Virus record (IMG/VR): IMGVR_UViG_3300020049_016712
Span: 22,006 to 86,005 of that record
DNA length: 64,000 nucleotides
Direction: 5' to 3' (one strand)
Source: a virus
Lineage: Duplodnaviria > Caudoviricetes
Shown here: positions 1 through 64,000 of the stretch, piece after piece
How positions within the stretch are numbered: the stretch's first letter is position 1
Layout of the letters: the number at the start of each line of letters is the position of its first letter
Notes under the pieces: model-generated
The model's input: the letters and a program-made list of their open reading frames with translations, nothing else
Told to the model about the DNA's origin: nothing
Databases searched by the model: none
Translations under genes and position numbers: made by a program

Positions 1-411
1 TTTCGCAGTTTCCAGGATGACCTCGAACTCGTCGAGATCGCATATCGCCAGATCGTTGCTGACGGCCGCCAGGATGGCCTCGTGATGCTCGGTCCATCCA
101 TTCCACGAAAACTCTCTGCCGCACGGCCTGGCAGCGTTGTGCAAAGCCAAACGAAGAGACCATTGTATCGGAATCCGATTGCTGGAATCTCCAACCAGGG
201 ACACAAACTTGGCTCTGAATTCCAGGTCTTGAGTATTCCTCTCTTCAAGAAGTTCGGCAGCATCGCACCAAGCGCAATCAGGCATGCTTTTCAGCACCGC
301 AAAGGAATACCGCATTCCGCACATGGAATACTTTGTTCCAGTCCCAAGATGCGGCCAGGCAATATGCCGGACGTGGTAAGTGTAAATATGTGCAGGAATA
401 GCCATCGCCAT
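1..411 (-). CDS. Hypothetical protein, truncated at the window edge (not in ORF track)
   Basis: Manual translation from ATG 411 is open to base 1: MAMAIPAHIYTYHVRHIAW...DLDEFEVILETAK. The end resembles the shared ELAK-type C-terminal tail. Confidence 0.55.
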   Translation of the reverse strand, partial: MAMAIPAHIYTYHVRHIAWPHLGTGTKYSMCGMRYSFAVLKSMPDCAWCDAAELLEERNTQDLEFRAKFVSLVGDSSNRIPIQWSLRLALHNAARPCGREFSWNGWTEHHEAILAAVSNDLAICDLDEFEVILETAK

Positions 412-416
412 AACGC

Positions 417-435
417 AAAAAAGGGCCGAAGCCCT
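417..435 (-). terminator. Rho-independent terminator
   Basis: Minus strand AGGGC-TTCG-GCCCT followed by a T tract, right after the stop of ORF 434..664. Confidence 0.8.
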
Positions 436-664
436 ATCCTGCCTTCTCGGTGCGCCGCACCCAGTTATTCCAGTATGTGTCGGACATGAATTTGCCCCGG
501 AACGACAACTCGGCGAGGTCGTCAACGAAATCCTCGAGTTCGTCATCGTCCAACACGATGGCCCGGTGACCATCGGTGGCAACGTGCACCGTGCTCTGGA
601 TGAAGTGGCCGAGCGTGGGCGTGGCCTTCTTCATTTGGATCTCTTCGATGAAAATTTGCTTCAC
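434..664 (-). CDS. Hypothetical protein (76 aa)
   Basis: GTG start preceded by the conserved leader GGAACGGAGCAAACGGAA; followed by a terminator. Confidence 0.7.
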   Translation of the reverse strand: MKQIFIEEIQMKKATPTLGHFIQSTVHVATDGHRAIVLDDDELEDFVDDLAELSFRGKFMSDTYWNNWVRRTEKAG

Positions 665-692
665 TTCCGTTTGCTCCGTTCCTGAAAGTGCA

Positions 693-708
693 GGGCCCCG
701 AAGGGCCC
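693..708 (-). other. GC hairpin with UUCG loop (processing, stability or pause site)
   Basis: GGGCCC-TTCG-GGGCCC between two small ORFs; no U tract. Confidence 0.5.
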
Positions 709-715
709 CGGTTGT

Positions 716-871
716 TTATTCCCGTCCGGGAAGTCCGGCCAGGGTGCGGCAGATAATCATCTGCGATTTGGCCGTGCGGCTCAGGTTGTGCCGCGATTTG
801 TGCAGGCGCCCGATATAAAAACTCGAGTCGCGCAGGTTTTCGGTTAGGGTCCAAGGCTTCAGGTTCGTCAT
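716..871 (-). CDS. Small hypothetical protein (51 aa, below ORF-track cutoff)
   Basis: MTNLKPWTLTENLRDSSFYIGRLHKSRHNLSRTAKSQMIICRTLAGLPGRE; SD in AACGGAGCGGAAAACG-ATG; directly downstream of the promoter at 903..931. Confidence 0.65.
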   Translation of the reverse strand: MTNLKPWTLTENLRDSSFYIGRLHKSRHNLSRTAKSQMIICRTLAGLPGRE

Positions 872-902
872 CGTTTTCCGCTCCGTTTCTTTCGATAAAC
901 CA

Positions 903-931
903 AGTATATGACATTAGTTAACGGTTGTCAA
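903..931 (-). promoter_or_regulatory. Sigma70 promoter with embedded GTTAAC box (copy 1)
   Basis: TTGACA-ACCGTTAACTAATGTCA (17 nt)-TATACT. Confidence 0.85.
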
Positions 932-949
932 TAGGGTCCCACAGGTTGG

Positions 950-1264
950 TTATCGGGCGCGTTCGCAGTAGTCGACCAGGACCATGTATTCCCAATCCGA
1001 CAGCTCTCGAATGCTTGGAGGAACGGTTCGGCGAGAGTCGATTCCCGTCAGGGCCGCGCAACCGGACTCGAACTCAAACCGCTTGCTGAACTCGGTCAGG
1101 TCTTGCGGGCTGATCTTGTCGAAAACGTCCTTTTGGGTCGCCGCGATGGCCGCGTAATAGCGCACCAGATCGCGGCGCGCTACCGAATGCGGCTTCTCGT
1201 CTTCCGGGCAGCGCGCTTCGATTTCTTTGAGCAACTCAGGCCAGGCCTGAAAGGAGATAATCAT
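950..1264 (-). CDS. Hypothetical protein (104 aa)
   Basis: Start revised to ATG 1264 (ATGA overlap with the VWA gene stop): MIISFQAWPELLKEIE... Confidence 0.65.
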   Translation of the reverse strand: MIISFQAWPELLKEIEARCPEDEKPHSVARRDLVRYYAAIAATQKDVFDKISPQDLTEFSKRFEFESGCAALTGIDSRRTVPPSIRELSDWEYMVLVDYCERAR

Positions 1265-2694
1265 CGTTTCGCCTCCGCTTTCACGTTGACCACGGCCGCC
1301 CATTTGGGCACGTCTCCACCTTCGCCGCGCACGTTGTCGATACGCGCAATCACAGTCGGAATCGGGAACGACGTTGGCCATGGAGTGTAGCAATCCGACA
1401 GGCAGATAACGACTTGCGGGCGTGGCGTCAGTTTCAGGGCCGCGTCGAAGCCGATACGCATGTCCGTTCCTCCACCACCGTGCAACTCGAAACTCCCGAT
1501 GTCTCGAATGCGCTTGGCGTTGTGCAAATCGGCGTCAACCTCCAAAAGCCAGGCAGAATCGACTCCGCCAGTTTTGAGGATGCCGCGCACCTCGGCCATA
1601 GCCTGGCCCAACAGGTCCTGGCTCATCGACCCGGACGTATCCAGGATGATCGCGATCTCCAGGTTGGGAGCCACCATGGAGGGCATGACGACTCGCGGAA
1701 TACGCCGCCGCCCCGGTCTCGAGTAGGAGTAATCCTCAACACCGACACGACGGCCAGCCGCGCGCACCATTGCCCGGAACTGCTTGCGCCAATCCACCTG
1801 CGGGCAGAACCGATCCTCGGCCCATCGGGTCCAATGTCCAGGGATATTGCCGCGCTTTTTCGAGGCCTCGTAAATCTCTTTGGCCACGTTATGGCGAATG
1901 GATTCCAGGTCGGCCTCGTCAACCCCAGGCGTGTCGCAGTCGTCGGGACCCGGCAACTCCCACTCACCAGGGCTGCCAGCACAACTACCACACTGCCCGT
2001 GGCCGACTCCAGAGGGGTCGCAATCGCAAGTTTCCTGGCCTCCGTGACCGTGGTCGTGGTTGCCATCGCATTTGCCACCCCCGCAACCTCCGCCCTGAGA
2101 CTCATTGCTTTGGTTGCCAGCACCCGACGAACCCGACTCGTCAGCACTCGAGGAACCGTTCGTGTCTGTTTGGTTGCCAGATTTTTTACTTTTGCCCTTT
2201 CCGCCTTTCCCTTTCCCGCTTTGACCCTGGCCGCTCCCCGGTTCGGGTTTGGGCCTGCCGCAATTGCCGCAGACGCGTTGCACCTTGATTTTGTGGTAAT
2301 ACTCCTCGGCCAACCGGTGATCAGGCTCTCCGATTTGCTCGGGCAGGAGCATTTCCGGCAACGAAAGGCCCTCAGATTTCAGGTCGTCGTTGATCTCCAT
2401 GTCCGAGGCGATGTTGTACCTCAACGGTTCGGCGCGCATCGCCTCGGCTCGACGGTTGTGGTCGCGCAAAACGTGGAACACCTCGTGATAGAGCATGATC
2501 GCCAGTCGTTGCGTGTCCTCTTTCTCGACGAGGACGGGATTGTAATAGAGTCGAGCCCACTTATCGACGGCCATGGTCGGACACGATTTGGACTCGACCG
2601 GCTGGAGCGCCCAAACCGCCGTTGCCAGGTAGGGCCGTTGATGCGCCAGGGCCCGCCGAGCGGCTTGCAGTTGGAGAGGAACTTTAGCGGCCAC
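1261..2694 (-). CDS. Metallopeptidase-like (DUF2201-type) plus VWA domain protein
   Basis: HEVFH (HExxH) in the N-terminal domain; MIDAS ILDTSGSM, GGGTD and LSD in the C-terminal domain; Gly/Ser/Cys/His-rich linker. Confidence 0.85.
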   Translation of the reverse strand: MAAKVPLQLQAARRALAHQRPYLATAVWALQPVESKSCPTMAVDKWARLYYNPVLVEKEDTQRLAIMLYHEVFHVLRDHNRRAEAMRAEPLRYNIASDMEINDDLKSEGLSLPEMLLPEQIGEPDHRLAEEYYHKIKVQRVCGNCGRPKPEPGSGQGQSGKGKGGKGKSKKSGNQTDTNGSSSADESGSSGAGNQSNESQGGGCGGGKCDGNHDHGHGGQETCDCDPSGVGHGQCGSCAGSPGEWELPGPDDCDTPGVDEADLESIRHNVAKEIYEASKKRGNIPGHWTRWAEDRFCPQVDWRKQFRAMVRAAGRRVGVEDYSYSRPGRRRIPRVVMPSMVAPNLEIAIILDTSGSMSQDLLGQAMAEVRGILKTGGVDSAWLLEVDADLHNAKRIRDIGSFELHGGGGTDMRIGFDAALKLTPRPQVVICLSDCYTPWPTSFPIPTVIARIDNVRGEGGDVPKWAAVVNVKAEAKR

Positions 2695-3805
2695 TGAGGC
2701 TCACCTCCTTCGCTGCTTTGATGATCGGCGAGAACCGCTGAATTTCTTTGGTCTTGATGGGCAAATGCGGGTGTTGCGCGAAGGCCCCAGCCAGGTTCTG
2801 CGCAACGGCCGCACTGGTATCGAGCGCACCCTTCTCGGCGGCCATCGTCAAAATGGTCCAGGCCGCAGACCATCTCTCGGGAGTGAGATTGCTCAGAGCC
2901 GCCTGCACGACCGAGGTCAGCACAACATAACGGTGGTCGCCGCGCTCGGGCAGCTTGAATTTGCTCGGGTCGTTCAGGAGGTCTTCCGGGTTCGGCAAGT
3001 CAAGCTCCTTAACCCAGGTGCGGAACTCGAGACCAGGCCCGGCTCCAACGGAGCCTTCAGCCAATTCCAGGAGCGCCTTTTCCCGCTCCGCTTTGGGCAG
3101 GCTGCAGGACTTTCCGGCGGCCCACAACTTGCTGAGCATCTCCCAGGAACGCGGCGACGGCCAGGCTTTCCCGGCTTCGTCGGCGCTATCGGGCACCTTG
3201 ATCTGAAGCCCAGGTCGCGTCCGCACGAAACCGGCTACGAGAATGCGGGCCTCCGTCAAACCATCCCTCCAGCTCGGAGAGAGTTTGGCAGCGCGAGCAG
3301 TCGGCCAGTGTCCAGACTCCATCCCGTTAGCCCATGCCTCCAACTCGGGTTCGCAGGTCAGGTGCAGGAACCGATTAGCCAACGGGGGAGAAAGCTCCCA
3401 GCCTCCAGCCGCTTGGTCAGGCGGATTGGCGGCTGCGATAATCCGCAACGACTCAGGCAACTCGAGGTCGCCAACAACGCGGTCAAACACCACCCTGAGC
3501 AGTGCTGCTTGCACCGCCGGCGGCGCGGTCGAAATCTCGTCGAGGAACAGGAGCGGAGCCGAAGACTCGGCCAACGATTTGGCCCACTGCGGCGGTGCGA
3601 ACGATACGCTATTGTTGTCTCCGACAACCGGCAGGCCGGAGAAATCCGATGGTTCGCGAATGCTCGCGATTACGGTCTCCAGTTTCATCGAGAAATCGAT
3701 GGCCAGCTGTTTAATGGCCGAGGTCTTCCCGATGCCTGGCTCCCCCCAGAGGATGACCGGAACTCCCGCCTGAACAGCGATGCTAAGGGCGTTGATACAC
3801 TTCAT
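2684..3805 (-). CDS. MoxR-like AAA+ ATPase
   Basis: Walker A GEPGIGKT, Walker B LFLDE, AANP sensor 1, LANRF arginine finger; overlaps the VWA gene. Confidence 0.9.
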   Translation of the reverse strand: MKCINALSIAVQAGVPVILWGEPGIGKTSAIKQLAIDFSMKLETVIASIREPSDFSGLPVVGDNNSVSFAPPQWAKSLAESSAPLLFLDEISTAPPAVQAALLRVVFDRVVGDLELPESLRIIAAANPPDQAAGGWELSPPLANRFLHLTCEPELEAWANGMESGHWPTARAAKLSPSWRDGLTEARILVAGFVRTRPGLQIKVPDSADEAGKAWPSPRSWEMLSKLWAAGKSCSLPKAEREKALLELAEGSVGAGPGLEFRTWVKELDLPNPEDLLNDPSKFKLPERGDHRYVVLTSVVQAALSNLTPERWSAAWTILTMAAEKGALDTSAAVAQNLAGAFAQHPHLPIKTKEIQRFSPIIKAAKEVSLSGR

Positions 3806-3911
3806 TTCGTTTACTCCTTCAATGACCGATAAATTCGGTTCTGAAGGACGGTTTCAACAGATCCTCGAGACCTCCTTCTAAACTTCTAGAAAACTTTCTA
3901 AAAACTTATAA

Positions 3912-3940
3912 TTGACAATCGTTAACGGAACTGGGATAAT
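3912..3940 (+). promoter_or_regulatory. Sigma70 promoter with embedded GTTAAC box (copy 2)
   Basis: TTGACA-ATCGTTAACGGAACTGG (17 nt)-GATAAT, with an AT-rich UP-like tract at about 3875..3910. Confidence 0.8.
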
Positions 3941-3972
3941 CTGGTCAGTAATTCATGGGAGCAAACAAGCGA

Positions 3973-4275
3973 ATGAGCAGTAGAGAAACCGTGCCCGAGA
4001 AGGCGAAGCGCCTGACCGAGTCGTTCCGGGTCTTGATTTTGGTCGACAAGCGTGATCCGCTAGAAATAGATGCCGAGGTAATTGGAGACCACGATTCCTA
4101 CACGGTGCGATTCCGGCCCCATGGCCTGTTCTGCCAGTGCACATGGTTTCGGCTAAGGGGCCACGTGAAGCCGTGTAGCCATATTCTAGCCGTTCGCAGG
4201 GCTCTGGATTACCCTGAGTCGCAGAAGCCGGTTAGAAGGCTTGTGGAACGCCTTAGAGGGGCTCAGAAACGATGA
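3973..4275 (+). CDS. SWIM zinc-finger protein
   Basis: FCQC-x10-PCSHILAV matches SWIM CxC...CxH; SD in GGAGCAAACAAGCGA-ATG supports the start at 3973. Confidence 0.8.
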   Translation: MSSRETVPEKAKRLTESFRVLILVDKRDPLEIDAEVIGDHDSYTVRFRPHGLFCQCTWFRLRGHVKPCSHILAVRRALDYPESQKPVRRLVERLRGAQKR

Positions 4276-4283
4276 GTAGCGGA

Positions 4284-4568
4284 CTAAGGAAAATGAACGC
4301 CGTGGCCGTCGCCGAAAAGTTTCCGGTGAATTGCTTCCGCGCTCCCCAGTTCATCGGGCTTGGAACCTTCGATTTTCCACGACTCAACATCGCGATCAGG
4401 GCTCAGATCGCCGAAGTCTTCAGGCAACGAAAAACGACCTCGAGGCCAGATGCGCTCCAATTCGCGCATGGTCAACTCGAGGCTATCAGGGAACGGTTCC
4501 GGCCGCCTGGTATTTCCGACCTGTTTGGCGAACTCGTAGAAAAACGCTTCGATGCCTTTCTCGGCCAC
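4284..4568 (-). CDS. Hypothetical protein (94 aa)
   Basis: Last ORF of the lysis-side run; no recognisable motif. Confidence 0.55.
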   Translation of the reverse strand: MAEKGIEAFFYEFAKQVGNTRRPEPFPDSLELTMRELERIWPRGRFSLPEDFGDLSPDRDVESWKIEGSKPDELGSAEAIHRKLFGDGHGVHFP

Positions 4569-4588
4569 GATGGACCAGAGAAAGGCGC

Positions 4589-4888
4589 TTAGTCGTTTCC
4601 CGGTTTATGACCGTTGGCCCAATCCACGATGAGGTCAATCAGGAAGGGGAACAGGAGAGAGGCAACGGACTTGGACCAGGCCGGCAACTCGATGCCTCCG
4701 GGCTGGTCAAAACTGGCCATCAGGTCGGCCATGACCGCCGCCTTCTTGGCGCTTCCCTTTCCACCACCTTTGACCTCCTCCTCGTGGATGGTCACCAGTG
4801 CCATGATGGTCGCGATGATTGCCGACAGGTCGTTCGTCAGTTGTTGTTTTACGCCTAGATGTTCCAGGATCCAGCTAAAGAATTTCAT
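4589..4888 (-). CDS. Putative holin or small membrane lysis protein
   Basis: 99 aa with hydrophobic stretches (LSAIIATIMALV; ASLLFPFLIDLIV), downstream of the endolysin. Confidence 0.5.
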   Translation of the reverse strand: MKFFSWILEHLGVKQQLTNDLSAIIATIMALVTIHEEEVKGGGKGSAKKAAVMADLMASFDQPGGIELPAWSKSVASLLFPFLIDLIVDWANGHKPGND

Positions 4889-5117
4889 TTTTTCTTCTTG
4901 TCCTTTCTTTTCCGATGCCCGACTTTTCCAACTCGAGCATCCTAACTCTAGATTCGAGATCTTGAAATTTTTCCTCTAATTCGAGTCGCGAACGTTCCCG
5001 CGCCGAAGCCACCAGGAGCATGCGAGCCACAGTTTCGCGCGAAACGCGGTCAGGCCATTCCATTAGCCATTTTGCCACTTCCTCATAATCGGTAGGCCCG
5101 ATGCCCTCTAGATTCAA
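4875..5117 (-). CDS. Hypothetical protein (80 aa) in the lysis cassette
   Basis: Overlaps both neighbours; C-terminal coiled-coil character. Confidence 0.6.
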   Translation of the reverse strand: MNLEGIGPTDYEEVAKWLMEWPDRVSRETVARMLLVASARERSRLELEEKFQDLESRVRMLELEKSGIGKERTRRKNEIL

Positions 5118-6235
5118 TCCACCATAACGCCCCAGCCATTACCCGGAGCGAACCTCCCGTCGGGATACACTTCGAATCGACGTTGAAAATTCTTCCTTGA
5201 GTATAGCCGAGATTTTCCATTGCCGTGAAGGTAGGTGCCCGTAATGAGGTTCATTTCCCCCCAAGGGTCGTTGACGATGAAATAATCAGAATCTTCCTTT
5301 CCGGTGCGGCCGCAAACCGTCATGTAATGGCCTCCTCCGCTCGGTCTTTCGATGGGTCCATGATGCAGGAGTCCGCATACCACTGGGATTTTCCGCTCCA
5401 GTTGCTTGTCGATGTCTGCAATGCTCAAGTCTTGGCGGAACCGCGCATCCACCTTGAAGTATTTTAGAGTCTCGATTTGAGCTTTGGCCTCGGTTGTGTC
5501 CCAGTTCTCCCCCCGTGCCCTACCGAGTTGACGAAGCCGCGTGTAATAGGCGTCGTCTGCGTTCGGGTCTGGTCCCAGAGTGTTCGGCTTGAGAAAGGCC
5601 AGGAGCATCGAGCACGAGCTTGAAAAACACATCCGGTCAGCCTGGCCAGGAAGCCTCGAGTCGCGTTGCGAGTAATAGGGAACGTCCAGTTCGATTCGCT
5701 CGGGATAAACCGCGCTGACCGGCTTCTGAGGGACTGGCGGTGCCGGTTGGACAGACTGTTTTGCCAATTCGCGCAAACCCAGATTCCAGGCATGGCCTTC
5801 GGCTTCGCGGCGCCTGCGCAACCCCTCCTCGGCTGGAGTGAACGGATTGCGGTAAAGCAACAGGGCTTCGGGGACGTGATCCCATTCCTTGTTTTTGAGT
5901 CGCCGCGTGATCGTCGAGAAATCTGGATTGCCGTAAAACGCAGGTCCGAGATTGTAGGCGAACGACTCCAATGCGCCCTTCATGTAATCGTGCATTTCCG
6001 ACCAATGCGGAATTTTCTCGAGATAGGGACGAATTCGCGTATCGACGAACCAGATCAACTCCTTTTCCGCCTTCTGTTTGTTGAGAATATCGCCAGGCCG
6101 AACTTTCTGCCCGGTATGGTATCGCGTCGTCCCGTATCCAATCGTGGGAACGCTCCACCCATGAATCGGATCAGGATACGCCTTTTCGCGATACCCCTCG
6201 AAGTCTTTGATTAGCCTGAGTCCTGGACCGGTCAT
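5114..6235 (-). CDS. Endolysin: GH24 lysozyme plus C39-like cysteine peptidase
   Basis: FEGYREKAYPD...TIGYGT (E-x8-D...T triad); VPYYSQRD, CFSSSCSMLL, GHY and NDPWG of the C39-like family. Confidence 0.9.
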   Translation of the reverse strand: MTGPGLRLIKDFEGYREKAYPDPIHGWSVPTIGYGTTRYHTGQKVRPGDILNKQKAEKELIWFVDTRIRPYLEKIPHWSEMHDYMKGALESFAYNLGPAFYGNPDFSTITRRLKNKEWDHVPEALLLYRNPFTPAEEGLRRRREAEGHAWNLGLRELAKQSVQPAPPVPQKPVSAVYPERIELDVPYYSQRDSRLPGQADRMCFSSSCSMLLAFLKPNTLGPDPNADDAYYTRLRQLGRARGENWDTTEAKAQIETLKYFKVDARFRQDLSIADIDKQLERKIPVVCGLLHHGPIERPSGGGHYMTVCGRTGKEDSDYFIVNDPWGEMNLITGTYLHGNGKSRLYSRKNFQRRFEVYPDGRFAPGNGWGVMVD

Positions 6236-6244
6236 GATAATCTC

Positions 6245-6754
6245 CTATTCATCCTCTTCTGCGTCAACATCATCGCCTTCAGACAGTAACTCATTTAAAT
6301 CCGTATCGTCGACAACTTCGCGCTCTTTACAGGTGGATCGCCAGCACCCGAGTGCGCGGATCCTCTCGATGCGTTCCAACAGGTCCACCGTCTCTTCTTC
6401 GGCCTCCTCCAATCGTTTTTCGAGATCCTTAACCCGCTCGCGCAGGCGATCTACCTCGATGTCGGCGGTCGACTTGTCGCGGTCGAGAACGTGCATTTGC
6501 TCGCGGAGGGCGTCGATTTCACGGTCTTTCCGCTCGCGCAATTGCTCGTTTTCCTTGTCCCGTTGCTCAATTGCCGCTCGCGCGAGATCGAGACGAGTGA
6601 ACAGTTTGTCGATTCGCTCATCTTGCTTGTCAATCGCGCGGTCGCGATATTTGAGCATGGCGATCCAGTACCCCGAGAGAGCGGTCGCTATCGGGGCGGC
6701 CAACATGGCGACATGGGTGGGGGTGATTGAGGTTATTGCCTCGACTTCAGGCAC
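6245..6754 (-). CDS. Membrane-anchored coiled-coil protein (holin or spanin-like candidate)
   Basis: N-terminal hydrophobic helix VAMLAAPIATALSGYWIAML, then a charged coiled coil; immediately upstream of the endolysin. Confidence 0.55.
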   Translation of the reverse strand: MPEVEAITSITPTHVAMLAAPIATALSGYWIAMLKYRDRAIDKQDERIDKLFTRLDLARAAIEQRDKENEQLRERKDREIDALREQMHVLDRDKSTADIEVDRLRERVKDLEKRLEEAEEETVDLLERIERIRALGCWRSTCKEREVVDDTDLNELLSEGDDVDAEEDE

Positions 6755-7233
6755 TTTTTCTCGAGTTCTCGGATCTGCCGTTCGGCTTCGTCAATCCGAC
6801 TCTTTATTTTTTCCGTCCGCCCTTTTGGGTCGGTTTCTGGTTGCGAAGCCTGCGCGTCGATCGCGATCGCGCAAAGCCTCTTGATTTCACCGGACAGACT
6901 CATGGCTGTAAGCCCTTCTTTCGTTAAGTATAGGTTAGCTCCCTGTAAGCGTGACTGCCGACGGAGACTTTTGTCAGAGGTCAGGACGATGACAGGGAGA
7001 CTAGGAAAATTAGAGCAGACGATAGATAGGGCCTCGGTTGGAGTTAACGAGGGGAAGTGCAGATCGGTAAACACGATGTCGGGGTTGACGTTTGTGGACT
7101 GAATTTGCAGGGGGCTCGAAATTACGGTAACGGCGATCTCGGCTTTGGCGCAGGAATCAACGAACAGGATCGCATCCGAACGGGAATCCTCGATGTACAG
7201 GCAGTGCATGTCGAGTATTTCCCTATCGAGCAT
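6733..7233 (-). CDS. Orphan response-regulator receiver (CheY-like) protein
   Basis: LYIEDS acidic pocket, FTDLHFP phosphoacceptor Asp, VIVLTS Thr, GANLYLTK Lys; short helical C-terminus. Confidence 0.85.
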   Translation of the reverse strand: MLDREILDMHCLYIEDSRSDAILFVDSCAKAEIAVTVISSPLQIQSTNVNPDIVFTDLHFPSLTPTEALSIVCSNFPSLPVIVLTSDKSLRRQSRLQGANLYLTKEGLTAMSLSGEIKRLCAIAIDAQASQPETDPKGRTEKIKSRIDEAERQIRELEKKCLKSRQ

Positions 7234-7285
7234 AATGTGACCTCTTGAATTTTAGTGAGGGGAAACTCTACTCCTGGTTATCAAT

Positions 7286-7657
7286 TTACACCCCTATCCC
7301 CATCTTGCCATCCCTGGCGCCTGCCTGAACACCAACCATCTCGCCCAACCTCACCAGGTCTGCGCCGAGGCGGGAGTCAGCGGGAGGCTTGCGGGTCTGC
7401 TGGGATACGAGCCACAGGACGGCGCGGGTCAGGACCAGGAGGATGCGCTGCGATGGCCATTGCTGCTGGAGGGCGTATTGTGACCTAAGCTCCTCGGCTC
7501 GTGTCTGGAGTTCCGCCCGGTCGGAATCGCTTAATTCACCGTCCGGAACTATACGGATTTCCCGCGCCCCGGTGGATTGATATACCTGTATTTCTGCGCC
7601 CAGGTCGGGCTCGTAGGATTGTGCGAGGGTGGTTTCGATTTGGCGGCTTTCAGCCAT
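7286..7657 (-). CDS. Hypothetical protein (123 aa), possible fibre accessory
   Basis: Start revised to ATG 7657 (MAESRQIE), SD GGAG in the upstream gene end. Confidence 0.6.
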   Translation of the reverse strand: MAESRQIETTLAQSYEPDLGAEIQVYQSTGAREIRIVPDGELSDSDRAELQTRAEELRSQYALQQQWPSQRILLVLTRAVLWLVSQQTRKPPADSRLGADLVRLGEMVGVQAGARDGKMGIGV

Positions 7658-7659
7658 AT

Positions 7660-8970
7660 TTAGTCTCCTGTTCGGGTGAGTCTCAAAAGCTGCATAAAGA
7701 TGGTGTAGTTCGAAGAAGAAACGTTTTTGCTGTCGGCGGCCAGCCGCAGGGTGTGCAGGCCGGATTCGCCGACGGTGAAGGCGATTGTGCTGCGCTGATT
7801 GTAGGCTGTAGAGGCCGCGTAAAAGTCGGCCTGCCCCTGGTCTACGCCGTCGAGCAATAGATGGGCTATCCCGCTCGAGCCAGCCTTGATATGGAGGATT
7901 TCTGCGGACCAAGAGCCGGCAGACAGATCTACCTCCCACTCCAAGTAATTATGTAGTGCTATCCCGTTATAAAAGTAACCATAAAAAATGGCTGAAGCAG
8001 TAGCTTGCCAGGCCGGGGCGGAGGCATCGTCGGCCATCCACGGGTAAAGCTCGAGCGTCTCCCGCCCACGAATTGCGGGGGAATTGGCGGCGGAGGTGCG
8101 GACGAATTGCATCCAGTTGACCGGAATATAATAATCTGTTGCCAAGGCATTCTTCGTTGTGCTGGTTGCGGTTAGGGTGTAAAGCCCTGAGACAGGGACG
8201 GTCACTCCTGCAATCGAGAAGAAGGAGTTATTAGCATTAGGCGAAGCGTAGCAATCAATCGACCCAACCGCGCCGATTCCACCGTCAAGAGAGAAGTCTA
8301 TGATCCCTCCATTGCTGGCCGCAGTTGCCACGATTTGCAGGGTGTGTGTGCCGGCTGCGAGCCACACTTTCCAACTCCAGGTCCACCCCGGAAGGTTGCC
8401 AGCGGCCGTGTGGACTCGCGAGCCCCACATATAACTAGTCGCCAGAGTGGTGGTGATCGAAGTGCCGCTAGTAGCAGACCACAAATAAGGCGGCACGTCC
8501 ACCACGCCCGGCAAGTCGGCGTCGGTGCGGACGAAGATTGGGGTGGTATAGGTCACCTCAATCTGCTGCAAATACACTGCTGTTGACGATCCAACGGACT
8601 CCAGACGCAACGTTGTTGGGCCTGGAGTGTCGACCGAAAAACTGGCTGTAATTACCTGATTAACCGTTGTGGAGGCAGAATAGAGGCTGACAGTCGCCTT
8701 CGTGACCCCGTCAACCTTGATCGCCCAGTCCCCGTCTCCTGAATGGGTGGTGCAGAGTATTTTCACCGTGGCGGTGCCTGTGGTTGGCTCAATATCCCAT
8801 TCGAGGTAGGAGCCTAACACCACGCTGGCCGAGCCTATACGTGATCCCAGGATGGATGTGGCGCCAGCGAATAAGCTCAGAGAGAGATTTGTGGCCGTCG
8901 CCAATTGCGGCCACAGCACCTGCCTCGATGCCATCAGCGCCCGCCGCCGGCTACTCTGCACCAATGGCAT
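7660..8970 (-). CDS. Putative receptor-binding or tail-fibre protein with three CBM-like beta-sandwich repeats
   Basis: Three repeats of the type YLEW(D/E)..., (V/L)DG, GxHTL; rich in Ser/Thr/Ala/Gly; SD GGAGGAGG. Confidence 0.6.
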   Translation of the reverse strand: MPLVQSSRRRALMASRQVLWPQLATATNLSLSLFAGATSILGSRIGSASVVLGSYLEWDIEPTTGTATVKILCTTHSGDGDWAIKVDGVTKATVSLYSASTTVNQVITASFSVDTPGPTTLRLESVGSSTAVYLQQIEVTYTTPIFVRTDADLPGVVDVPPYLWSATSGTSITTTLATSYMWGSRVHTAAGNLPGWTWSWKVWLAAGTHTLQIVATAASNGGIIDFSLDGGIGAVGSIDCYASPNANNSFFSIAGVTVPVSGLYTLTATSTTKNALATDYYIPVNWMQFVRTSAANSPAIRGRETLELYPWMADDASAPAWQATASAIFYGYFYNGIALHNYLEWEVDLSAGSWSAEILHIKAGSSGIAHLLLDGVDQGQADFYAASTAYNQRSTIAFTVGESGLHTLRLAADSKNVSSSNYTIFMQLLRLTRTGD

Positions 8971-9120
8971 GGCGCACCTCCTCCGGGTCGCAGACTATAA
9001 CTTTCCCACCTCGATCAATCAGGTGCACGTATCCGTATTCACCGAGAAACGAATACGTGTAGGGCTCACCTCGATATGATACTTGCTCGCCCGGAAAAAG
9101 GTCGTAGATTTGCTCAATCG

Positions 9121-9579
9121 TCACGCGGCCTCGCTAAACACACACTCGATGTGACACCCGATAGCCCCGGTGCCTGCCACATCGACATCCACGATCACCA
9201 AGTCCCCTGTCGCAACGTCGTCGTTACTGGTGTCAATCACGGCTGGGGTTGCGGCCGTGGCGGAGGAGTATTCGCCTGCGTCAACACTCAGAGCCGTGGT
9301 GAGCATGTCAACATCGCTGCCGGCCCTGCGCCTGCGAACCTGAAAGGTGGGGGCACCGGAACTGGAGACGGTGGACAAGACGGCTTTGACAGACGACAGA
9401 ACCAGGCCGTTGAGATGCGCTGGGACCAGGAACGACGCCTGCCCGTCACCGGTGATCAACACGCCGTCGGCGGGAGCGGAGACGGTGAGAGAATAGGTGC
9501 GGGAAGCCTGAATGGCCGACTCGATGAGAGCCTGGGTTTCAGGCGTAATTCCTGCGCTTGGATTCGTCGTATGGCTCAT
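9121..9579 (-). CDS. Virion structural protein (tail-fibre-associated beta domain)
   Basis: SSGAPTFQV...DMLTTALSVDAGEYSS...DVATGDLVIVDVDVAGTGA; position among fibre genes. Confidence 0.6.
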   Translation of the reverse strand: MSHTTNPSAGITPETQALIESAIQASRTYSLTVSAPADGVLITGDGQASFLVPAHLNGLVLSSVKAVLSTVSSSGAPTFQVRRRRAGSDVDMLTTALSVDAGEYSSATAATPAVIDTSNDDVATGDLVIVDVDVAGTGAIGCHIECVFSEAA

Positions 9580-10394
9580 TAGGAATCCTGGACGCTGACC
9601 AATGCGTACTCGGTGGTCGTGTCGCTGCTCATGTCGGCATACAACGCAGCCTTGAGCAATCCAGCACAGTCATTAACGCGCGTCCCACCAGGGACCAAAC
9701 AACATCCGCCATTGGTCTGGGCCGTGTTTCCTGGCAACATGTTTCCGTCGCCAAAATAGATCGGGTAACCGGTATAGGTTGGCAGGGCCGAAGTGGTCGG
9801 GTGGTTGATAATCTCGAGAATGGTCCGGTTGCCGTGGAAAGGCGCGAGTTGGACACGGCCATGCGTTACGCACACGTCCACAGATACCGTTGCCGACAAC
9901 GCTGCCGACGCCGAAATGCGCAGGTGATACCCCGAGGCCGAGTTGACCGTATTCTGAGCCCAGTTCGAGGAACCTGGATAGTCGAATGTAACAAGACCTG
10001 ATTGCGCCAGTGTCGCGCCACCCGAGGCCGTGCCATCGCTCAGGTTAGAAACAGCAGTCCAGGCCGACCCATTCCAATAATGCACGGCCAGCGTCGCAGC
10101 ATTGGCGTTCACCTGCCCAGAAATCATGCCGATATACAGACGATTCACCGAATAATCTTCGCACTGGATTACGACCCAATCGCCGTTCGCAACCGTGTTG
10201 AGTGAGTCCAGTTGACCGTGGTTGGTTCCATCGGCACTGGCGGTCTCAGAGGTGTAGGCCGTATAATTGGCCCCATCGTCCGTGGTGACCAGGAAACGCG
10301 TAAGGGCGCGCGCACCGACGCGAACCACTTTTTGGGTCTGGATCTGACCTGCGTCGCGATACAATTTAGCGTTTCTCCCTTGAGCAATACTCAA
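9579..10394 (-). CDS. Virion protein carrying the shared 140-aa module
   Basis: Module aligns with segments of 23271..25118 and 31673..32548; follows a late motif. Confidence 0.65.
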   Translation of the reverse strand: MSIAQGRNAKLYRDAGQIQTQKVVRVGARALTRFLVTTDDGANYTAYTSETASADGTNHGQLDSLNTVANGDWVVIQCEDYSVNRLYIGMISGQVNANAATLAVHYWNGSAWTAVSNLSDGTASGGATLAQSGLVTFDYPGSSNWAQNTVNSASGYHLRISASAALSATVSVDVCVTHGRVQLAPFHGNRTILEIINHPTTSALPTYTGYPIYFGDGNMLPGNTAQTNGGCCLVPGGTRVNDCAGLLKAALYADMSSDTTTEYALVSVQDS

Positions 10395-10403
10395 TAACCC
10401 GAT

Positions 10404-10430
10404 TTCCGCGCATGCCGAAATTGAACCTTT
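10404..10430 (-). promoter_or_regulatory. Late-gene motif
   Basis: Minus strand AAAGGTTC-AAT-TTCGGCATGCGCGGAA. Confidence 0.7.
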
Positions 10431-10794
10431 GAGTACGATGGGAAGCGATTTGTCAAATCAAGCCAGAATCGCACAAACCGTTATGGGACAATGGTTTTCA
10501 AGATGCGTTGAAAAACTTGAATTTTCCATACTTGTGCCATGAAACCGTTGTGCCATAAGGATTTGCCGGTAATTCAGAGGCAGCAGAAAAGCATGATGCT
10601 CGTGTATTTCTTTCAATTCTTAGCCACTTCAGCCTTTTAGCAAAAGGATCTTCGCCAGGATCCATTTTTCAAGCACCCCCTATGCGATGACATAGGTTAA
10701 CCTTTGACGGGCTTAGAATCGATTCTGTGGCCTCTGGTGCGTTGAACGGAATATTCTCCTGTGTCAATGCTTGTTAGGTTGTCTTAACATTTGC

Positions 10795-11619
10795 CTAAGC
10801 AGTAGCCGAGACGAGTTTCAGCGAAACGAACGTTTCTTGAATATCATTATCAGAAGTTGCTTCGCCGGTGGCCTTGACAACCACGGTCGAGGATAGGGTT
10901 TCGGTCGGCGCAGCCGTTTGGCACTCGGTGCCGTAGAGCGACGAGGCCGACCCTACCGCATTCGCGAACGTGATTTGCGTCGCCGCACCGGTGCGCACGA
11001 TTCGGGCCCGGACCAACAGCGAGCCTCCGTTCTGGTTCTGCGCCCCGGAACTGTAAATAGCGGTCGATCCAAAATACAATTTCACGGTCTTAGCGTTAGC
11101 GTTTGCGGCGAATGTGAACAGCGCCTCGACCTCGAGAACGTCGTTGGTTTTGGCGAGCAGACTGGCTGGAATCGTGGTCGAAATCAGATCGTCCTCTCCT
11201 GTTCCGACATTGCCGACCGAGGTGGTGGACACTACGGAATATGGCCTTTGCGCGATTAGGAGAAATTGCGTCCCATCGTATAGCAGCACCACAATCGAAC
11301 CGCTCAGGAGGTCGTACGGCAACAATGCTTGCCCGTCCAATCGCAGAACGTTCTTGGCGCCGAGCGAGTTGACGTTGATGGTCGAAGCGCCCGAGGAATT
11401 GCTGGAATGGATTTTCGCGTAAACAATCATGCCCTCGGTATACGCGGTCGGCGCATAGGATGCCGGCAGGGAAATCGTGTACGTCGGTTGCGTTCCGGCC
11501 GTGGTTGCGTAGTTCGTCGCATTCGTCTCGAGACTCTGAATCGAGGATCGGACGGCGTTAGCCCAGGTTGCGGAACTGGTATCGCCGGTGGTGATGGACG
11601 TAATGGATGCGTTAGGCAT
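10795..11619 (-). CDS. Tail fibre protein
   Basis: GASTINVNSLGAKNV...SGSIVVLLYDGTQFLL fibre-shaft domain; Thr/Ser/Ala rich. Confidence 0.7.
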   Translation of the reverse strand: MPNASITSITTGDTSSATWANAVRSSIQSLETNATNYATTAGTQPTYTISLPASYAPTAYTEGMIVYAKIHSSNSSGASTINVNSLGAKNVLRLDGQALLPYDLLSGSIVVLLYDGTQFLLIAQRPYSVVSTTSVGNVGTGEDDLISTTIPASLLAKTNDVLEVEALFTFAANANAKTVKLYFGSTAIYSSGAQNQNGGSLLVRARIVRTGAATQITFANAVGSASSLYGTECQTAAPTETLSSTVVVKATGEATSDNDIQETFVSLKLVSATA

Positions 11620-11652
11620 GTTGAATACTTCTCCTCATGGCGTTGAAAACCC

Positions 11653-14034
11653 TTACATTATCCTCCACCGAAGATTCGGGGATTGGCCATGCAGTTCGCA
11701 ATTTGCAATCATGATCGTGTCGCATGGCCACCCAGAACCCATGGCTAATGTTCCCGAGTCACGGTTCGGCTCAGGAGGTTGTGCATCGTTGACAAACTCG
11801 TACATTTCCTCAAGTTCACCCGTGTCGGTCCGCAGTTTTAGCAGGAAGCGTTTGATTCCGACAGCGTCAAAACCGGAGGCGGTAACGTCGCGCCAATCCT
11901 CGGCCACCAGGTAGACAAAATCATCGGTCAGAAACGGTGTTGAAATGACCTGCCCGTGACGTGGCTCCTTGAGTCCTGACGGAATCGTTCCACTTTGGGA
12001 CGGAACCACGGCATCGGGAGCCGCACCCAGGATTTCCTCGTCATGAAGATTCGTTGACCATATCACCGTCAGGCTCGACCCAGAAACGGTGAATTTCGCC
12101 ATGGTTGCGATCTCGGCCACCACGGTATTGTGATACTCCAGTTCGTAATCACTCCAGGTCCCGATATTGGCGGTTTTGGTAGGCGCCAACGCAGGAGACG
12201 CGTTGCCGCGCGGGAACCCATAACATTCTCCGTTGTGGATTGCGATTTTCCCGGAGTGCCACAGAGTCGGTTTCGTCGTGATAAGCCCCTGTTTCGGCTT
12301 GTAGAATCGAAACCAGTGATATTTTATCAGCGTGTCGGACGCGAGGTGGAAAAATAACCATGCTGGTGGACGCGTAAACGAGGTTAGAGCCGCAGTCCAA
12401 ATTGGTTCGAGGAACGATACTCCAGCCGAGGTTTCGCGCTCCTTCATGCAGTGGACACCTTGATCGGAGGCTTGAGCAGGCTGAAATGAGCTTTGCGGGC
12501 CGGCATCGGGATCCTGGCCTGGAGAGAAATAGAATTCACCGCCGTAGTAATCGGGAATCTCGACCTTGGCCGGGTAAATCGTATCGTAATAGGTGAACGA
12601 TCCTGACGATGGCTGCGGAACACAGAACCGAATCGCATCGGGGACGACACTTTCGCCATCGTCAGGCGAGGATCCGCCTTGCCCGTGATAGCATGGATCC
12701 GATCCGAACGCATTCTGCAACGGTGCTGTAATGTTGCTTGCAGAAGGCGTCACAGTCTCTCGTGTCCACTGACCAGCACCTGTTCCGGTGATGACAATCG
12801 GATTCCCATCAGAATCGTTATAAGTGTCGGTGTCGGACACATAGGCCGTCGACGTAATCGCACCGGTGCGAACATCGATAACCATATATCCGTGTTTCCA
12901 GTCGATGGCCTCTGGGGACCCAATCGCATCACCGGATTCTGAATATACTGAATTTAGTTCACCCTCAAGCTCTGCTAATCGAGCCGCGCCAAATCCGGCC
13001 GACCCTTGCCGGTTATCCAGGTTGGTCGGGGGAGGACTCGGATTCGTCACTAACGGTTGTTGAGGATTCACTCCAGGAGTTCCCGATCCGCTGTTAAACC
13101 AGCGCCCCAAGACGGTTGATGTGACCTGGCTGGCGTTACCGTCTGGATCGCGAACGGTAAACGTTGACGATGACGCGAAATCTTTTCCAGGCTTGACCAT
13201 GAGGAAGTCGATTTCCTCGAAATGGACCAGGATGGAGGTGCTGGAGTATTGGCAGATTGGAGTGTATAGGAATCGAGTCCACTCGTTGGATCCGAAATCG
13301 GAAATACCCGAACAAGCCACAGTCTGATTGTCGCGATCCGCAACTCCTGTCGGAACGTCTTCCCAACCCTTTTTGTGCCAAATCTTCCCGGTGGAAATCG
13401 AGCATCCCATGATTTGATGGGCGCGCGCGAACCGAGGTACGAAAATACCCAGTTCCGGGAATACGATATTGTCATAATACCACGCTTCCGAGTAGAGACT
13501 GTAAAACCATGGGATCGAGCCATGGTCCTCGAGTCCGTCGCCGATCAATTGCCGGTCGCGCTTGTTGTTCGTGCCGACAGAAATGGGGAATGAATAATTT
13601 TCGCGAGAAGTTCGCGTCGTCCAGGTGCGAATATCGAAACGCGAGCAATCCATTTGCCGCGCCACGCTGGGCTCTGTCTGAGCAAGAGAAAACGTGTCTT
13701 CTATCTCTCCTGTTTCAGAATTCATGACAACGACCGAAGGCTGATAGAGAATCGAGCGCGCTCCTGATGAAGCCAGCCAGTTGTCAAATTCGACAATCGA
13801 GTGTTGGATAACGACTTGAGCAACCTTGCCCTCAAACTCCATAGGTTCGCCAACCGCAAGGCCGTCGCCGCATAGGCAGAATTCGCGCTCCCACTTGAGC
13901 GGCAAAGCGGAGTCGGACCTATCGAAGTGCTTGATTTTTCTGCATTTTTTGGCCTGCGACAGTATGACTTCCAGGACAGCGGTATTGGTCTGTCCGAACG
14001 GCCACTCATAGGATGAAATCGCGGTCAAGCTCAT
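11653..14034 (-). CDS. Large tail-tip or virion protein (793 aa), function unknown
   Basis: Long ORF in the tail-tip region, tightly coupled to neighbours; beta-rich composition. Confidence 0.6.
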   Translation of the reverse strand: MSLTAISSYEWPFGQTNTAVLEVILSQAKKCRKIKHFDRSDSALPLKWEREFCLCGDGLAVGEPMEFEGKVAQVVIQHSIVEFDNWLASSGARSILYQPSVVVMNSETGEIEDTFSLAQTEPSVARQMDCSRFDIRTWTTRTSRENYSFPISVGTNNKRDRQLIGDGLEDHGSIPWFYSLYSEAWYYDNIVFPELGIFVPRFARAHQIMGCSISTGKIWHKKGWEDVPTGVADRDNQTVACSGISDFGSNEWTRFLYTPICQYSSTSILVHFEEIDFLMVKPGKDFASSSTFTVRDPDGNASQVTSTVLGRWFNSGSGTPGVNPQQPLVTNPSPPPTNLDNRQGSAGFGAARLAELEGELNSVYSESGDAIGSPEAIDWKHGYMVIDVRTGAITSTAYVSDTDTYNDSDGNPIVITGTGAGQWTRETVTPSASNITAPLQNAFGSDPCYHGQGGSSPDDGESVVPDAIRFCVPQPSSGSFTYYDTIYPAKVEIPDYYGGEFYFSPGQDPDAGPQSSFQPAQASDQGVHCMKERETSAGVSFLEPIWTAALTSFTRPPAWLFFHLASDTLIKYHWFRFYKPKQGLITTKPTLWHSGKIAIHNGECYGFPRGNASPALAPTKTANIGTWSDYELEYHNTVVAEIATMAKFTVSGSSLTVIWSTNLHDEEILGAAPDAVVPSQSGTIPSGLKEPRHGQVISTPFLTDDFVYLVAEDWRDVTASGFDAVGIKRFLLKLRTDTGELEEMYEFVNDAQPPEPNRDSGTLAMGSGWPCDTIMIANCELHGQSPNLRWRIM

Positions 14035-15165
14035 CTAGAAACACCCCTGATCCGACCATCCGAGGTCATATTGTTCCTGCCCGTATCCCAACTGTTTGTA
14101 TTTGTAGCAGAAGGCGCAACTGTAGGCCATATCTGGATCTCCATCGATACATGCTCCATCATTGAATGGACCATCGCCGCATTCTCCACCATAGGTTTCG
14201 TCGAATGACGTGTATTTGTCGTTGCTCAGGAAGCAGTCGTCGATTCCCGCGAAATAGTCGGAGTCCTCGGCCTGAGAAACCGCATCGTTCCATCCCTCGA
14301 TAGCACCATTATAAGCAGTTGCATAAGCCTCGGAATAGGCTGAAGTATAGGCGTCGCAGTAGCACTGATCCTCGTCGGTGGTTACCGAGATGGGGCAAAT
14401 TGGATCGTATCGAGAACCGGTTCCACCGTCCACGCCTTCTGCGTCCAGTCCATCCAGGAATCCGTCTTCTGCACCGGCAGCCGTTCCGTCTTCGATGCCG
14501 GTGGCCGCGCGCTCGGCACAGGATTGCGGTATCGATGGGCAACTTGAGTCGTTGGTGCCCGTGGTTACCACCATGACCGACGATGTTTTCAGGCCGACGG
14601 TGATGGCTAGCGGTTCTGACTCGCAGGCCATCGAAACCGTGTCGGTAGTTGAAAGATTTTCCTGGATCACACTATTCCCGGAGGCTCGATACAGGTATGG
14701 CCCGTATCCGCGCAATAGTTGAATTCCAGAACCTGTTGAAACCGTTTCCAGAATATCCGCCAGGGTGAAATCGTAAGTGGAACAGTTCGAGAACTGAGAA
14801 TCGTTACAGGGCCTGTCGTCGCCAATGTAATAGGCAGAACCGCCGCGCAGGCGCAGCCAGGCAGAGCACAGGTATTCGGCAAACTGGTCTCCAGACGGAA
14901 ACGGAGAATCTCCGGTCTTGATGGACTCGTCTCGGAAAATGGCAGTAGCCTTGTGCTTGGACCTGCTCGGATATAGAATCTGGATGGTTTGTCCGACGAA
15001 ATCGGACGGATTGCCGCGCCCTCCAGGAGTGGCCAGAAACGGTTCTGGACGCCCCGAGGCCCGCATAACGCACATTCCGTCTGGCCGCACCTCCTCGAGA
15101 ACGGCAAACTCATAGAGCGGCCTACGCGCGACCAGACGCTGTGCAATACGTTCTCGCGATCCCAT
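14035..15165 (-). CDS. Tail-region protein with Cys/Asp-rich C-terminus
   Basis: 16 Cys by my count; GxxxG/AYxxAY repeats; N-terminus resembles the upstream 87-aa ORF. Confidence 0.6.
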   Translation of the reverse strand: MGSRERIAQRLVARRPLYEFAVLEEVRPDGMCVMRASGRPEPFLATPGGRGNPSDFVGQTIQILYPSRSKHKATAIFRDESIKTGDSPFPSGDQFAEYLCSAWLRLRGGSAYYIGDDRPCNDSQFSNCSTYDFTLADILETVSTGSGIQLLRGYGPYLYRASGNSVIQENLSTTDTVSMACESEPLAITVGLKTSSVMVVTTGTNDSSCPSIPQSCAERAATGIEDGTAAGAEDGFLDGLDAEGVDGGTGSRYDPICPISVTTDEDQCYCDAYTSAYSEAYATAYNGAIEGWNDAVSQAEDSDYFAGIDDCFLSNDKYTSFDETYGGECGDGPFNDGACIDGDPDMAYSCAFCYKYKQLGYGQEQYDLGWSDQGCF

Positions 15166-15429
15166 CTACACCGACCACGGGAAGTCGCCAATCGAGGTTG
15201 GGAAGTCTCCTCGGCCTTTGGTGAGAATCAATTGTGGAACACCCTCGGTCGCGTCCTCGTAAATCTGAGGAACACCGCTTCGAGCATTCGGTCGACCTGC
15301 GACCTTGGCTTCGAGTAATCCTGATTCTGAAATAGATTCAACAACTGAGGATTCGAACTTGGGACCGCGCCGCATGGCCCCTTCAACGGCCCTCTGAACG
15401 GCTCTGATTCTGTCTTTTCGTTTAGCCAT
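15166..15429 (-). CDS. Small tail-region protein (87 aa)
   Basis: Coupled to both neighbours; AKVAGRP segment resembles MRASGRP in the next gene. Confidence 0.6.
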   Translation of the reverse strand: MAKRKDRIRAVQRAVEGAMRRGPKFESSVVESISESGLLEAKVAGRPNARSGVPQIYEDATEGVPQLILTKGRGDFPTSIGDFPWSV

Positions 15430-17353
15430 TGGTGATCGCTCCTTGATAGAGGTATTCTACCGCATCGAAGTTCGTCGCGCGAACCGAAAAGTCATCGCTC
15501 AGGACATGTTGCACGTTGGTCACCCAGAGTGTGTGGGTGGAACTCAGATACAGGTCGGACCAATCCACGCGATCCCCAACCTCCATTTGGAAATTGGGAG
15601 GCACCTCGAACGAGAATTGGCGCTGCATCGTGCCCTGGTATTTGAGGAATCGGTCGGCGAAAATCTGCGCAGTGGCCGCGTCCGGGAAAAGCGCATCGGC
15701 CTCGAACTCGAGGAATCGTTCGCCGTGAACCGCGATGGAGTCCGCATTCTGGCGAGTTACGACAAACTCGGTGTCGTATGGCAAATCGAGCAGTCCCGAA
15801 GTGTTATCCGGGTTCATGGCAGGAGTGCCTTTAAATCGAATGGCCCCAGGAGCGCCCTCCACTCCAGCCATTGTTTGCGTAACAGTGCGCGCTCCCCAGG
15901 TGTATTTGCAGTATTTCGCGCCGTTGACGTTGCCATTTCCTAGGACCGAACTTGGATAGGAAATCGGCTGAACCACACCTTCTCCTGGAGAGGCTGCCGA
16001 GTTCTCGCGGATAGTTCGCACCGCGATTAGATGGTCGCCCTCGTCGTAATATTCGAAATTGGAGAATACCCCACCGCCAGCAGCGATGATTTGCGGTCGA
16101 ACCGAGTACAGGACCGCGTCGAAAGTGTAGGTGTATTGCCCGAAAGTGTATACCTCTTGCCGGTTGGCCTCGTTTGCAGTGGCCGTAGTGGCAGCCCTCG
16201 AGGTGCGCACCACGCGAACCTTGTTGATCACCTTCTGCAAAGAGGTGGTCGACGTTCGACCGCGCCCGCAGATCGCCGAGTTGTACTGCCAGACTCGAGA
16301 GGTGGTGCCCGGGTCGAATACCACCAGTCCGTTTCCGCGAACCTTGTATTTGCAGAGCAGGGCATCCCACAGTTCTGTTAGCCAGTCAATCGGACGCGAG
16401 TTTTGCCGGTTGAAGATTGGAACCACGTAGTTCGTCGCCGAACTCGTATCGATAGGCACACCGTATTCGTCGGCAATCTCTTTCGTCACCTGATGCATAG
16501 TGTAGGCCTGGGCGGCCGTAGATTCCACCGTGGCCATGGTTTGCGACTCGACCGACAACTTGAGGTGGGGAACGTCGATACCGCCCCAATCAATTTCAAG
16601 CCATCCTCCCGAGGCCTGCGAGTCGGAGAAATTGGTTCCACAGCCAATATACTCAAGCCCTCCTCCGCCTCCCAGAGTTGGTTTCGCAACGAAGAACTTG
16701 CTCAGATTCCCGCTTGAATAAGGGTTGGCGTTCAAGACGTTTTGCCATGACCCAGACTTGTCGGGATGGTAGTCTTTGGCCGCGTCGATGTGTAGGGAGA
16801 ATGTCGATGCGTCGGAATCTGGCAGGTTGATTGATACCAACGATGGTGCGCAAAAATCTCCACCAGGACCGGCGCCGACGATGGACAGGCCCGCGTCAAA
16901 AGTCCCGAATCCTGTTTTCCATCCAAACTCAACAGGAGACACATAATCCGAAGCGTCGAATCCCTCCATCCCTCCGCCAATGATTGCCGATACCAGGACC
17001 TGTGTCGGGTCGATGTTATAGCGGTGATGGAAATAGATGTCGCGCTCGATGTAAATGCCGTATTTGTGCGTGAAATAATTGATTACGTCTTCCTGGTTGT
17101 ATCGGTGCAGGAAATACGTCTCGAACTCAGCCAGGGTGGAGTAACGGTGCATGAAATATGCCAGGATTTCGTCACCGAGTCGGTATCGATAGCCTCCGAA
17201 AACGGCCGTTTTGGCGCCCCAGGTGAAGTCTCCCCACTTGCCATTTCCCCAACCGTAGAGAGAACCGGAGGCGAGGATCTGGCCCCACTTGAACGTGCCC
17301 CAATTGCCGTTTCCCCAGGCTGCCGAGTTGTCGCTTGTTGCGAGGTTTGGCAT
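15422..17353 (-). CDS. Tail-tip hub or baseplate-like protein
   Basis: C-terminal VGDRVDW...LWVTNVQHVL resembles gpD/Tal-type hub ends; located downstream of the tape measure; SD GGAGG. Confidence 0.6.
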   Translation of the reverse strand: MPNLATSDNSAAWGNGNWGTFKWGQILASGSLYGWGNGKWGDFTWGAKTAVFGGYRYRLGDEILAYFMHRYSTLAEFETYFLHRYNQEDVINYFTHKYGIYIERDIYFHHRYNIDPTQVLVSAIIGGGMEGFDASDYVSPVEFGWKTGFGTFDAGLSIVGAGPGGDFCAPSLVSINLPDSDASTFSLHIDAAKDYHPDKSGSWQNVLNANPYSSGNLSKFFVAKPTLGGGGGLEYIGCGTNFSDSQASGGWLEIDWGGIDVPHLKLSVESQTMATVESTAAQAYTMHQVTKEIADEYGVPIDTSSATNYVVPIFNRQNSRPIDWLTELWDALLCKYKVRGNGLVVFDPGTTSRVWQYNSAICGRGRTSTTSLQKVINKVRVVRTSRAATTATANEANRQEVYTFGQYTYTFDAVLYSVRPQIIAAGGGVFSNFEYYDEGDHLIAVRTIRENSAASPGEGVVQPISYPSSVLGNGNVNGAKYCKYTWGARTVTQTMAGVEGAPGAIRFKGTPAMNPDNTSGLLDLPYDTEFVVTRQNADSIAVHGERFLEFEADALFPDAATAQIFADRFLKYQGTMQRQFSFEVPPNFQMEVGDRVDWSDLYLSSTHTLWVTNVQHVLSDDFSVRATNFDAVEYLYQGAITNG

Positions 17354-17365
17354 TTCTACCTCCCT

Positions 17366-18175
17366 CTAACTGGCTTCGATCCGCATAGCCAGCACAACCT
17401 GAACGTCAGACGATGTTTTCACGCGCTCCTTGGCGGTCAGCCTGCTCCATATTGACTGATAAGACCCTGCCGCAATGGTGCCGCCAGAGCCCACAGAAAG
17501 GGCTGTGGCAAGCGTTCGGATTGTGGAGAACGTAACTGACCCTGGTGCCGTTGAAGCGTCTGTAATCGTTGCTGAGTCATCGAGAGAGGCATGCAGGCCA
17601 ATGGCGATTTCTCCGGTGGCCGTGTATCGACCTGGGATCGTTCCCGCAGAGGTCACGATGGGGCCCGGGCAAATCCCGATAGTGGTTGAACTATTTTTGA
17701 TGGTCGCGTCACCGGCAACACCTTCCAATGCAGAGGTCGACCCGTTACGAAATTCGATGCGCTGCAAATCGTCGGTCTGCGATGGAGAATTGGTCGAGGT
17801 AGCGTTGACGGTAAACTCTTCCGCGTATTCTACACCTGCCAGAAATCCGACGACTCGCGCCTTCAGATCGGTTGGGGCGGTCGCGAAAGCGACGGTCACG
17901 TAATTTGCCGAACCCCAGGTGGTCAGCGCGTTCAGGATGTAGAATTTGACCGAGTCGGCGTCGTCGGTGGAGTGATCGTTTTGCGCACAGCACTTGGAAT
18001 ATTGGACATTGTTTCCCTCTCCGGTCGCGAGGCTGGCCATTGGGAAATGCACCTCGCCAATCGAGCCACCGGTGATTGGAGTTGCCGAAGCCGCACCGCC
18101 GACATTGGAGGTAGAGAACGAGAGAGGACGCGTTGCGCACTGGTAAAGAACGAGATCGGTGATTTCGACGGCCAT
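17366..18175 (-). CDS. Tail structural protein (distal-tail region)
   Basis: Start revised to MAVEITDL (SD GGAGG); Thr/Ala/Ser rich. Confidence 0.6.
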   Translation of the reverse strand: MAVEITDLVLYQCATRPLSFSTSNVGGAASATPITGGSIGEVHFPMASLATGEGNNVQYSKCCAQNDHSTDDADSVKFYILNALTTWGSANYVTVAFATAPTDLKARVVGFLAGVEYAEEFTVNATSTNSPSQTDDLQRIEFRNGSTSALEGVAGDATIKNSSTTIGICPGPIVTSAGTIPGRYTATGEIAIGLHASLDDSATITDASTAPGSVTFSTIRTLATALSVGSGGTIAAGSYQSIWSRLTAKERVKTSSDVQVVLAMRIEAS

Positions 18176-18176
18176 G

Positions 18177-18638
18177 CTATTCGCCTCCAATCACGAAATA
18201 GGTGCGGTTTCTGGCTCGCCGAACATACTCTGGATTGACCTCTAGATGCACGGTTACCCAGGCCCCAGAAGACACGGAAAACAAGTTGCCAAGCCGTTTT
18301 TCTCCGAACACGGAAAGCTCCTTGACGCCTTTAGGGCAGGCCTCGACAAGCAAGTCGATGGGCTCGAGCGGCCCAACCTGGAACGACTCGCAGAACAACC
18401 GTAAAGCCTCAGCCAGGGCGCGGCCCTCATTACGCTGGTTGCGGTCACAGATGCTGATTCGAATGGGTCTGGAATAGTTTTCGCATCGAGGTCCGCCTTT
18501 GTTGAAACGGTTCTGAGCCGCGAAGGCCTGCGCCAAAAACGAAGCCTCGGACATCGGATCAATGGGTTCCCGCGATCTAATCAGCACATGATAAAGGTTT
18601 CCGCGCATGCCGAATGCGAACCTTTGGGGTATTGACAA
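18177..18638 (-). CDS. Hypothetical tail-region protein (true start probably downstream of about 18597)
   Basis: The annotated N-terminus PQRFAFGMRG is the late motif read as codons. Confidence 0.5.
   Translation of the reverse strand: MSIPQRFAFGMRGNLYHVLIRSREPIDPMSEASFLAQAFAAQNRFNKGGPRCENYSRPIRISICDRNQRNEGRALAEALRLFCESFQVGPLEPIDLLVEACPKGVKELSVFGEKRLGNLFSVSSGAWVTVHLEVNPEYVRRARNRTYFVIGGE
18599..18625 (-). promoter_or_regulatory. Late-gene motif
   Basis: Minus strand AAAGGTTC-GCA-TTCGGCATGCGCGGAA. Confidence 0.7.
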
Positions 18639-18660
18639 CGGTTAACGGTAGTCATATAAT
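18632..18660 (+). promoter_or_regulatory. Sigma70 promoter with embedded GTTAAC box (copy 3)
   Basis: TTGACA-ACGGTTAACGGTAGTCA (17 nt)-TATAAT, perfect consensus. Confidence 0.9.
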
Positions 18661-18675
18661 GGGATTATCAAAAGA

Positions 18676-18954
18676 ATGGAGCATACAAAAATGACTAATA
18701 ACAAACTTCAAAATAACAACTACACTCACTTCAATGGCCGAGTCTTCCTGACTCGCGGCCAGCACATGGTTCTGTTCGCTAACGGCGAATGGGCCAACGG
18801 TCGGCTAGAGTTCTGCCTCAGCCGCGCCTGCGAAGCCGCTACGGCTTACGGGCCCGACAACGCAACGGCCATCGTCGTTGCTCCCAACGGCGAGGTGGTG
18901 TGCAAGTTCCGCGCCAACCGCCAGGTCAGCGTAACCTGGAAGTGGGTCAAATAG
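18676..18954 (+). CDS. Hypothetical protein (moron-like, about 90 aa)
   Basis: Directly downstream of the perfect promoter; start may be the internal ATG (MTNNKL) after GGAG. Confidence 0.7.
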   Translation: MEHTKMTNNKLQNNNYTHFNGRVFLTRGQHMVLFANGEWANGRLEFCLSRACEAATAYGPDNATAIVVAPNGEVVCKFRANRQVSVTWKWVK

Positions 18955-19120
18955 GGAGACCCTAACATACCGGCTGCGGCCGGAACGCCCGGCCGGGTGG
19001 GTCAGACCCCGGCGCCGAGTGGCAGCGCGGAGGTCCACCGCCCAAAAGGGACACTTCGACCGCACGGACAGGCAAGCCAGGGGCTATAGTCCGCGCCAAC
19101 CTAAGAACGGAGCAAATCAA

Positions 19121-19366
19121 ATGACCATCAAATTCAATCTTCCAGCAGGGCTCTTCGGAGCCCTCAACATCATCACCAAAGTGCGCGCCCTCGGTGCTTT
19201 CACCGAAGGCTGGCTCGAGGTCGAGGGACCCGAGGCCCTTTATGGGCGCGCGCTCAACATCGAGCAAAACGGCCAATGGGTCGAGTTGCCGAAAACCTTC
19301 CTGGGATGGAAGGGGGAGGTCGTAGGGATGACCCAGGGTTCAGGGTGGGAGGAAATCTCACTCTAG
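19121..19366 (+). CDS. Hypothetical protein (81 aa)
   Basis: Start revised to ATG 19121 after the leader AACGGAGCAAATCAA. Confidence 0.7.
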   Translation: MTIKFNLPAGLFGALNIITKVRALGAFTEGWLEVEGPEALYGRALNIEQNGQWVELPKTFLGWKGEVVGMTQGSGWEEISL

Positions 19367-19386
19367 GGCCCTGGGCCTTTTTGTTT
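19365..19386 (+). terminator. Probable terminator between converging genes
   Basis: Short AGGGCC/GGCCTT stem followed by a T-rich tract. Confidence 0.45.
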
Positions 19387-22300
19387 CTAGAGTCCCCTGC
19401 GCGGAGGTCGGCTAACCAGAATCGAATCCTCGTCGTCTCCAGGCTTGGCAGGCACGGATTTCTGAGTTCCGTTTTTGGCCTCGGTGGCCCGAGCAATGCG
19501 CTCCAAATAGGAATTCTGCTTTTCGAGAGCATACGCCACAGCGTCTGTTCCTTCAGGAAGCGCAGAAGGCACCAGGACCGGCCTGGATTTGTCATCAATA
19601 GTTGGAGTCGAATTGTCCGACAAAGTCGTTTTCAGACCGGTCTCGCGCTCGATACGGGCCTTCTCGGAACGAGCCTTCTGCGCGTCCTTGGCCGCTTGTT
19701 TTTTCTCTTCCTCGGCGGCGCGCTGATCGGCTCGCTGTTGCTTGAACTGCTCATCGGTCGACTCAAAGGACGTGGTATCAAACCCGCCCGTGGGCGCCTG
19801 AATGGGTCCGAGTTCGTCTTTGAGGTACTTGGATCGCTTATCCAACTCGGCATTCTGATTGCGAATCTCCTGCGTCTGGTTCTGCAGGGCAGTGGTCTGG
19901 TTCACCACCGAATTGACCAAATCCCGAGCATCGGTTACCTGTTTGCGCTTCTCGGCAGAAATGCGGGTTTCGTATTCGGTCTGATTCCGAGCCTGTTCCG
20001 CATTGGTCGCACCGATGTTGGCCGCCTCTTGTTCGAGTTTGTAGCTTTTCGCGCGCAAACCAGAAAGCTCTTTGATGCCTTTGGCCTCGGCCGCAGTTCG
20101 CTCTTTGCTCAAGTTTTTGAGTTCGGCCTGTTGTTGAGCGGCTGGCTTGCCAGACTCTTTGATGATACGCTCGCGCTCTTCGAATTCCTGGCGAATAACA
20201 TTCAGACGCTCCTCGGCCGCGTCTTGCTCGGTTTTCAGGGCCTTCTGAGCGGCTTCCACTCGAATCTTCTGCGCCTTTTCGGACGCCAGGCGCGCATCCT
20301 CGGCAGACTCGTTGCGAATCCCTTTCAATGTGTTGTTTAAGTCTTGCTCGATAACTGCCAGTTTGTCGTTTAGTTGACGCTGCAGTTCGGCGCGCTTACT
20401 GGGATCTGCCTGAACTTCATCTTGGAACTGCCTTCGAGCACCGGTTTTTTCGGACTCTGCATTTAGCCGTGCCTCCTCCTCGGCAGCCTCCCTGCGTTTC
20501 GTAATTTCTTTTTGGATTTGCCCGATAACGTCTTCGCCGCGTTCCAGTCGTCGTTCCAGAGCCTTGATTTCGATGTCTGCCCCATCGATAATCTCTTGTT
20601 TCAGCCCTTTCTGGATTTCGCGACGGCGGTCATTGAACTCTCTCTCTAAGGCCAACCGCTGGTCAACAGACTCTTTGACGGCCTCAATTTTCTCAAGTTC
20701 GTAACGGCGCTGTTCCTCGACGGTCAAATCCTCGCGCGCCAGAATCTCGTCAATGACTTTGATTCTCAGGCCGAGAACCTCTTTGCCGGCGGCCTTCTCT
20801 TTTTCAACCCGGAATAAAGCGGCATCGATAGCCTGTTGCTTCTCGTATTTGGCGACTTGGACTGCCAGTTTGCGTCGTTCTTGAAATGCCTTCTTGTATT
20901 CCTCGGAGGTCTGGTCGAGCTTTCCGATAATCGCATCAAGAGCATTCAGTTCGGCTCGCGGATTGAGGAATTCTCCAGCCGATGTGGCGTTTTTGAATTC
21001 CTCGTAAGCCTTTCTGGCGCGCTCGAACTGCTTGGCCTGCTCCTCTGCGGCCGCCTTGGATGCTTCCGCCAGCGGTCGCGTTGCAGAGGTTACCTTGAGC
21101 ACCTCGACACGCTGTTTGACGTACAGGTCAATCGCGCGCTGCTGGAAATCGAGTTGTGTCTGCAATTCAGCATTACGTTTGTTGAACTCAGGACCTTTGA
21201 CAATACCAGCTCTGTATCGCAAACTGAGCTTGTTGATTTGCTCCTGAGTCTTGCGCTCTTCCTCCTGGTAGTAAAAGATTTTCTCGCGCAACACAGCCGA
21301 TTCTTTGAGGGAATCGTTATACGCCTGGTCGGGACGCTGGCCGGTGGACTTGATGGCGTCTTGAATCGCTTTCGCGGATTCCGCACCTTTTGTCTTCACC
21401 GAGTCCAGGACCTTATCGAGCCGCAGAGCCTCCTCTGTGGTTTGTCCCACAGCCTTGGTCATTTTCTCCTGATAGGCATTCGCGGCTTCGTCTGCGGCAA
21501 TTTTTGCCTCGTACAGTTTTACGGTAATCAAAGCCACGGCGGTCGCAACTGCAACAAGAGGAAGAGCAGCAGAGGCCATCGCCGCGAACCCTCCGGCCGC
21601 CCCTGTAGCGGCTGCTCCCGCTCCCGATAATCCGGTTGCTGCGGCCACGGCCGCTTCTCCGGCCGCTAGAACATTGGCCTCTGCGATAAGAGCAGCGCGC
21701 GAAACCGTGGTTGCAGCTACCGCTTCGGCCTGCATCGCAACAGTGGCCGATCCGATGGCTCCCACCAGAGGGGAGAATAGCGCGATCAAACCGGAAACAC
21801 CGGCCCCAACTGTTGCCAACGTCGTCCCAAACAGGAGCGATGTCGCGATGATGCTTTTGGTGGTTGGTCCAAGCTCGTTGAATTTCGTGACCAGCTCGGT
21901 CAGTTTCGACACGATGGGCCCTACAGTCGGAACCAGGGCTTCGCCGAGGGATGCGGAGAGCTTGAAAATAGCGTCCTGAAGGTTGGATGCCTGACCCGCG
22001 ATGGTCTTCATCCGCTCTTCCATGGCGTTGTCGAAGCCTTTTGCTTTTGAGAATTTCTCAATAGCTTGAAGAGCCTTCTCGACATCTTTGGAGGTTTTCA
22101 GCGATACCGAACCGGCTTCTCCAGACGCCGCTCCATACTCAATCAGCGTCTTGCGCGAAATACCGAAGGAGTCTGAAAGTCTTTCAATACCTTGCTGGGC
22201 ACCAGAAGCAACTTGCCCAACTGCCGCAGCGGCGTCGGGAATATCCCGATTGAAAATGGCGGCAAGGTTGCCAGCAATAGGCAAGAATCTGTCTACTTCG

Positions 22301-22647
22301 GCGCCCAGGCTTCGCAGTTTAATGCCAGCCTCGATGACTCCAGGCAACTCAAACGGAGTCTTGGTCGCGAAGTCTTGAAGTTTTTTAAACTCCTGTTCGG
22401 CCGCACCTGCAGATCCCGTGAGGGCGCGCAACGCGGCCTGATAATTCTGAACCTCGGCGGCCGCGCCAATGAAGGTTTTGAGAATTTTTCCGCCCGAATA
22501 GGATAGTCCCGAAAGGGCAATTGAGGCCTTCGTTGCTCCGTTCAGGATTTCTCCGGTCATCTCGGAGGCAGCCTGCCGAGACTGCTTGAGCGCGTCATTA
22601 AACTGCCTGGTTTGCAGTTCGAGCGCGATTTGTAGACGGTTAGCCAT
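19387..22647 (-). CDS. Tape measure protein
   Basis: 1086 aa, Ala-rich and helical; TPFELPGVIEAGIKL tape-measure N-domain; hydrophobic middle; long coiled coil. Confidence 0.92.
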   Translation of the reverse strand: MANRLQIALELQTRQFNDALKQSRQAASEMTGEILNGATKASIALSGLSYSGGKILKTFIGAAAEVQNYQAALRALTGSAGAAEQEFKKLQDFATKTPFELPGVIEAGIKLRSLGAEVDRFLPIAGNLAAIFNRDIPDAAAAVGQVASGAQQGIERLSDSFGISRKTLIEYGAASGEAGSVSLKTSKDVEKALQAIEKFSKAKGFDNAMEERMKTIAGQASNLQDAIFKLSASLGEALVPTVGPIVSKLTELVTKFNELGPTTKSIIATSLLFGTTLATVGAGVSGLIALFSPLVGAIGSATVAMQAEAVAATTVSRAALIAEANVLAAGEAAVAAATGLSGAGAAATGAAGGFAAMASAALPLVAVATAVALITVKLYEAKIAADEAANAYQEKMTKAVGQTTEEALRLDKVLDSVKTKGAESAKAIQDAIKSTGQRPDQAYNDSLKESAVLREKIFYYQEEERKTQEQINKLSLRYRAGIVKGPEFNKRNAELQTQLDFQQRAIDLYVKQRVEVLKVTSATRPLAEASKAAAEEQAKQFERARKAYEEFKNATSAGEFLNPRAELNALDAIIGKLDQTSEEYKKAFQERRKLAVQVAKYEKQQAIDAALFRVEKEKAAGKEVLGLRIKVIDEILAREDLTVEEQRRYELEKIEAVKESVDQRLALEREFNDRRREIQKGLKQEIIDGADIEIKALERRLERGEDVIGQIQKEITKRREAAEEEARLNAESEKTGARRQFQDEVQADPSKRAELQRQLNDKLAVIEQDLNNTLKGIRNESAEDARLASEKAQKIRVEAAQKALKTEQDAAEERLNVIRQEFEERERIIKESGKPAAQQQAELKNLSKERTAAEAKGIKELSGLRAKSYKLEQEAANIGATNAEQARNQTEYETRISAEKRKQVTDARDLVNSVVNQTTALQNQTQEIRNQNAELDKRSKYLKDELGPIQAPTGGFDTTSFESTDEQFKQQRADQRAAEEEKKQAAKDAQKARSEKARIERETGLKTTLSDNSTPTIDDKSRPVLVPSALPEGTDAVAYALEKQNSYLERIARATEAKNGTQKSVPAKPGDDEDSILVSRPPRRGL

Positions 22648-23261
22648 TAGCCCGCCTTGCTAGGCCAGGGAAGCCGTTGTGCGTTCTCCACCATGCGCCA
22701 ATAGGGGTCCATAAACTCGGCGGCCGCGTCATCGTTGTTCAGCCCGGCCTGACGGTCGACAATGAAGCGACGATCCGACTCCTTCAGGGCACCAACCTCT
22801 TCGATTTCCCAACCTGTAGCATTCGCGCACAACACCATGCCGATAGCAATCACCTTGGCGAGCGAATCCTTGAACTCGGTCACGTCTTCTTCGCTTTCGC
22901 GATCCATCGATTCCGCGAATACCTGTAGTTGAGTCCCGAGGTCGGCTGCGGCAATCCGCATGCGAGTCCATTGCTCAAGCGCCTCGCCCGACATGCGAGT
23001 CAACACAACCGACTTTCCGGCAACATGGATTAGCTCAGTGGCCGGGTTCTTGTCGGCGATCTCGCCATGCATCAAACGAGCAAGCCAGCCAATGGCGCCA
23101 AAACTGCGAGGGTCGGACGGGTCGACAACCGGAACATCCAGTTCCCCCTTCTGGTAATCCAATGGCGGAACTTGCTGGGATAGCGGAATCCTCCTGGTCG
23201 AAGCCTCGCGGAGAACGTTTCGGGAACGGTGAGCTTGACGTTGGAATTGTCTAGCGTTCAA
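22647..23261 (-). CDS. Probable tail assembly chaperone
   Basis: Position between tail tube and tape measure; acidic and helical. Confidence 0.55.
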   Translation of the reverse strand: MNARQFQRQAHRSRNVLREASTRRIPLSQQVPPLDYQKGELDVPVVDPSDPRSFGAIGWLARLMHGEIADKNPATELIHVAGKSVVLTRMSGEALEQWTRMRIAAADLGTQLQVFAESMDRESEEDVTEFKDSLAKVIAIGMVLCANATGWEIEEVGALKESDRRFIVDRQAGLNNDDAAAEFMDPYWRMVENAQRLPWPSKAG

Positions 23262-23270
23262 GTTCTCCCC

Positions 23271-25118
23271 CTAGCTGTAGTTCGAAACCGTGTTGAACAC
23301 CCTCAACTGAATATCGGTTCCGGTCGTATTGTCCTTGAAGGCCGACCAGGTTACGGTTTCGATGATGCGGCCACCGCCCGAGGGAACGGGAGCGTCGGCA
23401 TCTCCAGCGCGACACCGGTAGACGTCGAAAATCGTCATGAACGGGAACGCGTCGGCCTTGATTCCGTGGTCGGTAACGTTGGTGTCGGAGGTCGAGTTGA
23501 TGGATTCTCCATACGAGGAGACCTGCAGGCTGAACTCGGTTCCATTCTGAACTTTTTCGAAAAAGTCCAGGTCCACTTGCTGCCGCGTGAACTGGCCCGA
23601 GATGCGCCTGAAATCGTTGTCTTGAATATTGCGAGCCTCGGCTACTCCGCACAGACCGAAGACGTGTTCCAAGCCGTTCTCGCCCGAAATGGAAAGCGAT
23701 TCAATATCGCAAGACCCGGTTCCGTCGATGGCTGCGATGGCTCGCGCACCAACGATGGGCTCGTAAACGGTGACCGAGCCAGAGGGCTTAGCCACTTTGA
23801 CCGCGCGCAATGCCAAGAGGCCAAACGCGATGGAAGTGATTTCGTTCACGCCACCAATCGTATATTCGAACGTGTCCATCCGGCATCCCTCGGCCCGCTT
23901 GGCGAAAGACACGTCCTGATCGTAGGTGGCCGAGAACCCGGGAAGGTCGGCAGAACCGGCCGGCAGAGTAAAGGTGTGCTCGTAAATCGAGTCGGTGAAA
24001 GCGTCCACGGCGGCGTCTTTGGCCTGGCCGTAATCGACCGAGCTTGAGGCTGTTCCCAGTACGAAAAACGCGAACTCGTGAGTTCCGGTCGGGCCTGCGT
24101 CAGAACGATAGACGATAGTACCGTAATAGGTGAAGTCGTCGGGCAAAGTCAATCCAGTTGGGTTAGTCCAGGAGATGGCCACGCGACCGCCGCTCGCCGC
24201 AGTTGCGGTCGACGAGGCGGAAGAAGCTGGCGTGATCACGTATTTCGGTTCGGTGGCATCGTCGTATGGATCCCACTTCCAGACTCCGGCCACTCTCCAG
24301 GTGTAGTCTCCTGCGGCCGCGTTCCCGGTGGCACCGAAAGCGTCGAAAACAACCGCTGCGGTATCGACCTCGACCGAAGACGAAAGAGCCGCAGACACGG
24401 AGAACCTGACCCAATACAGGGCCGGGAGCGAGCCGAGCGCCAGCATTTTCCAGCCGGAAGGCCTGGTCAGTTCCACGGTTCCGGTTTGCGCCAGCGTTGC
24501 ACCACCCGATACCGTGCCATCGGCGGTAATCGTCATGGTCTGCCACTCATCGCCGTCCCAGTATTGGGCCGCCAGCGTGGATGCATTGGAGTTGACGTTG
24601 GCCGTCATGGTCAGCGTCACATCGTCGAACTTTTGCGAATGCCCGACATAGAAATAGTCGCCATTCGCAGCCGTGCTCAAACTGTCCAACGGCGCGTTGC
24701 CGGAGCCGGTAACCTCGGTCAGATAAGAGGTGAAGGTCGCTCCGTCATCGGTAGTAACCGCGAACCCGAGAGGGCTGGCCGAGTTCGGACCAGAGGCTGG
24801 GGTCATCGACGGAGCCGTGGAAATCAGATCTCCTAGCGCGGAAACGGAGTGACCGGAAGAACCGCCATTCCAGTAGAAGAATGGCAGACCGAGCGCGACA
24901 CCATCGTTTTCGCTGGTGAACGTGCCCTCGGGAGTCTGAGCAGCATTGGTTGCCTGCAGAATGGTTCTCGAGGCTGCCAGGGCGTTCGACTCAATCAGTT
25001 CGCGCGGAGCCGAGAGGTTTCCCTCGGTGAACTGAATGAAAGTCGTGGCAGCCGCACCGGTCCCGTAAGTCGACTCAGTGGCAAACCCCAGAAATGCTCT
25101 TTTGCCTTTTCCGCTCAC
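23271..25118 (-). CDS. Major tail tube protein with inserted accessory domains
   Basis: N-terminal FLGFATESTYG...FIQFTEGNL tail-tube signature; central insertion includes the shared 140-aa module. Confidence 0.8.
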   Translation of the reverse strand: MSGKGKRAFLGFATESTYGTGAAATTFIQFTEGNLSAPRELIESNALAASRTILQATNAAQTPEGTFTSENDGVALGLPFFYWNGGSSGHSVSALGDLISTAPSMTPASGPNSASPLGFAVTTDDGATFTSYLTEVTGSGNAPLDSLSTAANGDYFYVGHSQKFDDVTLTMTANVNSNASTLAAQYWDGDEWQTMTITADGTVSGGATLAQTGTVELTRPSGWKMLALGSLPALYWVRFSVSAALSSSVEVDTAAVVFDAFGATGNAAAGDYTWRVAGVWKWDPYDDATEPKYVITPASSASSTATAASGGRVAISWTNPTGLTLPDDFTYYGTIVYRSDAGPTGTHEFAFFVLGTASSSVDYGQAKDAAVDAFTDSIYEHTFTLPAGSADLPGFSATYDQDVSFAKRAEGCRMDTFEYTIGGVNEITSIAFGLLALRAVKVAKPSGSVTVYEPIVGARAIAAIDGTGSCDIESLSISGENGLEHVFGLCGVAEARNIQDNDFRRISGQFTRQQVDLDFFEKVQNGTEFSLQVSSYGESINSTSDTNVTDHGIKADAFPFMTIFDVYRCRAGDADAPVPSGGGRIIETVTWSAFKDNTTGTDIQLRVFNTVSNYS

Positions 25119-25468
25119 TAGCTTTTACCGCCTTTCGAGGTTTTCGCGCCGGCCTTTGCACTGCTCTTGGCTTTCGGCTCGGGATCAGCTTTCGGTTCCG
25201 GTTTTGACTCTTCGGCTTCTCGCACCGATTTGAAGTCTCCCTCGAGAACCTCGAAACCGACCTTGGTTCCGTCGTCGAGAACGGAGAACGGCCGAGCCTT
25301 TTTCATCGCGATGGCCAGGTGCGTGGCGAACTTCTCGGGCTTCCCGTATCGGGTTACGACCTCTCCGACACCTCCAGGGAGGTTGACGATCCGCACATAA
25401 GCGCCCCCTGGATTGTTGGGACCAGGGTGCAAAACGCAGAGAACCGCTTGATTTTTCTTCTTGGCCAT
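25118..25468 (-). CDS. Hypothetical virion-module protein (116 aa, Lys/Pro-rich tail)
   Basis: SD GAGG; follows a late motif. Confidence 0.65.
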   Translation of the reverse strand: MAKKKNQAVLCVLHPGPNNPGGAYVRIVNLPGGVGEVVTRYGKPEKFATHLAIAMKKARPFSVLDDGTKVGFEVLEGDFKSVREAEESKPEPKADPEPKAKSSAKAGAKTSKGGKS

Positions 25469-25495
25469 GTTGAAAAACTACCTCGGTAACCCGAT

Positions 25496-25522
25496 TTCCG
25501 CGCATGCGGAACGGGAACCTTT
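25496..25522 (-). promoter_or_regulatory. Late-gene motif
   Basis: Minus strand AAAGGTTC-CCG-TTCCGCATGCGCGGAA. Confidence 0.7.
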
Positions 25523-25524
25523 GG

Positions 25525-26541
25525 CTAAGAGACAGGGCCTTGAGTCTGGCCTCTGATGGTCAGATTAATCCCGAAGCACGATACTCGAAGATTCGGATCG
25601 CCTAGCGGATGGTCCAAATCGTCTTCGATTGCCTCGATCAGGGTGGATTCAATCTCGGTGAATCCATTAACTCCAAGTTGCGGCGCAAATCCGGTGCGCG
25701 CAAACGGGTCGACGAACCGCTTCAACGCCCTCAGAGTGCGCTCGTGATGGTCCTGGCCCGGAACCTGAACCGCGTAATAGCGAATCTCGTAGACATACTC
25801 AGCATTCGCTTTGCAGGCACCGATTGTTGCAGAATTAGAATTGCCCGAAACAGCGCGCAGGGTGGCTTTGGGTAATCTGGTACGCGGCAGAGACGGATAA
25901 ATCAAATCCTGAGTTGGGCGCCCTGTCCAACCCCAGGAAACCAGACCGAGCGGACTCACCACCGATGAACTCAGGAATGTAATGAGCGCGTCGCCAACCT
26001 CCTTGAGTTCCGACTCGTGGAATCCGGTGTCCCCCTGGTCTGTTCCCGACGTGCCCGAAACAGAACGTGTCTCCTGCACCTCAATTTCGAAATCGGCGCG
26101 CGCGACATGGCACCAAACTCCATCCACCAGTTCGCCGTATCCGATGGTCCCGAAACTTGGCAGGCCATGCGTGTTGCAAACTCCTCCGAGCGTCCTGTCA
26201 CCAGTTTCCAGATCCTCGGAAATAGCGTCGATGATATCCTGGAAATCGTCCTCGGTGAGATACTCGGAATCGTGACTCAGATACCCTGCCAGTGCCACCC
26301 GGAATCGCGTCACGATGACATCATCAGACTCTTCATGGTCGGTCGCCGTGCGGCCCATCCTGGTGATCTCCCAGAAATGCACGGTATCGGTTCCCGCGCC
26401 TTCATCCTCGCCGAACAACGTGCGCCAATCGCGCGAGGTCGGGGAACCGTCCGTCCATTCCTGGCGAGAATGGCACTGCGTTCCCGAGGCGGCAGCAATG
26501 CGAGCCGCCAGAGCCGTTCGGATAGCTGACCAGTCAGCCAT
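25525..26541 (-). CDS. Tail terminator-like protein, possibly two tandem domains
   Basis: Position after the neck gene; ETGDRTLGGVC-type motif; length about twice the usual. Confidence 0.6.
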   Translation of the reverse strand: MADWSAIRTALAARIAAASGTQCHSRQEWTDGSPTSRDWRTLFGEDEGAGTDTVHFWEITRMGRTATDHEESDDVIVTRFRVALAGYLSHDSEYLTEDDFQDIIDAISEDLETGDRTLGGVCNTHGLPSFGTIGYGELVDGVWCHVARADFEIEVQETRSVSGTSGTDQGDTGFHESELKEVGDALITFLSSSVVSPLGLVSWGWTGRPTQDLIYPSLPRTRLPKATLRAVSGNSNSATIGACKANAEYVYEIRYYAVQVPGQDHHERTLRALKRFVDPFARTGFAPQLGVNGFTEIESTLIEAIEDDLDHPLGDPNLRVSCFGINLTIRGQTQGPVS

Positions 26542-27030
26542 TTATCCCAGCTCCTTGAGCACTTCGATTTCCAGCCTGGAACGCAGGAGTCGACCGATCT
26601 TCGGCAACTGTGCATCAGCCGTTTTCTGCACGAACTTTTGCCCAGGAGTTGGCGTGTGCGCCTTCTTGCGCGAGATAGCAAACGCAATGCCGCGCGCCGC
26701 GATGGGGTCGGGATTGATTTTCAGTTGAACCCATGGCACCAGAGCGTAAACCGGAACGGGAGCGGCGCGTCGACCGAATTCAACAGGTCTGAGCCAGATC
26801 GGATCCTTTGTTGAAAAAACTTCCCAGGCCAGCAATCCGGTTTTTCGGATGTTCCAAGAGTTCTGCAGGGAGTCGCTCGACGGACTGGCGCCAACCGGTG
26901 TTGCGAATTGAATATCATGCATCAATCCAAGAGCCGCATCTTCAATAGGCCTGTCTAACCGATTCTCGACGGCCTTCAGCGGTTTCTTGAAAAAGTTTCC
27001 TACCGCCCTGAACTTCGCTTTGATGTCCAC
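26542..27030 (-). CDS. Neck or head-tail joining protein (HK97 gp10-like)
   Basis: TPVG...LQNSW...VEFGR...TPGQKFV pattern. Confidence 0.7.
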   Translation of the reverse strand: MDIKAKFRAVGNFFKKPLKAVENRLDRPIEDAALGLMHDIQFATPVGASPSSDSLQNSWNIRKTGLLAWEVFSTKDPIWLRPVEFGRRAAPVPVYALVPWVQLKINPDPIAARGIAFAISRKKAHTPTPGQKFVQKTADAQLPKIGRLLRSRLEIEVLKELG

Positions 27031-27040
27031 ATGCTAGGAA

Positions 27041-27056
27041 TTCCGCGCAGGCCGAA
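27041..27056 (-). promoter_or_regulatory. Late-gene motif (partial)
   Basis: Minus strand TTCGGCCTGCGCGGAA, 10 nt before the GTG start. Confidence 0.6.
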
Positions 27057-27131
27057 GACCTCCCTTACTTCGCACAAACAAAAGCCTAGAAGGGGCCAAC
27101 CGGCATAGGGGATGCCTTTTCCCACAGACAC

Positions 27132-27563
27132 ATGGGCTCGGTTGCCGGATGGTATCGGCTTCGCGTAGGAATGGATGGGGTGAGCTTAGAACTCATGAGC
27201 ATGGACAAACTAGAGGTCATGACAATCATGTTCCGGCGCATCGGCGGCGCCTTCGAGGCCTGCATGGAATGCGGATACGTGCTTACCGTCAAAGAATGTG
27301 ACGGGAACCCGCTGAAATTCAGATTCTCCATCCACGAACCCAACGGGCAAAAGCGGGGTGGAATCCTCGAGTTTACTGAGGAATCAACTCCCTCAGAAGT
27401 CGAGTTCGCGTTCGACGAGTTGGCCAAATGTGTTTCCTCGGTAATTGGGAGAGGCAATCGCCTGGTTCGGGACCGCTTCATGGATAGAGTCCGGTCTGGG
27501 TGGGTTGTGCGAGGTAACCCATCCAACTTCTCGCAACGGTTCAGACCGGAAACCTCATTCTAA
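27132..27563 (+). CDS. Hypothetical protein (opposite-strand insert)
   Basis: Plausible globular composition; start uncertain. Confidence 0.5.
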   Translation: MGSVAGWYRLRVGMDGVSLELMSMDKLEVMTIMFRRIGGAFEACMECGYVLTVKECDGNPLKFRFSIHEPNGQKRGGILEFTEESTPSEVEFAFDELAKCVSSVIGRGNRLVRDRFMDRVRSGWVVRGNPSNFSQRFRPETSF

Positions 27564-27623
27564 GGGAAAACCCCAGAACCGAGATCCCGGGGCCTTCAAT
27601 AGGGGTTTTGTGCGAGGTAACCC
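27561..27623 (+). repeat. Dispersed intergenic repeat, copy A
   Basis: Aligns with the minus strands of 38200..38267 and 57394..57463. Confidence 0.65.
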
Positions 27624-27666
27624 TTCAACCGAACCGGATAGAATCCTTCGTAGACAGGAATAGAAG

Positions 27667-27981
27667 ATGCTGCAAATATGGAAGTTCAACCTCAGTAGCG
27701 AACTCAACTTCTCGGTGGTCGAGTTGGAATTGCGGCCCGAGAAGAACAACCCGCGCGACCGGCTGCAAGTGAACATGTTCGTCGAGGAGTGCAGGTCCAT
27801 AATCGAGACCTTTGCTATACCCGGTATCGTTGATGATTTTTCAGGATACGAGTTGGCATCGTTCAACATTTCGGTCAACTGCGATGCGATGAGCTTTGCG
27901 CTCGAACTCGGAATCGTTTGCGGTGAAACTGTCGGGGCGGTGCGTGATGTGCATGCCAGAATCACGCGCGGGTACTTCTAG
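27667..27981 (+). CDS. Hypothetical protein (104 aa)
   Basis: ATG ORF downstream of repeat A; converges on 27984. Confidence 0.55.
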   Translation: MLQIWKFNLSSELNFSVVELELRPEKNNPRDRLQVNMFVEECRSIIETFAIPGIVDDFSGYELASFNISVNCDAMSFALELGIVCGETVGAVRDVHARITRGYF

Positions 27982-27983
27982 CC

Positions 27984-28241
27984 CTATTCGAGCCGGACCA
28001 TCCATCTTTGAACGTAACCTTCCAGGTCTCCCGTTTCGCTAACATGGTTAGGATCAAGAGTCGCCAACTCGAGTTCCTTCCCGCATTGTACGCATCCCAT
28101 GGTCACACGGGTAAATTTTTCCAGATAAGCAAGGGCCGAAATCGAGGTGGCGACTAAACGGCAATGGTCGCACCTGATGCGGATCCAATGCCCGGCCATT
28201 TGAGCCATGGTAATGACGGCATCCTGCTCATCTTTCGTCAT
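27984..28241 (-). CDS. Zn-ribbon protein (85 aa)
   Basis: Start revised to MTKDEQ (ATGA overlap); CDHC and CVQC. Confidence 0.65.
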   Translation of the reverse strand: MTKDEQDAVITMAQMAGHWIRIRCDHCRLVATSISALAYLEKFTRVTMGCVQCGKELELATLDPNHVSETGDLEGYVQRWMVRLE

Positions 28242-28612
28242 TCGAACACCGTAGCTTCGATGTCCGGCCTGCGCGCCCACTCGCCCGGACTGACGCATTC
28301 CCAGAATTCCAGGATTCGGATGGTATCGCTGTGCATGGTTGGACCAGAGGCGCAACATGGCAGATTGGGCGGGTCGCCCCAGCCGATGTGGTCGGGCCTG
28401 GAGGAGAGGCGAGGATTCTGTTTCTCGGGCAGGTGGAAACGCGGTTGCCACTCCTCGACCACGCGAAACCGGTGACCGCAGTTCCCGCAGGCAATCTGCA
28501 CTAGAGCCACCTCTTGCGAGTAAACTCCGCACTCGGATGGGGAGAATTGGCAAAAGCGCGGATACCCGTCCGAGGTCCACCAGGTTGGGCTTCCTCTAGC
28601 CATTCCAGACAC
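28238..28612 (-). CDS. Cys-rich hypothetical protein
   Basis: CGNCGHRF plus further Cys; overlaps both neighbours. Confidence 0.6.
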   Translation of the reverse strand: MSGMARGSPTWWTSDGYPRFCQFSPSECGVYSQEVALVQIACGNCGHRFRVVEEWQPRFHLPEKQNPRLSSRPDHIGWGDPPNLPCCASGPTMHSDTIRILEFWECVSPGEWARRPDIEATVFE

Positions 28613-29429
28613 CGCACAGTTCCACGTGCTTGGCTTCCTGCTCTGGTGTAAACTCGGGCTCGATGCCGAAAATTCCGTCCAGGTAACTCTCGTGTCTATC
28701 TGCCATCCTGGTCAGTGTCTCGAGCGGGTCGCGCTCGGATTTGGCCACCAGAGGAGCATACACGGCCTCAGCAACCGCTTTACCGCCACCCCAGTTTGAC
28801 ACGGCCTGGCGCTGTTGCCGCTTGGCCTCGATGGCCCGCTCGCGCCCCTGGGCCGCGTAATTGGCTTCCTTGGCCGCGAAATAGTCCAGGGCTCCCCGCA
28901 GGTCGTCCGGGCTGCTGTCCACGCTCTGAGGGGAACTCACGCCTTCGCGCGGCCCGTCATCGTCGCCGTCGGGCTCGTCTTGACCCTTGATCTGAGCCAT
29001 GGTGTCGCGCAGGGCAACAGCGAATTGAGCCGGGGTGAGCTTGGCGTGGGTCGTGTGGGGTATGCCGATGCGGGCGGCACAGACCGGGCCGAAACCAGTG
29101 TCCAACGAGGCCGGGGTGGTCAACGCCTTGTTGCAACGCGCGCAGCACTTGTCGGCGATGCGGATTTCGAGGCCTTCGACCGGTCTTCCGGCAATGGTCT
29201 GAGCCATCGCGCGGACAAAGAACGCGGCCACTCGCTCGTGTTCGCCGCCCCGGAATTTCTTCCAGGTAACCAGGCGGCCGTCGGCCTTCAGGAACCCGAT
29301 GGCCAGGTATTGGTCGTGGCCGATGCAGCGCGAAACGATGCGCTCACCGGCTTTGGCCCACGTCGACACGCGAAAGGTGACGTGGTTTCCGGTCTTGGCG
29401 TTGCGCAAGGTGTAAGTGGCGTTAATCAT
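28596..29429 (-). CDS. DUF6011-like Zn-finger protein
   Basis: CARCNKALTTPASLDTGFGPVCA; conserved leader and promoter upstream. Confidence 0.75.
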   Translation of the reverse strand: MINATYTLRNAKTGNHVTFRVSTWAKAGERIVSRCIGHDQYLAIGFLKADGRLVTWKKFRGGEHERVAAFFVRAMAQTIAGRPVEGLEIRIADKCCARCNKALTTPASLDTGFGPVCAARIGIPHTTHAKLTPAQFAVALRDTMAQIKGQDEPDGDDDGPREGVSSPQSVDSSPDDLRGALDYFAAKEANYAAQGRERAIEAKRQQRQAVSNWGGGKAVAEAVYAPLVAKSERDPLETLTRMADRHESYLDGIFGIEPEFTPEQEAKHVELCGVWNG

Positions 29430-29465
29430 CGTTCGTTGCTCCGTCCGTTCGTTTGCTCTGAACTG

Positions 29466-29494
29466 AGTATAACAATAACGTTAACGGTTGTCAA
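29466..29494 (-). promoter_or_regulatory. Sigma70 promoter with embedded GTTAAC box (copy 4)
   Basis: TTGACA-ACCGTTAACGTTATTGT (17 nt)-TATACT. Confidence 0.88.
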
Positions 29495-29501
29495 CTAATG
29501 A

Positions 29502-29530
29502 GAAAAAGAGAACGGGCCGCTGGGGGCCCG
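29502..29530 (-). terminator. Rho-independent terminator after the methyltransferase
   Basis: CGGGCC-CCCAGC-GGCCCG then TTCTCTTTTT on the minus strand. Confidence 0.65.
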
Positions 29531-29617
29531 CTTGCGGGTTATGCACGCACTGCACAACCCCTACTTAGGTACTACTAGATCTGCCATTGGTGTTCATCGG
29601 TTGGGGCTTGGATTCCT

Positions 29618-30628
29618 TCAAAAAAGAGTATATTGCTCCGCGTCCGATTTCAGGCAGGCTGGAGAGAACCACAGGCGTTCGCGGTTCGGGTTGTCGTTAC
29701 CCGATTTGCTCTGGCCCGAGTATCCTCCGGACGCTTTCCATGCCACGGTTTCCCATCCTTTGGCCTCCAGGCGTTGCGTCCAGGGTCCATCGTATCCGCA
29801 CAAGCAGATTCTCAAGAGCGGGTTCGAACCGTTCTCGAGGCAGTAGTCGACAACCTCATGGAACAGATTGGCGTCATCTTCGCCCTCGGCATAAACGTCG
29901 GTGCATCGGTCATCGTGGGCGTAGGGCGGGTCGAGGAACATTCCAGTCATTCCGTTATGGCTGGTTGGGGTTGGTCCGCAAACGCGCTTCCAGTCTCCCG
30001 AGCATACTCTTACACGCCGCAACCGGTTGGACAATTCCTGCATGTAGTCTAGCAGCGAATCCGATGATGCACGGTTGATTCCTTGACCACTATCTCCCAG
30101 ATGTGGGAGTTGCCGGTTGATGCCTTGGCCGCGATTGCCAAGACTTGGAAGTTGCCGCTTGATTCCGCCTGATTTTTCCATCTTGAGCAAGCGTCCCTCT
30201 GAAACGCGCCATGGGCCATTGCAGTAACACCAACCGCTGCCAATCCAGGAAGCGATCCCCCAGAGCCACCAACCGGCAATCATGGGATCAAAATACTCGG
30301 GATCGCCCTCGAGACGCTCGACCAACTCGGAACGGCGCACGTGTAGGTAATGATGCCGCGCATGCAGGTCGTTTTCATTGATCGGCCAATCCGCCCAATG
30401 CGTAACCGATTCAGGGTCGAGCGCGATGGCTCGCCACACATTGCAGATAAAACCATCTTTGTCGTTAACGGTCTCGAGTTTGCCCTCCCAATCCGGGCGC
30501 CCGAGAAGCATCGCCAGCGAACCTGCGAACGGCTCGACATAGTTTGGCGGATTACCGAGGCGCGGCCAAACCTCATCAACGACTTTCGATTTCCCGCCAA
30601 ACCACGGGAATGGGGCTCTGAGCGTCAA
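29618..30628 (-). CDS. Dam-like (D12 class) N6-adenine DNA methyltransferase
   Basis: PFPWFGGKS, YVEPFAGSLAM (SAM binding), VNDKD, FLDPPY (catalytic). Confidence 0.92.
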   Translation of the reverse strand: MTLRAPFPWFGGKSKVVDEVWPRLGNPPNYVEPFAGSLAMLLGRPDWEGKLETVNDKDGFICNVWRAIALDPESVTHWADWPINENDLHARHHYLHVRRSELVERLEGDPEYFDPMIAGWWLWGIASWIGSGWCYCNGPWRVSEGRLLKMEKSGGIKRQLPSLGNRGQGINRQLPHLGDSGQGINRASSDSLLDYMQELSNRLRRVRVCSGDWKRVCGPTPTSHNGMTGMFLDPPYAHDDRCTDVYAEGEDDANLFHEVVDYCLENGSNPLLRICLCGYDGPWTQRLEAKGWETVAWKASGGYSGQSKSGNDNPNRERLWFSPACLKSDAEQYTLF

Positions 30629-31305
30629 AACGGTAAATCCTCCTCTTGCTCGTCAGTGGCCGGCGGTCTCGTCATTTCTCCAGCGATGAACTCCTCGACG
30701 GTTACCGGCCACTTCGTGATTCCGCACCTGTGCATAACGTATCCTTCGACATCGTCGCCCCAACGTTTGCGAAGCCCACTCGAGTGTCTCAACAGGAATC
30801 TAGCAGCAGTTCGGCAATCATCTAGCAATATCTCGATTTTGGCCAACCCTGATCGAATTCTCCTCAATCCCAGGTCAATCTGGTTTTCGTAATACTCGAT
30901 ATGGTCAGGCCATCCCCTCGGTCCACCATGAGGCAGCGCCATGCCTCCTGGGTCGGCTAATGCTTTCATGGTGGTTTCATCGAGCTTCTTCCTGTCCTGC
31001 GGTATCGAATACCTGAAAGGAGCAATGTTCGAGCGCACTCGATAAATACTGTGAAACGAGTTGCTAGTGCACTCCCATTTCAGCCCGATAAGCAACTCGG
31101 GGACGCGCGTTCCGGTGTAAATGTCGAAAACATTCTTGCAGTTACCCGGAACATGAATCGAACAATATGCCTTGTTACGAGGCGGAACCGTATACAGAGC
31201 CGTTCTCTCACACGCAAAATGCATGTTCCTGCGCACGTGGATCTTCTCGCACCGAACAGGCTCTTGCTCAAGCCTGCAATGAAAGGAAAGCCTGTCGTCA
31301 CCCAT
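30625..31305 (-). CDS. Hypothetical protein
   Basis: ORF fills the gap and overlaps the methyltransferase start; start uncertain. Confidence 0.5.
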   Translation of the reverse strand: MGDDRLSFHCRLEQEPVRCEKIHVRRNMHFACERTALYTVPPRNKAYCSIHVPGNCKNVFDIYTGTRVPELLIGLKWECTSNSFHSIYRVRSNIAPFRYSIPQDRKKLDETTMKALADPGGMALPHGGPRGWPDHIEYYENQIDLGLRRIRSGLAKIEILLDDCRTAARFLLRHSSGLRKRWGDDVEGYVMHRCGITKWPVTVEEFIAGEMTRPPATDEQEEDLPF

Positions 31306-31322
31306 ACCGACGAGGTTCGTCG

Positions 31323-31640
31323 TTAACTGCCGTTATCCTTTGTTTCGAGCATATTCCTGATGCACAATTCCAGAGCGTCGACGGCTCGGTCAATCTCCTC
31401 ATGGGTTCGCAACGAAACCCTTCCCCCGGGCCCCATGAGTGCACCTTTTGCAAGCAGCATCCTGGTCGATATTCCGACATGATCGCAGAAAAACTCGATG
31501 GCCAACTGGCTTCCGCTTGCCAATTTTCCGACATTTTGAAAAATCGTCATCGGATCGACTCCGAAAACGCGGCCAAGAACATAAGAATAAGCCCTCCAGT
31601 CTCCCGGAAGGCTATCCGCAACATACTCGAATGTGCTCAT
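31323..31640 (-). CDS. Hypothetical protein (105 aa)
   Basis: ATG ORF; no motif recognised. Confidence 0.55.
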   Translation of the reverse strand: MSTFEYVADSLPGDWRAYSYVLGRVFGVDPMTIFQNVGKLASGSQLAIEFFCDHVGISTRMLLAKGALMGPGGRVSLRTHEEIDRAVDALELCIRNMLETKDNGS

Positions 31641-31672
31641 ATCACCGGATTCGATTTCCGGCGCGAGGAATC

Positions 31673-32548
31673 CTAGAAGGCTCCGAATACCACGGCGTTC
31701 AGGCTGGCCGCGTTGCTGTCGGCTTCGGTGCAGATGATACGCAACTCGTCGCCAGCTGCGAATGCCTGGTTCTGGTCGGCAGTGAACGTGTAGTAGTGAT
31801 TCACCAACCTCAAAACGGCGGCCGTGTCAACCGAAGTCGTGGCACTCATGGCCGCCGAAACATTGAATCGAATCCAATACAGTTCGGTGTCGTTGATGGT
31901 TTTCTTGGCCCAGTTACCGGCGGCCGGCATCGTGAACGTCACCAGTCCGGTTTGCGCCAGCGTTGCACCACCCGAAGCCGTTCCGTCCGAGGCAACAGTC
32001 ATCGTGGCCCAGGCCGACCCAGTCCAATACTGAGCAGCCAACGTGGCTGCATTGGCGTTCACTTCGGCGCCGTCCATCGTCAAGCGCACACCACCGAACA
32101 TATCGGAGTACCCGACATAGAAGTAATCGCCATTCGCAGCCGTGCTCAGGGCATCGAGTTGGGCATGGCCGGTCCCGGTGACCTGAGTCAAGTATGACGT
32201 GAACGTCGCCTCGTTATCGGTGGTCACCAGGAAATCCGAGGGACTGATTTCCCGAGCAAACGCCTGAGCCGAGGAGAAGAGCGAAAGGCCGCCCACCGAC
32301 ACGTTGACCGAGAACGAATCCGTCGGGTTGGTGGGCAACGTCCCACACTGGAGGCGCAAGCCCTCGATGCGGCCTTTGCAAGGCAGGAAAACCCCAGAGG
32401 CTAGCATTCCGATTGCGGCCGGAGCCTTCAGCGGAAACGGCGCAACAATCTGCGCGCGGTCGACTCCCTCGCGATACTGGCGGCCGGAACTGTCCACTCG
32501 GAACTCGCCCTTGTCGCCAAACTCAATGATGTCGGTCGGATTTCCCAT
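31673..32548 (-). CDS. Virion (head decoration-like) protein with the shared 140-aa module
   Basis: Start MGNPTD with SD GAGGAG; module inserted in a beta-sandwich; follows a late motif. Confidence 0.65.
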   Translation of the reverse strand: MGNPTDIIEFGDKGEFRVDSSGRQYREGVDRAQIVAPFPLKAPAAIGMLASGVFLPCKGRIEGLRLQCGTLPTNPTDSFSVNVSVGGLSLFSSAQAFAREISPSDFLVTTDNEATFTSYLTQVTGTGHAQLDALSTAANGDYFYVGYSDMFGGVRLTMDGAEVNANAATLAAQYWTGSAWATMTVASDGTASGGATLAQTGLVTFTMPAAGNWAKKTINDTELYWIRFNVSAAMSATTSVDTAAVLRLVNHYYTFTADQNQAFAAGDELRIICTEADSNAASLNAVVFGAF

Positions 32549-32586
32549 TTTTCGCACTCCTCGCTAAACGGCTTACGGGTTCCGAT

Positions 32587-32614
32587 TTCCGCGCATGCCG
32601 AAAGCGAACCTTTT
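32587..32614 (-). promoter_or_regulatory. Late-gene motif
   Basis: Minus strand AAAAGGTTC-GCT-TTCGGCATGCGCGGAA; 24 bp identical between 32575..32598 and 38091..38114. Confidence 0.75.
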
Positions 32615-32624
32615 CCAAGTGGTG

Positions 32625-32861
32625 CTAGGGGAATATGCCGCGCAACTGGTGAGCCGTCTCGACTAACGACTGGGCGCGAATATGGTGCGCGTAATGCACC
32701 AGGGCGAACAGGCTGCGCTCGTTGCAATCCAGGACCTCATAAGCCTCGATGACCTCGGATAGGCTAAACTCGAAACGCGGAACATCGGGATAGCCGGCCA
32801 ACCGCTCGATAACCCACAGATTAGAATCGGGAATTGGGGTTGAAGATTCTTCGCCGAACAT
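32625..32861 (-). CDS. Hypothetical protein (78 aa)
   Basis: Overlaps the adaptor gene end. Confidence 0.45.
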   Translation of the reverse strand: MFGEESSTPIPDSNLWVIERLAGYPDVPRFEFSLSEVIEAYEVLDCNERSLFALVHYAHHIRAQSLVETAHQLRGIFP

Positions 32862-33798
32862 TACGTCCCGTGGAAGCGAACCCGGTGTCCCAATTGCCGC
32901 GCACGGAATGGGCCCTTGATCGCTGCCCGATGTGGTTTTGATACTGCTGCTCCAGCATGGCGGCCATAGACTTGTAGGAGGATGGTTTCTGGTTGTAGGC
33001 CACTCCGTCAGCTCCCAGCCTGGCTCGTTCTGTTGCGCGCGAGTAGTATAGCGCAGCCATCCGGGCCCGGTCTGCGGCCATCAACAGGGCAACACCCTCC
33101 TTGTCGTTAGCAGACAGGGTCGAGGTCGATGCCGTCAGCGTATGCGGGCCGCGATACCACAACAGGAACGATTGCCCAGGGTCGCCCTCCAGGAAGCGCA
33201 AAAACGACTTCTCCGAGCCTCCCGAATATCGCTTCTCCTGGGTCCAATCCGACTTGTCGAGCAGATTCGAATCGCCATCGGTGGAAATCGGGGACTCAAT
33301 ATCCACCACCGAATGAGTGAGATCGTCCCACCCAGAAACAAGCGACTCGAGGTCATATAGGCCCGAGTCATTGTTCGACAGCGATACGACATGCTGGGCC
33401 GGCATATCCCGAGAAAACTTCAATACTGCAGCCTGAATAGAGCGGCCCTCGGCATTATCTAGAGCCAAGCAGTCGGCATAATCTCCAGTGGAGTGATTGG
33501 CCTCCGTGGTCGAATTATAGGCCCGCGAGACCGTCAGCACAGGCGAAGTGGACTTGGCCGTTACCGCAACCTGTTCCGTTCCGATCAGGAACACGTCACC
33601 TACTCGGGCAGTGTCATAAAATCGCGTCTCGGCAGCCGCAACAGTCTCCCGCGAACCCTGGTCGAACGCTCGGGCTCGCAGAGAACTTCCTGAAATGTTC
33701 AGGGCGGCGGTCAGGATACCGGACAGCATCAACGGAACAACACCGTCATCTAGCGGCGCGAGGTCCCGTGCACGATTGCGAACGTCGATCAGATCCAT
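32821..33798 (-). CDS. Head-tail adaptor-like protein with inserted decoration domain
   Basis: Position after the capsid gene; N-terminal MDLIDVRNRARDL; GDVFLIGTEQ...VSRAYNST insertion. Confidence 0.6.
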   Translation of the reverse strand: MDLIDVRNRARDLAPLDDGVVPLMLSGILTAALNISGSSLRARAFDQGSRETVAAAETRFYDTARVGDVFLIGTEQVAVTAKSTSPVLTVSRAYNSTTEANHSTGDYADCLALDNAEGRSIQAAVLKFSRDMPAQHVVSLSNNDSGLYDLESLVSGWDDLTHSVVDIESPISTDGDSNLLDKSDWTQEKRYSGGSEKSFLRFLEGDPGQSFLLWYRGPHTLTASTSTLSANDKEGVALLMAADRARMAALYYSRATERARLGADGVAYNQKPSSYKSMAAMLEQQYQNHIGQRSRAHSVRGNWDTGFASTGRNVRRRIFNPNSRF

Positions 33799-33810
33799 CT
33801 ACTGTTCAAC

Positions 33811-33821
33811 TTCCGCGCAGG
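33811..33821 (-). promoter_or_regulatory. Late-gene motif core
   Basis: Minus strand CCTGCGCGGAA, 12 nt before the ATG. Confidence 0.5.
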
Positions 33822-34159
33822 TTGAATATTTGCCTACAAACCCTGGCTTAACAACCCAGTGCTCGCACCAGTTCCACAGCCCTACAGTGATAGAAATCAC
33901 ATTGCACAAACCGTCTTCGGCCCGATTAGCGCACGATGCGCAGTTCTGGGATACAGGCACTTCAACCTCACATTGGCAAAAATAAAGGGCCCTAGAACTC
34001 GCATCCTGGGGCCCTTTCAGGCTTTACCTGTTCTGTTCGGAGCAAACGAAACGAACCAGTCTTGGCTTCGCAGGTGACGCAAGCGAAGCGATTGCCTTAT
34101 GCCCTGAGTATTCCCCAGACTTGAAAAAACTCCTTTTTCACCTTCAATTTTCTTCAATG

Positions 34160-34188
34160 TGGACAAACGTTAACAGATGTGATACGAT
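34160..34188 (+). promoter_or_regulatory. Sigma70 promoter with embedded GTTAAC box (copy 5)
   Basis: TGGACA-AACGTTAACAGATGTGA (17 nt)-TACGAT. Confidence 0.75.
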
Positions 34189-34194
34189 ACCCAT

Positions 34195-34554
34195 GTGAGC
34201 AAACTCCGGTGTTACGAGGGGCGCGCATGGCCAGCCCTTCACGACTTGTCTTATCGAAATTTAGGCCATCAGGTCTGCTATTTTCCCGGGTCATTGGATG
34301 GTTGCCCTGAAAAAATTGCTATTTGTCACGGGTGCAATTACGGCTCTAGCATAGGCTGGTCAAACGTAAAGGTCATCCCTGTTTCCCAATTTTACCAGGG
34401 CAAAAGGGAATTCCATTTTTGCATCAGTTGTGACAATATGGTCGTCTCGGGAGTGATTCTCATGATCCCCATTTACTCAGATTACGCGCCGACCCGAACT
34501 GAATTGATGGACCTGTTCGAGGCTCACAAAATCTTGCGAGAGTTGGCGAAATGA
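34195..34554 (+). CDS. Hypothetical protein with ELAK tail
   Basis: CHGC and CISC; ends KILRELAK; ATGA overlap with the next gene. Confidence 0.65.
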   Translation: MSKLRCYEGRAWPALHDLSYRNLGHQVCYFPGSLDGCPEKIAICHGCNYGSSIGWSNVKVIPVSQFYQGKREFHFCISCDNMVVSGVILMIPIYSDYAPTRTELMDLFEAHKILRELAK

Positions 34555-34873
34555 GAATATTTCACGCATTGTCATGTTCCAGGTATGGACATCAGGAAAT
34601 CTGGTTCAATGACTCCTGGTTTCCCATCGAACCTCCGTCGAGCCTCGCAATCTATGTTGGTGATGGAGACATCATTTTCGTTGACGAAAACTCGATAGAG
34701 CACATAGTGTACAGTCCTGGCAAAACCTATTTCAAGATTTCTGGCCACCTGATTCCAGCAACCAGCGTTTGGGTAGCCCCGTTTGATTCAAAACTACTAT
34801 CGACTTATGGGCCCGGCGCGAATTTGCCGAGAAGTTCGAAGCCGTCATGATCATGAAAGAGTTGGCGAAATGA
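34551..34873 (+). pseudogene. Hypothetical ELAK-tail gene split by a -1 frameshift near 34785..34792 (programmed shift, mutation or assembly error)
   Basis: Frame 0 stops at 34850; the -1 frame reads FKTTIDLWARREFAEKFEAVMIMKELAK* and ends in an ATGA overlap at 34870..34873. Confidence 0.6.
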
Positions 34874-35307
34874 ACATCGTGGTTAAGGAACTGCGCTGGC
34901 GATACCGGTGCATACTAGGGTGGGCCGACAGGTGGGAAGATTCCAAACTGCAACGAGTAGTCGTTACCTCGAATGAGTTGTGCCTGACTTCCTACGGACC
35001 TGACTTGAATCTGTATTTCCCCGAGATCGACCGCTTCCTATGCACCAGGATGAATCCTGTCATGGTTCAAACGGTTCGATTTCGCGGGAAAACCTATAGC
35101 GGATTTCGATTCAATCCCGTCGACGAATACGCTCAAATGATACTGGCTGCGGCAGTGACATCCCATCCACCGCCGTATGAATATTTCGCCATCCCGGTCT
35201 TCATTATCGACCACCCAGAACCAATGTCAAAGTCAGATCAGACCGCGTTCCGAGAGTTCTCAGAATCGGTCATGATCATGTACGAGTTGGCAGAGCGCAA
35301 CGACTAA
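34870..35307 (+). CDS. Hypothetical protein with ELA tail
   Basis: Start revised to MNIVVKEL; ends VMIMYELAERND. Confidence 0.65.
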   Translation: MNIVVKELRWRYRCILGWADRWEDSKLQRVVVTSNELCLTSYGPDLNLYFPEIDRFLCTRMNPVMVQTVRFRGKTYSGFRFNPVDEYAQMILAAAVTSHPPPYEYFAIPVFIIDHPEPMSKSDQTAFREFSESVMIMYELAERND

Positions 35308-35316
35308 CTGAAATGG

Positions 35317-35340
35317 AAAAGGCCCCTCAACTGAGGGGCC
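35317..35340 (-). terminator. Terminator after the capsid gene (possibly bidirectional)
   Basis: GGCCCCTC-AGTT-GAGGGGCC then TTTT on the minus strand. Confidence 0.75.
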
Positions 35341-35374
35341 CTCGGTTATCCGCCAATCAGGCTCGAAGCCTGGA

Positions 35375-38134
35375 TTAGCTGGAGGCGATGGAAGCCTGCG
35401 CTTTGCGGTGGTCGGTGAAGACCATCCCGTAAACCTGGCGGCATTTCCAGGTATACTTGTCTCCGGTGAACGCGTCGCCGACCATCGGGTCATCCTGCAG
35501 GAGAATCTGAGGATTCTGCTGACCGCCCAGGAAGCCGACTTCGACGGGCTTGTCTGCGAACATGAACCAGTTGTCGAGGTCGAAACCGAGGTAATCGCTC
35601 TGGATCGCGATTCCCGAAAGTCGACCGGTGGAAACGTCCGGATAGATGGCCGAAACGTCGTTGTTTCCGCCTCCGGGCTTGAGTCGCGAGTTGAGAATCT
35701 GGAACATCTCGGCCCGCTTCGTGTGAGGAACCACCAGTTTGACCATCCGAGGGTTCAGGAAGGCTCCGAGTTGCTCGACGCGAGCCTCGTCGGAGTGCGT
35801 TGCGGCGGTCGTTCCACCAATCCCGCGAGTCACGTTGGCGTAAGATCCGCCCGAAGAACCCGGCAGGGAGCCCACCAGCATCTTCTCGGAGTCGATCTGA
35901 ATCACATCACCTTGCTTGAGGAACGCGGTGATGTCGGTGATTGCGGTTCCGTCCCTCTTCGCCAACTGAATCTCGGTGGCGCTGGTGCTACCAATCGCGG
36001 CCTCGAGGCGCAGAACGTTGGCGAACCGGCGCTGGTTGGTCAGTCGCTCCCACATGTCGGCAACCGGCTGATATGCCAGGGTGTCCGATGCGAGGTTGTC
36101 GTGAGCCGAGTTGAAAATCGACACGGCGTCGTAACTCACGTCGGCTCCGATGGTCCCACCGTTGTTCGCGATGGCCGTCTTCCAGACCAACTCGTTCAAG
36201 GTGTGGACGCAGGAGTTCGCGATCTCCTGGGGCATCGCCTGGAGTTTGTCGAGGTCGTCGTTGACGATCATCTCCCAGGTCAACTGCACCAGATAGCCCT
36301 TTTTTGCAGCGGTGTAGGTTACCTGCTCGTCGGCAGGGAATCCGGCCTGCAGGTAAGTCCCTGCCTCGGCAACCGTTGGAACGATGCCGAGACCGCCCAC
36401 CAGAATCCGCTTCTGGGTTTTGAAGTTGTCGATGGGCACGATGGTCGCAACCTCTTGCCAGTGCGCTTCGGCCTGATTGTAGGCCTGCAGCAACGCGCGC
36501 TCGGTAGAGTCACCGAGAACGTAGGTCAGGTCAGCAGTCGTTGCCTCGACGATGCGGCCCGGGCCGTGCTGGCCCTTCTGCATCTGCCAAACATCGGCGT
36601 CGAACCACTCGCGGAAGAAGCCGCGAATCGAAGGCCGAATCGGAACCAGTCTATAAAGCTCCTTGTCGGACTCCTTGAGGCCATCGGCTTCTTGCCACTT
36701 GTAGCCCATCATCGCGTCGGCCCACTTTTTCATGCGGTCGACCTTCTCGGCTCCAACGGACACGCGAACACCGGCGCCCTCGGATTCGGGAGTTCTGCTG
36801 AGACTTGCCACGATCTTCCTCTGCCCTTCGATGGCCTCGCGCAGGTCCTCGGCCTTAAACGTGCGGCCGGAGAACTGGCGCTTGAGTTCGTCGGTCGCAA
36901 CCGAGGGAAGACCGGACTCCCGCAACTGCTCGTTTAGGAGCATGCGGCACTCGATCAGTTCGGTGCGCTTCGCGGCCTCCAGCACGGCTTTCTGGGCTTC
37001 GGTCATGGCCGGCTCAGGAGCGGCCGCAGCCGGTTGCGCAACAGGGGCCGCAACGGGAGCCTCGGGAGCAACAGGAGCCGCAGGAGCGGCCTCAGGAGTC
37101 TTGGAGGCTGGCTCCGCAACCGGTTCAACCGGCTCGGTGGTCGCCTCTTTGTAGGAGTCCATACAAGCCTTAATAGCCTGCATGGCGCCCTCCATGTTGT
37201 CTTCCTCGACCATTTTCATGATCTTCTTCTTTTTGTCGTCGGGAGTCTTCATCTCGGCCAGGCGCGCGCCCAGTGCCTCATGAAGCTCCTCGGTGCTCGA
37301 CTCCTCCAGGTTGCCGGTATACTCCAGCGAACGGAGCCCACGGACAAGCAATTTCCGATTCATTTTTGCAGCCTCCTTAACGGCTGGTGTATTTTCGGCC
37401 CCCAGGGCCTGCTCTTTGGCTCCGCCCGAAGGCGACTCCAAACTTTTCTTCAACTCTTGTGCGGTGATTCCAAATGCGGAATCCAGCGTCTCGAGTCCAG
37501 ACTGCATCGAGGCCACGAGGCGCAAAAACTTGCCTCCAGCAGCCCCTTTGGTAACCACCGTCAGTTCCTCGACTCGGGAAATTTGGCGAATCTCGCGCAC
37601 CGGCTGGCCTTCCGCATAGCCCAGCGTGTGCGGGCCTTCAGCCTCGATACTCAACTCTAGGAAATCAGCCGAACCAGACTCGGCCGCGCGCATCAGAGTG
37701 TTCCGCAGCCAGTCATCGGTAACGTGCAAATCTGCGATAATCGCGGGGACCGTCTTGCCCTGTTTCGCCGAATCGCTTTCCCCCATCCGCACGTTCCGCA
37801 ATACGCCAACAACATTCCCGGCTACACCCTCGGGAATCAGGCGGCGCACATCCATAGAGGCGTGGTCGAATCCGTCGCCTCCGCCCGGGCGCGCAAACTG
37901 GTAAATAGCAACCGGCTTACCCTCAAAAAGCGGAACAGCCTGGCGCAACACCTCGGGCTTGTAGAGATTCTTGTTGGCCGAAACCCCAGCTTCGATCACG
38001 ACCACTTGCCAGACTCGACCCTGGGGGTCCTGGGCCCGCTCGACAAGGCGCGCGTTCGGCATCGCAATGGTTTCGTAACGTAAACGTTTCACGGGTTCCG
38101 ATTTCCGCGCATGCGGAATACGAACCTTTTTCAA
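35375..38134 (-). CDS. Fused prohead protease/scaffold/major capsid protein (HK97 fold, Mu gpT-like)
   Basis: N-terminal VIEAGVSANKNLYK...LSIE protease-like region; Ala/Pro/Glu scaffold linker; capsid region TERALLQAY...DNFK...TVAEAGTY...KKGYLVQLTWEMIVNDD. Start probably later (MPNARL, 38062). Confidence 0.88.
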   Translation of the reverse strand: MKKVRIPHARKSEPVKRLRYETIAMPNARLVERAQDPQGRVWQVVVIEAGVSANKNLYKPEVLRQAVPLFEGKPVAIYQFARPGGGDGFDHASMDVRRLIPEGVAGNVVGVLRNVRMGESDSAKQGKTVPAIIADLHVTDDWLRNTLMRAAESGSADFLELSIEAEGPHTLGYAEGQPVREIRQISRVEELTVVTKGAAGGKFLRLVASMQSGLETLDSAFGITAQELKKSLESPSGGAKEQALGAENTPAVKEAAKMNRKLLVRGLRSLEYTGNLEESSTEELHEALGARLAEMKTPDDKKKKIMKMVEEDNMEGAMQAIKACMDSYKEATTEPVEPVAEPASKTPEAAPAAPVAPEAPVAAPVAQPAAAAPEPAMTEAQKAVLEAAKRTELIECRMLLNEQLRESGLPSVATDELKRQFSGRTFKAEDLREAIEGQRKIVASLSRTPESEGAGVRVSVGAEKVDRMKKWADAMMGYKWQEADGLKESDKELYRLVPIRPSIRGFFREWFDADVWQMQKGQHGPGRIVEATTADLTYVLGDSTERALLQAYNQAEAHWQEVATIVPIDNFKTQKRILVGGLGIVPTVAEAGTYLQAGFPADEQVTYTAAKKGYLVQLTWEMIVNDDLDKLQAMPQEIANSCVHTLNELVWKTAIANNGGTIGADVSYDAVSIFNSAHDNLASDTLAYQPVADMWERLTNQRRFANVLRLEAAIGSTSATEIQLAKRDGTAITDITAFLKQGDVIQIDSEKMLVGSLPGSSGGSYANVTRGIGGTTAATHSDEARVEQLGAFLNPRMVKLVVPHTKRAEMFQILNSRLKPGGGNNDVSAIYPDVSTGRLSGIAIQSDYLGFDLDNWFMFADKPVEVGFLGGQQNPQILLQDDPMVGDAFTGDKYTWKCRQVYGMVFTDHRKAQASIASS
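38103..38130 (-). promoter_or_regulatory. Late-gene motif
   Basis: Minus strand AAAAGGTTC-GTA-TTCCGCATGCGCGGAA. Confidence 0.75.
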
Positions 38135-38199
38135 TCATTTCGTGAAACAAACTCAACTAGACAGGGTAGAAGGAAACTTCCAGGCCTCGGCGAATCCAT

Positions 38200-38267
38200 T
38201 ACCTCGCAACCAAACAAACTCCACAATCGAAGGGCCTCGGGACCAACCTCCTGGGGCTTTTCCCTTA
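38200..38267 (-). repeat. Dispersed intergenic repeat, copy B
   Basis: Shares GAGGCCCTTCGATTGTGGAG and GTTTGGTTGCGAGGTA with copy C. Confidence 0.8.
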
Positions 38268-38301
38268 GCAGGCATGGGCTCAGTTGCTCGGTTTTGGAGG
38301 T

Positions 38302-38409
38302 TTATCCGCGTTTGCGTCTGCGGTGATGCCGGTTGATGAACCAGTCCTCGAAAACCACGGTGGACGCGACGACGGCCAATGCGGCAATGACCATGATGAG
38401 GAATGACAT
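38302..38409 (-). CDS. Small membrane peptide (35 aa)
   Basis: MSFLIMVIAALAVVASTVVFEDWFINRHHRRRKRG; TAATG overlap with the upstream stop. Confidence 0.6.
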   Translation of the reverse strand: MSFLIMVIAALAVVASTVVFEDWFINRHHRRRKRG

Positions 38410-38999
38410 TATCGGTTTCTCTCCGGGTAGATGTCCCATGGTTCCTGGGGAGTTTCGGTGTCCTCGACGGCGGTCAGCGTGTCTTGCGATGTCTGGAAAA
38501 CGACTCCTGCGTCTGGCTCTTTGGCGAACTCCCACTGCGTATACTCGTTCAGGTGCACGATCACTGATTCCTCGATGGCATTCCCGCCAAACAGTTGCCG
38601 GCTTCGGATCGTGCAGAAGTTTTCTCCGCGCTCGCCCAGGGCCATCTCGGGCGGCCCAACTTCCTCGCAGAACTGACCGTCCTCTCCACCGAGAGAAGCG
38701 ATGACGCTAGAAACGATTTCATCGTTGCCGGCCAAACGCCAGAAACGGTCTCCTCCGCGCTCGTGCCAGCAAGCCGCGAAAGGAGCATCCGGGTAAGCCT
38801 CGGCGATTGCGGCCGGGTCCGCTGACGGGTCGTTGACAACAGGCACCTCGTGGCCGCCAACGAAAATCATGTCGCACTCGGAGAAGCGTTCGACTTGCGC
38901 AAGGCGCTGCTTGGCCAGATCCTCGGAATCGAAACATCCGAAAGACCGCGATCCATCGGCGTTGTATACGCACCACTTGCCGTCAACCTGTTTAATCAC
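38409..38999 (-). CDS. Hypothetical protein (196 aa)
   Basis: N-terminal IKQVDGKWCVY...GCFDS..LAKQRLAQVE motif of a type seen in phage head-module proteins. Confidence 0.65.
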   Translation of the reverse strand: MIKQVDGKWCVYNADGSRSFGCFDSEDLAKQRLAQVERFSECDMIFVGGHEVPVVNDPSADPAAIAEAYPDAPFAACWHERGGDRFWRLAGNDEIVSSVIASLGGEDGQFCEEVGPPEMALGERGENFCTIRSRQLFGGNAIEESVIVHLNEYTQWEFAKEPDAGVVFQTSQDTLTAVEDTETPQEPWDIYPERNR

Positions 39000-39032
39000 C
39001 AGACACCTCCGAGCTTGCTAGATGAATGTTTC

Positions 39033-39485
39033 TCAACTATACCCCAGGAACCCTTTCACCGGCATACTCTCGTAAGCGCACTCGGCGCACAGGCATTCAC
39101 CGCCAAACGGAATATGGTAAAAGTTCTTTCCACGGGTGAATAGCATCCCACAGACCAAGCAGGTGCGATCTTTGTCCATGGTCTTCCAATATACAGTGTC
39201 TGCATCGTCACTCCACTCTCTACACCAGTACAGGTCGCATTTCAAGCACAGGCACTGGCGCGGTTGGCAAACTCCCCACCTCGACCGGATGTGAATCCAA
39301 AATGGTCTGGCATGATGGTCAAATGGGTGGGCGCTGAGCGAAATATCATCCTTCGGAGCAATCACAATCTCGCCGCACTGAAGGCACTGATAGGGCACAT
39401 CCTCGCTAGCCAACTCCTCCATGAGCAAAGCGGCCTTCTGGTGTTCGCTCAGATAAGGCCGATCGGTATGGTCGTTGCTACTCAA
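39033..39485 (-). CDS. Multi Zn-finger protein
   Basis: CLQC, CLKC, CLVC, CAEC; probable TTG start overlapping the XRE gene stop. Confidence 0.6.
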   Translation of the reverse strand: MSSNDHTDRPYLSEHQKAALLMEELASEDVPYQCLQCGEIVIAPKDDISLSAHPFDHHARPFWIHIRSRWGVCQPRQCLCLKCDLYWCREWSDDADTVYWKTMDKDRTCLVCGMLFTRGKNFYHIPFGGECLCAECAYESMPVKGFLGYS

Positions 39486-39891
39486 AGAGGTCTTCGTTGA
39501 TGTCCAGGATGGCTTGCCGGATAGCGAAGTTTCGTTTGGCCTCATCTATCTCGCGGATCATTCGACAAGCGTTGCCAATCCAGATACCGGCCGCCGCCTG
39601 CTCGGACGGTTCGCATTCCATCAACTCCAAAATTGACTCGCGCAAACTCGGATCCAACTCATCTAGCAGAACTTCCTCGGGGGCGTATCCGGCCATCAGC
39701 AAGCCCTCCTCGGCGTTACCGAAATACTCGCCGATGGCCCGCGCCAACTCGCGCGATGGAATCAGTCCATCTTTCTCGATTTTTGAGAGGTAGGTGCCGT
39801 GAACACCTATAGCCTTCGCGACCTGCTTTTTTTCGCGACCACTGATTCGGCTGGAGAACCACTCCTGCCATGTTGCAATCCCACTGCCCAT
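39478..39891 (-). CDS. XRE-family HTH transcriptional regulator
   Basis: KKQVAKAIGVHGTYLSKIEKDGLIPSRELARAIGEYF; SD GGAGCAAACAGGA-ATG. Confidence 0.85.
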   Translation of the reverse strand: MGSGIATWQEWFSSRISGREKKQVAKAIGVHGTYLSKIEKDGLIPSRELARAIGEYFGNAEEGLLMAGYAPEEVLLDELDPSLRESILELMECEPSEQAAAGIWIGNACRMIREIDEAKRNFAIRQAILDINEDLFE

Positions 39892-40011
39892 TCCTGTTTG
39901 CTCCTATTCCTATTTTGCATCGGAAGACTTCTGTTCACGGGTAACCCATCCAGAATTTCCGAACGTGTAGCCCATGATCGTCACCTCGAAGGACCATCCG
40001 AAGATTGTCAC

Positions 40012-40464
40012 CTAGTAAAGTTTGAACTTTCGCTTGCCGGCATCGTCGCGCACCGCCGTCCATCCGTCGCGCTGCTCGTAGATGGCGATAGGCAGACGTG
40101 TATGCGCACCGGCGCGCGCCCACTTGAGGATGTCGACGGCCACCGAAAGCGGCAAGTTGTGGGTCGTGCCATCGCGACACTTGACCACCCGCATGGCGTT
40201 CGGATCGCGACTCAACTCGGCCTCGACCTTCTCGTCAGACGGGATAGGCTCATCTTTAATGACCACGTCGAAATCCTGCGTGATAGACTCTTTGAACACC
40301 TCGCGGAGTAACTCGACTTCGTCATCTTCGAGCCTGCTCTGGACCTTGACGCCCTCTTTGCCCTCGGCCTCCAGAGCCTCCACCAGGTGCTTCGATTCAA
40401 CGGGTTCTCCGTTGACTTCGATACCCTTTTTCGACAATTCCTTTGCTAGTTGCCAGACGAGCAT
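40012..40464 (-). CDS. Protein with translation initiation factor IF2 N-terminal-like domain
   Basis: Start revised to 40464 (SD GGAGG): MLVWQLAKEL...ESKHLVEAL...G...KVQSRLEDDEVELLREVF resembles the IF2_N consensus. Confidence 0.7.
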   Translation of the reverse strand: MLVWQLAKELSKKGIEVNGEPVESKHLVEALEAEGKEGVKVQSRLEDDEVELLREVFKESITQDFDVVIKDEPIPSDEKVEAELSRDPNAMRVVKCRDGTTHNLPLSVAVDILKWARAGAHTRLPIAIYEQRDGWTAVRDDAGKRKFKLY

Positions 40465-40520
40465 GTTTCCTCCGAATAATTCTGATCTGGATTGGATTCG
40501 AGCTTGCCGAAGGTTTTCCT

Positions 40521-41498
40521 TCACTCTTCGGGTCCTGCTAAGCCGCCGTCGCCGAGCAGCCATTCGCCAGCGGTCTGGCCTTTCGCCTTGCGCGGTAGGG
40601 AGTTGGGAGTCCATACGACCCACGAGCATCGGCATAACGGGTGTTGGGGAATGGTAGGCGCCTTCTCGTTGCCGATGCTTCCCTTTGGGTCTTTGTATTG
40701 CGTCGACCCAGGTATGTCGCGCAGGTCAACCGCACCTTTATCCGTGTAGGGCGTTCCGTCGAGCCGATACCGGCGGCCATCGAACGGCGCGCATCGGGGA
40801 CAAGCATCAGCCTGAGCCACATACAACTTAAGCACGTCCCAACCCGGAAACTCATAGGCCAATTGTTCCATGCGCGCGGTCATCACCGCCTGCACCGACC
40901 TGGCCAATTCTGTTCGAGCAATCATCCGAGCCCGCACAGCAATGGAGCGCCACACTCCGGGCTTGCCGATGTGTTTCTCGATGGCCCGAGCCAGGTCGTC
41001 GATACTCGCGCCCGAGACCACGGCTGCGGTGACCTCCTGCGCAATCTGCTCCCGTGCGTAAAGCGAGAGGCCAGAGATATACTGCTGTCGAGCCGCCGCC
41101 TCCAGGGCCGAGCGGCCGGGCAGTTCGGCCAAATTGCGCACCATCTCAGGATTAAACTCGGGAATCAGGAGCGAAAGGTGCGTGTCGACGATTTGCCGTC
41201 CAATCAACACCGAATCCTCAATAACCGGATTCACGTCGGTTGCGAACTCCAGAGCCGCAGCCGTCGTCTCGGGCTTGGCCATGTCGACCACGGGCTTAAT
41301 CCACGATGGCCCGAAGGGGAGAATCTTGCGCGCTCGATCAAAGGCGCCAGAGAGGCCATCGACAACCCGCCTGCGCAGGTTCACAATGGACCCTAGAGCC
41401 TTTTTCCTGACCTCGGCGTCTTTCTGGTCGAGTCGGTTGAACAATGGCCGTAAACGGTCCTGCAGGCGCCTGAGAAGGCTTCGTTTTTCCTCACCCAT
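40521..41498 (-). CDS. Minor head protein (Mu gpF / SPP1 gp7-like)
   Basis: RARMIARTELARS; CPRC; PQHPLCRCSWV. Confidence 0.9.
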   Translation of the reverse strand: MGEEKRSLLRRLQDRLRPLFNRLDQKDAEVRKKALGSIVNLRRRVVDGLSGAFDRARKILPFGPSWIKPVVDMAKPETTAAALEFATDVNPVIEDSVLIGRQIVDTHLSLLIPEFNPEMVRNLAELPGRSALEAAARQQYISGLSLYAREQIAQEVTAAVVSGASIDDLARAIEKHIGKPGVWRSIAVRARMIARTELARSVQAVMTARMEQLAYEFPGWDVLKLYVAQADACPRCAPFDGRRYRLDGTPYTDKGAVDLRDIPGSTQYKDPKGSIGNEKAPTIPQHPLCRCSWVVWTPNSLPRKAKGQTAGEWLLGDGGLAGPEE

Positions 41499-41943
41499 TG
41501 GTAAATTCTAACACATTCCACAACCACTCGGCTCGCGCATCCAGTTTCTCGATAACAGACCGGCTTGGCGGTGGCCACATGGGCTGGCGATGACCAATCC
41601 AGAAAACCCATTCCCGACCGGTGCACAGGCGAGACTTCTCGTTTCGGCAATTCGGAGAGGTTCCCAACGATGAAGTGGTAATCCTGTTGTCGGGCACCTC
41701 TGAGATCTCTTCAAGTGTTATTTTCCGGCCATTTCGGTGGGGCCATATCATGAAGTCGTGAACGATGAACATTCTCATCAGGTAATCATCGAGGTTGACG
41801 AAGTAAATATGGTCGAACCGAACATTAGAATCCCATGGACAATAGGCATGCAGGTCGAGTCGGTTGGTGGCAACCCTGCGGAACTCGATAGCCGGAGTCG
41901 CCAGCCAACCATCGAACATGAACGCGGCATACTCGGCGCTCAT
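41491..41943 (-). CDS. Hypothetical protein, array member
   Basis: Start MSAEY by ATGA overlap; ends WVFW...LWNVLEFTNG. Confidence 0.65.
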   Translation of the reverse strand: MSAEYAAFMFDGWLATPAIEFRRVATNRLDLHAYCPWDSNVRFDHIYFVNLDDYLMRMFIVHDFMIWPHRNGRKITLEEISEVPDNRITTSSLGTSPNCRNEKSRLCTGREWVFWIGHRQPMWPPPSRSVIEKLDARAEWLWNVLEFTNG

Positions 41944-42398
41944 AAGGCAAGGTCGACCATCGTCAGCCATCCAGGTCCGTGTTCGCGCAGTGGACTAATC
42001 AGGTCTTCGGGATTCTCGGGGACTGGAGGGATGGCAATATTGAAGGCTAGCCAGAACCGACCATGTTCAGGAGTATGAAACAAGTTCGGATGCGCTTTCG
42101 ACTCAAAATACGGACGGTGAATCCGTATCATGGTGTATCCACCAGGCGTATAGTCAACGACAGTCTTGTTCGAACCATGTATCCTAAACGCCATTTCCGA
42201 CACAATGTCGAGCAGAACGAACCCAAATCCGATCCCTTCTCTTCCATCCACCAGGTCCATTCCTGCAGGAAACATCGCAGCGGTTACGACGTACAGAGGA
42301 AACGATTCCCTGGCCTTCCACACGACCACCGGCCCGACCATCCAGTCGCCGATTTCGAAGCCTCGAGTCCCTATCTCGCCAGTTCTGCGATGGTCCAT
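41940..42398 (-). CDS. Hypothetical protein, array member
   Basis: Ends GRFWLAF...LTMVDLAL. Confidence 0.65.
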   Translation of the reverse strand: MDHRRTGEIGTRGFEIGDWMVGPVVVWKARESFPLYVVTAAMFPAGMDLVDGREGIGFGFVLLDIVSEMAFRIHGSNKTVVDYTPGGYTMIRIHRPYFESKAHPNLFHTPEHGRFWLAFNIAIPPVPENPEDLISPLREHGPGWLTMVDLAL

Positions 42399-42808
42399 AG
42401 GTCGGCAGCCCGCTCCTTCAGTTTAACGAGAACCTCAACAGGAGGTGGCACAGTATGGGACAGATCCTTGCTCCAAAACACCCAGAATCGCCCTCGAGAT
42501 TCCAGTAAGAGCGGATCCTGGTGTTCGTATGCGGCGATATGGGAAATCGGCTCCGTGTCCTCCAACACCACGATAATCATTCCTGAATCCATGGTTTCAA
42601 TGTGATAGTCCTCGAACGTATACCCGCATACAAGCATGGTGTCGATGTCGGCTATCCACACGGGCCAGTAACAGAAATTTTTCATCGGAACCCCAATTAG
42701 TCCATAGGGGCAAATCGTCTCTAGCGCATATTCCTTGCCGAACTCGGAACCAGCGTTTAGGACCGGACCGAACACCCAACCGTCTATAACAAAGGCGTTG
42801 TCGTTCAT
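42371..42808 (-). CDS. Hypothetical protein, array member
   Basis: Ends GRFWVFW...LWTIAELAR. Confidence 0.65.
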   Translation of the reverse strand: MNDNAFVIDGWVFGPVLNAGSEFGKEYALETICPYGLIGVPMKNFCYWPVWIADIDTMLVCGYTFEDYHIETMDSGMIIVVLEDTEPISHIAAYEHQDPLLLESRGRFWVFWSKDLSHTVPPPVEVLVKLKERAADLWTIAELAR

Positions 42809-43374
42809 TGTCCGGCCGCGAGGTCGATCATGGTTTGGCGCGGCGTTGCCTTGCGCATAACAGCCTTGAACATCTTCTCCATTTTCTCAGACGAGAACCT
42901 GCGAGGGTGAAGGATGACCCAAAACGACTCCTCCGATGCCGGCATGAAATCGCCATGTCCGGTAGCATCGAACACGACATGGGTGGGCCTGGTGGCTGGA
43001 GGCCTGGGCAGTATCGGTGCGTTTCGAAATCCGAAATGCTTAGTCGCTATCGTGTCGCCTAGCCGATACCCGATATTGTTCTCGATCATGATGGCGTCGC
43101 GGGCCATGTCGATCCGAGCGTATGGCATCGTGACGCAAACCCCAGTGCGCATACCGATGAACGTCGCCATGTGCCGATTCCAAAGACAAGTGTATAATTT
43201 CTCACTAACAGCCCTGTAGGCTGATTTATAGGCATTGCTGGCATCTTCGCTCCCATAGAAAGGATTGGGACCAATGTCGAGAAAGGCCGTAAGTTCTCCT
43301 GGACTCCATTCGGCCACGTGAACCACCAGATAGCGGTAACTCATAAACGCCGTCAGCATTTGAGGGAAACTCAT
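42805..43374 (-). CDS. Hypothetical protein, array member
   Basis: Ends SFWVIL...QTMIDLAAGQ. Confidence 0.65.
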   Translation of the reverse strand: MSFPQMLTAFMSYRYLVVHVAEWSPGELTAFLDIGPNPFYGSEDASNAYKSAYRAVSEKLYTCLWNRHMATFIGMRTGVCVTMPYARIDMARDAIMIENNIGYRLGDTIATKHFGFRNAPILPRPPATRPTHVVFDATGHGDFMPASEESFWVILHPRRFSSEKMEKMFKAVMRKATPRQTMIDLAAGQ

Positions 43375-43874
43375 TTAGCCAGGTCCGTCATGATCTGAAA
43401 TGGCTCGGCTTGCCGGAGGATGCGTTTTTTGAGGTCCAAGCACCTGCTCTCGCTGGGTTTGGTCGGGCACATGGCGACCCAAAAATCCTCTGACTCAGTA
43501 GGGCTCCATCCGTGTTGCTCGGTGTAGAATAAGGGCTTTTTGGAGGCACCATACTGAATGGTCCATCCATCAGGAATTCCATCGGTCGGGGTCCGAACCG
43601 AACAATGATGAATCCTGATAACTAAAGGCATGTCGTCGTAGTAGAAAACCGGATGAAACCCGAATGGAACCGCCGCGAGTCCGCAGTACCCTGTCTGCAT
43701 CCCAACCAGAAGTATGTGCTTCGCGGACGAATCGTATAGAACACACCTGCGCCACTCATCAAGTATCGCTTCTGGTTGCGGCCATCGGACGATGATTCGC
43801 GTATCGCTCATGCCAGCGTATTCGATGCGCTCGACCGGGAATACCGGGAAATTGTCGATAACGAAGCCGATCAT
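43371..43874 (-). CDS. Hypothetical protein, array member
   Basis: Start MIGFVIDN by ATGA overlap; ends DFWVAM...QIMTDLAK. Confidence 0.65.
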   Translation of the reverse strand: MIGFVIDNFPVFPVERIEYAGMSDTRIIVRWPQPEAILDEWRRCVLYDSSAKHILLVGMQTGYCGLAAVPFGFHPVFYYDDMPLVIRIHHCSVRTPTDGIPDGWTIQYGASKKPLFYTEQHGWSPTESEDFWVAMCPTKPSESRCLDLKKRILRQAEPFQIMTDLAK

Positions 43875-44017
43875 CGAGGCAACTCGCAATCAAGCACGAA
43901 AGCCCCGAACTGCGCACAAACCTCGAGGCACGGCGCGCAAGAGAAGACGGGATCCATGGGGCTCCCAACCGTGTGGACCCGACCAACGATTTCCTGGTTG
44001 CACAAACCGCACACCAT
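43871..44017 (-). CDS. Mini Zn-finger protein (48 aa)
   Basis: MVCGLC...CAPC; TGATG and ATGA overlaps on both sides. Confidence 0.6.
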   Translation of the reverse strand: MVCGLCNQEIVGRVHTVGSPMDPVFSCAPCLEVCAQFGAFVLDCELPR

Positions 44018-44448
44018 CAAAGGAAATCCTGCATCAAACACAATTTCTCGGACATCGTGTCGGCAATTTCCCACAAAACCCTATGCTCGAGCTTGGACAT
44101 CTTCCAGGGCACCATAGCTGCCACTGCTCCCCTGAAAGAATATTCATTGTCCATCAGGAGCCCAAACATGGTTGAATATGTCGGCCCGTCAAAGGCATCT
44201 TTATAAACCGAGATGCGCATGTAATCATCATGCACCCACAGGTCGAACAAGCCCTTCGGAAGCACGTCATCGCAGCCAAGGCTTGGAAACCGCAGATACA
44301 AGGTCAAATCGTGGTAGTCGTGACCCATTCCAAGCCATTCGACCAGGGCACCGGTGCGCCTGATATACAGGTTCACTCCAACGGGACCAGAGCGCGCACC
44401 AAGAACCGGAATAACTGGGCACTCCTCGATCAACAAATGCTTTCCCAC
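44017..44448 (-). CDS. Hypothetical protein, array member
   Basis: Aromatic-rich like its neighbours; ends LCLMQDFL. Confidence 0.6.
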   Translation of the reverse strand: MGKHLLIEECPVIPVLGARSGPVGVNLYIRRTGALVEWLGMGHDYHDLTLYLRFPSLGCDDVLPKGLFDLWVHDDYMRISVYKDAFDGPTYSTMFGLLMDNEYSFRGAVAAMVPWKMSKLEHRVLWEIADTMSEKLCLMQDFL

Positions 44449-44495
44449 ACTGTTGACTTCGGAAAACGTTGGTCAAATCCTTCGTTGAAGGAAAC

Positions 44496-44753
44496 TCAAT
44501 TCATCGTTTCGGCCGCGAGCAACTTGCAGGCCTTCAGGAACTGCTTGGCCGAATTGCGCGACATCGGTTCGCAATAGCGCCTTATACTCCAGGGCTCGAT
44601 GCTGATATTGTAGCAAATAGGACCAGCCGAGAAAGAAAGCTCAATCGTGTCGCGCGGATTTACCTGGAAGTTGGGTCGCAGCGTATACACGAGGCCATCA
44701 TCGCCGCAAATCTCAAAAATCTTGATGGCCCGGCCACCGTTTTTTTTCTTCAA
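44496..44753 (-). CDS. Hypothetical protein (85 aa)
   Basis: Follows the portal gene; SD GGAG. Confidence 0.5.
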   Translation of the reverse strand: MKKKNGGRAIKIFEICGDDGLVYTLRPNFQVNPRDTIELSFSAGPICYNISIEPWSIRRYCEPMSRNSAKQFLKACKLLAAETMN

Positions 44754-44773
44754 CTGGTTTGCTCCCTGGGGGT

Positions 44774-46495
44774 TTACCGGGCCACGAGGCCTTTGCCGGT
44801 CACGAAATGGCTGCTGTCATCAAAGGCCATGGGCTTGTCGGAAGGGTCTCGCATTCGCGACAACAACGAGGCTATCCTTTGCGACTCTTCCATAATCTCA
44901 TCAGCGTCAGCCGATAGCATCGGATCTTCGTTATCGTTAGCATCCTCCGCTGGCAACTCGATGCCCATATCCTCCACCGCGCGCCGCATAATGTGACGCA
45001 CCTCCTGAGTGCTCAGGGCATTCATCCCGGTCGAGATGGCCAGCCCCTCGGCAAGGCCCTTGATAGCCCCCATCGCCTGCGTATAGCGGTCAGGGTCAGG
45101 GTCGGCGCCAACCACCTGGAAGCATAACTCCTCGTCAGGAACGGAATTCAATTTCCCGAACTTCTTGGCGCGCTGCAGCGCATACTCAAGCTCGAGTGAG
45201 ATTCCGTCTTGAATGATTTTCGTTCTCCGAGCGCGAGCCCAGGCGTAAACCGGGTCGGACATCTCGGCCGCCGAGGCCCGGTTGGTGTTGTTCGCTTCCG
45301 CGAAAAAGTGCTCAGGAAGCCCCATTCCGCCCCACCCATAGAGGAAAATCAGGCGCGCAATTGACGTAATGTCGCCACCGCTCAAGTTTGGAGCCAGCGG
45401 GAGCCAATCCTCGCGGCCATCGGTCACCAAATACTCACCAGGCTGAGGCGGAAAGAGTTTCAATTCCTCGTTTTTCTTGCGCAAGTCCTCATCGGATGCA
45501 CCGTCGATGATGACCTTCCAGACGAACGATAGGAGCAACTGGGCCCGCTCGGTTCCAGTCATGAGGAGGACGTTATACATGTCGAGCCACTCCATGACGT
45601 GAGCCAGATCCGAAAGTCCGCGCGACATCCCGAGCAGATTGTTGATCCGCAAATGGATGGCCTGCCCCTCGATTTTCCCGGTGTCGCTCCCGGCGCGCAA
45701 CCGCCGCATAATCTTGAATTCTTTTCCGTATGGGCCCTCGGAGTCTTTCATGACGCTTTCGCGGAAGCGCAACGACAGGGCCTGCTCCAGGTCCCATGGG
45801 TCGAGATTGACGCAAGCGATGTCCTGCGGCAGGAATTGCCCAACTCGGAATTTCGGGTCGGTGAATTCTTCTCCAGATACTCGGCGCGCGGTATAGTCGT
45901 CGTCGCGAATGACCCTGATCCACTCGCCGTGGATACCCAGGTTCCAGACGCGTTCTCGAGTCTTGGATGGCCAGTTGTTGTATTGCCAATGCTCGTCAAG
46001 CACCTCCTGAACCATAGGAGCCCACTCCTCGGCACAGGTTGCGACCGGCTTGAATCCTCCACCCACGATGAAATCGGTGCGCACCTGCATGCCACGATTG
46101 GCGAGCGGATTGAAAATCATCTCCTCGGCCCGGCGCACCTGCTCAAGCCATTTCTGCGGCGAGATGTCCCTAAATTGGTTTCCGTTGGCCGACCATTCGG
46201 TATAGCCGTAATCCGACTCTCCGTGAAACAGGTTGGCCATGTCCGGGTAGGCCTCGGCGATGTAAGACCGCGCCTTGTGCGTTAGCGCGAACGGGCTCTT
46301 CAGGCCGAATCGAGGCGACTTGTAGGGCTTGTGATCACCCTCGTCGGATTCGGATTCGGTCTTGCGGATCGGCGCCGCTGGAACGGGTTCCACGCCGCGC
46401 CCCAGGCCCTCGCGGATGACATCGGCATGGCTCGGCACCGCGATGCCGGATTTTCTGAGTCCGAAAAACTGCTGCGCTCGATGAAGGAAACCCAT
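44774..46495 (-). CDS. Portal protein
   Basis: 573 aa between terminase and gpF-like genes; MSRGLSDL, GMGLPEHFF, NTNRASA. Confidence 0.88.
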   Translation of the reverse strand: MGFLHRAQQFFGLRKSGIAVPSHADVIREGLGRGVEPVPAAPIRKTESESDEGDHKPYKSPRFGLKSPFALTHKARSYIAEAYPDMANLFHGESDYGYTEWSANGNQFRDISPQKWLEQVRRAEEMIFNPLANRGMQVRTDFIVGGGFKPVATCAEEWAPMVQEVLDEHWQYNNWPSKTRERVWNLGIHGEWIRVIRDDDYTARRVSGEEFTDPKFRVGQFLPQDIACVNLDPWDLEQALSLRFRESVMKDSEGPYGKEFKIMRRLRAGSDTGKIEGQAIHLRINNLLGMSRGLSDLAHVMEWLDMYNVLLMTGTERAQLLLSFVWKVIIDGASDEDLRKKNEELKLFPPQPGEYLVTDGREDWLPLAPNLSGGDITSIARLIFLYGWGGMGLPEHFFAEANNTNRASAAEMSDPVYAWARARRTKIIQDGISLELEYALQRAKKFGKLNSVPDEELCFQVVGADPDPDRYTQAMGAIKGLAEGLAISTGMNALSTQEVRHIMRRAVEDMGIELPAEDANDNEDPMLSADADEIMEESQRIASLLSRMRDPSDKPMAFDDSSHFVTGKGLVAR

Positions 46496-46508
46496 TACAT
46501 GAATTGGG

Positions 46509-46519
46509 TTCCGCGCATG
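46509..46519 (-). promoter_or_regulatory. Late-gene motif core
   Basis: Minus strand CATGCGCGGAA, 13 nt before the portal ATG. Confidence 0.6.
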
Positions 46520-46533
46520 GGAAGAATTTTCTT

Positions 46534-47007
46534 CTACTCGGCCTTCTCGGACTCCAACAGTTTCCGCATGTGAGCAGTGTCTATGCCGTTCTTTCCTGGT
46601 CTAAACGGGAACCCAAAAGGACCTCCAACCGTTGGCAATCCTTTTGTCCTGCAACCGTAGCAAACCCACTGTCGCGACCGGATAAAAGAAAACTCCTCCT
46701 GAATCAACTCCTCTAGTTCTCCGCACATCAAACACTCGAATAATTGGGCAGGGCGATACCAGTTTGAGATTAAAGGCCAACTTGATCCACTTCGGCAATG
46801 GTCGCACACCTTGAACCGGGGCGGCGCGGGCCCGAACTCATCGAAACGAGGATTTAGCCTCTTCCCTATCTCGTCGTTAATAACCCGTGATCGATAGTCG
46901 ATATATCCGCTAGATCGCGAAATCTCGCCGCACACAAGGCAGGTTGACTCCATGCGCTTGCCGTTCAACTCCTCTAGCAGCAGAGCCGCATCTTGCTCTT
47001 CATTCAT
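46534..47007 (-). CDS. Double Zn-finger protein
   Basis: CLVC, CDHC, CLMC, CYGC. Confidence 0.65.
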   Translation of the reverse strand: MNEEQDAALLLEELNGKRMESTCLVCGEISRSSGYIDYRSRVINDEIGKRLNPRFDEFGPAPPRFKVCDHCRSGSSWPLISNWYRPAQLFECLMCGELEELIQEEFSFIRSRQWVCYGCRTKGLPTVGGPFGFPFRPGKNGIDTAHMRKLLESEKAE

Positions 47008-47441
47008 TGGCCGTGCAGAACCTCGAACGAGTATCCATCGTCTTGAGAATATCCAGTGAGTTTCGCCTTCTCGTCACCGATTTTAACAACGGAACCGATG
47101 ACCAAATTTATAGACCCTGGCAAGATGTATTTTCGGGCCAGGTCGTGCTTCTCGAGACAGCCTCTGCAGATGCGATGTCGCGACCTGTGCTCATACGCAT
47201 ACTTCGTAAAGCCTTTGCACAGGGTACACTTCCTCGGATACGGCATCATCGTAACGCGAGGCAGCGTTCCAGCCAGGCCGTACAGTGTCTGGACCTCCTC
47301 GAGGAACTCAGCAGGGTCCTGATTCGGCTCACGTTTCGGCTTCGACCTACGTAACTTCTTGTTGGCATGCATGGATTGTCTCCTTCTATCAGGGCCCTGA
47401 ATTCCAATGTCTAAAAGCATCAAATCCTGGATTCCGGTCAA
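47004..47441 (-). CDS. Zn-finger protein with basic N-terminus
   Basis: CTLC-x13-CRGC. Confidence 0.6.
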   Translation of the reverse strand: MTGIQDLMLLDIGIQGPDRRRQSMHANKKLRRSKPKREPNQDPAEFLEEVQTLYGLAGTLPRVTMMPYPRKCTLCKGFTKYAYEHRSRHRICRGCLEKHDLARKYILPGSINLVIGSVVKIGDEKAKLTGYSQDDGYSFEVLHGQ

Positions 47442-47715
47442 TTGCTTGCGTGATAGCTTGCTTGAAGAACTCTTTTTTGCTGACGCAAACTCCCATTCCC
47501 CGTAAGCACCTTACGCAGAAGTTCGCTCGACCCCAGTCCGTGAATCCGCAAACATCCTTCTTGCCGCAACCTCTGCAGCGCCGGAGCGAACCGAAATCGA
47601 CGGCTTCGTATGGTCCCGCCAACTCAAGCATCGTCGCCAAATCTTTCAGGACGGCCCTCCAATTCTCGCGGCGCCTGCGGTTACGATTCCGCTTCGTTCT
47701 CGGCTTATTCGCCAT
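47389..47715 (-). CDS. Zn-finger protein with Arg-rich N-terminus
   Basis: Start MANKPRTKRNRNRRRR; CRGC...CVRC. Confidence 0.6.
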   Translation of the reverse strand: MANKPRTKRNRNRRRRENWRAVLKDLATMLELAGPYEAVDFGSLRRCRGCGKKDVCGFTDWGRANFCVRCLRGMGVCVSKKEFFKQAITQAIDRNPGFDAFRHWNSGP

Positions 47716-48154
47716 TCTCGAACGCTTCCTGGCCAGGCAACTTTCTGTAGCGCACCAGCTCCTCTGCAAAATATGTGGGAAACGAATATTTTTCAGACCA
47801 TAGCGAGGCAGACCCTGTTCCATCGGGAATAACGCGTTTCGCTTGTTCAGAAACAGCCTGATCCAACCCCCGATTCTTCATTCTGCGGCAGTGGGAGCAA
47901 AGTCCGTCTGCGGGCACGGTATCGTCATGTGCGTAGAACGAGGAAACTAGACATCCTCGGCATCTAACCACAGAATCCTCTAGTTGCAGGCGCAAGCACT
48001 CGAGGCGAAAATTCCATGACTCAACAGACTCGATTTCCTCTTTCTGGATGCTCGACAACACAACCCCTGGGCTCGGATTGTCGCAAAAAACGTAAGAGAA
48101 GTCTCCGACACTCATACGGACGGTCCCATCAGTCTGCGGAAACAATATAGGCAC
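47705..48154 (-). CDS. Zn-finger protein
   Basis: CRGC...CSHC. Confidence 0.6.
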   Translation of the reverse strand: MPILFPQTDGTVRMSVGDFSYVFCDNPSPGVVLSSIQKEEIESVESWNFRLECLRLQLEDSVVRCRGCLVSSFYAHDDTVPADGLCSHCRRMKNRGLDQAVSEQAKRVIPDGTGSASLWSEKYSFPTYFAEELVRYRKLPGQEAFENGE

Positions 48155-48306
48155 AAACCCTTGCTGCTGGCTATGTCGTCTTCATGAATCCACACGGAGA
48201 ATTTGCTGCAACATCGGCATTCAACTGCGAGAACGTTTCCCTCTAGTCGCAAACAATCGCGCCAAAAAACCCATTGCTCGGGCGGTTCAATGCTCGTTCT
48301 CTTCAT
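48112..48306 (-). CDS. Small Zn-finger protein (64 aa)
   Basis: CRCC...CLYC; SD GAGGAG. Confidence 0.6.
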   Translation of the reverse strand: MKRTSIEPPEQWVFWRDCLRLEGNVLAVECRCCSKFSVWIHEDDIASSKGLCLYCFRRLMGPSV

Positions 48307-48315
48307 CGCTCCTCG

Positions 48316-50106
48316 TCACCTTCGCCTGCCATTCTTCTGCGACATGCGCTGCCGAATCCTCTGCGCCTGCGTCAACTGCCTGACGCGGACAGGCTTCGAC
48401 TCAGTATTCTCTGTTGACTCCTGTTTTCCTTTGTTATCCTGTTCGTCTTCGTCGGATGGAGGAGGCGGCAACGGTGCCGAAGTTCGAAACGATGACGGGC
48501 CCGCGGCGAGTCGCAGTTTCATCAGAACCTGGCTCATCATGTCGACGATGTCGTTTGAGGCCGACAGCGGGAATGAGGAGACTTCATCGAGAACAGCCCG
48601 AACCCATGGCGCCTCGTTTGGATGCGGCAGCCACACCAACCGCCCATCGTTGACCAACGGGGAAACGGCACGGGCCCTCTGTTCCTTCGACCCGTGAACG
48701 CGCGGGTCGACCGCAACGATGCCCGAGAACGAAGACTTCATCTCGGAAACCAGGGCCGGACCAAGAGCTTTGTCCTCGACGTAATGGAGATTCGCGGCCG
48801 GATGCTTCTCGGCCATCGCGGCAAACATTTCCTTCTGGCCGCCGTATTCGACGCGCTTGCGAACCATGTCCCACAAGAAGTAGCCGAGCCCTAGGTGATG
48901 CTTGCGGGCCGTGCGACCCCAGCAACCGCCAACCGACCATGACGAGGTCGGATTTCCCTTGACGGCCAGGTCCCAGGAGGTCACCAGAGCCTCGAATGGG
49001 TGCTTCAGGCCAGCCGGAACACCGGTCCAGACCGACTCGACATAGACCGGCTCGTCAAGCCCGCACAAAAGAGCCACGTCCTTGCACCAGAACCCCTCGT
49101 TGCGGGTCGTGTACCAGCGGAAGTTCTGGCGCTCGAAACAACCGCCGGAGGAAGGGCGCGGGTCCTGCTGGTGCTGGGCCGCGTAGTTGTATGAGCCCAT
49201 TCCATCGCCCGATTTCTCTAAGTCGAGCTTTTCCCGAGTGAAACGTTTGGGGCACATCAACTCTCCGCGTTCGGTGCGAGGGTCGGTCCACCCGATACAC
49301 GTATAGACGCGGCGCATCGGGTCGAACTCCTGCTGAATCATGAGGTGCTCCCAATCGCCCTCTGACAGCAGGGTTGCCGACAGGTCAGCCTCATGACCGC
49401 GTTGCGCAACCGCGATCCATCGCGTCTTCCCGGGCTGATTCTCGCGGGAACGGATGGCCTGCTTGTATACCCTGTTCACGGCCTCGCGGCGGGCTTTTGA
49501 GTGAATTTCCTTCAGGTTGTTCGGGTCGTCGAGAATCACGAACGAGCCGCCGAAACCGGTCGCGACACCGTCCATCGACGCGGATATGCGGCGCCCGGTT
49601 TCCGAGTTGACGTAAGTCAGTTTGGTGTTTTTGTCGCCTCTGAGCGTATAGAGGTCGCCCCAATTTTCCTGATACCACGATGACTGAATGATGTCCCTGC
49701 AAGTGCGCGAATGCTCCTCGGCCAGTTTCTCGGCGTAGGATAAGCACAAGAACCGCTCGGAAGGATCCTTAATCCAAACCCAGGCCGGAAACGCCACAGA
49801 CACCAGAATCGACTTGGACGAACGTGGCGGGATGTTGATGAGCAGTTTGGTGATTTGCCGGTGATAGACGGCTTCGCAGTGCTCGGCCATGGCCTCGATG
49901 TGCCACCCGGGCGTGAACTTCTCGCGTTCGATCAATCTCCAACACTGCTTGAAAAACGAAAAAAACGACTCTTCAGCCGCCTCTTTGAGGATTTTTTTCG
50001 CAGTCGCGATAGCCTCGGGACCCGTCATATTCATGACCGCGCTGTTCAGGATGCGGTCTAGCGCCACCCTGGGCGCATCTGGCGGGTTCGGGTTCGAATA
50101 GTTCAC
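48316..50106 (-). CDS. terL: Terminase large subunit
   Basis: INIPPRSSKS (Walker A-like), VILDDP, nuclease motifs SWDLA, VEDKALG, NDIVD. Confidence 0.95.
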   Translation of the reverse strand: MNYSNPNPPDAPRVALDRILNSAVMNMTGPEAIATAKKILKEAAEESFFSFFKQCWRLIEREKFTPGWHIEAMAEHCEAVYHRQITKLLINIPPRSSKSILVSVAFPAWVWIKDPSERFLCLSYAEKLAEEHSRTCRDIIQSSWYQENWGDLYTLRGDKNTKLTYVNSETGRRISASMDGVATGFGGSFVILDDPNNLKEIHSKARREAVNRVYKQAIRSRENQPGKTRWIAVAQRGHEADLSATLLSEGDWEHLMIQQEFDPMRRVYTCIGWTDPRTERGELMCPKRFTREKLDLEKSGDGMGSYNYAAQHQQDPRPSSGGCFERQNFRWYTTRNEGFWCKDVALLCGLDEPVYVESVWTGVPAGLKHPFEALVTSWDLAVKGNPTSSWSVGGCWGRTARKHHLGLGYFLWDMVRKRVEYGGQKEMFAAMAEKHPAANLHYVEDKALGPALVSEMKSSFSGIVAVDPRVHGSKEQRARAVSPLVNDGRLVWLPHPNEAPWVRAVLDEVSSFPLSASNDIVDMMSQVLMKLRLAAGPSSFRTSAPLPPPPSDEDEQDNKGKQESTENTESKPVRVRQLTQAQRIRQRMSQKNGRRR

Positions 50107-50374
50107 ATAGTGAATTTACCCCGAGTAAACGTGAAAACCCTTCAATCTACCCACTCGCCGGGCAGCGGGAACTTCTCCCGACTGAATTCGATGTATTTGA
50201 TCGCAGGCGGATGAGGAGGCCTGTCCTCGGGAGCCATTCCTCGGTAGTTTGGCGGAAATTCAGGTGGCATCGAGGCGATTGTATATTGCTCCAAAAATGG
50301 CGGCCGGTCGGCCATGCGTTATTGCTGCGTCAAGCACAGTATATCCGCACTCTGCCGACCGGCCCCAAACCTTT

Positions 50375-50710
50375 CTATTCGGCGTCGAGCGCCTCGAGTC
50401 GGGCAAGGACGTTGGCCTTGATGGTTTCGGCGCGCTCGTCGCTCAGGAACTTGCTGGCGAACTCACCCGTGTTGCAGTCGAACCAGAACTTCGAACTGCT
50501 CAGGTCTGCAAGCAGGCGTTTGGCCGACCCGTTCGAGATGTCCTCACCGTTCAATTTGGCGCCAGAAACGTTACCGCTTTTATAGGTCGTGTACTCGAGG
50601 CCCAACCAGGCGGCGAGGTCGTTGAAATAAACGCGGTCCATACTACCGCTGGTCCAACGGCGGCCACCGATTTTCTCAAGGCTATTAGGTTTAATGTTCG
50701 TGGTTTCCAT
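50375..50710 (-). CDS. Hypothetical phage protein (111 aa)
   Basis: Start revised to METTNIK after the full conserved leader; GRRW...DRVYFN. Confidence 0.75.
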   Translation of the reverse strand: METTNIKPNSLEKIGGRRWTSGSMDRVYFNDLAAWLGLEYTTYKSGNVSGAKLNGEDISNGSAKRLLADLSSSKFWFDCNTGEFASKFLSDERAETIKANVLARLEALDAE

Positions 50711-50744
50711 CGTTCGTTTGCTCCGTTTCGTTTGCTCTATAAGC

Positions 50745-50773
50745 AGTATATCAATATGGTTAACCTTTGTCAA
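50745..50773 (-). promoter_or_regulatory. Sigma70 promoter with embedded GTTAAC box (copy 6)
   Basis: TTGACA-AAGGTTAACCATATTGA (17 nt)-TATACT. Confidence 0.88.
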
Positions 50774-50777
50774 CAGG

Positions 50778-51158
50778 TCAGAACAAATCCAGTTGCCCGG
50801 ACTGGTCAAAGCCGGATTCGCGTTTCCACGCCTTGGCCGCTGCCCGGTCGTCACTTGTAGACAGATTCTCCTCCGGCCATTCCCAGGGCGCGCGACGGGC
50901 CAGTTCAGCCCACAACTCAGGCGTTACCTCCCACGGCGGCCCCGAATATCCCAACACCCGGAACCAACCCATCGACCGGCAAATCTTCACCGCGCGGGCC
51001 ACCACCTCGGCAGGCCATCCCTCCTCTAGCATGATGGTCGCCTCCATCACCTGGCCAACCGTCAAGCCCTTGGTCCGCAACGGGTTTGCCTGACCCAGGA
51101 TGCGACGACAGGTCTGCTCCAGCGTCACCTGCACAGCTCGGCCACCGAATCCAGCCAC
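50778..51158 (-). CDS. Hypothetical protein
   Basis: Ends QLDLF, resembling a clamp-binding QL[S/D]LF motif. Confidence 0.55.
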   Translation of the reverse strand: MAGFGGRAVQVTLEQTCRRILGQANPLRTKGLTVGQVMEATIMLEEGWPAEVVARAVKICRSMGWFRVLGYSGPPWEVTPELWAELARRAPWEWPEENLSTSDDRAAAKAWKRESGFDQSGQLDLF

Positions 51159-51520
51159 TCCAGCAAGTCCGACAGGTCACTATCCTGGCCCTCAAAGCCC
51201 AACTCCATAACCCGATAAGCCAGGTCGACAGCCTGCTGGCGTCTTGCCATACCCTGCTCAACAATCACGTCCTCTAACAGCCAGTGCATCAACGCTCCCG
51301 ATTTCATCAGCCGCTCAGCAGGGTAAAAGTTCGACCGTTCAACCAGGAACTGCGCAACAGCCTCATGGTTCTTCCTGAGTCGAGCAGCCCCAAGCCAGGC
51401 CCCCTTGAGTTGGTCCAACCGCGAAATCGTTCCCAGAGAAGCCCACTCCAGCCAGGGCTCGCGCGACGGCATGCCCAACGTGCCGAACCGAGCATCCACC
51501 GGCGCCAACGATTCACTCAC
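51125..51520 (-). CDS. Hypothetical protein
   Basis: Probable GTG start overlapping the terS stop; ends SVAELCR. Confidence 0.55.
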   Translation of the reverse strand: MSESLAPVDARFGTLGMPSREPWLEWASLGTISRLDQLKGAWLGAARLRKNHEAVAQFLVERSNFYPAERLMKSGALMHWLLEDVIVEQGMARRQQAVDLAYRVMELGFEGQDSDLSDLLEWLDSVAELCR

Positions 51521-52319
51521 CGTCGTCCTCATCATCGTCGTCGTCGTCCTCCTCGTCCTCGTCGGCCATCGATGTTCCCGAAAGCAACCCGTAAACCTCC
51601 GGCTCCTCACCAGCCGCCCTCAGCAGGGCCCGAGCCAGAATCTCCTTCTCAGCCTGCCCCAATCCGGCCAGGCCCGGCAACTCGCGAGCCTCGACCTTCA
51701 CCACCAATTCCTCCATGCCTCGGACCCGAGCCTCGCCCTTGATACCCAGGTCGACAATCTTGGCCAGTTTGTCAACAGGAGTCTTGAGAATCTCCTCTGG
51801 CGACTTGCTCATGATTCCGACCATACCAACACCCTGCAAATGCGTATACTGCTTGATGTGCCGCACTCGGACCTCGGCTTGCTCTTTCATCACCTGCTCA
51901 CGGGCCAACCGGTCGACCTCGAGGTCCCAGGCCTCCACCCGTTCCCCCCACCGATACCGAGTGCTCCAATGCTTCCAAACACCGTCGCAATACTGTTTGT
52001 CCGGTACTTCCCGCGAACTACCACCGTTAACCTTTGTCAACTCCAGGTTGGCCTGAAAAGCCTTAGCCAAACTGCGCCCACGGCCAAGGTCACGATACAC
52101 ACAGAAAGCCCTGTATGCATGCATGGTCTCCCATTCTTGCTTGTCCCAGAGCAACCCGACATACTCGACCGCGTCGCCCACTTTGGCCGTGGCCTTCCGA
52201 CCGCCTTTGCGCCGTGCTGGCGATTTGGTCTTGACCTTGGACTTGCTCGTTTTGGGCGGCAATTTAGCATTAGCCGGCTTAGCCTTGGCTTTGGTCTTCT
52301 TCTCTGGCTTATCGCTCAT
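51513..52319 (-). CDS. terS: Terminase small subunit (probable)
   Basis: WDKQEWETMHAYRAFCVYRDLGRGRSLAKA...WSTRYRWGERVEAWD pattern; upstream of terL; acidic tail. Confidence 0.7.
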   Translation of the reverse strand: MSDKPEKKTKAKAKPANAKLPPKTSKSKVKTKSPARRKGGRKATAKVGDAVEYVGLLWDKQEWETMHAYRAFCVYRDLGRGRSLAKAFQANLELTKVNGGSSREVPDKQYCDGVWKHWSTRYRWGERVEAWDLEVDRLAREQVMKEQAEVRVRHIKQYTHLQGVGMVGIMSKSPEEILKTPVDKLAKIVDLGIKGEARVRGMEELVVKVEARELPGLAGLGQAEKEILARALLRAAGEEPEVYGLLSGTSMADEDEEDDDDDDEDDGE

Positions 52320-52326
52320 AGCATTC

Positions 52327-52644
52327 CTAGTCCCAGGGGGTTTCCCGGTATCCGATTTCCCGCAACGCGCGCGCGAAATCATCAAAGGCCGCGCGGCAGG
52401 TCACCAGTTGCCCGGCAATGGCCATCAGGTCGGCATCGAAAAATCTCGATTCCCCATCTCGGGCCAACTCCCTCATGATCCAGTGCGCCTCTCGTATTTC
52501 ATTCAATTCGGATAGCGTCGTTTCCCCCAACACCTCGGCCGGAGTCCTGGAATAGGGCGAGCAGTCCGAGCAGCAAATACCGCCGGCCATTGACGCTCTT
52601 GGGCCCTGCTTGCCGCAACCTATGCACGTCGCTTCCTTCAACAC
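52327..52644 (-). CDS. Zn-finger hypothetical protein
   Basis: CIGC...CSDC. Confidence 0.55.
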   Translation of the reverse strand: MLKEATCIGCGKQGPRASMAGGICCSDCSPYSRTPAEVLGETTLSELNEIREAHWIMRELARDGESRFFDADLMAIAGQLVTCRAAFDDFARALREIGYRETPWD

Positions 52645-53160
52645 CTATTCTCCTCTGGCCTCGGGTTCGTCAAAGATGGCGTGGAATTTGCGCATCGCCT
52701 CATCACGCGTCATCAATCGTGCCCTGATCGTTTTCAACTTGTTCCCGCCATACGGAGGCCTGTATTTTTTGAAGATGGGATTGGGCCCAGGAAACATGCC
52801 TTTGTCCCCACGCTCTCCGGTCCTGATCGTCATCGACCTCAGAATCGAGTAATACAACTCCTCGGTCATCGGTTTCGACCATTCGTGCATCTGAGCAGAA
52901 AACCAGCAATGCCAGTAATGCTCTGGACTTCCGTCATCATGGTTATGCCAGAACACTGTCTGCGCGCGACACCAATACAAGCCTTCGAAAAAATCCAGAC
53001 TGTCGGCATCATAGTCGGTGCCGCACATCGGGCATTTGACCTTGCCGGCCAACTCCAACAACGGCGAGTCTTCCGGCCACGGGTAACAGGCAGTATTGCC
53101 AACCCCGTCCGGCAAATGGCCGTACTTCTCAAAACCTGTGGCGCGATATAGCCTGGCCAT
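52645..53160 (-). CDS. Hypothetical protein (Cys-containing)
   Basis: CPMC; coupled to the methyltransferase stop. Confidence 0.6.
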   Translation of the reverse strand: MARLYRATGFEKYGHLPDGVGNTACYPWPEDSPLLELAGKVKCPMCGTDYDADSLDFFEGLYWCRAQTVFWHNHDDGSPEHYWHCWFSAQMHEWSKPMTEELYYSILRSMTIRTGERGDKGMFPGPNPIFKKYRPPYGGNKLKTIRARLMTRDEAMRKFHAIFDEPEARGE

Positions 53161-54296
53161 CAGAATAATCCCAACTGCTCGGAATCGCGACCCATGCGGT
53201 CCACCTCGGCAGCGATCAACTGGCGCGACTCCTCGGCATACTCTGGATTCAGCTCAAAGCCAGTGTAGGCCCTTCCCAAGCGCACGGCAACTATTCCTGT
53301 AGTTCCAGACCCCGAGAACGGGTCGAGGACCATACAGGGCCGCACAGGGGCCCCACAGGCGCACCCAGCCTCCCAGCCCACCGTCTTGCGCTCCCGCAGG
53401 CCCGCCAAAATGCGGCGCTTGAGGTCTGAGGGGCTCTCTTTGCCCTTCGGTTGCGGCCGCTGGGTCTTTCCCCCATAGCCTCCGTCGGAGTTCCCTCCAC
53501 AGGCCTTCTGCGCCTCGAGAGATGGTTTCCCGCGTTGCACGATCCTGCGATAAGGTTCGCCACACTCTGAACAGCATCCGGCCGCGCTCGAACCAGCCGC
53601 GATGCACCGGCGCGCAATCTCGTCGGGATAATCGGCAAAGTGCAACTTCGACCGTCGCTGCCGATTTGTCGGGATGCGCCAGACAGACCGCAATCCCGAA
53701 CCCAGAGGATGCGTAATCGGTTTCGAGCACTTGCGATACCCTTCGGCCCACCGCTCAGCATCGGCTCCTTTGTTCGAGCCCAGAGCCGCCTCATACTCCT
53801 CCCAACTCGACTCCTGGCCAGTCTTGATTCGACCACCATCATGGTCCCAAAACGAATCCCGACTCTTGCCGAATTGAAAAATATACTCGTGCGCAATCGC
53901 CGAACGTCCACGGTCGGGCTCGGGAATCGAGTTCGGCTTATGCCAAATATTATCGCACTTCAACTTCCAGCCGCGCGCCTGAATCGCAAACGCCAGTCGC
54001 CAGGGCGCTCCGAACAACTCCTTGTTCTTGATTTTGTCGCCACAGTTGACGAATGTCAACCCGCTCGGATGGGTCGCCCTCAGAATCTCGGCATACAAAT
54101 CGGCTAACCGCTCAGCCCACTCCTCGACCGACCGTTCCCAACCAATCTCCAGAGCCTTATCATCGTGGTCTGTTGGCAGGTAATGCCGCAGCCAGAAATA
54201 CGGCACCGAGGTCACCGACAAGTGGATCGAATTATCCGGCAACTCGCGGGCCAGCGTCAACGCATCGCCGCATAACACGCGCCAATCAGGATTCAT
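53160..54296 (-). CDS. N4-cytosine/N6-adenine DNA methyltransferase (beta class)
   Basis: TSVPY catalytic variant, IWHKPN, HEYIFQF, VLDPFSGSGTTG, GFELNPEY. Confidence 0.9.
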   Translation of the reverse strand: MNPDWRVLCGDALTLARELPDNSIHLSVTSVPYFWLRHYLPTDHDDKALEIGWERSVEEWAERLADLYAEILRATHPSGLTFVNCGDKIKNKELFGAPWRLAFAIQARGWKLKCDNIWHKPNSIPEPDRGRSAIAHEYIFQFGKSRDSFWDHDGGRIKTGQESSWEEYEAALGSNKGADAERWAEGYRKCSKPITHPLGSGLRSVWRIPTNRQRRSKLHFADYPDEIARRCIAAGSSAAGCCSECGEPYRRIVQRGKPSLEAQKACGGNSDGGYGGKTQRPQPKGKESPSDLKRRILAGLRERKTVGWEAGCACGAPVRPCMVLDPFSGSGTTGIVAVRLGRAYTGFELNPEYAEESRQLIAAEVDRMGRDSEQLGLF

Positions 54297-54462
54297 CGAA
54301 ATCCACCCTGCCTACCAGAAACATCGCAGGCCGGATGTCCAGAGCAATGCAAACACGCATCATCATCTCCAGCGTGAAGTTCGTACCATCGAGGAATCGA
54401 CGCAGTTCGCGAGGCTTGCAACCAACTCGGCGCGAACATCATGAATCCGCAAATACCCGGCA

Positions 54463-55224
54463 TCATTCCGATGCGCATCCCCGAGCCAGGTCGTCGATGG
54501 TCAGGCGCGCCAGGATGGAGTCTCGACACTCGGCCGGCATGGCGCGCAACTCGGACAATATCCAATTTCCATACTCGCCCAGGTCATCAGGCACGAAATC
54601 TTTCAGGTCGCCAGCGAGAGGTTTCAGGTAAGTGCTAGGATGGCGCAAAAACTCCTCCAGGACCTTGCATTCAACCCCAACCCCAACCAGTTCGACTGGC
54701 TTGTCTCCAGGGCCCATAATCGGACCACTCCAGCCACCTCCGACGCCAGGATTCGAGATGGTCGAGAAAGCCGCGCGCCTCCCCAGCGATTCCGCGAAAT
54801 TGCGCTCCACCTGATTGAGCGCATGCAAGCGCACCTGGCCGCCAACCCGTCTGGCAATCTGCAATCCCGCGAAAAACAAACTCGAGTCCGGGGCTGGCAG
54901 CCACGACCCGTCGCAACCCATTGCCGGGCCGATGCGCAATCGGTAACCCATCATGCGCAAGCCATCCACGCTCATGTTCGTGTATCCGAACACCTGCTGG
55001 CATAGTAGTTGAACCTGATTCAACAATGCCTTGGGAAATTTCCAATGCTTGCTAGACTTATCGAAGTCGCCGCCAAGGGAGCGCGCCAATCCTGCCAATT
55101 CAGGATGGTATGGCGAGCGCAAGTCGATAAAACCTTGCGAATTCCAGATGTCCACGCTCGGCAACATGTTGGCCAACGCTTGCATTTTCTGCTTGTCCAT
55201 CAGTCGACCTTTTTCCACATCCAC
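54463..55224 (-). CDS. Hypothetical protein with HARP-like N-terminal domain
   Basis: IDLRSPYHPELAGLARSLGGDFDKSSKHWKFP pattern. Confidence 0.55.
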   Translation of the reverse strand: MDVEKGRLMDKQKMQALANMLPSVDIWNSQGFIDLRSPYHPELAGLARSLGGDFDKSSKHWKFPKALLNQVQLLCQQVFGYTNMSVDGLRMMGYRLRIGPAMGCDGSWLPAPDSSLFFAGLQIARRVGGQVRLHALNQVERNFAESLGRRAAFSTISNPGVGGGWSGPIMGPGDKPVELVGVGVECKVLEEFLRHPSTYLKPLAGDLKDFVPDDLGEYGNWILSELRAMPAECRDSILARLTIDDLARGCASE

Positions 55225-55718
55225 ACAGATTCTGAGTCATCAATCCAGAACGCGACAGATTTGATTTTGGAGCAAACCAAAAAACCATCATCGAGAACCT
55301 TCACGCTTCGCATAGATCTTGGTTCTCCCATATCAATCAATCCCAAATCCTGAAGTCCGATCATGTTCTGGCGCACATTGCTAGCGCTTAATCCACAAGC
55401 CGTTCCAAGGTCTCGCATAGTCGGAGAACACTTTTTCTCCCCCCAGTAAAACTCCAACATCTTTAGGATCTCTTCTTTCCTTGGCGAAAACGACGGACGC
55501 TTTGGTTTCAACCGTTTGGCCGCCCGACTCGTGGGGGGAATTCGGACGCCACTTTTGCGCAACTTAGACAAATGGTAATGAACATTTGAGGTCGCGCACT
55601 CTAGAGATGATGCCAGTTCGGCCAGTGGAGGAAGAGCATCTGGACAGAGGTTGATAATCTCAAGCAAACGCTTTCTTAGTTCTCGACCAGAATCAATTGT
55701 GCACTTCCGATTCATCAC
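55200..55718 (-). CDS. Tandem winged-HTH, LexA-like repressor (no peptidase domain)
   Basis: PPLAELASSLEC...VHYHLSKL and RKEEIL...SPTMRDLGTACGLSASNVRQNMIGLQDLGLI. Confidence 0.75.
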   Translation of the reverse strand: MMNRKCTIDSGRELRKRLLEIINLCPDALPPLAELASSLECATSNVHYHLSKLRKSGVRIPPTSRAAKRLKPKRPSFSPRKEEILKMLEFYWGEKKCSPTMRDLGTACGLSASNVRQNMIGLQDLGLIDMGEPRSMRSVKVLDDGFLVCSKIKSVAFWIDDSESVWMWKKVD

Positions 55719-55724
55719 TAAACT

Positions 55725-56792
55725 TCACTCCGCACAAGCGTTTCTGTAAGCGTTGACCAGAAATCTAGTCAACAACTGAATATCCGAAGACGTGTTCTGC
55801 AGTTTATTCCACTGACGTCCAAACTCCCATTCTCCCTCTGTCCATTTGCACAAGTCTGAAATCTTGGCAAACTCCTGATAAAACGAACCGCTCTTCGAGA
55901 CTTGGATCTTGTAGTCGATAGCGTCCATGACGAAACCGAGAGATACGATTCCGACCCCGTGGACCAATCTGCTCTTGCGAGGAACAAGACCCCATGCCTC
56001 CGGGAATCGGCAAGCGACAACCCCCCAAAACTCCTCTAGGAGTTTCCTCATCTTTTCAACATCGCCCCACCCGGAATCATCCCGGAACCTGTATAACGCG
56101 CCATCGCTAAGACTGTTTTCGATCATCCTCAGAACAGAATTGTCTTTGATGGTTCCGTCGGGATTAGTTATCGTCTTGATTTTTCCGGCAAACGGCGAGT
56201 CGTAACTGGTGTTCAATTCCTCGAGAATCGCGGCTGGAAGTTTCTTCTTGCGAAGCGCTGTCGGCAGAGCAGAGTCTGTGCCAGGGAGCAACTCATAAAT
56301 CAGTCCGCGTGGCAGCGGTTTGGTAGAGTTTACCAGGATGAACTGCTCTCGCTGGTCGGACTCATCTCGGGCTATAAAAGCGTTAACGCATACCGGGAAA
56401 GAGGATACCGAGGATTCCCTAACCGCTGCCGCTCGCTGTTGCCCGTCGACTATCCATCCGGGCTTAGGATCGGTTATGGGGATATGGATATTCCCGGTGA
56501 CCGAATGATCGCCGTAGACACCAGTAGGAACAAACGAGACGCTTGAGTCAAACGCAATTACAATAGAGTTGGGCAAAATTGGGTCCGCGCTTTCCAAGTA
56601 GGCCTTGATTCCGGCCACATGCGATCTCACCTCGGGGCGCTGGTACCCCGAAATCTCATGATCCTCCCTGTGAATCCTGCTCACATCAGAGAAGTCGCGC
56701 AACCTCTTCCCGTCCACAGAGAAACTGTAAACCATACGGTCTCCCTGGCGGGTTTCCAGAGCCGGTAAAACCAAAACTTTCCCGTCATCCAT
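55725..56792 (-). CDS. dpdB: DGQHR-domain protein, DpdB-like
   Basis: GYQR, LPNSIVIAF, WIVDGQQR, QFILVNSTKPLPRGLIYELLP, IKDNSVLRMIENSLSDGALY. Confidence 0.8.
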   Translation of the reverse strand: MDDGKVLVLPALETRQGDRMVYSFSVDGKRLRDFSDVSRIHREDHEISGYQRPEVRSHVAGIKAYLESADPILPNSIVIAFDSSVSFVPTGVYGDHSVTGNIHIPITDPKPGWIVDGQQRAAAVRESSVSSFPVCVNAFIARDESDQREQFILVNSTKPLPRGLIYELLPGTDSALPTALRKKKLPAAILEELNTSYDSPFAGKIKTITNPDGTIKDNSVLRMIENSLSDGALYRFRDDSGWGDVEKMRKLLEEFWGVVACRFPEAWGLVPRKSRLVHGVGIVSLGFVMDAIDYKIQVSKSGSFYQEFAKISDLCKWTEGEWEFGRQWNKLQNTSSDIQLLTRFLVNAYRNACAE

Positions 56793-56946
56793 TATGTTTC
56801 CTTCTGCTCCTTTATCTCATTTGGTCGACTCAACTTGTATCCATCAGAAGTCAACCACTCGTGGCGCTTCTCGCAAAAATGATGAACACATTTCAAATAT
56901 TGCTTATAGTCGTCTAGCGACATGGATAGGATCCAGCATCCATCCA

Positions 56947-57312
56947 TCAGGCATGATTGGCACCCTGTGGAGCATCCTCTGCACTCGGAGGAAGGCCATA
57001 GGTGGGCTCTACCAAACGCTTCCCTGCCCGAATGTAGGACACATAAGATGGCGTAATCCCGAACCGCTCGGCAACCTCGGTCGTGGTCAAATTCGTCGAA
57101 CTCAACAGAGCACGAATCTCCTCGGCCTTCTCAAAATCGACCTTCTGCCGCTCCTCGGGCTCGATGTCGAAATGCGCGTAAATCAGATTCCGCACCCAGG
57201 CAGAACGGCCATACTCGCGCCCGCCAGACCCAGGATTCTTTCGGACCTCATCATCAATCAACTCCAGCACCTCGTGCGGAACACGGACTCCGATCATCGG
57301 TTCTCTAGCCAT
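56947..57312 (-). CDS. Ribbon-helix-helix plus HTH regulator
   Basis: MIGVRVPHEVLELIDDEV...RSAWVRNLI (RHH); TTTEVAERFGITPSYVSYIRAGKR (HTH). Confidence 0.75.
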   Translation of the reverse strand: MAREPMIGVRVPHEVLELIDDEVRKNPGSGGREYGRSAWVRNLIYAHFDIEPEERQKVDFEKAEEIRALLSSTNLTTTEVAERFGITPSYVSYIRAGKRLVEPTYGLPPSAEDAPQGANHA

Positions 57313-57393
57313 CTCGTCTCCTCCAAACTTGTCTCCAATTGTCTTTCGTTATCAGTTGTCAAACCCCTTCCTGTAAACCTCCTGCTTAGAGGC

Positions 57394-57463
57394 TACCTCG
57401 CAACCAAACCTTCCTCCACAATCGAAGGGCCTCAAGCCCCACCAGCCTGGTTGCTCTTCCCTG
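57394..57463 (-). repeat. Dispersed intergenic repeat, copy C
   Basis: 57394..57433 is nearly identical to 38200..38238. Confidence 0.8.
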
Positions 57464-57577
57464 CAGACCACGGGCTCAAGTGCACCGGTTGGCGTCTAGT
57501 CGGGCCGATAAGCGCAACTGAGCACAGGTATGCGTCTGTTTGGTTGCGAAAAAAATTGAACTGGCGTCCCTCGTTGA

Positions 57578-58195
57578 TCACAAGCCCACCTCGTTTTGGG
57601 ACTGGCTCTTTCGATAACGCAGGTAATCCATCAGGGCGTAAACCTTATCGAGAATGGCCCGGTTCGAACTCGATACCCTGTCGTGTCTTCTTCCCGCAGC
57701 CTCCGACTTGGATTTCTGCTCCGACAGAATTTCGGCAGCGCGCGATAGGGTGTCGACCAGGGACCGACATTCATCCGTTTGGACGAAATCCACAATCTCG
57801 AAATCTTCCATCGCGGCCAGCTGCTTCGAGGCCTCATCGGCCGCAAACTTGAGACCATCAACGTCGGCGCGCAAGCCATCGACCCGATCCTGCAACTGGA
57901 GCAACTCGTCGAGATGCTTCTTCAGGCGCGGCTCGATGGCCAGCACTGACTCATAGGCATCGCGAGGGAATTCGTCCCATCCATTCCAGTGCTGGGATAC
58001 GGATTGAGGAAATTCCTTGTGCCCGAATCTACTTTTCCCATGCCATCGGCGCACCAGCCCGGCAACGCGGTTCCTCTTGCCGCAAGACTCCTTTATGGCC
58101 GCGTTCAGGTCGGATTGCATCTTCTCCAACCCAGCGTTCAGGCTTTTGGCCTGCTCGAATACCTCTTCGTACGTCATTGCTGTTTTGACTCCCAT
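57578..58195 (-). CDS. Coiled-coil hypothetical protein
   Basis: Heptad-rich, 205 aa. Confidence 0.65.
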   Translation of the reverse strand: MGVKTAMTYEEVFEQAKSLNAGLEKMQSDLNAAIKESCGKRNRVAGLVRRWHGKSRFGHKEFPQSVSQHWNGWDEFPRDAYESVLAIEPRLKKHLDELLQLQDRVDGLRADVDGLKFAADEASKQLAAMEDFEIVDFVQTDECRSLVDTLSRAAEILSEQKSKSEAAGRRHDRVSSSNRAILDKVYALMDYLRYRKSQSQNEVGL

Positions 58196-58692
58196 CTATT
58201 CTTCATCCTCGTTAGGTGCTCGAACACCTTCGGAGCAGTTTCGTGAATCTTGTTTCCTTCGAGTCGTGGGCACTCGGGCAGGATCTCGTTAATCTCGGCC
58301 AGCAGGGCGTATACCCGCTTGAACTCGTCTGTTCCGGGCAAATTATCGCTGCCAACATACTGGTCAGAATCCCGGTCCACAAATGGCATTGCATCCCTTG
58401 CCGCAACCTTGATTTGGTCATGCAACGCCCGAAGACTCCAAATTGGGTCTTCCGGTCCCACGAAGGCTGAGTCCTCGCTCCAACCATCGCCGAGGTCAAC
58501 GATCCTGGCGTTACACGGCCCACCCTGAAACTGGATTCCGTCTTCATCCGTGTAGGTCATGATCTCGAAAGTGTCAACCAGCGAGTCCAGTCGACTCGCT
58601 TCGGCGTCCAGGGAATTTTCTTGCAGATGCGCAACCATTTCTCTCAAATCGGAAATGGTTCGGCGCATTGCGCACACTTGCTCAGGTTCCAT
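58174..58692 (-). CDS. Hypothetical protein
   Basis: Start revised to MEPEQV after the leader AAACGAAACGGAGCAAACAAG. Confidence 0.7.
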   Translation of the reverse strand: MEPEQVCAMRRTISDLREMVAHLQENSLDAEASRLDSLVDTFEIMTYTDEDGIQFQGGPCNARIVDLGDGWSEDSAFVGPEDPIWSLRALHDQIKVAARDAMPFVDRDSDQYVGSDNLPGTDEFKRVYALLAEINEILPECPRLEGNKIHETAPKVFEHLTRMKNRWESKQQ

Positions 58693-58727
58693 CTTGTTTG
58701 CTCCGTTTCGTTTTCTGGTCTCCAAGC

Positions 58728-58756
58728 ATTATTACACAAACGTTAACAGTTGTCAA
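58728..58756 (-). promoter_or_regulatory. Sigma70 promoter with embedded GTTAAC box (copy 7 of the set)
   Basis: TTGACA-ACTGTTAACGTTTGTGT (17 nt)-AATAAT. Confidence 0.8.
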
Positions 58757-58763
58757 CGCCTGT

Positions 58764-59129
58764 TTAAACACCTGTTTCAGATCCGCCTGCATCGGCATCT
58801 TGGTCGCCCTCTTCCTCGCGCCGGTTCGCGTCGAACATTGCCGCCGCTCGGTAGATGTCGCGCAGGTCTCCCAGAGGCTTGGCCAACCCCAACCTCTTGG
58901 CCAGCGTCTCGACACGGCGACAGGCGTCCATCAACTGCACGGCCACCAGATTCCGGTATTCGTCGGGATCGTATTGCACCGCCATGCACTCTCCAACACC
59001 TCGGCGCGTCTGGAATTGACCATTCTCGGTAATCCAGCCGCGCTCGATTCGTTTTCCGCCAAGGGCATGGGTGACGACCTCTACGGGAATACGCCGAGGT
59101 TTTTTGCTTGTGGTCTTGATTTTCTTCAT
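58764..59129 (-). CDS. Hypothetical protein
   Basis: Start MKKIKTT (ATGA overlap). Confidence 0.6.
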   Translation of the reverse strand: MKKIKTTSKKPRRIPVEVVTHALGGKRIERGWITENGQFQTRRGVGECMAVQYDPDEYRNLVAVQLMDACRRVETLAKRLGLAKPLGDLRDIYRAAAMFDANRREEEGDQDADAGGSETGV

Positions 59130-59539
59130 TCTTCTACTCCTAAAAACCAGTGCAGGCCATACTCTCCACGCATCCCGTTCGGAAGCAGTCGGTAAATGCT
59201 CAGAACGTGCCGAATCGGAATAAACTCCGCGTTCTCCCACGAGTAAACCGTCGTTGGCTGAAGGCCTGCCACCTTGCTGAACTGAATGACGTTGATTCCC
59301 TCTCGGATCCGGGCCTTCCTGAACCGCTGTCCCATCGTGGACTCGGGCAGGTCGAGGAAATGGTCGAACGGCTTACCCAGAGCGATGGCCCAATTCCTCC
59401 GGGTTAGTTCGGAGGCGTTCAGATGGCCGTTCTCATAGAGGGAAATCGTGTTCACCGGCCTCCCGATCCGCCTCGACATCTCCTTTTGGCTAACACCGGC
59501 CTCGATTCGAGCCGCGCGCATCAGTTCACCAATGCTCAT
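59126..59539 (-). CDS. Double XRE-HTH regulator
   Basis: Two repeats: LMRAARIEAGVSQKEMSRRIG...ISLYENG and FRKARIREGINVIQFSKVAG...VYSWEN. Confidence 0.85.
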   Translation of the reverse strand: MSIGELMRAARIEAGVSQKEMSRRIGRPVNTISLYENGHLNASELTRRNWAIALGKPFDHFLDLPESTMGQRFRKARIREGINVIQFSKVAGLQPTTVYSWENAEFIPIRHVLSIYRLLPNGMRGEYGLHWFLGVEE

Positions 59540-60066
59540 TCCGACAACTCCTTCAGGATTTTGACAGACCTGGCCTTGATTCCCGGCCACCTTTCGATCA
59601 GGAACATCCAGGCTAACAATAGCGACGGGAACGGCTTGCGCCGCTTCTTCGTAATCGGAGTCGCTAGATACGCGCCATCGGAATCCGACCAGATGATTTT
59701 TCCAATCTCGCTGCCCTCGTAATAGGCCGCATAGACTCCCGTTCGCAACTCCTCGATTCCGTACTTGGTACGCCCGATACCGGAGAACAGAACCAGGCCA
59801 AGCAACCTCTCCAGTTCCATTGCCCGGCTTTCAGATTTCGCTCGAGCGGCGCGCAACTCACGAACATACTCTTGCTGCTGGTGGACGAAATCGTTCATCC
59901 TGGCGTATTCGTCGATGATGCGAAAATGCTCGTGGCAAATCGCCTTGGCAACGGTCTCATGGTCGGCATTCATCCAGGCCATGCGCAACTCCAGTTGCCG
60001 AAATTGCATTTCTGGCAACTTCGGCAACGGCATCATCTGGCCCCCTTCTCCGTATTTCTCGCGCAT
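59536..60066 (-). CDS. Hypothetical protein
   Basis: Coupled operon member; ends VKILKELSE. Confidence 0.6.
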   Translation of the reverse strand: MREKYGEGGQMMPLPKLPEMQFRQLELRMAWMNADHETVAKAICHEHFRIIDEYARMNDFVHQQQEYVRELRAARAKSESRAMELERLLGLVLFSGIGRTKYGIEELRTGVYAAYYEGSEIGKIIWSDSDGAYLATPITKKRRKPFPSLLLAWMFLIERWPGIKARSVKILKELSE

Positions 60067-60068
60067 GG

Positions 60069-60530
60069 CTAATGCTGTCTTTCCGGGCCACGGTAGTAGT
60101 CGGCAGGCGAGTCATGCTCAGATTTGGAGCGCATCGGAACCCTCCAATGCTCAGACAGCCGCTTGACCTGCGCGCCCGTGCGCTTGCCCTTTTTGCCATC
60201 CCAGGCGGGAATCTGATACATGGGCGCCTGCTTGGGCTTGAGGTCCGTCAGCCGGAACCCAGAATCATCGTCGACGAGAATCCAAGTGCGAGGCGAGCCG
60301 TCTTCCCGAGTGCCCGCCAAACGGCCCAGGCAGGTCCCAGGATTCGTTCCGTCTTCTAGTGGGACCTGGAAGGTGCCCGGTATCTGCAATTCGTTCCAGG
60401 CGGCCTCCAGGGGCCCCTGAAGGGCCTCTCGCATCTCCTCGGTTCCCGACCATCCATAATGGTCGGCAAACTCCGACCACAGCTCAACAGGGGTTGCCCC
60501 CTCCAGGATTCTTTTCTGCAAGCTATTCAT
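60069..60530 (-). CDS. Hypothetical protein
   Basis: SD GGAG; ATG ORF. Confidence 0.6.
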   Translation of the reverse strand: MNSLQKRILEGATPVELWSEFADHYGWSGTEEMREALQGPLEAAWNELQIPGTFQVPLEDGTNPGTCLGRLAGTREDGSPRTWILVDDDSGFRLTDLKPKQAPMYQIPAWDGKKGKRTGAQVKRLSEHWRVPMRSKSEHDSPADYYRGPERQH

Positions 60531-60590
60531 TTCTTCTTCTCCATTTCTGCCGAGCAGTGATCTTGCTCATATCGTTTGCTCCACTCCTCA

Positions 60591-60721
60591 GTTCTTCGGT
60601 GGCGCCACCAGGTCGGGCAGGCGAGGTCATGGTTGGGAGGCAAGGAACGGAACAAACGTATCGCCGCGCTCAACACTCCGCCAGCCTGCAACTCGGGCAC
60701 CTGGTGGCGCCACCGAAGAAC
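60591..60721 (-). ncRNA. Candidate structured RNA bounded by a perfect 23-bp inverted repeat
   Basis: 60591..60613 is the exact reverse complement of 60699..60721; internal complementarity; contains the antisense of the early-gene leader. RNA status is inferred. Confidence 0.5.
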
Positions 60722-60745
60722 CGCAAAGGGCCTTAGCCCCCTGCG
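60722..60745 (-). terminator. Hairpin without U tract after the 63-aa gene (attenuator-like)
   Basis: GCAGGGGGC-TAAG-GCCCTTTGC. Confidence 0.4.
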
Positions 60746-60754
60746 AATCGGAAA

Positions 60755-60946
60755 TTACTTGAGTTCCTCGATTAGGCTCGAGGCCTCGGAAACCGTCAGG
60801 CCTTTCAGCCAGTCCTCAACTTTACCCGAACGCTCGCGCATCGAGGCGCCGAGCTTCTTGAAGCTGGCGTCCATATACCGGGTCGAATACCCGGCTTTAC
60901 CAAGGAGGACCATCAGGTATGATACTTGCTTGCTAGTGGCTTTCAT
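60755..60946 (-). CDS. Small helical hypothetical protein (63 aa)
   Basis: ATSKQVSYL...LTVSEASSLIEELK; full conserved leader and promoter upstream. Confidence 0.8.
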   Translation of the reverse strand: MKATSKQVSYLMVLLGKAGYSTRYMDASFKKLGASMRERSGKVEDWLKGLTVSEASSLIEELK

Positions 60947-60981
60947 CGTTCGTTGCTCCGTTTCGTTTGCTCTGATAACTC

Positions 60982-61010
60982 ATTATTGCACAATGGTTAA
61001 CCGTTGTCAA
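60982..61010 (-). promoter_or_regulatory. Sigma70 promoter with embedded GTTAAC box
   Basis: TTGACA-ACGGTTAACCATTGTGC (17 nt)-AATAAT. Confidence 0.82.
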
Positions 61011-61269
61011 TAGCCCGAAGGAAGTCTCTTGTTGCGCCCATGATTACCTGCGACCACGGAGGCCGCCGCGCCATCCAGCACCGGAAATGGCCGCACGGAT
61101 GCGAATAGTCATGGAATTCACCGGCTTGCCGGCAGATATAAGCCGGCTCCCAAAACCCGTTCTTCACTATTTCAGGTACAGGTCCGCAATACATACCCAC
61201 GGTGCAACGCCACTCCTCCGAATTGGGTTTTGGCGCCGACTTCCCTGGCTGTTTAGGCCTAAACGCCAT
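60997..61269 (-). CDS. Cys/His-containing hypothetical protein
   Basis: Start MAFRPK; its 3' end overlaps the promoter. Confidence 0.5.
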   Translation of the reverse strand: MAFRPKQPGKSAPKPNSEEWRCTVGMYCGPVPEIVKNGFWEPAYICRQAGEFHDYSHPCGHFRCWMARRPPWSQVIMGATRDFLRAIDNG

Positions 61270-61270
61270 A

Positions 61271-61855
61271 TCATCGCTGGTCCTTTCTCGTTCTCCCGAA
61301 ATGCCACTCGCCACACGATGCGCACCGGAAGACCTGCATCTCCTGAGTGATTCCCCTCTTCGAGCATTTGCGCAATTTGCCAACCATTGCCGCCGAGACA
61401 TCATGATAGCAAGTTTTCGGGTTCGGCCAAATCCGACAGGTCGTCGTCGTCTCCATCGGATCTTGCCGAGGATTGTTGGCCAACCACGCTAGCAGATGAC
61501 GAACGGCGCGCGCTTTCGCCTGGCGCTGCTTGGCGTTCAGGTTTTCCCAGACCCTCCCCGTGAACTCAACACCTTCACTGGCGCACATGTTGCGCTCGGT
61601 CTCACACAGGTCTTTGGCCACCTGCTCGGCATCCAGGTCAACCAGGAACTCGATGTGCCCCAGCACATGGTCTAAGTGCTTCGGAATCCGATGGAGGTCC
61701 TTAGCAGCCCTCTCTGGACCATAGGCGAATAGCCAGTCTAGCGACTCCTCATGGTCCCCATGTTGGCATTTCTGGTCGACCTCGGAAACATAGCCGAGAA
61801 CACTATCCACGAACAATCTCAGGCGCGCCCATCCGCGCCTTATGCCGTTGCTCAT
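61271..61855 (-). CDS. Hypothetical protein
   Basis: C-terminal FRCASCGEWHFG Zn-ribbon-like motif. Confidence 0.6.
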   Translation of the reverse strand: MSNGIRRGWARLRLFVDSVLGYVSEVDQKCQHGDHEESLDWLFAYGPERAAKDLHRIPKHLDHVLGHIEFLVDLDAEQVAKDLCETERNMCASEGVEFTGRVWENLNAKQRQAKARAVRHLLAWLANNPRQDPMETTTTCRIWPNPKTCYHDVSAAMVGKLRKCSKRGITQEMQVFRCASCGEWHFGRTRKDQR

Positions 61856-62235
61856 TTTGCGATACCAGCCATGGCGAAATGGACGACGCGCTGGAACGCA
61901 AACCTCCGCAACCCCTGCTCGGTCGGGGTATACCAGCCAGCCTCTCCATCGCAGGGGCGCCAGTTCCAGTTTCCGGTACAGGGATCGGAAAGGCTCACAT
62001 AAACGATTCCAACCTCTCCTGTCTCAGAATGGCGACACTCGGAAACGGCCAGGTAGAACCCGCCCTTGTGGTGCTTGTAAATGCCAGGGATCAGGCGCTT
62101 CTGCTCGGCCATCGACTGGCTCGCAACACCGGTCGAATGCTCGGTCATGACGACGGTCGCGTATCGCTCCCACACGATACCGAGAAACACTCCGCCCAAA
62201 GCAGCGAAGACAATAGCAGTAACAATCAGGATCAT
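61852..62235 (-). CDS. Membrane-anchored DUF1653-like protein
   Basis: N-terminal TM helix; GIYKHHKGGFY...HSETGE...VYVSL. Confidence 0.75.
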   Translation of the reverse strand: MILIVTAIVFAALGGVFLGIVWERYATVVMTEHSTGVASQSMAEQKRLIPGIYKHHKGGFYLAVSECRHSETGEVGIVYVSLSDPCTGNWNWRPCDGEAGWYTPTEQGLRRFAFQRVVHFAMAGIAK

Positions 62236-62248
62236 TTTATTCCTCTTT

Positions 62249-62827
62249 CTATTTGGTTTTTTTGCCCACGAACAGGGCGAAATCTTCAAGCGTCACCGGT
62301 TTCAGAAACGGTGACGAATACTCAGGCCGCAATACCGGCAAGCCAAGATGATTTTCTCCAACAATTTCCCCTGCCAGGTTGCGAATCAGCAACTGCGTCT
62401 CAAGTTCATGGCGCAACCCCTGTCGCAACAGGTCAATATCATGCGTCAATCGCAAAAAGTAGTTCGCGAACCTGAGCGCGTCATCCCCAGGGTATGCGCC
62501 AATCAGCATGCGATTCCTCAGAAATATTCCGATGTGTCTTTCGGACATCTCCTGGATGCGCACCGGATTACACCCAGGATGCATCTGCCTTAGCCTGTCC
62601 TGACATCGAGCATGGGGAGAACGCGACCCGTAAGACTGAATTCCATCCCATCGGCACCAAAACCAATCTCGACTCAACTCGTTTCCATCGACGGCCATCG
62701 CGGCGGCCGCGAACAAGCACTCGTTAGGGTAGTTTCCGAGCGATGCACGGCGGTTCCGGTGAGCAGCAAAGTAGAACATCATGATCGCCTCTTCAACGGC
62801 GGCATCAGAAGCAGACCGCCTGACCAC
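62249..62827 (-). CDS. Hypothetical protein
   Basis: Operon member; start uncertain. Confidence 0.5.
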   Translation of the reverse strand: MVRRSASDAAVEEAIMMFYFAAHRNRRASLGNYPNECLFAAAAMAVDGNELSRDWFWCRWDGIQSYGSRSPHARCQDRLRQMHPGCNPVRIQEMSERHIGIFLRNRMLIGAYPGDDALRFANYFLRLTHDIDLLRQGLRHELETQLLIRNLAGEIVGENHLGLPVLRPEYSSPFLKPVTLEDFALFVGKKTK

Positions 62828-63422
62828 TCTCGATTTCCTGCCGCCTGCGCTCCCTCAATTCCACGATACGCGCGTTATCCGGCATCGCCTCCCTCAAATA
62901 CTTGGGAACGTTGCCCTGAGCCCACAGGCTGTTCGTGATAATCGTGTTTTCCACGTTTCCGGCCTCGTCGAGAATCTCGATATACCACTCGGTGCCGCCA
63001 AACCCCAGCCAGCTCTTCTCGCCGCTGTGCGAATACCGGTCAATCGTGTAATGGCAACCGTTGCAGACAACGGTGGTGCGGTGGCGAACCTGCAATGTCT
63101 CGAGGCTGCGCATACGACTCTGCTCGTAAGCCTTCGGCAGCCAGAACGTGCAGTCCGAGCAATACTGGTCAGCCGGCCACATCTTGGAGCCCCTGGAAGA
63201 AACAGGCATTGGCTCCCTGGGTTTGGGCTTGAACAACTTCCCGCACCCAGTATAGGCGCAATGCTTCATCTCCAATCGCCCTGCAGCATACTCGTGCAGT
63301 TCATTGCAACGATGATGCGCCTCGGCGTCGAACTCTGGAGACCAGGACCAGTGCCCATCATCCCCGTCGGGAGAAGGGCCGTTCAGCGACCCATGGCAAA
63401 TTGGGCAAGTTCTGTTAGTCAT
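62805..63422 (-). CDS. Multi Zn-finger hypothetical protein
   Basis: CPIC, CAYTGC, CSDC, CNGC; SD GGAGCAAAC-ATG. Confidence 0.65.
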   Translation of the reverse strand: MTNRTCPICHGSLNGPSPDGDDGHWSWSPEFDAEAHHRCNELHEYAAGRLEMKHCAYTGCGKLFKPKPREPMPVSSRGSKMWPADQYCSDCTFWLPKAYEQSRMRSLETLQVRHRTTVVCNGCHYTIDRYSHSGEKSWLGFGGTEWYIEILDEAGNVENTIITNSLWAQGNVPKYLREAMPDNARIVELRERRRQEIESGQAVCF

Positions 63423-63551
63423 GTTTGCTCCTTAACTTCCGTGAACGATTGTCAATTCCACGGCCAAAAAGTGGATTCCTTCCTGGTGGGGTTGGAATCC
63501 GTTTTGAATGCCTCCGAACCGAAGGCTCTAAGCCTCGGCCTTACGGCACCT

Positions 63552-63758
63552 TCAGGACTTTTTAACGCCCAGGTGCGGCGCAGCAAGCCGACTGGCCTGA
63601 ATCGAGGACCGGGCCAGCACCGCCAGCTTCCCATGCGCAAGCTCCCAAACGTTGCGACTCAACTCCCTGGTTCCGCGCAGTTCGACCTCCTGGGTCGAAG
63701 CAGTCAGAACAACTTTGCCGTCTTTGTTCAGACTCGCGATGAAAAATTTCATGCTCAT
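63552..63758 (-). CDS. Hypothetical protein (68 aa)
   Basis: ATG ORF in the operon. Confidence 0.5.
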   Translation of the reverse strand: MSMKFFIASLNKDGKVVLTASTQEVELRGTRELSRNVWELAHGKLAVLARSSIQASRLAAPHLGVKKS

Positions 63759-63782
63759 GGGGTTTCCGGTCCTCGATTCATT

Positions 63783-63992
63783 TTAGCAGCCAATCACGTC
63801 GAACCGCCTGCAGAACGCGATGAACTTATACCGCTCGGTCGGCAAGCACGGGTCGAGCGATGACCACATGCGCAAGAGGCTGGCGCCAGCCTCGTCGGCG
63901 CGACCCTCCTCCTTGAGATAGAGCAAATAAGCCAGGAAGCGCATCTCCTGCGCGCCCATGCCCGAGTTCCTGGCCGTGTCCAGAACGGACAC
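63783..63992 (-). CDS. Hypothetical protein (69 aa)
   Basis: SD GGAG at the window edge. Confidence 0.5.
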   Translation of the reverse strand: MSVLDTARNSGMGAQEMRFLAYLLYLKEEGRADEAGASLLRMWSSLDPCLPTERYKFIAFCRRFDVIGC

Positions 63993-64000
63993 GATCTCCT

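Follow-up and report, generated by a model that had tools for sequence, protein, structure and literature searches.

A phage protein that joins an IF2N-type domain to a basic C-terminal domain, encoded within a head gene module

The locus studied here raises the question of what a phage protein of 150 amino acids, which begins like the bacterial translation initiation factor IF2 and then departs from it, is doing among the genes of a head module. An earlier note had placed an IF2 N-domain-like fold at positions 40012-40464 and had offered two readings of it, an IF2 mimic or a repurposed helix-turn-helix-like binder of nucleic acids. Our analysis covers the window, by which we mean the whole 64,000-nt stretch of DNA that was analysed, corresponding to bases 22006-86005 of an IMG/VR virus record of 86 kb, from an uncultured phage, that is estimated to be 89% complete. 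All coordinates given below are those of the window, except where another contig is named.

The gene and its setting

The open reading frame (ORF) lies at 40012..40464 on the minus strand, exactly where the earlier note had put it. It runs from an ATG at 40464..40462 to a stop codon at 40014..40012 (150 codons plus the stop) and is preceded by a GGAGG Shine-Dalgarno (SD) sequence, read from the sequence at 40469..40473 of the same strand, 4 nt 5' of the ATG. The sole relative that we found keeps this ATG, with its own GGAGG located 8 nt 5' of it. A longer reading of 207 codons, starting from 40635, is unsupported, as it overlaps the preceding gene and the relative uses the ATG of the shorter form. 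Further, the comparison with this relative, a single pair whose synonymous sites are near saturation, gave a dN/dS of 0.17 for the whole ORF, with 0.13 for residues 1-60, 0.47 for the linker that follows, and 0.16 for residues 77-150. The low values in the N-terminal and C-terminal domains indicate that both are under purifying selection. Given the strong SD, the low dN/dS in both domains, and the retained synteny with a Mu-F-like gene (see below), the target is a real gene under selection.

Nearly all of the genes are encoded on the minus strand, and the head operon that had been claimed as the setting is indeed there, with terL, portal, Mu-F-like, and protease-capsid genes present. In minus-strand gene order, a TerS-like gene (51513-52385; phrog_6299, E 4e-16) and terL (48316-50106) are followed by small Cys-rich genes, the portal gene (44774-46495), six divergent paralogous ORFs (41491-44448, minus strand), and the Mu-F-like minor head gene (40521-41498), which lies 56 nt before the target. 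Downstream of the target come an XRE-type HTH_3 gene (39478-39891, minus strand) at a distance of 120 nt, a Cys-rich gene (39033-39545, minus strand), a gene for a product of 196 aa (38409-38999), and a gene for a 919-aa protease-major-capsid fusion (35375-38134, minus strand). We found no sigma-70-like promoter or intrinsic terminator between the target and its neighbours, which suggests that it is probably part of the late-operon transcript, and the gene is thus probably late-transcribed. Its position in the head module is not proof of a structural role, because the module is unusually rich in accessory genes.

Several of these neighbours can be described further. The TerS-like gene lies ~1.4 kb from terL, with two or three unannotated ORFs in this region (50107-52385). 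The six paralogues between the portal and Mu-F-like genes encode 143-189 aa each, are consecutive and mostly overlapping, and share 11-29% identity, a common FWV strand, and an (I/M)x(D/E)LA C-terminal tail; Pfam and PHROG searches with two of the six returned no match. The HTH_3 gene (Pfam, 27 bits; PADLOC HTH_VI, E 1.5e-4) occupies an unusual site for a transcription regulator. The product of 39033-39545 (170 aa) contains several CxxC pairs, likely zinc ribbons, and matched no family. The fusion at 35375-38134 combines a prohead-protease-like region with a major capsid region (Phage_capsid_4, phrog_133, phrog_4523), joined by an Ala/Pro-rich middle, and no separate scaffold gene was seen alongside it. 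Initiation looks SD-poor across the genome, which may hint at the host. Two simple assignments for the target itself were considered and rejected, namely, a small terminase (there was no PHROG TerS match, and the TerS-like gene sits ~11 kb away) and a partner of the HTH_3 gene in a toxin-antitoxin or defence cassette (there was no PADLOC support, and a gap of 120 nt separates the two genes).

The N-terminal domain and its kinship with IF2

Residues 1-60 (40285..40464, minus strand) form an IF2N-type domain, as indicated by Pfam, by a profile HMM of our own, and by an AF2 model. IF2_N (PF04760) was the sole Pfam family matched, at 19.8 bits (E 6.7e-4), with residues 22-58 aligned to profile positions 15-51; the corresponding scores were 18.4 bits in a six-frame scan and 17.6 bits for the relative. 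These scores fall below the Pfam gathering threshold of 25.3 bits, and the target is therefore not an IF2_N member by the curated criterion. The Pfam alignment, which is local, ends at a 10-aa insertion. Genuine IF2_N domains, gathered from 5 and then from 151 bacterial genomes, scored ~32 to 75 bits among the copies itemised or summarised for 155 genomes; at the thresholds used, each genome gave at most two IF2_N matches, and those that we inspected sit in long, IF2-sized frames.

Separate profiles were used for N1, the extreme N-terminal copy of the domain in IF2 (26 sequences), and for N2, the copy that precedes the G domain. The N1 HMM aligned residues 3-59 of the target to model positions 6-52, thereby spanning the domain with a single insertion of 10 aa, and scored its N-terminal 62 aa at 25.9 bits and the relative at 29.4 bits. 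None of 3000 shuffled sequences reached the real score (the best attained 18.1 bits), and the reversed sequence scored 0.6 bits. With hhalign, the probability was 96.7% against the N1 domains (P 3.8e-10, 47 columns) and 95.6% against the first 220 aa of IF2, where the similarity ends with N1. The N2-type profile did not recognise the target (-0.6 bits). With a median of 32% and a maximum of 44%, the identity of the target to the N1 domains is within what these domains show among themselves (median 37%). On the same HMM, Thermus N/G1 scored 71.5 bits, whereas the N1 fragments of Escherichia coli and Pseudomonas aeruginosa scored ~1-2 bits, which marks the phage domain as one of the canonical IF2N type. 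Hence, the first domain of the phage protein is homologous to the extreme N-terminal (IF2N/N1) domain of IF2 and of the same type as Thermus N/G1, an assignment that we regard as solid. The likeness to IF2_N put forward in the earlier note is thus borne out by the N1 HMM, its shuffled controls, and hhalign, and the insertion of ~10 aa that it described is recovered in the N1 HMM alignment as KKGIEVNGEP (residues 12-21). The comparison with profiles that it had proposed gave a divided answer, significant with the N1 HMM and hhalign, and sub-threshold with Pfam IF2_N.

Structural comparison points to the same family. The AF2 model, computed from an alignment of the two family members with 26 N1 domains (AF2 on the single sequence reached a pLDDT of only 47.9), has a pLDDT of ~90 for residues 1-60 and is not fully independent of the sequence result, since IF2 sequences are part of its alignment. 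In a VIA structural search, the best match was the Thermus IF2 N domain (4b3x_A, residues 4-66), with a Z of 7.8 and an rmsd of 2.1 A over 60 aa at 32% identity, which is 2 Z units above the next fold. The folds that followed were those of pSK1 Par (Z 5.8) and RacA (Z 5.5), with MerR-type proteins (CvkR, TipAL, CueR, and SoxR) and GlnR at Z 3.6-4.2. Foldseek, another check named in the earlier note, also ranked Thermus IF2 on top, at E 0.02-0.15, and these were the only coherent matches. An ESM Atlas model, made without an IF2 alignment, gave weaker matches, to IF2 and to IF2_N clusters. Neither the protein nor the profile of the two family sequences gave a significant match in sequence searches of the PDB.

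The fold is thus kept, and the surface is remodelled. The insertion (40402..40431, minus strand) falls in the turn between alpha1 and alpha2, where it is modelled as a small beta-hairpin, DSSP assigning strands at residues 16-17 and 20-21 within it, and its columns are gaps in 26 of the 26 IF2 N1 sequences. An alignment of solved IF2 chains places S277-V278-K279 of N2 from P. aeruginosa at this turn; where that protein has K279, the phage protein has Glu. When a consensus position is defined as a residue common to at least 60% of the 26 N1 sequences, 13 of 19 such positions are kept, in the core and the LAKEL helix, including V-x-x-L-A-K-E-L and G...S-x-L. The start Met and K3 are missing (the protein begins three residues later), as are R5 (Leu in the phage protein), V42 (Gly), K43 (Val), and H45 (Val), and four basic residues (K3, R5, K43, and H45) are accordingly gone. 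The domain carries a net charge of -6, compared to -4 to +3 across the 26 N1 domains, although charge alone is a weak argument because Thermus N/G1 is, by our own count, also acidic. Taken together, the insertion in the contact turn, the loss of basic residues, and the net charge of -6 make it doubtful that the same partners are bound in the same way.

Set beside the IF2N/N1 domain, as represented by Thermus N/G1 (4B3X, residues 4-66) and PF04760, the phage domain is alike in its whole-domain profile, its extreme N-terminal place, its fold, and the flexible linker that comes after it, and it differs in the 10-aa hairpin of the alpha1-alpha2 turn, the absence of the four basic residues, its greater acidity, and its sub-threshold Pfam score. 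Moreover, it is joined to a basic domain of 74 aa, rather than to the linker, N2, G, II, C1, and C2 of IF2. With N2 as placed on h16 (P. aeruginosa, 7UIU), it shares the fold class, but the N2 profile is blind to the phage protein, and the contact turn is split. Domain I of E. coli IF2 (N1 plus beta-strands at 57-90) is likewise an IF2 N-terminal module and, as a detachable docking unit, provides a precedent away from the ribosome; its N1 fragments score ~2 bits on the N1 HMM, however, compared with 26 bits for the phage domain, and the likeness of the phage protein ends at N1. Finally, the winged helices of MerR, RacA, and Par (5I41, 8CSH, and 2VZ4) resemble the phage domain in having three helices and a hairpin (Z 4.2-5.8), whereas the phage domain matches none of them by profile, its surface is acidic, and its turn carries an insertion.

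The C-terminal domain and the reach of the family

The IF2N-type domain is followed by an acidic linker (residues 61-76; 40237..40284, minus strand; pI 4.05), which is poorly conserved, as its dN/dS reflects, and has a pLDDT of 43 over residues 61-70. The remainder is a basic alpha/beta domain (residues 77-150; 40015..40236, minus strand) with a pI of 9.3 and a predicted topology of helix, beta-beta, helix, beta-beta-beta. The AF2 pLDDT is 73-87 for residues 71-120 and 50-62 for residues 121-150, and the two family members hardly differ over residues 114-148. We found no match to this domain in Pfam, PHROGs, NCBIfam, or PADLOC, in agreement with the novel C-terminal domain that had been described for this protein, and its Atlas matches remained at or below 0.77 in features and below 0.5 in structural TM. 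Its fold had no natural-protein match among the matches listed by VIA, BFVD, and Atlas shape searches, which were made with the full-protein model and are dominated by the N-domain; we therefore put forward no new fold. The C-terminal beta-meander bears a likeness, by eye, to the N-terminus of the 38409-38999 product; this was rejected, with no BLASTP support. The protein, at 150 aa and with no match to GTP_EFTU, IF-2, or EF-G_D2, also lacks a GTPase domain, as had been claimed. Without GTPase and tRNA-binding domains, it cannot replace IF2.

The family is, at present, known from two members. A word-indexed search of 5.8e9 clusters recovered one relative (P0002; 68% identity), carried on two short ENA metagenome contigs, and the N-domain alone as a query returned this same relative and nothing further. 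An exhaustive phmmer search over 1.8e9 representatives matched nothing except the query itself. Scans of IMG/VR and of genome and metagenome contigs with the protein or the alignment and a tblastn search of INPHARED revealed no relative, and a search for Mu-F in viral contigs was likewise empty. No counterpart turned up among the ORFs of TerL-related prophage loci (7) and viral contigs (37) when these were scanned with the N1 HMM and the profile of the target. On the contig of the relative (L003), the gene located upstream encodes the C-terminus of this Mu-F-like protein, such that the synteny is that of the target genome. The gap between the two genes is ~310 nt there (L003, 374-682), as against 56 nt here, and the gene caller stretched the ORF of the relative into it (213 aa), which is probably an over-call. 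The Atlas clusters include small stand-alone IF2_N-like proteins, as well as one viral IF2_N cluster. Separately, the nearest cellular relatives of TerL (39% identity) are on Desulforhopalus singaporensis contigs (L005 and L006), whose portal, Mu-F, and capsid genes have no detectable relation to those of this phage; the terminase alone is shared.

What the protein may do

The known behaviour of IF2N-type domains frames the possible roles of the phage protein. IF2 is anchored to the 30S shoulder, via 16S h16, by its N2 subdomain and, in Thermus, by N/G1; in P. aeruginosa, N2 (residues 266-312, PDB 7UIU) touches h16 mainly by S277-V278-K279, and Thermus N/G1 superposes on N2 at 1 A (PMC9192638). 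In E. coli, IF2 Domain I binds, via N1, the KH2-AR1 region of NusA, as established by pull-down, crosslinking, and single-molecule tracking, with position 13 of N1 being one of three that photo-crosslink to NusA; this is the only direct test of a distal N1 copy (PMC12297416). Within IF2, the distal N1 is tethered on a flexible linker, according to Laursen 2004 as cited in PMC12297416. The premise of the earlier note that the IF2 N-domain contacts the ribosome is therefore correct for N2 and Thermus N/G1, through 16S h16 (PMC9192638), while the distal N1 of E. coli bound NusA instead (PMC12297416). Together, the NusA, h16, and flexible-linker precedents suggest that IF2N modules act as detachable docking units, and this forms the basis for reading the phage protein as an adaptor. 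The AR1 region of NusA is also the binding site of the phage lambda N protein.

On our analysis, the likeliest role of this two-domain protein, which we put forward tentatively and at less than even confidence, may be that of a docking or adaptor protein on the host gene-expression machinery. The IF2N module would have been taken over as a docking unit and would bring the basic C-terminal domain to some part of the host gene-expression machinery by which IF2N-type modules are normally recognised; candidate docking sites are the 30S shoulder and the elongation complex of NusA and RNA polymerase. The changes in the contact loop point to a shifted specificity more than to straightforward competition with IF2. 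Several observations weigh against such docking: the insertion breaks the alpha1-alpha2 turn, which provides the main h16 contact in N2 and is adjacent to position 13 of E. coli N1, one of those that crosslink to NusA; K3, R5, K43, and H45 are replaced, at a net charge of -6; the binding of NusA is known from the E. coli N1 alone, which barely resembles the canonical type; and a family of two members provides no map of a conserved surface.

Direct mimicry, in which the protein would take the N-domain site on the 30S subunit and shift initiation toward the SD-less or leaderless late mRNAs of the phage, was the first reading offered in the earlier note, and we consider it very improbable. In its favour, N2, which binds h16, and Thermus N/G1, the nearest homologue with a solved structure, superpose at 1 A (PMC9192638), and many phage genes have no obvious SD. 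However, SD-poor starts are genome-wide rather than late-specific (a GGAG- or GAGG-type SD stands at the longest start in 7 of 24 late-region genes and in 25 of the 70 long minus-strand ORFs of the whole window, and at any candidate start in 42 of these 70), and the target is itself preceded by a strong SD. For IF2 to act on leaderless mRNAs, its tRNA-binding and GTPase parts are required, and the G domain, domain II, and the fMet-tRNA-binding C1/C2 domains are all absent here. The turn that would contact h16 is split by the 10-aa insertion, with Glu in place of K279, and the conserved basic residues are gone.

A regulatory role fares somewhat better, although we still judge it unlikely. Here the protein, whose IF2N fold is of one structural class with the winged-helix DNA binders of the MerR, RacA, Par, and excisionase types, would bind DNA or RNA, from the phage or the host, by means of its basic C-terminal domain, with or without help from the N-domain, and would regulate late functions together with the XRE-type HTH neighbour, a proposal to which the pI of 9.3, the HTH_3 gene 120 nt downstream, and the DNA-binding folds that come next after IF2 in the structural search (pSK1 Par, RacA, MerR-type, and GlnR, at Z 3.6-5.8) lend some weight. 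Yet, the sequence similarity is specific to IF2N, no HTH or MerR family of Pfam was matched even at E 10, and the turn of the helix-turn-helix holds the insertion. The fallback offered in the earlier note, an HTH-like binder, fits with respect to the fold class (MerR, RacA, and Par, Z 4-5.8), but the N-domain is acidic (net -6), because of which any nucleic-acid binding would more likely reside in the basic C-terminal domain. Also to be weighed is an accessory role in head assembly or in the capsid interior, for which the chances also appear rather low: the protein would act with the Mu-F-like protein or the portal, would perhaps be packaged and ejected with the DNA, and would use its IF2N-like domain as a protein-protein module only. 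Proteins of the Mu-F/gp7 type are known capsid-internal proteins, no promoter or terminator separates the target from the head operon, and the gene directly follows the Mu-F-like gene in both known genomes, although this synteny is weak evidence because the two genomes are close relatives. In opposition, no PHROG head family was matched, a counterpart was present in 0 of 37 TerL-related viral contigs and 0 of 7 related prophage loci, and many non-structural-looking genes break up the head module.

Considering the docking role further, a more detailed scenario can be hypothesized, although we regard it as unlikely when taken as a whole. The phage would have taken up the 5' portion of infB from a host, possibly along with its strong ribosome-binding site, and would now use it as an address tag or decoy that brings a novel basic domain to the machinery coupling transcription to translation, at NusA-RNA polymerase or at the shoulder of the 30S subunit, with the hairpin retuning its specificity; the protein would be made late and perhaps be carried into the next cell with Mu-F-type head proteins. 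If true, this would define a new class of host-takeover factor.

The finding is a modest one, comprising a solid domain assignment, a family of two members, and surface features that argue against simple mimicry. Nevertheless, the role of the distal N-terminal module of IF2 is still being worked out, with its binding to NusA in E. coli having been reported only in 2025, and phage copies of host modules are often pointers to the true partners of those modules. A stand-alone phage IF2N domain that is both under selection and remodelled is thus a natural probe of what this module binds outside IF2.

Follow-up and report, generated by a model that had tools for sequence, protein, structure and literature searches.

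Antisense RNAs that phages encode within the operons they regulate are, to our knowledge, a small and old set (c4 of P1 and CI of P4 among them), confined to enterobacterial phages. The c4 RNA is encoded ahead of its target, is set free when the operon transcript is processed and pairs over the ribosome binding site of the next gene; it is 77 nt long, is matured by RNase P and recognises its target through two short loops. The CI RNA of P4, like similar processed immunity RNAs such as that of N15, is a small RNA cleaved out of the leader of its own target operon, where complementary stretches of the same transcript serve as its pairing partners, and in P4 the outcome is premature termination of transcription, brought about through two flanking target sites. 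Intercistronic stem-loops also serve phages as processing sites: those cut by RNase III in T7 are multiple, measure about 20 bp and contain internal loops, and a perfect duplex of 23-24 bp is a textbook substrate of this enzyme. For P1, PMC8198154, citing Citron and Schuster 1990, places the C4 antisense RNA in one operon with icd and ant, and its binding site inside that immI region. The locus described here, from an uncultivated phage, shares with the c4 system of P1 and P7 the placing of an antisense segment upstream of the ribosome binding site it could occupy, on the same predicted transcript, and does so both in the phage (60658-60644 against 60590-60573) and in its one close relative.

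The window, that is, the whole 64,000-nt stretch of DNA that was analysed, comprises bases 22006-86005 of an 86,005-bp IMG/VR virus record with an estimated completeness of 89%; positions below are those of the window unless the genome is named. The two ends of the record hold the same gene segment in inverted orientation (genome 277-479 against 86005-85803, the latter being window 63798-64000; 92% identity over 204 bp), which could be explained by terminal inverted repeats, by an inverted duplication that has since diverged or by an effect of assembly at a contig end. All genes neighbouring the element lie on the minus strand. It occupies the gap between orf63 and orf153, 260 nt downstream of a consensus promoter at 61010 and with genes of the same strand on either side, and the next promoter of this type follows the HTH_3 regulator, at 58756. 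A minus-strand promoter at 61010 had been part of the original prediction, and a sigma-70-like sequence matching at 11/12 positions is found at 61010-60982. A transcript starting there would read, in order, a family leader, orf63, the small hairpin HP1, a single G and then the long stem with its interior, before entering the following features of the operon.

60982..61010, minus strand: operon promoter, sigma-70-like, 11/12 match with TG before the -10, of the TTGACA-N3-GTTAAC-N8-(-10) family
60947..60972, minus strand: family leader and SD of orf63, GAGCAAACGAAACGGAGCAACGAACG, then the ATG (from the family alignment)
60755..60946, minus strand: orf63, first gene of the operon, with a sub-threshold likeness to DUF3072
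60723..60744, minus strand: HP1, a small GC-rich hairpin of 9 bp with a 4-nt loop, just past the orf63 stop and one G before the long stem (from the folds)
60699..60721, minus strand: 5' arm of the long stem, in the RNA sense (from the inverted-repeat search)
60644..60669, minus strand: conserved island of the interior, GCGCGGCGAU followed by the anti-leader ACGUUUGUUCCGUUCC (from local alignment with the relative, contig L008)
60591..60613, minus strand: 3' arm of the long stem (from the inverted-repeat search); G60722-U60590 adds a closing wobble on the minus strand only
60573..60590, minus strand: cis leader and SD, with GGAG at 60582-60579; 18 contiguous pairs with the anti-leader, 5 of them G-U
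60523..60570, minus strand: 15-codon uORF opened by the cis leader, its TAG overlapping the orf153 ATG (ATGAATAG; read from the sequence)
60069..60530, minus strand: orf153, which accompanies the element in window and relative alike; Pfam, PHROG and fold searches gave no match
59126..60066, minus strand: rest of the operon, orf176 and the regulator, the latter an HTH_3 domain plus a second HTH-like region

The perfect 23-bp inverted repeat from which the original prediction set out is present as described: 60591-60613 and 60699-60721 are 100% complementary across 85 nt, and each arm contains the 12-bp palindrome GGTGGCGCCACC, the two palindromes standing 105 bp, or ~10 helical turns, apart. 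No perfect inverted repeat in the genome with a loop of up to 220 nt is longer, the next reaching 15 bp; no further copy of an arm occurs in the window at up to three mismatches (0 expected) or elsewhere in the 86,005-bp record. That second-longest repeat (window 63598-63612 / 63766-63780, 15 bp, perfect, 153 nt apart) straddles the start of a 68-aa minus-strand ORF (63758-63552): the upstream arm immediately precedes that start, and the downstream arm falls within the ORF. Folding of the element region, proposed at the outset as a check, gave structures far more stable than those of dinucleotide shuffles on both strands, at -97.3 kcal/mol (z -5.2) for the minus strand and -92.1 kcal/mol (z -6.4) for the plus strand, and the interior pairing of GCAGGC with GCCUGC that had been foreseen appears in the MFE folds. 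The inverted-repeat element as observed is real and clearly non-random.

In minus-strand RNA the stem measures 24 bp, made up of 23 Watson-Crick pairs and the closing G-U. RNase III requires uninterrupted double-stranded RNA of ~two helical turns, or at least 20 bp, and the stem supplies 23 Watson-Crick pairs and one G-U in the window and 21 and one G-U in L008; the phage record itself encodes no Ribonuclease_3 domain. A reading of the stem as an intrinsic terminator is disfavoured, as the window has no U-tract after it: the terminator scan lists none at the element, the stem being followed by UGAGGAGUGG in the window and by no more than UUUU in L008. The MFE folds also pair the stretch following the orf63 stop with a downstream SD in an outer closing helix, for which we make no claim because its partner shifts with the length of sequence folded. 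Comparison with Rfam, suggested as a check, led to no curated family. At the element no c4 match arose at E values up to 1, and the only match was to a miRNA-precursor model below threshold (29 bits against 53), which is a generic hairpin match; no family reached its gathering score anywhere in the window, and nothing relevant emerged in L008.

What lifts the element above a singular structure is its recurrence beside a related gene. A search of 5.8 billion proteins found a single close homolog of orf153, with 61% identity, on the 999-bp Logan contig L008, and the corresponding place on this contig, upstream of the homolog, is taken by a perfect 21-bp inverted repeat whose arms enclose 95 nt. 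The arms of the two share 17 columns and differ in ~9, mostly through indels, and each difference is mirrored in the partner arm; with the window and L008 as the only two sequences, this covariation is anecdotal. The 12-bp palindrome has given way in L008 to a non-palindromic GGTGGGCACC-type sequence while the repeat persists. Furthermore, the two interiors are unalignable except for one island, GCGC(U)GGCGA(U)ACGUUUG(Y)UCCGUU, which is identical at 22/25 positions and scores 31 in local alignment, where the highest of 500 shuffles scored 25. This island contains the anti-leader, which in L008 is the exact complement of GAAACGGAGCAAACG and forms 12 Watson-Crick base pairs with the leader of its own downstream gene. 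Both loci follow a common order of a GC hairpin after the upstream stop (at 248-288 in L008, one G ahead of its long stem), one G, the 5' arm, the island, the 3' arm, a U and the leader. The genes upstream are unrelated in the two, so the element travels with orf153 and not with orf63. From this alignment, the stem and the antisense-of-leader sequence both look to have been selected. For the regulatory-RNA reading of the original prediction the relative cuts two ways: the stem remains perfect despite changed arms and the anti-leader sits in the sole conserved island, but the palindrome of the arms is lost.

Wider searches added little to this pair. The exact arm had no match in viral contigs, neither the orf153 profile nor the element pattern retrieved anything from metagenome contigs, and nothing was found in the phage record database. 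The orf153 profile run against 1.84 billion representatives contributed one distant homolog of 162 aa, a gene without an intergenic gap, element or leader motif. Candidates that proved spurious were two viral contigs with paired palindromes (unrelated coding repeats), four viral contigs holding the 18-nt leader word (unrelated AT-rich contexts), one giant-virus polymerase gene matching the island pattern in viral contigs by chance, and three chance matches to a relaxed element pattern in genome contigs, none with an inverted repeat. A relative of orf63 (L005) proved to be a fused domain set in another context. Among the genes of the operon itself, orf153 has no match in Pfam, PHROG, the Atlas or PDB folds that would speak to its function, and its structure model has a mean pLDDT of 64; no homologs of orf176 were found.

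The significance of the island depends on the motif to which it is antisense. About a dozen promoters of the type TTGACA-N3-GTTAAC-N8-(-10) are distributed over both strands of the phage (for example at window 931, 3912, 18632, 29504, 50773, 58756 and 61010), and the fixed GTTAAC palindrome in their spacer looks, from the aligned promoters, like a common operator. A common leader of the type GAGCAAACGAAACGGAGCAAAC follows these promoters, the start codon coming after a further 3-7 nt, and the family 5' leader carries a tandem GAGCAAAC motif. Taken alone, GGAGCAAAC occurs 10 times in the window against 0.53 expected; most copies have a conserved promoter upstream and a start codon 3-7 nt further on. 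On the minus strand, 60658-60644 reads CGUUUGUUCCGUUCC, the complement of which is one transition from GGAACGGAGCAAACG at 668-682, in agreement with the earlier observation that the interior is antisense to the leader before 664. The same observation had listed a series of SD regions as further partners, and most of these hold: GGAGCAAAC is exact before 50710, 58692, 3973, 39891, 63422 and ~60570, while the site near 19121 is weaker, at 12/15.

Directly after the 3' arm stands a variant of this leader, GGAGUGGAGCAAACG, whose AUG at 60570 opens the 15-codon uORF. The uORF, MSKITARQKWRRRNE (window 60523-60570, minus strand), has a strong family SD, and its stop overlaps the start of orf153. In L008 the leader starts the orf153 homolog directly, and the arrangement in the window may be a recent change to the start region, to judge from the two sequences.

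It is this adjacent leader that the anti-leader fits best. A 21-nt core was scanned, ungapped and with G-U allowed, against both strands of the whole genome (~172,000 positions), and the top partner was the leader right after the 3' arm, with 18 contiguous pairs of which five are G-U. The leader before 664 came second with a run of 16, several other family leaders reached 13, and chance sites gave runs of up to 15. With a 27-nt probe in RNAduplex the leaders ranged from -25.8 to -29.4 kcal/mol, the cis leader lying at -27.3, values that fall within the extreme tail of the GC-rich genome background and not clear of it. The strongest non-self RNAduplex partner (-33.7 kcal/mol) lies at window ~1440-1490 on the minus strand, where two 8-bp helices flank an in-frame AUG at 1461; it is situated inside a 477-aa ORF and is probably due to chance. 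The anti-leader is less completely complementary to the leader common to the GTTAAC-type promoters than to the cis leader. As the ungapped runs of the other leaders lie near background and the RNAduplex energies of leaders do not stand clear of it, the case for a regulon controlled in trans is weaker than that for the adjacent leader. The suggestion that a whole early regulon is shut down loses most by this comparison, with 13-16 contiguous pairs at the other leaders close to a chance background of up to 15, and the alternative offered alongside it, a cis relation to the downstream operon, gains most, the adjacent leader being the best partner genome-wide.

The pairing carries information on strand as well as on target. 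Three features exist on the minus strand only: the closing G-U of the stem in the window and in L008, the 5 G-U pairs of the duplex between anti-leader and cis leader, and 4 G-U pairs in a weak, G-U-rich local hairpin that holds the anti-leader mostly paired in the MFE fold. The plus strand would have an A-C mismatch at every one of these positions, so that they favour an RNA of the sense (minus) strand, although the argument rests on few positions in two sequences and is modest (p estimated at ~0.01-0.1). The predicted cost of opening the anti-leader is low, at 4.6 kcal/mol for the window and 2.6 kcal/mol for L008. Neither stem has a G-U pair or a mismatch within it. Such perfection is more than selection at the RNA level requires, and quasipalindrome correction or recombination between the arms at the DNA level would also yield it.

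On the strength of these features we propose that the element is a structured part of the polycistronic minus-strand mRNA that would be transcribed from the 61010 promoter. HP1 would fold after the orf63 stop, followed by the 24-bp stem whose 85-nt top carries the anti-leader. The stem would form once the 3' arm had been transcribed, so that the downstream SD would initially be free and the anti-leader topologically caged; pairing in cis with the stem intact would need a threaded pseudoknot and is unlikely. The cis leader would meanwhile open translation of the uORF, orf153, orf176 and the HTH regulator. A host RNase III, the presence of which is assumed, would cut the perfect duplex of more than two helical turns, and three products could result: an orf63 message ending at HP1 with a protected 3' end, a stem-capped RNA of ~100 nt carrying the anti-leader, and a downstream message starting just before its leader. 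Once released, this RNA could base-pair with the SD of the operon it came from, and perhaps with other leaders, exerting a delayed negative feedback on translation. Such a scheme follows the logic of c4 and is also similar to that of P4 CI. Judged from sequence and predicted structure, the candidate post-transcriptional control element is probably real. That it functions as a sense-strand RNA whose anti-leader pairs with leader and SD sequences is a more specific claim, to which we give an even chance. If it is functional in this way, we lean towards the cis-encoded downstream leader as its main target, with a broader action in trans somewhat less probable.

The rival that best withstands these observations is a plain intercistronic hairpin, either a processing or stability structure of the kind found at T7 or lambda RNase III sites or a roadblock or insulator, in which the anti-leader island has no pairing role; the island could be what remains of the neighbouring leader copied in inverted orientation, or be kept for another reason such as protein binding. 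Such a hairpin would be expected to look like a long perfect duplex separating two cistrons, and HP1 is so placed that it could shield the 3' end of the upstream message; the partial burial of the anti-leader in the fold and the unexceptional energies of pairing in trans agree with it. It is less easily reconciled with the island being the sole conserved part of the interior and matching the complement of a motif whose function is defined at other places in the genome, or with the cis leader being the genome's best partner. Moreover, a stem of this kind is found at no second gene junction in the 86 kb, which argues against a general processing device like the T7 sites. We regard this explanation as possible but unlikely.

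An explanation at the level of DNA would make the inverted repeat a recombination site that acts as a small invertible switch, or a cruciform, or two binding sites for protein, and the leader-like interior of the plus strand into a DNA motif, for example an extra operator-like copy. Arms that stay perfect in two diverged lineages are as expected from homogenisation of DNA, the palindromes 105 bp apart are separated by about ten helical turns, and both strands fold equally well. Yet L008 retains the repeat but not the palindrome, where conservation would be expected of paired operators, and the variation in arm sequence and in interior length (85 against 95 nt) speaks against a site for a sequence-specific protein; the wobble pairs, for their part, favour sense-strand RNA. 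Invertons of the fimS type resemble the element in having a perfect inverted repeat that flanks a short intergenic segment near regulatory genes. They differ from it in that neither orientation of its interior offers a promoter or a usable SD plus start codon, in that no serine or tyrosine recombinase (Resolvase or Phage_integrase domains) is encoded in the 89%-complete record, and in that 85 bp would be very short for an invertible segment. A role in DNA is accordingly doubtful, and the element is better sought in the sense-strand RNA proposed above.

The genome holds further components that bear on RNA-based control. A second anti-leader unit lies at window 33978-34095 on the minus strand and consists of a 7-bp hairpin (GCUUCGC/GCGAAGC), CAAGAC, GUUCGUUUCGUUUGCUCCG, a strong hairpin and UUUAUUUUU; its GUUCGUUUCGUUUGCUCCG is complementary to the family leader and is placed in a predicted 12-nt loop. 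A simple scan found no sigma-70-like promoter for this unit, which has the appearance of an independent small RNA or of a lone crRNA-like unit, and its existence suggests that RNA antisense to the leader is a recurring device in this phage. Outside the window, at genome 414-2102 (minus strand), is the gene for a Cas12u1/Cas12f-like protein (PADLOC E 1e-95) with degenerate hairpin-linker-CGAC units upstream of it, and at genome 14344-18410 (minus strand) are type IV Csf1 (8e-22), Csf2 (6e-46) and DinG (1e-43). The nearest homolog of this DinG (40% identity) has no promoter or leader upstream.

These genes raise the alternative that the anti-leader is a guide for an RNA-guided DNA binder of the phage (Cas12u1/Cas12m-like or type IV), the stem being a structure for its maturation and the leader-bearing promoters being silenced at the DNA level. 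The record does encode the Cas12u1/Cas12f-like protein together with Csf1, Csf2 and DinG, and the separate unit at 34095-33978 combines a hairpin and an anti-leader with a terminator. Adjoining the element, however, inspection by eye found no repeat like the units upstream of cas12 (GCCN-N7-NGGC-N10-CGAC) or like the CAAGAC hairpin of the 34-kb unit, and 23-bp inverted repeats match no crRNA architecture known to us; L008 is too short to show cas genes. We hold a guide function for the element to be very improbable. A bolder combination would have the stem-caged RNA, cut by RNase III from an early operon, and the terminator-ended unit at ~34 kb act together as a leader-directed shut-off, either blocking translation of a leader-defined gene set or guiding non-cutting CRISPR effectors to silence its transcription. 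We know of no phage for which a programme-wide switch encoded as an anti-RBS RNA has been described, and we offer this combination as a speculation that is more probably wrong than right by a wide measure. Last, the original prediction had named insertion of a MITE as an alternative, and, terminal inverted repeats around a short non-coding interior aside, this or any other recent insertion is scarcely credible for an element that is single-copy in the genome, has no visible target-site duplication and no copy in viral, metagenome or genome collections, and occupies the same position, with diverged arms, in a relative whose adjacent protein is 61% identical.

Set against the systems with which we began, the proposed sense-strand element with its anti-leader combines familiar parts in an unfamiliar way. 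It has no similarity in sequence or structure to the c4 RNA of P1 and P7, and in place of two short recognition loops and maturation by RNase P it presents a perfect 23-bp stem that suggests RNase III, a single anti-leader of 15-18 nt and a target motif common to many promoters. In contrast to P4 CI, it has no visible pair of flanking targets and no terminator, and the processing enzymes would differ. With the RNase III hairpins of the T7 early region, the lambda N-leader and sib it shares the form of an intercistronic stem-loop within an operon, with a duplex long enough for cleavage that could alter the translation or stability of the flanking cistrons; unlike the T7 sites, the stem is unique in its genome, is perfect and bears a large structured apical part carrying an anti-SD. 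Should only the modest reading hold, the locus would still offer a clean, conserved RNA structure that couples processing to the translation of a regulator operon. A target motif shared by many leaders means that one small RNA could in principle time a whole class of expression, and the presence of non-cutting CRISPR effectors and a second anti-leader unit in one genome makes this phage a good place to seek RNA-based self-regulation. No curated family includes the element, and the most fitting description is that of a variant on the operon-internal antisense RNA theme of phages. If the proposed mechanism is true, that theme would have been invented independently in an unrelated, uncultivated phage, with both the signal for maturation (a perfect two-turn stem) and the target (a family-wide leader) different from those of c4 and CI.
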